Part shown: positions 1 through 5,223 of the stretch, one piece after another | How positions within the stretch are numbered: the first letter of the stretch is position 1 | Layout: every line of letters starts with the position of its first letter | NCBI GenBank assembly: GCA_000004985.1 | Contig: GG739019.1 | Length of the DNA stretch: 5,223 nucleotides | Reading direction: 5' to 3' (one strand) | From: Naegleria gruberi | Lineage: Eukaryota | The notes under the pieces: model-generated | Seen by the model: only the letters and a program-made list of their open reading frames with translations | Told to the model about the DNA's origin: nothing | The model's database searches: none | Made by a program: the position numbers and the translations under genes

Positions 1-501
1 TAAAATATCAATTGTATCTAATAAATTATCAAAATTAATATTTTTTAAAATATTATTTATATTTAATTGTTTAATATTTATAAATTCACCTTCAACTCTA
101 TTTAAAATAAATAAAATACTAAAATTATTTGAATATATTTGTAATTTACCATAAATTAAATAATCAATTATAGATTGTAATGCATCTAATTCTTCATTAT
201 TTAAATTATTTAATAAATATTCATTTTCAATTACATTTTTTAATAAATTTGGTGCCATTTTTACTATAATTGGTTTAAATACAATAATTCCATTTTTAAT
301 TTCATCCATTTCAAATTTTTTTAAAATTACTTTTTTATATTTAATTTCTTTTTTTTTAAATGATTTTTTAATTTCAATTAAATTAATTCCATTTCTATTT
401 GCTATATTTAAATCATTATTTTCTATTTTTATATCTGGATGATTTAATAATAATTTAATTATTTCTAAATTTCTTTCTTTACATGATATACGAAGTGGTG
501 A
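1..501 (-). CDS. Ankyrin-repeat protein, large 3' exon (partial, runs off the window at position 1): 4th ankyrin-like repeat, Lys-rich linker and a BTB/POZ-like region
   Basis: The acceptor is ...aaatatag| at 502-503. The ORF is open for 167 codons with no stop in the extremely AT-rich DNA. It begins SPLRISCKERNLEIIKLLLNHPDIKIENNDLNIANRNGINLIEIKK, continues through FKKKEIKYKKVILKKFEMDEIKNG, and ends IIVFKPIIVKMAPNLLKNVIENEYLLNNLNNEELDALQSIIDYLIYGKLQIYSNNFSILFILNRVEGEFINIKQLNINNILKNINFDNLLDTIDIL. This resembles the hydrophobic core of a BTB/POZ fold (f..lL.fiYtG.l.i...n...lL.aA..l.i..L). The BTB call rests on pattern recognition only. Confidence 0.55.
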
Positions 502-550
502 CTATATTTGGATATTTATTATATTTAGTAATTAACATGCTTGTACTTAC

Positions 551-553
551 ACC
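551..553 (-). other. Candidate 3-nt micro-exon 'ggt' (Gly) flanked by ttaaaatag| and |gtaagtacaa
   Basis: ag at 554-555 lies 3 nt before a GTAAGT donor at 549-550. The module lies in the middle of the 97-nt interval between the third and fourth ankyrin exons. Confidence 0.2.
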
Positions 554-598
554 CTATTTTAAAATAATTTAAATATTTTATAAAAATTAATTACATAC

Positions 599-682
599 TA
601 AATTTACATTAATATTTGAATTATTTAATAATTGTTTAACAATTAAAATATTTCCTAATTTACATGATTTACATAATGCTGT
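599..682 (-). CDS. Ankyrin-repeat protein, internal exon (one ankyrin repeat, 28 codons)
   Basis: The acceptor is ...aaatatag| at 683-684, and a GTATGTAATT donor follows 599. Translation is TALCKSCKLGNILIVKQLLNNSNINVNL. The last 20 nt of this exon plus the first 10 nt of its intron are near-identical to the exon-1/intron-1 junction. Confidence 0.55.
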
Positions 683-734
683 CTATATTTGTAATTTTAA
701 TTGTAAATCATCAACACAATGAAAATATACTTAC

Positions 735-737
735 TAA
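735..737 (-). other. Candidate 3-nt micro-exon 'tta' (Leu) flanked by tttaaatag| and |gtaagtatat
   Basis: ag at 738-739 lies 3 nt before a GTAAGT donor at 733-734. Confidence 0.2.
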
Positions 738-794
738 CTATTTAAATATTTAATTATATAAATAAATAAATAAATATTTTAAAAATGTACATAC

Positions 795-797
795 TCC
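795..797 (-). other. Candidate 3-nt micro-exon 'gga' (Gly) flanked by ttatatag| and |gtatgtacat
   Basis: ag at 798-799 lies 3 nt before a GTATGT donor at 793-794. This is a near-identical copy of the module at 1141-1160. Confidence 0.2.
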
Positions 798-854
798 CTA
801 TATAATTACAATTAATCTATTATTAATATTTAATTTAAAATAAATAATACATAC

Positions 855-857
855 AGT
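855..857 (-). other. Candidate 3-nt micro-exon 'act' (Thr) flanked by tttaaatag| and |gtatgtatta
   Basis: ag at 858-859 lies 3 nt before a GTATGT donor at 853-854. Confidence 0.2.
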
Positions 858-903
858 CTATTTAAACAATTTTACAATAAATTAAATATTAATATTTACA
901 TAC

Positions 904-993
904 ATATTCTTGATTTACATTTATAGTAGGTATATTTAATAATAATTTTACAATTTCTTCTGATCCTCTTTCACATGCAATATATAAAGGTGG
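904..993 (-). CDS. Ankyrin-repeat protein, internal exon (one ankyrin repeat, 30 codons)
   Basis: The acceptor is ...gatgtag| at 994-995, and a GTATGTAAAT donor follows 904. Translation is PPLYIACERGSEEIVKLLLNIPTINVNQEY, which matches the ankyrin consensus TPLHxAxxxGxxxxVxxLLxxxAxVNxxD. The exon is phase 0 at both ends. Confidence 0.55.
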
Positions 994-1047
994 CTACATC
1001 ATTTTTAATTATTAAATATTAATTAAATATTATTAAATATTACATAC

Positions 1048-1050
1048 TTT
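1048..1050 (-). other. Candidate 3-nt micro-exon 'aaa' (Lys) flanked by ttatttag| and |gtatgtaata
   Basis: ag at 1051-1052 lies 3 nt before a GTATGT donor at 1046-1047. A weaker seventh module tatag|cat|gtacgt lies at 1101-1107. Confidence 0.2.
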
Positions 1051-1147
1051 CTAAATAATATATTAAATAAATAAATATATTAATAATAATTAATATACGT
1101 ACATGCTATAATAGGTAATTACATTCCGATACTAATAAATTACATAC

Positions 1148-1150
1148 TCC
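1148..1150 (-). other. Candidate 3-nt micro-exon 'gga' (Gly) flanked by tatatag| and |gtatgtaatt
   Basis: A consensus 3' splice site (ag at 1151-1152) sits exactly 3 nt upstream of a consensus GTATGT donor (1146-1147). The 16-nt core acatactccctatata recurs at 791-806. Confidence 0.2.
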
Positions 1151-1203
1151 CTATATACATCATAATTACAAATTTAAAATATAAATATTAAATAATTACA
1201 TAC

Positions 1204-1392
1204 TAAATTAACATTAATATTTGGAACTGATAATAAAATCTTTATAATTTCTAAATTTGATTTTTCACAAGCAATTGCTAATAAACTTGTTTTACGATCA
1301 GTTTGTAAATCATTAATACAATCTTGTAATTGTAATGTTGATAATGTTGCAATATCATTATTAACAATTGCTTGCAGTGGTGAATTTCCCAT
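1204..1392 (-). CDS. Ankyrin-repeat protein, exon 1 (start codon 1390-1392, 63 codons)
   Basis: ATG sits in an A-rich context (ataaaaaaaATGGga), with an in-frame stop 9 codons upstream. The exon translates to MGNSPLQAIVNNDIATLSTLQLQDCINDLQTDRKTSLLAIACEKSNLEIIKILLSVPNINVNL, which contains an ankyrin-like unit (TSLLAIACEKSNLEIIKILLSVPNINVN). It ends in phase 0 immediately before a minus-strand GTATGTAATT donor (+ strand 1203 downward). Confidence 0.6.
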
Positions 1393-1419
1393 TTTTTTAT
1401 AAATTTGATTTGATTGTCA
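1393..1419 (-). promoter_or_regulatory. 5' leader and translation-initiation context of the ankyrin gene
   Basis: The minus strand reads tgacaatcaaatcaaatttataaaaaaaATGGGA. The stop in the leader is in frame with the ATG, followed by an A-run ahead of ATGG. A TATA-like ttttaaaaata element (+1489-1501) lies about 100 nt upstream. The promoter assignment is inference only. Confidence 0.3.
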
Positions 1420-1557
1420 TTTGATGTGTTGCTCATTTGAATGTGTGCAATGGTTGACATTAATCATGTTTCAATCCATAATTAAAATTCTATTTTTAAA
1501 ACCAAATAGAAGCATCATTTCATATTTGGATCAATATTTCAACAACACCTTCTTCTC

Positions 1558-2705
1558 NNNNNNNNNNNNNNNNNNNNNNNNNNNNNNNNNNNNNNNNNNN
1601 NNNNNNNNNNNNNNNNNNNNNNNNNNNNNNNNNNNNNNNNNNNNNNNNNNNNNNNNNNNNNNNNNNNNNNNNNNNNNNNNNNNNNNNNNNNNNNNNNNNN
1701 NNNNNNNNNNNNNNNNNNNNNNNNNNNNNNNNNNNNNNNNNNNNNNNNNNNNNNNNNNNNNNNNNNNNNNNNNNNNNNNNNNNNNNNNNNNNNNNNNNNN
1801 NNNNNNNNNNNNNNNNNNNNNNNNNNNNNNNNNNNNNNNNNNNNNNNNNNNNNNNNNNNNNNNNNNNNNNNNNNNNNNNNNNNNNNNNNNNNNNNNNNNN
1901 NNNNNNNNNNNNNNNNNNNNNNNNNNNNNNNNNNNNNNNNNNNNNNNNNNNNNNNNNNNNNNNNNNNNNNNNNNNNNNNNNNNNNNNNNNNNNNNNNNNN
2001 NNNNNNNNNNNNNNNNNNNNNNNNNNNNNNNNNNNNNNNNNNNNNNNNNNNNNNNNNNNNNNNNNNNNNNNNNNNNNNNNNNNNNNNNNNNNNNNNNNNN
2101 NNNNNNNNNNNNNNNNNNNNNNNNNNNNNNNNNNNNNNNNNNNNNNNNNNNNNNNNNNNNNNNNNNNNNNNNNNNNNNNNNNNNNNNNNNNNNNNNNNNN
2201 NNNNNNNNNNNNNNNNNNNNNNNNNNNNNNNNNNNNNNNNNNNNNNNNNNNNNNNNNNNNNNNNNNNNNNNNNNNNNNNNNNNNNNNNNNNNNNNNNNNN
2301 NNNNNNNNNNNNNNNNNNNNNNNNNNNNNNNNNNNNNNNNNNNNNNNNNNNNNNNNNNNNNNNNNNNNNNNNNNNNNNNNNNNNNNNNNNNNNNNNNNNN
2401 NNNNNNNNNNNNNNNNNNNNNNNNNNNNNNNNNNNNNNNNNNNNNNNNNNNNNNNNNNNNNNNNNNNNNNNNNNNNNNNNNNNNNNNNNNNNNNNNNNNN
2501 NNNNNNNNNNNNNNNNNNNNNNNNNNNNNNNNNNNNNNNNNNNNNNNNNNNNNNNNNNNNNNNNNNNNNNNNNNNNNNNNNNNNNNNNNNNNNNNNNNNN
2601 NNNNNNNNNNNNNNNNNNNNNNNNNNNNNNNNNNNNNNNNNNNNNNNNNNNNNNNNNNNNNNNNNNNNNNNNNNNNNNNNNNNNNNNNNNNNNNNNNNNN
2701 NNNNN
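1558..2705. other. Assembly gap (1148 N)
   Basis: Uninterrupted run of n; the sequence content is unknown. Confidence 0.99.
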
Positions 2706-3428
2706 ATAACTATTAATTTCTCACAGTTTGAGCAGTAGTACTTAAATAGATTACGTATATATTACAATAGTAGGTAACGTCATTAATAAAGTTAAATGTT
2801 GTGGTATTATTATTTGATCTATCAAGAACGGTATCACATAAGTACATGTCTATTGATTGGTCTTGGAAGATCTTTCTAAATGTTGCTTTGATAATTCTAG
2901 GTTTGACAACTGCAAAACATGGAAAAGAAAGCAAATGATACGATTATTTTTAACTTCACTTTCGCGGAAAATCTTTTAGCTGTTCAGAAGTTTTTTTACG
3001 TTGACAAGTCTCCCAATGCCTAACATTTCTCAAATGGAGGTACATCTCTATTATCTGTTGAAATTTTACTTGAGATATCAAGGGAAATCATGGTGAAAAC
3101 TACAAGATTATCAATGAAGAAAAAATGGAATCGACAATCTTTCATCAGATCTCCAAAGTCTAATCTAATTCATACAGTCAAGCAACTTGGTGCCAGTTCT
3201 GTTCCTCATAATGAATCAACTCATTAAGAACTGTTAAAAAAAACCATGAAACAAACTCAAATGAAAAAAAGGATTTATTGAAATAGAATGTGCTTTTAAT
3301 ACAATTCTTTTTGTTGCTTTGTTTTCTCTTACTCCAATGAATCTTTTCAAATATAAGTTTTAAATATATAAATATATTATAAATTAAATATAAATTAAAT
3401 AAATATTTTAATATATTATTTAATTAGT
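2706..3428. other. Small contig between two gaps. 2706-3350 is a GC-elevated island (about 33-38% GC) with no intact ORF and with fragmented minus-strand ORF pieces. 3351-3428 is ordinary AT-rich spacer.
   Basis: Base counts on 60-nt lines give 32-38% GC, against 10-18% in the flanking non-coding DNA. Three minus-strand stop-free stretches of about 55-75 codons sit in three different frames (3345-3182, 3195-3028 and 2934-2713). No GTAWGT...AG structure links them convincingly. Confidence 0.5.
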
Positions 3429-3478
3429 NNNNNNNNNNNNNNNNNNNNNNNNNNNNNNNNNNNNNNNNNNNNNNNNNN
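3429..3478. other. Assembly gap (50 N), interrupting the RhoGEF coding region
   Basis: Uninterrupted run of exactly 50 n, which suggests a placeholder of unknown true size. Confidence 0.99.
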
Positions 3479-5219
3479 TTAATTTAAATAATTCATTCTT
3501 ATTATTACCTAATAAATAAGATGCAAAATTAGTATATTCTTTTGTAAATAAAATTGAATCATTAAATAAATGAATTTTAGATTCTTGATAATTTTCATTT
3601 AAATTTAATAAATTATTTAATAAATTTGTATTATTATTATTTAAATTATTATTTAATAAATTATTTGTATTATTATTTAAATCATTATAAATAAATAAAT
3701 AAATATTAAAAGAATTTAAAAAACGTCTAGTAGATATAACTAATTTATCAATATTATATCTATAAGCAATATCAATTAAATTTTTTAAATTTGCAATATC
3801 TTTCATTTTTCTATTAATTTCATGTGCTTGTTGTTGTATTTTTTGACATGTTAAATTTAACATTTCATAATCTGAATGATTTTCATTGGTTTCTTTTAAA
3901 ATAGCCTTACTTAATAAACAATATTTTACAATACGTTGACATGGCATTATTAATAAACTTGTTAAATCTAAACCATCTGTACCTTTAACATTTTTACTTG
4001 AATCTTGAATAACTTGTTTAAATTTTGGATATTCTTGATAGGCTTGTGGTAAATTTGTATGAACTGTTCTTGAATAATGTGATTGATAATCTATATATAT
4101 TTTAAAAAATGGTATATATTTATAAATTATATTTCCAATATTATATAAATATAATTCTTTTTTTATAATTTCAGATTGTTCTATTGTTAAATTTATATTA
4201 TTTAAATTATTTATATTTAAATTATTTAATATATTATTTATATATTTAATTAAATCTTTATAAAACATTTGTGAACATTTTAATATATTTTCCAAATCAG
4301 GTGGAAATATTTTTTTAACAAGTACTTGTCCATTTATATTTTTAATTTCACATTCATTAAATTTTAATTGTCCTTGTTGTTCTATATTTGTATAATTGGT
4401 TATTGGTAATACAAATTCATTAAATAATACTTCTAAATATTTCTTATATTTATATTCTGATTCTATTATTTCTAATAATGTATATATACGTTTATCTATT
4501 ATTTTAGATGAATTATCTTTTTTATTACTATTAGAAGTATTAGTAGTAGTAGATGTATTTGTAGTAGTAGATGTATTATTTGTATTATTAGTAGTAGTAG
4601 ATGTATCCTTTTTAGGTGGTGGTGATGATGTAGTATTTAATGTTGGTGGTGGTGTATTATTATTTGTATTATTATTATTTGTATTATTACTTGGTGGTGG
4701 TGCAGTAATAATTTTACTATTTTTATCATCCTTACTATTATTATCATCAATATTATTATTATTTATATTAGTATTATTATTATTATATTCATCAATTTGT
4801 AAATTTGTATTATTTTTCATTAATTCAATAATAATTTTCATTGCAGAATCAATATAATTATTTGATGAAATGTTTAATTTTTTTAAATTTTTTAAATTTG
4901 TTAAATCATCAGGTAATTTTGATAATAAATTGTGTGAAATGTCTAAAATTTTTAAATTTTGTAATTTTGCAATATCAGGTTGTAATGCAATTAAACTATT
5001 ATTATTTAAATATAATTCTTCTAAATTAATACATTGTAATATATTTTGTGGTAATATTTCTAATTTATTAAAACTTAAATCAATAATTTTTAAATTTTTT
5101 AATTTATGAAAATCATTAAATAAAGAAGTAAAATTATTTTTTTTTAAAATTAAAATTTCTAAATTAATAAAAACATTTGTAAATTCATAATGAATTGATG
5201 ATATTTTGTTATTGATAAA
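3479..5219 (-). CDS. LRR-DH-PH Rho-family guanine-nucleotide exchange factor (partial; 5' end open at the window edge, 3' end lost in the gap)
   Basis: Continuous minus-strand ORF of about 580 codons. The supplied 473-aa ORF (3420-4841) extends another 126 stop-free codons upstream (4842-5219). That upstream stretch encodes clean leucine-rich repeats. DH-domain conserved regions CR1-CR3 and the Dbl-family PH signature are present; the motif strings are given in the domain features below. Codon usage is tta/aat/aaa/caa/ggt/cca. Confidence 0.8.
3480..3599 (-). other. Probable N-terminal part of a PH domain following the DH domain (truncated by the gap)
   Basis: NENYQESKIHLFNDSILFTKEYTNFASYLLGNNKNELFKL resembles the beta3-beta4 signature (r.lFLFnD.Ll..K) of PH domains that follow DH domains. 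It is separated from the DH domain by an N-rich loop. Confidence 0.4.
3756..4505 (-). other. Dbl-homology (DH / RhoGEF) catalytic domain
   Basis: CR1 reads RIYTLLEIIESEYKYKKYLEVLFNEFVLPI. CR2 reads IFPPDLENILKCSQMFYKDL, followed by IGNIIYKYIPFFKIYIDYQSHYSRTV. CR3 reads LTSLLIMPCQRIVKYCLLSKAILKET, which matches the canonical Lxs.Ll.PvQRi.KY.LLL.elLk.T. The C-terminal helix reads AHEINRKMKDIANLKNLIDIAY. Confidence 0.8.
4512..4814 (-). repeat. Asn/Thr/Pro/Ser-rich low-complexity linker (about 100 codons) between the LRR and DH domains
   Basis: The translation is NNNNTNINNNNIDDNN...APPPSNNTNNNNTNNNTPPPTLNTTSSPPPKKDTSTTTNNTNNTSTTTNTSTTTNTSNSN. The DNA consists of (aat)n, (act/aca)n runs and three ggtggtggtg (PPP) blocks. 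Confidence 0.8.
4531..4608. repeat. Imperfect tandem minisatellite (unit of about 21-27 nt, agtagtagtagatgtatttgt, 3 copies) inside the coding linker
   Basis: Direct reading shows agtagtagtagatgtatttgt, then agtagtagatgtattatttgtattatt, then agtagtagtagatgtatcc. On the minus strand this encodes STTTNT repeats. Confidence 0.6.
4842..5219 (-). other. Leucine-rich repeat region of the RhoGEF (at least 5 LRRs), upstream of the first in-frame Met
   Basis: The minus-strand translation is FINLEILILKKNNFTSLFNDFHK / LKNLKIIDLSFNKLEILPQNILQC / INLEELYLNNNSLIALQPDIAKL / QNLKILDISHNLLSKLPDDLTNL / KNLKKLNISSNNYIDSAM. This fits LxxLxLxxNxLxxLPxxL with a 23-24 aa period. There is no Met in the region, and an in-frame tga lies at 5220-5222. 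Confidence 0.7.
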
Positions 5220-5223
5220 TCAA

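What the first reader, a model, noticed from the sequence alone, without database searches (positions are those of the whole stretch)
502..1203. Six juxtaposed 3'ss-NNN-5'ss modules (tag|NNN|gtatgta) inside the ankyrin gene's introns: 3-nt micro-exons or recursive-splice relics?
The minus strand shows six modules inside the two about-210-220-nt intervals and the one 97-nt interval between the ankyrin exons. They are tatatag|gga|gtatgtaa (1141-1152), ttatttag|aaa|gtatgtaa (1041-1052), aaatag|act|gtatgtat (849-859), tatatag|gga|gtatgtac (788-799), aaatag|tta|gtaagtat (728-739) and aaatag|ggt|gtaagtac (544-555). Each puts a perfect acceptor (Y-rich + tag) exactly 3 nt upstream of a perfect dictyostelid donor (GTATGT/GTAAGT). 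A weaker seventh module is tatag|cat|gtacgt. In DNA this G-poor, GTAWGT hexamers are rare, so six copies, all phased 3 nt from an AG, cannot be chance. Including the 3-nt units never breaks the frame. Two supplied residues are Gly at exactly the canonical Gly-x-Thr-Pro-Leu position ahead of the next repeat (..NVNL-G-K-PPLYIA.. and ..NQEY-T-G-L-TALCKS..). The third Gly is offset by one (..NVNL-G-SPLRIS..). The repeat lengths go from 29/30/28 aa to 31/33/29 aa, closer to the 33-aa ankyrin period. This supports the idea that they are true consecutive 3-nt micro-exons. The sub-introns would then be only 42-57 nt, at or below the usual lower bound I know for Dictyostelium introns. The alternative is that they are zero-function relics, or recursive-splicing-like 'ratchet' sites inside ordinary 97-221-nt introns. 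Either outcome is unusual. Arrays of consecutive 3-nt exons have not, to my knowledge, been described in amoebozoa.
Basis: partly seen in the sequence, partly recalled or inferred. Interest (0 to 1): 0.8.

Follow-up and report, generated by a model that had tools for sequence, protein, structure and literature searches.

The report
Single-codon exon arrays in ankyrin gene
Three apparent introns of an ankyrin-repeat gene from a Naegleria-like amoeba are each built from two to four mini-introns of 42-57 bases, separated by 3-base spacers with full splice signals; these spacers are most likely strings of one-codon exons, an arrangement I could not find described anywhere, though no RNA data confirm it yet.

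Summary
On the minus strand, all ten GTA[A/T/C]GT hexamers of the window lie in 502-1203. Three end the conventional exons. The other seven each have an AG exactly 3 nt upstream (7 modules against 0.14 expected by chance).

This cuts the three "introns" (210, 221 and 97 nt) into 4+4+2 units of 42-57 nt. Each unit has a consensus donor and a TAG acceptor and is almost free of internal AG. The units are not recent tandem copies, and the ~300-nt block of exon plus four-part intron was duplicated as a whole.

The best reading (about 0.6) is that these are genuine short introns separated by seven single-codon exons (G,H,K / T,G,L / G), which add residues just before the "TPL" start of ankyrin repeats.

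The organism is a heterolobosean: the neighbouring gene is 60% identical in protein to Naegleria fowleri. The "Gly fits the ankyrin consensus" argument does not beat random-residue controls.

A pattern scan of metagenomes found many analogous arrays of up to 27 or more one-codon spacers, depleted in stop codons. One lies at the same position of an ankyrin repeat in a fungal-type NACHT-ankyrin gene.

No transcript evidence exists, so a single long intron with unused internal sites remains possible.

The parts
1204..1392 (-). Exon 1 of the ankyrin-BTB-like gene (ATG at 1390-1392), ending ...NINVNL
   Evidence: translation; Pfam Ank_2/Ank.
1151..1203 (-). Sub-intron 1a, 53 nt, GTATGTAA...TATATAG
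   Evidence: no internal AG.
1148..1150 (-). Triplet GGA (Gly), putative single-codon exon
1106..1147 (-). Sub-intron 1b, 42 nt, GTATGTAA...TATTATAG, with TGTAATTA 13 nt before the AG
1103..1105 (-). Triplet CAT (His), putative single-codon exon; the weakest module, because its donor is GTACGT
1051..1102 (-). Sub-intron 1c, 52 nt, GTACGTAT...TTATTTAG
   Evidence: its 3' part is 78% identical to the corresponding part of 2c (D2).
1048..1050 (-). Triplet AAA (Lys), putative single-codon exon
994..1047 (-). Sub-intron 1d, 54 nt, GTATGTAA...GATGTAG
904..993 (-). Exon 2, PPLYIACERGSEEIVKLLLNIPTINVNQEY (ankyrin repeat starting at Ank profile position 5)
858..903 (-). Sub-intron 2a, 46 nt
855..857 (-). 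Triplet ACT (Thr), putative single-codon exon
798..854 (-). Sub-intron 2b, 57 nt, with TGTAATTA 8 nt before the AG; one free AG (818) lies upstream of that motif
795..797 (-). Triplet GGA (Gly), putative single-codon exon
738..794 (-). Sub-intron 2c, 57 nt
   Evidence: D2.
735..737 (-). Triplet TTA (Leu), putative single-codon exon
683..734 (-). Sub-intron 2d, 52 nt, GTAAGTAT...AATATAG
599..682 (-). Exon 3, TALCKSCKLGNILIVKQLLNNSNINVNL
554..598 (-). Sub-intron 3a, 45 nt
551..553 (-). Triplet GGT (Gly), putative single-codon exon
502..550 (-). Sub-intron 3b, 49 nt, GTAAGTAC...AATATAG
1..501 (-). Exon 4 (SPLRISCKERNLEII... then a BTB-like tail), open to the edge of the window

Best explanation
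The three intervals between the ankyrin exons are not three ordinary introns. They are three clusters of very short spliceosomal introns (4, 4 and 2 units of 42-57 nt) separated by seven exons of exactly one codon.

Inferred mechanism: each unit is recognised across the intron (donor GTATGTA/GTAAGTA, a branch region, then the first downstream AG) and removed on its own. The two introns flanking a triplet are probably removed one after the other, because a 3-nt exon is too small to hold both sets of factors at once.

The mRNA would then carry G-H-K, T-G-L and G inserted just before the 'TPL-like' start of ankyrin repeats 2, 3 and 4, that is, in the hairpin loops between repeats. Because every spacer is 3 nt, any skipping of internal sites still gives an in-frame product.

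Inferred origin: tandem amplification of a unit made of one short phase-0 intron plus 3 nt, followed by divergence. The array already existed when the ~300-nt block of exon plus intron cluster was duplicated to make new ankyrin repeats.

Shown: the anatomy, its non-random nature, the block duplication and the existence of analogous arrays elsewhere. Inferred: splicing at the internal sites, its order, and the origin.
For: 1. Seven complete AG-NNN-GTAHGT modules against 0.14 expected. Every strong donor hexamer in the window is either an exon end or part of a module.

2. Internal sites are as good as the outer ones. Internal donor 1b shares the extended context A|GTATGTAATTnATT with the donors of exons 1 and 3 (D4). 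All ten acceptors are TAG.

3. Each unit looks like a self-contained intron.
- Of the 19 AG dinucleotides in the 528 nt, 16 are acceptors or lie inside donors or at triplet/donor joins.
- The 3 free AGs (1133, 818, 541) all lie in the 5' part of a unit, upstream of the putative branch region.
- Interior G is preceded by A in only 3 of 19 cases.
- TGTAATTA lies 8-16 nt upstream of three internal acceptors (5 copies in the window against 1.5 expected).

4. The unit interiors are not similar to each other (mean z 0.45, maximum 2.6), and TRF finds no ~50-nt period. The perfect signals are therefore not leftovers of a recent duplication; something maintains them.

5. Exon ends plus donors repeat at spacings of 311 and 294 nt. 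The third module of intron 2 (731-776) matches the third module of intron 1 (1040-1085) at 78% over 46 nt, offset by about 309 nt in register, close to the exon repeat spacing. Both long intervals have four units and three triplets. The array therefore predates the repeat duplication and survived exon divergence.

6. Three of the 7 triplets are GGN in DNA with 10% G (P about 4e-5 or 5e-4). This is not explained by splice-site context, because the conventional exons start CCA/ACA/TCA and end TTA/TAT/TTA.

7. Analogues exist.
- A scan for three consecutive modules found arrays in more than 50 metagenome contigs, with up to 27-34 one-codon spacers.
- Stop codons among the spacers number 9 of 624 against 38.5 expected (P = 6e-9). 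Counting each triplet once per array gives 7 of 345 against 22.4 (P = 1e-4).
- In L160, a NACHT-ankyrin ORF ends ...QVNFWFKP|GTAAGT. It is followed by nine one-codon spacers and then an exon starting TPLMMAVNRNNEAAVRLLLKSGA at Ank profile position 4. This is the same place in the repeat as in the window.
Against: - There is no transcript, EST or proteomic evidence for this gene or organism.
- No orthologue of the ankyrin gene was found, so conservation of the triplets cannot be tested.
- The residues encoded by the triplets fit the ankyrin profile no better than random residues.
- Seven triplets without a stop codon is uninformative (about 0.46 by chance).
- The typical intron length of the source organism is unknown, and the window holds no other intron.
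- The CAT module has a weaker donor (GTACGT).
- Removing each whole interval as one intron of 97-221 nt also gives an in-frame ankyrin protein.
- The metagenome analogues have highly similar units, unlike the diverged units here. They were found with a pattern that fixed the spacer at 3 nt, and they too lack RNA evidence.
Confidence: 0.6

Rival explanations
1. These are ordinary single introns of 210, 221 and 97 nt, removed in one step from the outermost donor to the outermost acceptor. On this view the internal AG-NNN-GT modules are unused remnants of old tandem duplications of the intron ends, or tolerated decoys, and the mRNA lacks the triplets.
For: The four-exon product is in frame and is recognised as ankyrin repeats (Ank_2 66.5 bits). 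The triplet residues are not better than random for the ankyrin profile. No RNA evidence exists for inclusion. Introns of 100-330 nt are annotated in N. fowleri genes next to the orthologous RhoGEF gene (these are predictions of uncertain quality).
Against: Unused sites should decay. Here 7 of 7 donors and 7 of 7 acceptors are intact with exact 3-nt spacing, while the interiors share no detectable similarity. Strong internal donors and acceptors would compete with the outer sites, and any partial use would leave stop-rich intron sequence in the mRNA (read-through translation). AG depletion extends through every unit, not only through the last 30-40 nt of each interval. In the analogous arrays elsewhere the spacers avoid stop codons.
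Confidence: 0.22
2. The micro-exons are facultative. The internal sites are used only some of the time, so the gene gives a family of in-frame isoforms that differ by 0-3 residues in each inter-repeat loop (up to 128 combinations). This could be splicing noise made harmless by the 3-nt rule, or a means of varying the ankyrin binding surface.
For: All seven spacers are exactly 3 nt, so every donor-acceptor pairing is in frame; purely constitutive exons would not need that. The CAT module has a weaker donor. Known 3-nt micro-exons such as that of cytohesin-1 are alternative (PMC6314551, found).
Against: There are no data on isoforms. The 3-nt rule is equally explained by an origin through duplication of intron plus one codon.
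Confidence: 0.15
3. The modules arose by chance or from low-complexity AT-rich sequence, or the units are insertions of a mobile introner element.
For: The region is 86% A+T with short-period repeats.
Against: None of 200 shuffles reaches 7 modules. In 596 Gb of prokaryotic genomes, the three-module pattern hit almost only tandem repeats with identical spacers. The units share no similarity, and the triplets on either side of a unit differ, so there is no target-site duplication.
Confidence: 0.03

Closest known systems
Isolated 3-nt micro-exons (cytohesin-1 GAG exon, MAP4K5 three-base exon, RPS24 3-nt exon; 1-15-nt micro-exons of plants and Drosophila)
   Same: A 3-nt exon flanked by a full acceptor and a full donor adds one in-frame residue. 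In cytohesin-1 that residue is also a Gly (PMC6314551, PMC8632122, PMC12207440, PMC8831610, PMC8042270; found).
   Different: Those are single exons between long introns, usually alternative, and their recognition involves special enhancers. Here up to three one-codon exons follow one another, separated by introns of only 42-57 nt, three clusters in one gene.
Recursive splicing at ratchet points (Drosophila Ubx and other long introns; vertebrate RS-exons) - from my own knowledge
   Same: A 3' splice site is juxtaposed with a 5' splice site inside what looks like one intron, and removal is stepwise.
   Different: Ratchet points have AG|GT with a zero-length exon, so nothing is left in the mRNA, and they serve introns of many kilobases. 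Here 3 nt separate the sites, so the triplet must stay, and the whole interval is only 97-221 nt.
Micro-exon genes (MEGs) of Schistosoma - from my own knowledge
   Same: Runs of consecutive, symmetric micro-exons (multiples of 3) allow in-frame skipping.
   Different: MEG exons are 6-36 nt, lie in secreted-protein genes with normal-sized introns, and occur in animals.
Intron gain by tandem genomic duplication across an AGGT, and introner / introner-like elements - from my own knowledge
   Same: Both are mechanisms that multiply introns locally or genome-wide. Duplication of 'intron plus 3 nt' is the simplest origin for these arrays, and the metagenome analogues do contain near-identical units.
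   Different: The classical duplication model creates one new intron without changing the protein. Introners are dispersed, similar to each other and often have target-site duplications. The window's units are dissimilar and have no such duplications.
Arrays of intron-like units with one-codon spacers in metagenome contigs
   Same: The architecture is the same: YAG-NNN-GTRNGT every 50-65 nt. In L160 the position is also the same, just before the TPL of an ankyrin repeat.
   Different: These contigs look fungal (CTAAC-like branch sites, 30-55% GC). Units are often 70-97% identical, and arrays are much longer, up to 27-34 spacers.

Membership tests
Spliceosomal micro-exon | Flanked by a consensus 3' splice site upstream and a consensus 5' splice site downstream | tested here: met
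   Seven of 7 triplets have TAG directly upstream. Downstream, 6 have GTATGT or GTAAGT and 1 has GTACGT.
Spliceosomal micro-exon | Present in the mature mRNA | not testable with these tools
   No transcript data are available, and the source genome was not found in any collection searched.
Spliceosomal micro-exon | Keeps the reading frame and encodes sensible residues | tested here: inconclusive
   The frame is kept and there are no stop codons, and GGN is in excess. However, the residues are no better than random in ankyrin profiles.
Spliceosomal micro-exon | Conserved in orthologues | not testable with these tools
   No orthologue of the ankyrin gene was found.
Recursive splice site (ratchet point) | The AG is immediately followed by the GT (zero-length exon), so that a 5' splice site is regenerated at the junction | tested here: not met
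   All seven have exactly 3 nt between AG and GT, and no AG|GTAHGT occurs in the region.
Recursive splice site (ratchet point) | Lies in a very long intron | tested here: not met
   The intervals are 97-221 nt.
Introner / introner-like element | Copies similar to each other | tested here: not met
   Interior similarity between units has a mean z of 0.45 and a maximum of 2.6. Only one weak 27-nt match between 2a and 2b was found (D6).
Introner / introner-like element | Target-site duplication or terminal repeats | tested here: not met
   The triplets on either side of each unit differ.
Minisatellite inside an intron | Head-to-tail copies of one unit detectable as a tandem repeat | tested here: not met
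   TRF finds only periods of 4-17 nt and none of 45-60 nt.
Ankyrin-repeat protein gene | Significant match to ankyrin repeat profiles | tested here: met
   Ank_2 66.5-75.2 bits and Ank 59-62 bits, above the cut-offs of 27.3 and 21.1.
   The best named relative of the neighbouring RhoGEF gene is Naegleria fowleri XP_044558667 (60% protein identity; 76% DNA identity over 394 nt).

The most novel reading that the evidence does not exclude
Tandem amplification of 'one short intron plus one codon' may be a general, undescribed way in which eukaryotic genes grow loops one residue at a time. It would produce arrays of single-codon exons that are really spliced. Such arrays occur in distant lineages (a Naegleria-like amoeba and fungal-type NACHT-ankyrin genes). 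At least in ankyrin proteins they sit at the inter-repeat hairpin that forms part of the binding surface. Because any skipping stays in frame, they could act as a splicing-based generator of loop-length and sequence diversity in recognition proteins.
Probability: 0.3. Interest if true: 0.9.

Novelty: new variant of a known kind. Interest (0 to 1): 0.7.

Why it matters
If the triplets are spliced in, this gene holds the densest known packing of splice sites: ten introns in 528 nt of intervening sequence, with exons at the lower limit for coding exons. That would show that a spliceosome working by intron definition can process strings of one-codon exons. Gene finders and RNA-seq aligners would systematically miss these exons, as is already documented for isolated micro-exons in plants (PMC8831610). 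The arrays also suggest a concrete route for intron gain and for insertion of single residues into protein loops, namely duplication of an intron plus 3 nt. The many stop-free arrays in environmental contigs indicate that the phenomenon may be widespread and overlooked. If instead the internal sites are silent, the locus still raises a question: how are seven perfect decoy site pairs ignored and yet maintained?

Tried and rejected
1. Finding the source or an orthologue. All of the following failed: an exact look-up of the exon-1 ORF; protein searches with the full ankyrin protein, its C-terminal part and the RhoGEF domain through the word index; and tblastn on the two orthologous RhoGEF loci. 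The word-indexed search even missed the 60%-identical N. fowleri RhoGEF protein, which full HMMER then found, so its negatives are weak.

2. Ankyrin-profile test of the triplet residues, with a local HMM and with Pfam plus random controls. There was no discrimination, so I dropped the 'Gly fits the consensus' argument.

3. AlphaFold comparison of the products with and without triplets.

4. Tandem-repeat or introner origin of the window's units. TRF, pairwise z-scores and a check for target-site duplications were all negative.

5. Viral and prokaryotic collections. Only simple tandem repeats or arrays with identical spacers were found.

6. N. fowleri intron models near the RhoGEF orthologue as a guide to intron size and signals. 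The annotation looks ab initio and was not usable.

7. Rfam and tRNA scans of the window found nothing relevant.

8. Spacer lengths other than 3 nt in the fetched metagenome loci. This is uninformative, because the loci were selected for 3-nt spacers.

9. Literature. Nine searches found no paper on runs of consecutive 3-nt exons, and no data on Naegleria intron sizes. The N. gruberi genome paper is not held.
Full report
**What is in the window**

The window is extremely AT-rich (18% G+C outside two runs of N) and carries two genes on the minus strand.
- From 5223 to about 3480 runs an open frame with leucine-rich repeats and a RhoGEF (DH) domain (Pfam RhoGEF 90 bits, LRR_8 58 bits).
- From 1392 down to position 1 lies the gene of the finding. 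It starts at an ATG at 1392 and has four conventional exons: 1392-1204, 993-904, 682-599 and 501-1.
- The exons encode ankyrin repeats followed by a tail that looks BTB-like to the eye but has no significant Pfam match.

**Check of the observation**

- All ten GTA[A/T/C]GT hexamers of the window lie on the minus strand between 545 and 1203.
- Three are the donors that follow exons 1, 2 and 3. Each of the other seven has AG at positions -5/-4, which gives TAG|NNN|GTAHGT.
- AGNNNGTAHGT occurs 7 times against 0.14 +/- 0.36 in dinucleotide-preserving shuffles, and none of 200 shuffles reaches 7.
- The triplets are GGA, CAT, AAA (interval 1), ACT, GGA, TTA (interval 2) and GGT (interval 3).
- They cut the 210-, 221- and 97-nt intervals into units of 53/42/52/54, 46/57/57/52 and 45/49 nt.
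- As an outside control, a pattern demanding three consecutive modules was run over 596 Gb of prokaryotic genomes and over IMG/VR. It returned almost only tandem repeats or arrays with identical spacers. Non-repetitive DNA does not produce this arrangement by accident.

**Which organism**

This is not supported.
- The word-indexed protein search found nothing for the RhoGEF domain.
- A full HMMER search found two orthologues at 60-62% identity. One is Naegleria fowleri XP_044558667 / KAF0973954.
- Its locus (L167, GC 35.5%, flanked by CCT, TRAP-gamma and PCIF1-WW genes) aligns with the window at 76% DNA identity over 394 nt.
- The window therefore comes from a heterolobosean amoeba related to Naegleria, with a much more AT-rich genome than N. 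fowleri. The species is unknown; Willaertia is only a guess.
- Arguments from Dictyostelium intron sizes do not apply. I could not establish the usual intron size of the source organism.
- No orthologue of the ankyrin gene was found. Because the indexed search missed a 60% orthologue of the neighbouring gene, that negative is weak.

**Anatomy of the units**

Each of the ten units has the features of a free-standing short intron.
- Donors: the donors are GTATGTA or GTAAGTA, with one GTACGTA. Internal donor 1b shares the extended context A|GTATGTAATTnATT with the donors of exons 1 and 3 (family D4).
- Acceptors: all ten acceptors are TAG.
- AG dinucleotides: there are 19 in the 528 nt. Ten are acceptors, four arise from a triplet ending in A next to the GT, two lie inside GTAAGT, and only three are free (1133, 818, 541). 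All three lie in the 5' part of a unit. Interior G is preceded by A in 3 of 19 cases, although A makes up 43% of the interior.
- Possible branch motif: TGTAATTA lies 8-16 nt upstream of three internal acceptors (1a, 1b, 2b). There are 5 copies in the window against 1.5 expected, and the other two copies belong to donors. This may be a branch site, but in such AT-rich DNA that is a soft argument.

**Are the units recent copies?**

No.
- Unit interiors show no similarity beyond shuffled controls (mean z 0.45, maximum 2.6).
- TRF finds no period near 50 nt.
- What repeats is the larger block. Exon ends plus donors recur at spacings of 311 and 294 nt.
- The third module of interval 2 (731-776) matches the third module of interval 1 (1040-1085) at 78% over 46 nt, with the two copies about 309 nt apart in register (families D1 and D2).
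- Both long intervals have four units and three triplets.
- The block of exon plus four-part intron was therefore duplicated as a whole when the ankyrin repeats multiplied. All signals have stayed intact while the exons diverged to roughly one-third protein identity (my estimate by eye from the two exon sequences, not computed).
- Unused sites would be expected to decay, so this is the main argument that they are used.

**Do the triplets look coding?**

The evidence is mixed.
- Three of the seven are GGN, which is unlikely from intron composition (P about 4e-5) or from the protein's Gly frequency (P about 5e-4). Splice context does not explain it, because the conventional exons begin CCA/ACA/TCA and end TTA/TAT/TTA.
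  - Local profile built from 322 repeat segments of 56 homologues: none 117.4 bits, all seven 117.1, random residues 117.2 +/- 1.5.
  - Pfam Ank_2: none 66.5, six real 75.2, seven real 73.3, and nine random six-residue controls 66.3-80.7 with a mean of 72.3.
- Adding any residues helps a little, because the repeats are short (28-30 residues per exon against 33). The real residues are not special.
- Seven triplets without a stop codon is also uninformative.

**Why recursive splicing is excluded**

With 3 nt between the AG and the GT, splicing to an internal acceptor joins the upstream exon to the triplet, and the next donor lies after the triplet. The triplet therefore stays in the mRNA. The module cannot act as a zero-length ratchet point. 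The only alternatives are that all, or some, internal sites are used (triplets included) or that none is used.

**Analogous arrays elsewhere**

The same three-module pattern was scanned over the metagenome collection.
- Many hits are plain repeats. More than 50 contigs of 29-55% GC, however, carry arrays of 50-65-nt units, each with GTAAGT, a CTAAC/CTGAC-like motif and YAG, separated by 3-nt spacers that differ from unit to unit. Arrays reach 27-34 spacers.
- Stop codons are strongly under-represented among the spacers.
  - All spacers: 9 of 624 against 38.5 expected from position-specific base composition (P = 6e-9).
  - Each triplet counted once per array: 7 of 345 against 22.4 (P = 1e-4).
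  - TAT occurs 17 times against TAA once, and TGG 9 times against TGA never.
- This is what translated codons would look like.
- The most telling case is L160.
  - A 1091-residue open frame with a NACHT-type NTPase (NPHP3_N, 132 bits) and ankyrin repeats (Ank_2, 275 bits) ends ...QVNFWFKP|GTAAGT.
  - It is followed by nine one-codon spacers: agg gcc tgg gag gag tgg cgg aag tgt.
  - The next exon begins TPLMMAVNRNNEAAVRLLLKSGA and matches the Ank profile from position 4.
  - The array thus sits just before the TPL of an ankyrin repeat, exactly as in the window, where the exons after the arrays begin PPLY, TALC and SPLR.
  - In L160 five units are nearly identical and the others have diverged. 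This suggests continuing tandem duplication of 'intron plus codon' followed by divergence. The window's arrays would represent the fully diverged state.
- Caveats: the scan fixed the spacer at 3 nt, the arrays are partly repetitive so the triplets are not fully independent, some arrays contain stops, and none has RNA support.

**Conclusion**

- The most likely reading (about 0.6) is that 502-1203 holds ten genuine mini-introns and seven single-codon exons. Most probably these arose by amplification of a short phase-0 intron together with 3 nt, in a loop that tolerates insertions.
- A single long intron with silent internal sites (about 0.2) and facultative use of the sites (about 0.15) remain open.
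- Chance or a transposon origin is practically excluded.
- Single 3-nt micro-exons are known (cytohesin-1, MAP4K5, RPS24, plants, Drosophila). Nine full-text searches found no description of runs of consecutive one-codon exons.
- I therefore rate this a new variant of a known kind, interesting but unproven. A search of RNA-seq reads for the predicted junction strings would settle it.

Noticed in passing
Metagenome loci L047-L166, e.g. L121 (minus strand, positions 3316-4888 of the reversed locus), L098, L136, L077, L137, L158, L106, L105 4429-6116: More than 50 environmental contigs carry long tandem arrays (up to 27-34 units) of 50-65-nt intron-like units (GTAAGT, a CTAAC-like motif, YAG). 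The units are 70-97% identical to each other but are separated by variable 3-nt spacers, which are strongly depleted in stop codons (9 of 624 against 38.5 expected). This looks like 'one codon per exon' coding strings; I found no description of it in the literature library.
   Followed up: partly
L160 7999-12000: A fungal-type NACHT (NPHP3_N) plus ankyrin gene has an array of nine one-codon spacers. The array lies between the end of one ankyrin repeat (...QVNFWFKP) and an exon that starts at TPL of the next repeat. This is the same repeat position as in the window.
   Followed up: yes
L071 (+, about 60-130), L073 (-), L097 (-) and L121 (-), upstream of their arrays: Four contigs share a conserved leader in front of their arrays: an upstream motif TATCGTTATCTC (seen in three of them; L121 differs there) and a short first exon encoding M(S/V)QETWED(S/N)LF(K/Q), followed by GTAAGT or GTAGG. 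L097 has in-frame stops and may be a dead copy. This suggests a gene family whose body consists of single-codon exons.
   Followed up: partly
L122 1228-3830: An array of at least 11 one-codon spacers starts about 100 nt after a NACHT-domain open frame. A read-through stop lies before the array, so the array could be a coding extension or lie in the 3' region; this is unresolved.
   Followed up: partly
window 1558-2704 and 3428-3477: Two runs of N (about 1147 and 50 nt) are masked sequence. The second hides the end of the RhoGEF gene.
   Followed up: no
window 2705-3427: An island of 27-35% GC without any open frame lies between the two N runs, in a window that is otherwise 10-25% GC. It has no Rfam family above threshold (only a chance-level SNORD73 match at 3084-3153, 24 bits against a cut-off of 42), no tRNA, and no similarity to the N. 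fowleri or metagenome orthologous loci.
   Followed up: partly
window 4119-4250 against L167 12418-12582: N. fowleri is annotated with a 166-nt intron in the RhoGEF orthologue (GTACAA...ACAG, weak signals). At the matching place the window has an in-frame Asn/Ile-rich low-complexity insert. Either the N. fowleri model splices out a coding insert, or the region is variable.
   Followed up: no
Tool behaviour: The word-indexed protein search returned nothing for the RhoGEF domain, although a 60%-identical N. fowleri protein is in the collection. Low-complexity AT-rich proteins seem to defeat the index, so the negative results for the ankyrin gene are weak.
   Followed up: yes
Genome loci L010, L014, L016, L017, L019, L021, L023, L040, L041, L044 (Nostocales): The three-module pattern also hits a repeated element in many Nostoc, Anabaena and Calothrix genomes. 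Its copies contain ATAG-GGA-GTATGT about 70 nt apart, with variable sequence between them. It is probably a known cyanobacterial repeat or a CRISPR-like array.
   Followed up: no

Follow-up and report, generated by a model that had tools for sequence, protein, structure and literature searches.

A GC-elevated non-coding contig between two assembly gaps, tentatively read as part of a repeated or mobile element

What kind of DNA makes up a contig of 723 nt that lies alone between two assembly gaps, is richer in G and C than the genes on either side and contains no intact open reading frame? The question is raised by a stretch of 5223 nt (the window), in which two runs of N isolate the contig 2706-3428 (the island; Table 1). 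The island separates the 3' end of an LRR-RhoGEF gene from the 5' end of an ankyrin-repeat gene. The initial annotation had described a 723-bp contig between gaps of 1148 N and 50 N, and our coordinates (1558-2705, 2706-3428 and 3429-3478) agree with that layout. It had also reported that the island lacks an intact ORF; the longest ORF inside has at most 73 aa.

Table 1. Features of the window, listed by position.
Feature	Coordinates	Strand	Remarks
Ankyrin-repeat gene, running off the window	1-1392	-	ATG at 1392-1390; Pfam Ank_2 2.5e-20 on the spliced model
GC-elevated non-coding end of the left contig	1393-1557		165 nt; 25.7% GC; directly upstream of the ankyrin ATG
5' gap	1558-2705		1148 N; edges both in complex, GC-elevated sequence
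GC-elevated homogeneous non-coding block (core of the finding)	2706-3349		30% GC; no coding signal
AT-only contig tail	3350-3428		2.6% GC; host-typical low complexity; abuts the 50-N gap
3' gap	3429-3478		50 N; separates the AT-only tail from the truncated RhoGEF ORF
LRR-RhoGEF gene, 3' end lost in the gap	3479-5222	-	Pfam RhoGEF 2.6e-25, LRR_8 9.1e-16

The GC content of the whole contig is 27.1%, made up of 30.1% in the first 645 nt (2706-3350; A 227, T 224, C 98, G 96) and 2.6% in the last 78 nt, with A and T equal in the tail beyond 3349. The left and right flanking contigs have 16.6% and 16.1% GC, the exons within them 13.6-23.5% and intron-dominated stretches about 12-15%; the richest 645-nt window anywhere in the flanks reaches 20.8%. 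An elevation above the flanks, exons included, had been noted before and is borne out by these values (30.1% against a maximum of 20.8%). The level then given, 33-38%, was too high, as 37% is reached by the single best 100-nt window of the island only. The right-hand edge is sharp and lies at about 3349: in 30-nt windows the GC fraction is 0.20-0.47 until about 3335 and 0.00-0.03 from 3351. Within the block, GC is spread more evenly than expected (variance below binomial) and no pure A/T run is longer than 11 nt, where the flanks have some of up to 69 nt. The block is a real feature: it is homogeneous, has a sharp edge near 3349 and differs in composition from the DNA around it as foreign sequence would.

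Symmetrised dinucleotide odds also separate island and flanks, in a comparison that is confounded in that the flanks are mostly exons and introns and the window holds one intergenic region: TA stands at 0.67 in the island and 0.95 in the flanks, CC/GG at 0.82 and 1.48, AG/CT at 1.05 and 0.70, and CG at 0.55 and 0.32. With odds that differ to this degree, the island is more than host spacer DNA with a few extra G and C. A content of about 25-30% GC may nevertheless be common in intergenic or promoter DNA of this organism. Sequence with 30% GC where non-coding DNA has 3-15% is possibly young at this position, under selection or misplaced.

One alternative, in essence the main reading of the initial annotation, is coding sequence that is old and heavily decayed, whether it came from a host gene, a transposon or a horizontally acquired gene. 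A GC content above that of the host exons, together with the missing intact ORF, speaks for such an origin. Its principal argument was that the minus strand carries three stop-free stretches in three different frames, but two of these, 3423-3181 and 2943-2716, share one common frame and only 3169-3023 lies in another. The longest stop-free runs over the six frames have 76, 67 and 56 codons. A run of 76 codons arises in 18% of dinucleotide-preserving shuffles (p=0.18), and the combined length of the three longest runs is reached in 8% (p=0.08). Stop codons number 14, 12, 15, 15, 23 and 11 per frame in 215 codons, and a lowest count of 11 among six frames corresponds to p=0.36; the mean of 15 per frame is slightly below the 17 of mononucleotide shuffles, a small point in favour of decayed coding sequence.

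Codon periodicity gives a clearer answer. Flanking exons have a GC3 of 2-5% (more extreme than in Dictyostelium discoideum) against 14-35% at the other codon positions, and the phase chi-square for four flanking exon regions gives p = 5e-20, 3e-4, 7.5e-5 and 2e-9. In the island, the three codon phases have GC fractions of 0.30/0.31/0.30 (p=0.97), and the period-3 power of its 150-nt sub-windows lies at 0.3-1.75 throughout, compared with 3-26 in most exon windows. A recently decayed host gene would keep phase-shifted blocks with period 3; there are none in the island, and the reading as former coding sequence is therefore unsupported. Decay deep enough to have removed every such trace would be expected to have pulled GC down to the 3-12% of the host's non-coding DNA. 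Sequencing-error frameshifts were rejected as an explanation of the frame changes, because these do not fall at long homopolymers. No ORF beyond chance appears in the island under genetic codes 4, 6 or 10, and codes 27 and 31 are uninformative because no stops are left under them. The ORF fragments of the island are chance occurrences, and the island is non-coding by every test applied.

Homology searches lead to the same result. Ten stop-free stretches from both strands, used as Pfam queries, returned two sub-threshold and unrelated matches only (TRAPPC10, 14.1 bits; ThiI_fer, 16.6 bits). Among 5.8 billion proteins, word-seeded searching with all sixteen stretches of 25 aa or longer, joined into one concatenate, found nothing at E<=10; phmmer, run exhaustively against 1.84 billion representatives, produced a single match, P0002 (E=2.7e-4). 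We rejected P0002 as a homologue, since it is a 13-fold tandem-repeat protein, in which 11/37 residues are matched per repeat, and since the alignment spans an artificial junction of the concatenate; the match is spurious. Remnants of transposon proteins (reverse transcriptase, integrase, tyrosine recombinase, gag or transposase) were detected in no frame by Pfam or by either protein search. For lack of recognisable protein remnants, an autonomous transposable element of the DIRS, Ty3/Skipper, TRE/non-LTR or DDT/Tdd type was also rejected.

The resemblance of the island to a unitary or processed pseudogene is thus confined to the missing intact ORF and the intergenic position; unlike such pseudogenes, it lacks a parent homologue and residual codon periodicity, and its stop-free runs are no longer than chance would give. 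On the strength of these three findings, the earlier description of the island as showing the pattern expected of decayed coding sequence does not hold, and neither a pseudogene nor the coding region of a transposable element, for which the protein searches gave no credible homologue, is supported; we regard both as improbable. For annotation, the island should not be labelled a pseudogene or transposon relic from its stop-free stretches, because these are at chance level and give no ground for the label.

Could the island instead hold a living gene, specific to this lineage, with atypical codon usage and broken by sequencing errors or unusual splicing? On the plus strand, stretches of 38 codons (with an ATG ORF of 34 codons) and 67 codons follow one another in one frame with a single TAA between them (2907-3224), and the model of the neighbouring ankyrin gene suggests that extreme fragmentation into exons is tolerated. 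Against this, the island has no periodicity, no homologues and no ORF beyond chance in the genetic codes tested, and it contains no introns in the style of the host (no GTATGT/GTAAGT ... AG units and no AT-only stretch longer than 11 nt). We regard a gene of this kind as very improbable.

Structural and other stable RNAs were also sought. ARAGORN finds 0 tRNA genes in the island, neither a tRNA nor a tRNA-derived SINE being indicated, and Rfam searches of window and island at E<=10 return noise only, with no rRNA family. The best Rfam match, at 3153-3084 on the minus strand, resembles SNORD73 (24.2 bits against a gathering threshold of 42, E=0.12-0.86). We took a box C/D snoRNA to be indicated by a C box RUGAUGA separated by 55-130 nt from a D box CUGA, together with a terminal stem and a bit score that exceeds the gathering threshold of Rfam. 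The segment has a UGAUGA C-box-like motif near its 5' end and a 4-bp terminal stem, as in SNORD73, but AUGA takes the place of the D box CUGA and the score is below gathering; it was judged noise. A motif scan of the island found no canonical pair of C and D boxes. Folding energy compared with shuffles reveals no excess of RNA structure on either strand (z=0.0 and +1.2).

Two short motifs in the island recall 16S rRNA. At 3253-3265 on the plus strand, AAACTCAAATGAA is identical over 13 nt to the conserved segment 906-919 of E. coli 16S rRNA, and GTGCCAG is, by eye, also reminiscent of a conserved 16S motif. Alignment to E. coli 16S rRNA with shuffle controls gives p=0.05 and 0.25, and to 23S rRNA p=0.58. 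A fragment of rRNA or organelle rRNA was rejected, the identity of AAACTCAAATGAA being within the range of shuffles and no rRNA covariance model matching. We take the 16S-like motifs to be a coincidence.

The sequence across the 5' gap bears on two further alternatives. The left contig ends in non-coding DNA that is itself GC-elevated and has no significant period-3 signal (p=0.2). A 45-codon open frame on the plus strand runs from 1421 into the 1148-N gap. Alignment detects no sequence similarity between 1393-1557 and the island. With both edges of the gap GC-elevated, the two segments suggest one block of about 2 kb, of which 1393-1557 may be the other end, and give weak support to the placement of the contig.

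One alternative that follows is unique, functional non-coding DNA, in which selection would hold GC at about 30% against AT-biased mutation; it could be, for example, a promoter with the 5' leader for the ankyrin gene, or a long non-coding RNA. The elevated segment 1393-1557 adjoins the ankyrin ATG and may extend over the gap into the island; all visible intergenic space except the AT tail shares the elevated composition; and the depletion of TA and the even spacing of GC are unlike neutral decay in this genome. The folding and Rfam results given above are evidence against a functional RNA, and AT-rich protists would not usually be expected to carry about 2 kb of intergenic DNA with double the GC of their exons. 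We consider functional DNA unlikely. In its most extensive form, the proposal would make 1393-3349 (about 2 kb, interrupted by the gap) a single functional non-coding locus, as a lncRNA gene or as one large element regulating the ankyrin gene, which is distinctly unlikely. Selection would then keep both the 30% GC and the depletion of TA where neutral DNA is at 3-12% GC. Should the block prove to be truly single-copy and conserved, it would stand as a rare instance in which non-coding DNA is kept GC-richer by selection although the genome is extremely AT-rich.

The second alternative is that the contig does not belong here. It could be mis-scaffolded or chimeric, for example a piece of high-copy rDNA spacer, nuclear plasmid or eukaryotic contaminant brought in through weak mate-pair links or AT low complexity. 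A contig of 723 nt bounded left and right by gaps, of which one is a 50-N placeholder, a dinucleotide signature unlike that of the flanks and no sequence overlap with either neighbouring contig (by alignment to both flanks) all fit such an error. Several observations point the other way. The tail, at 2.6% GC, is typical of the host. It aligns, as low complexity, to introns and AT tracts of both flanks, as no other part of the contig does, and it ties the contig to this genome or to an equally AT-rich one. The facing end of the left contig is GC-elevated as well. The island is not rRNA, blastn against plasmids, phages and E. coli genomes gives no match to it, and neither metagenome nor GTDB contigs contain its exact 27-mers or 22-mers (the 27-mer is missing from viral contigs too), in DNA collections that do not include this organism. 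A bacterial, vector or phage contaminant was rejected, there being no DNA match and no ORFs with homologues. The host-like tail and the elevated end that faces it across the gap weakly support correct placement, and a misplaced contig is unlikely.

The likeliest of the readings, which we propose tentatively and which falls short of an even chance, is that the spacer between the two genes received a repeated or mobile element and that the island is its non-coding part or a remnant of it. The island could then be, for instance, a terminal repeat, an untranslated region or a non-autonomous element. Its insertion would have introduced DNA of about 30% GC or more, and the extreme AT-biased mutation of the host would have yet to erase the inserted composition. 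The assembler would then have left a contig of 723 nt inside the scaffold, unjoined to its neighbours because the element is repeated elsewhere and because, on the right side, it meets an AT-only low-complexity tract. The contigs break at 1557 and 2706 in complex, not low-complexity, sequence, and contigs that end in complex sequence are typical of assemblers at repeat boundaries; a repeat may, with the same reservation, account for these ends too. We infer the repeat or mobile origin, the recency of the insertion and the role of repeats in causing the gaps. The one window offers no positive sign that the sequence is repeated or mobile, which counts against a repeat. Alignment of the island to itself and to the flanks reveals no internal repeat in the island and no terminal direct or inverted repeats among island, left block and flanks, where the ends of an element may fall in the gaps.

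Comparison with known systems is consistent with this proposal in part. The non-coding parts of mobile elements that serve as reference (LTRs of Skipper and DGLT-A, inverted terminal repeats of DIRS-1, the A, B and C modules of TRE5-A, and non-autonomous elements) form a dictyostelid and protist set that may not be the host's group. In D. discoideum, repeats are GC-richer than the AT-rich spacer around them. The island shares with such parts a GC content above that of AT-rich spacer, the lack of an ORF, a sharp boundary and breaks in the assembly. It differs in that the window shows no terminal repeats, target-site duplication, poly(A) tail, nearby tRNA gene or second copy. The island is also like the small repeat contigs found in the gaps of draft scaffolds, which are below a kilobase, lie between one sized and one placeholder gap and have complex ends; here the placement is weakly backed by the matching composition across the 1148-N gap, and repetition is a candidate property only. 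The biological importance of the island itself is little.

The gaps have a more practical consequence for the LRR-RhoGEF gene. Its reading frame is unbroken from 5219 to 3480, with a GC3 of about 3%, and the PH-like C-terminal part of the protein stops at '...NELFKL' at 3479, where the 50-N gap cuts it. The ORF 3420..4841 terminates in 17 X followed by 'TN*', an ending that is an artefact because the ORF was read across the 50-N gap. The truncation of the gene and its false ending had both been recognised in the initial annotation, correctly in our analysis, and the gene model deserves a flag as 3'-truncated by a gap. Among 5.8 billion proteins, the LRR-RhoGEF protein has a single match, a partial protein of Acytostelium subglobosum with 32% identity, and no close relative. 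Between the LRR and RhoGEF domains, 4454-4753 (minus strand) encodes a low-complexity linker rich in Thr, Asn, Pro and Ser. This stretch has the strongest period-3 power of the window (up to 26) and its strongest GC skew (+0.8), and its local GC of 30% equals the mean of the island.

The ankyrin gene on the other side may have an unusual structure. As a query, its protein gives generic repeat matches of at most 45% identity, plus one of 68% over 6% of the query. The intron/exon model, which was checked by script, has ten putative GT...AG introns of 42-57 nt in tandem, with 5' ends GTATGTAA, GTAAGTA or GTACGTA and 3' ends ATAG, TTAG or GTAG. They would enclose seven putative micro-exons of 3 nt (1150-1148, 1105-1103, 1050-1048, 857-855, 797-795, 737-735 and 553-551), each predicted to supply one residue in a loop between repeats, as in NVNL-G-H-K-PPLYIAC, NQEY-T-G-L-TALCKSC and NVNL-G-SPLRISC. 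Each cluster of micro-exons may instead be one long intron, the frame being kept either way. The 3-nt micro-exons, if real, would be far more unusual than the island.
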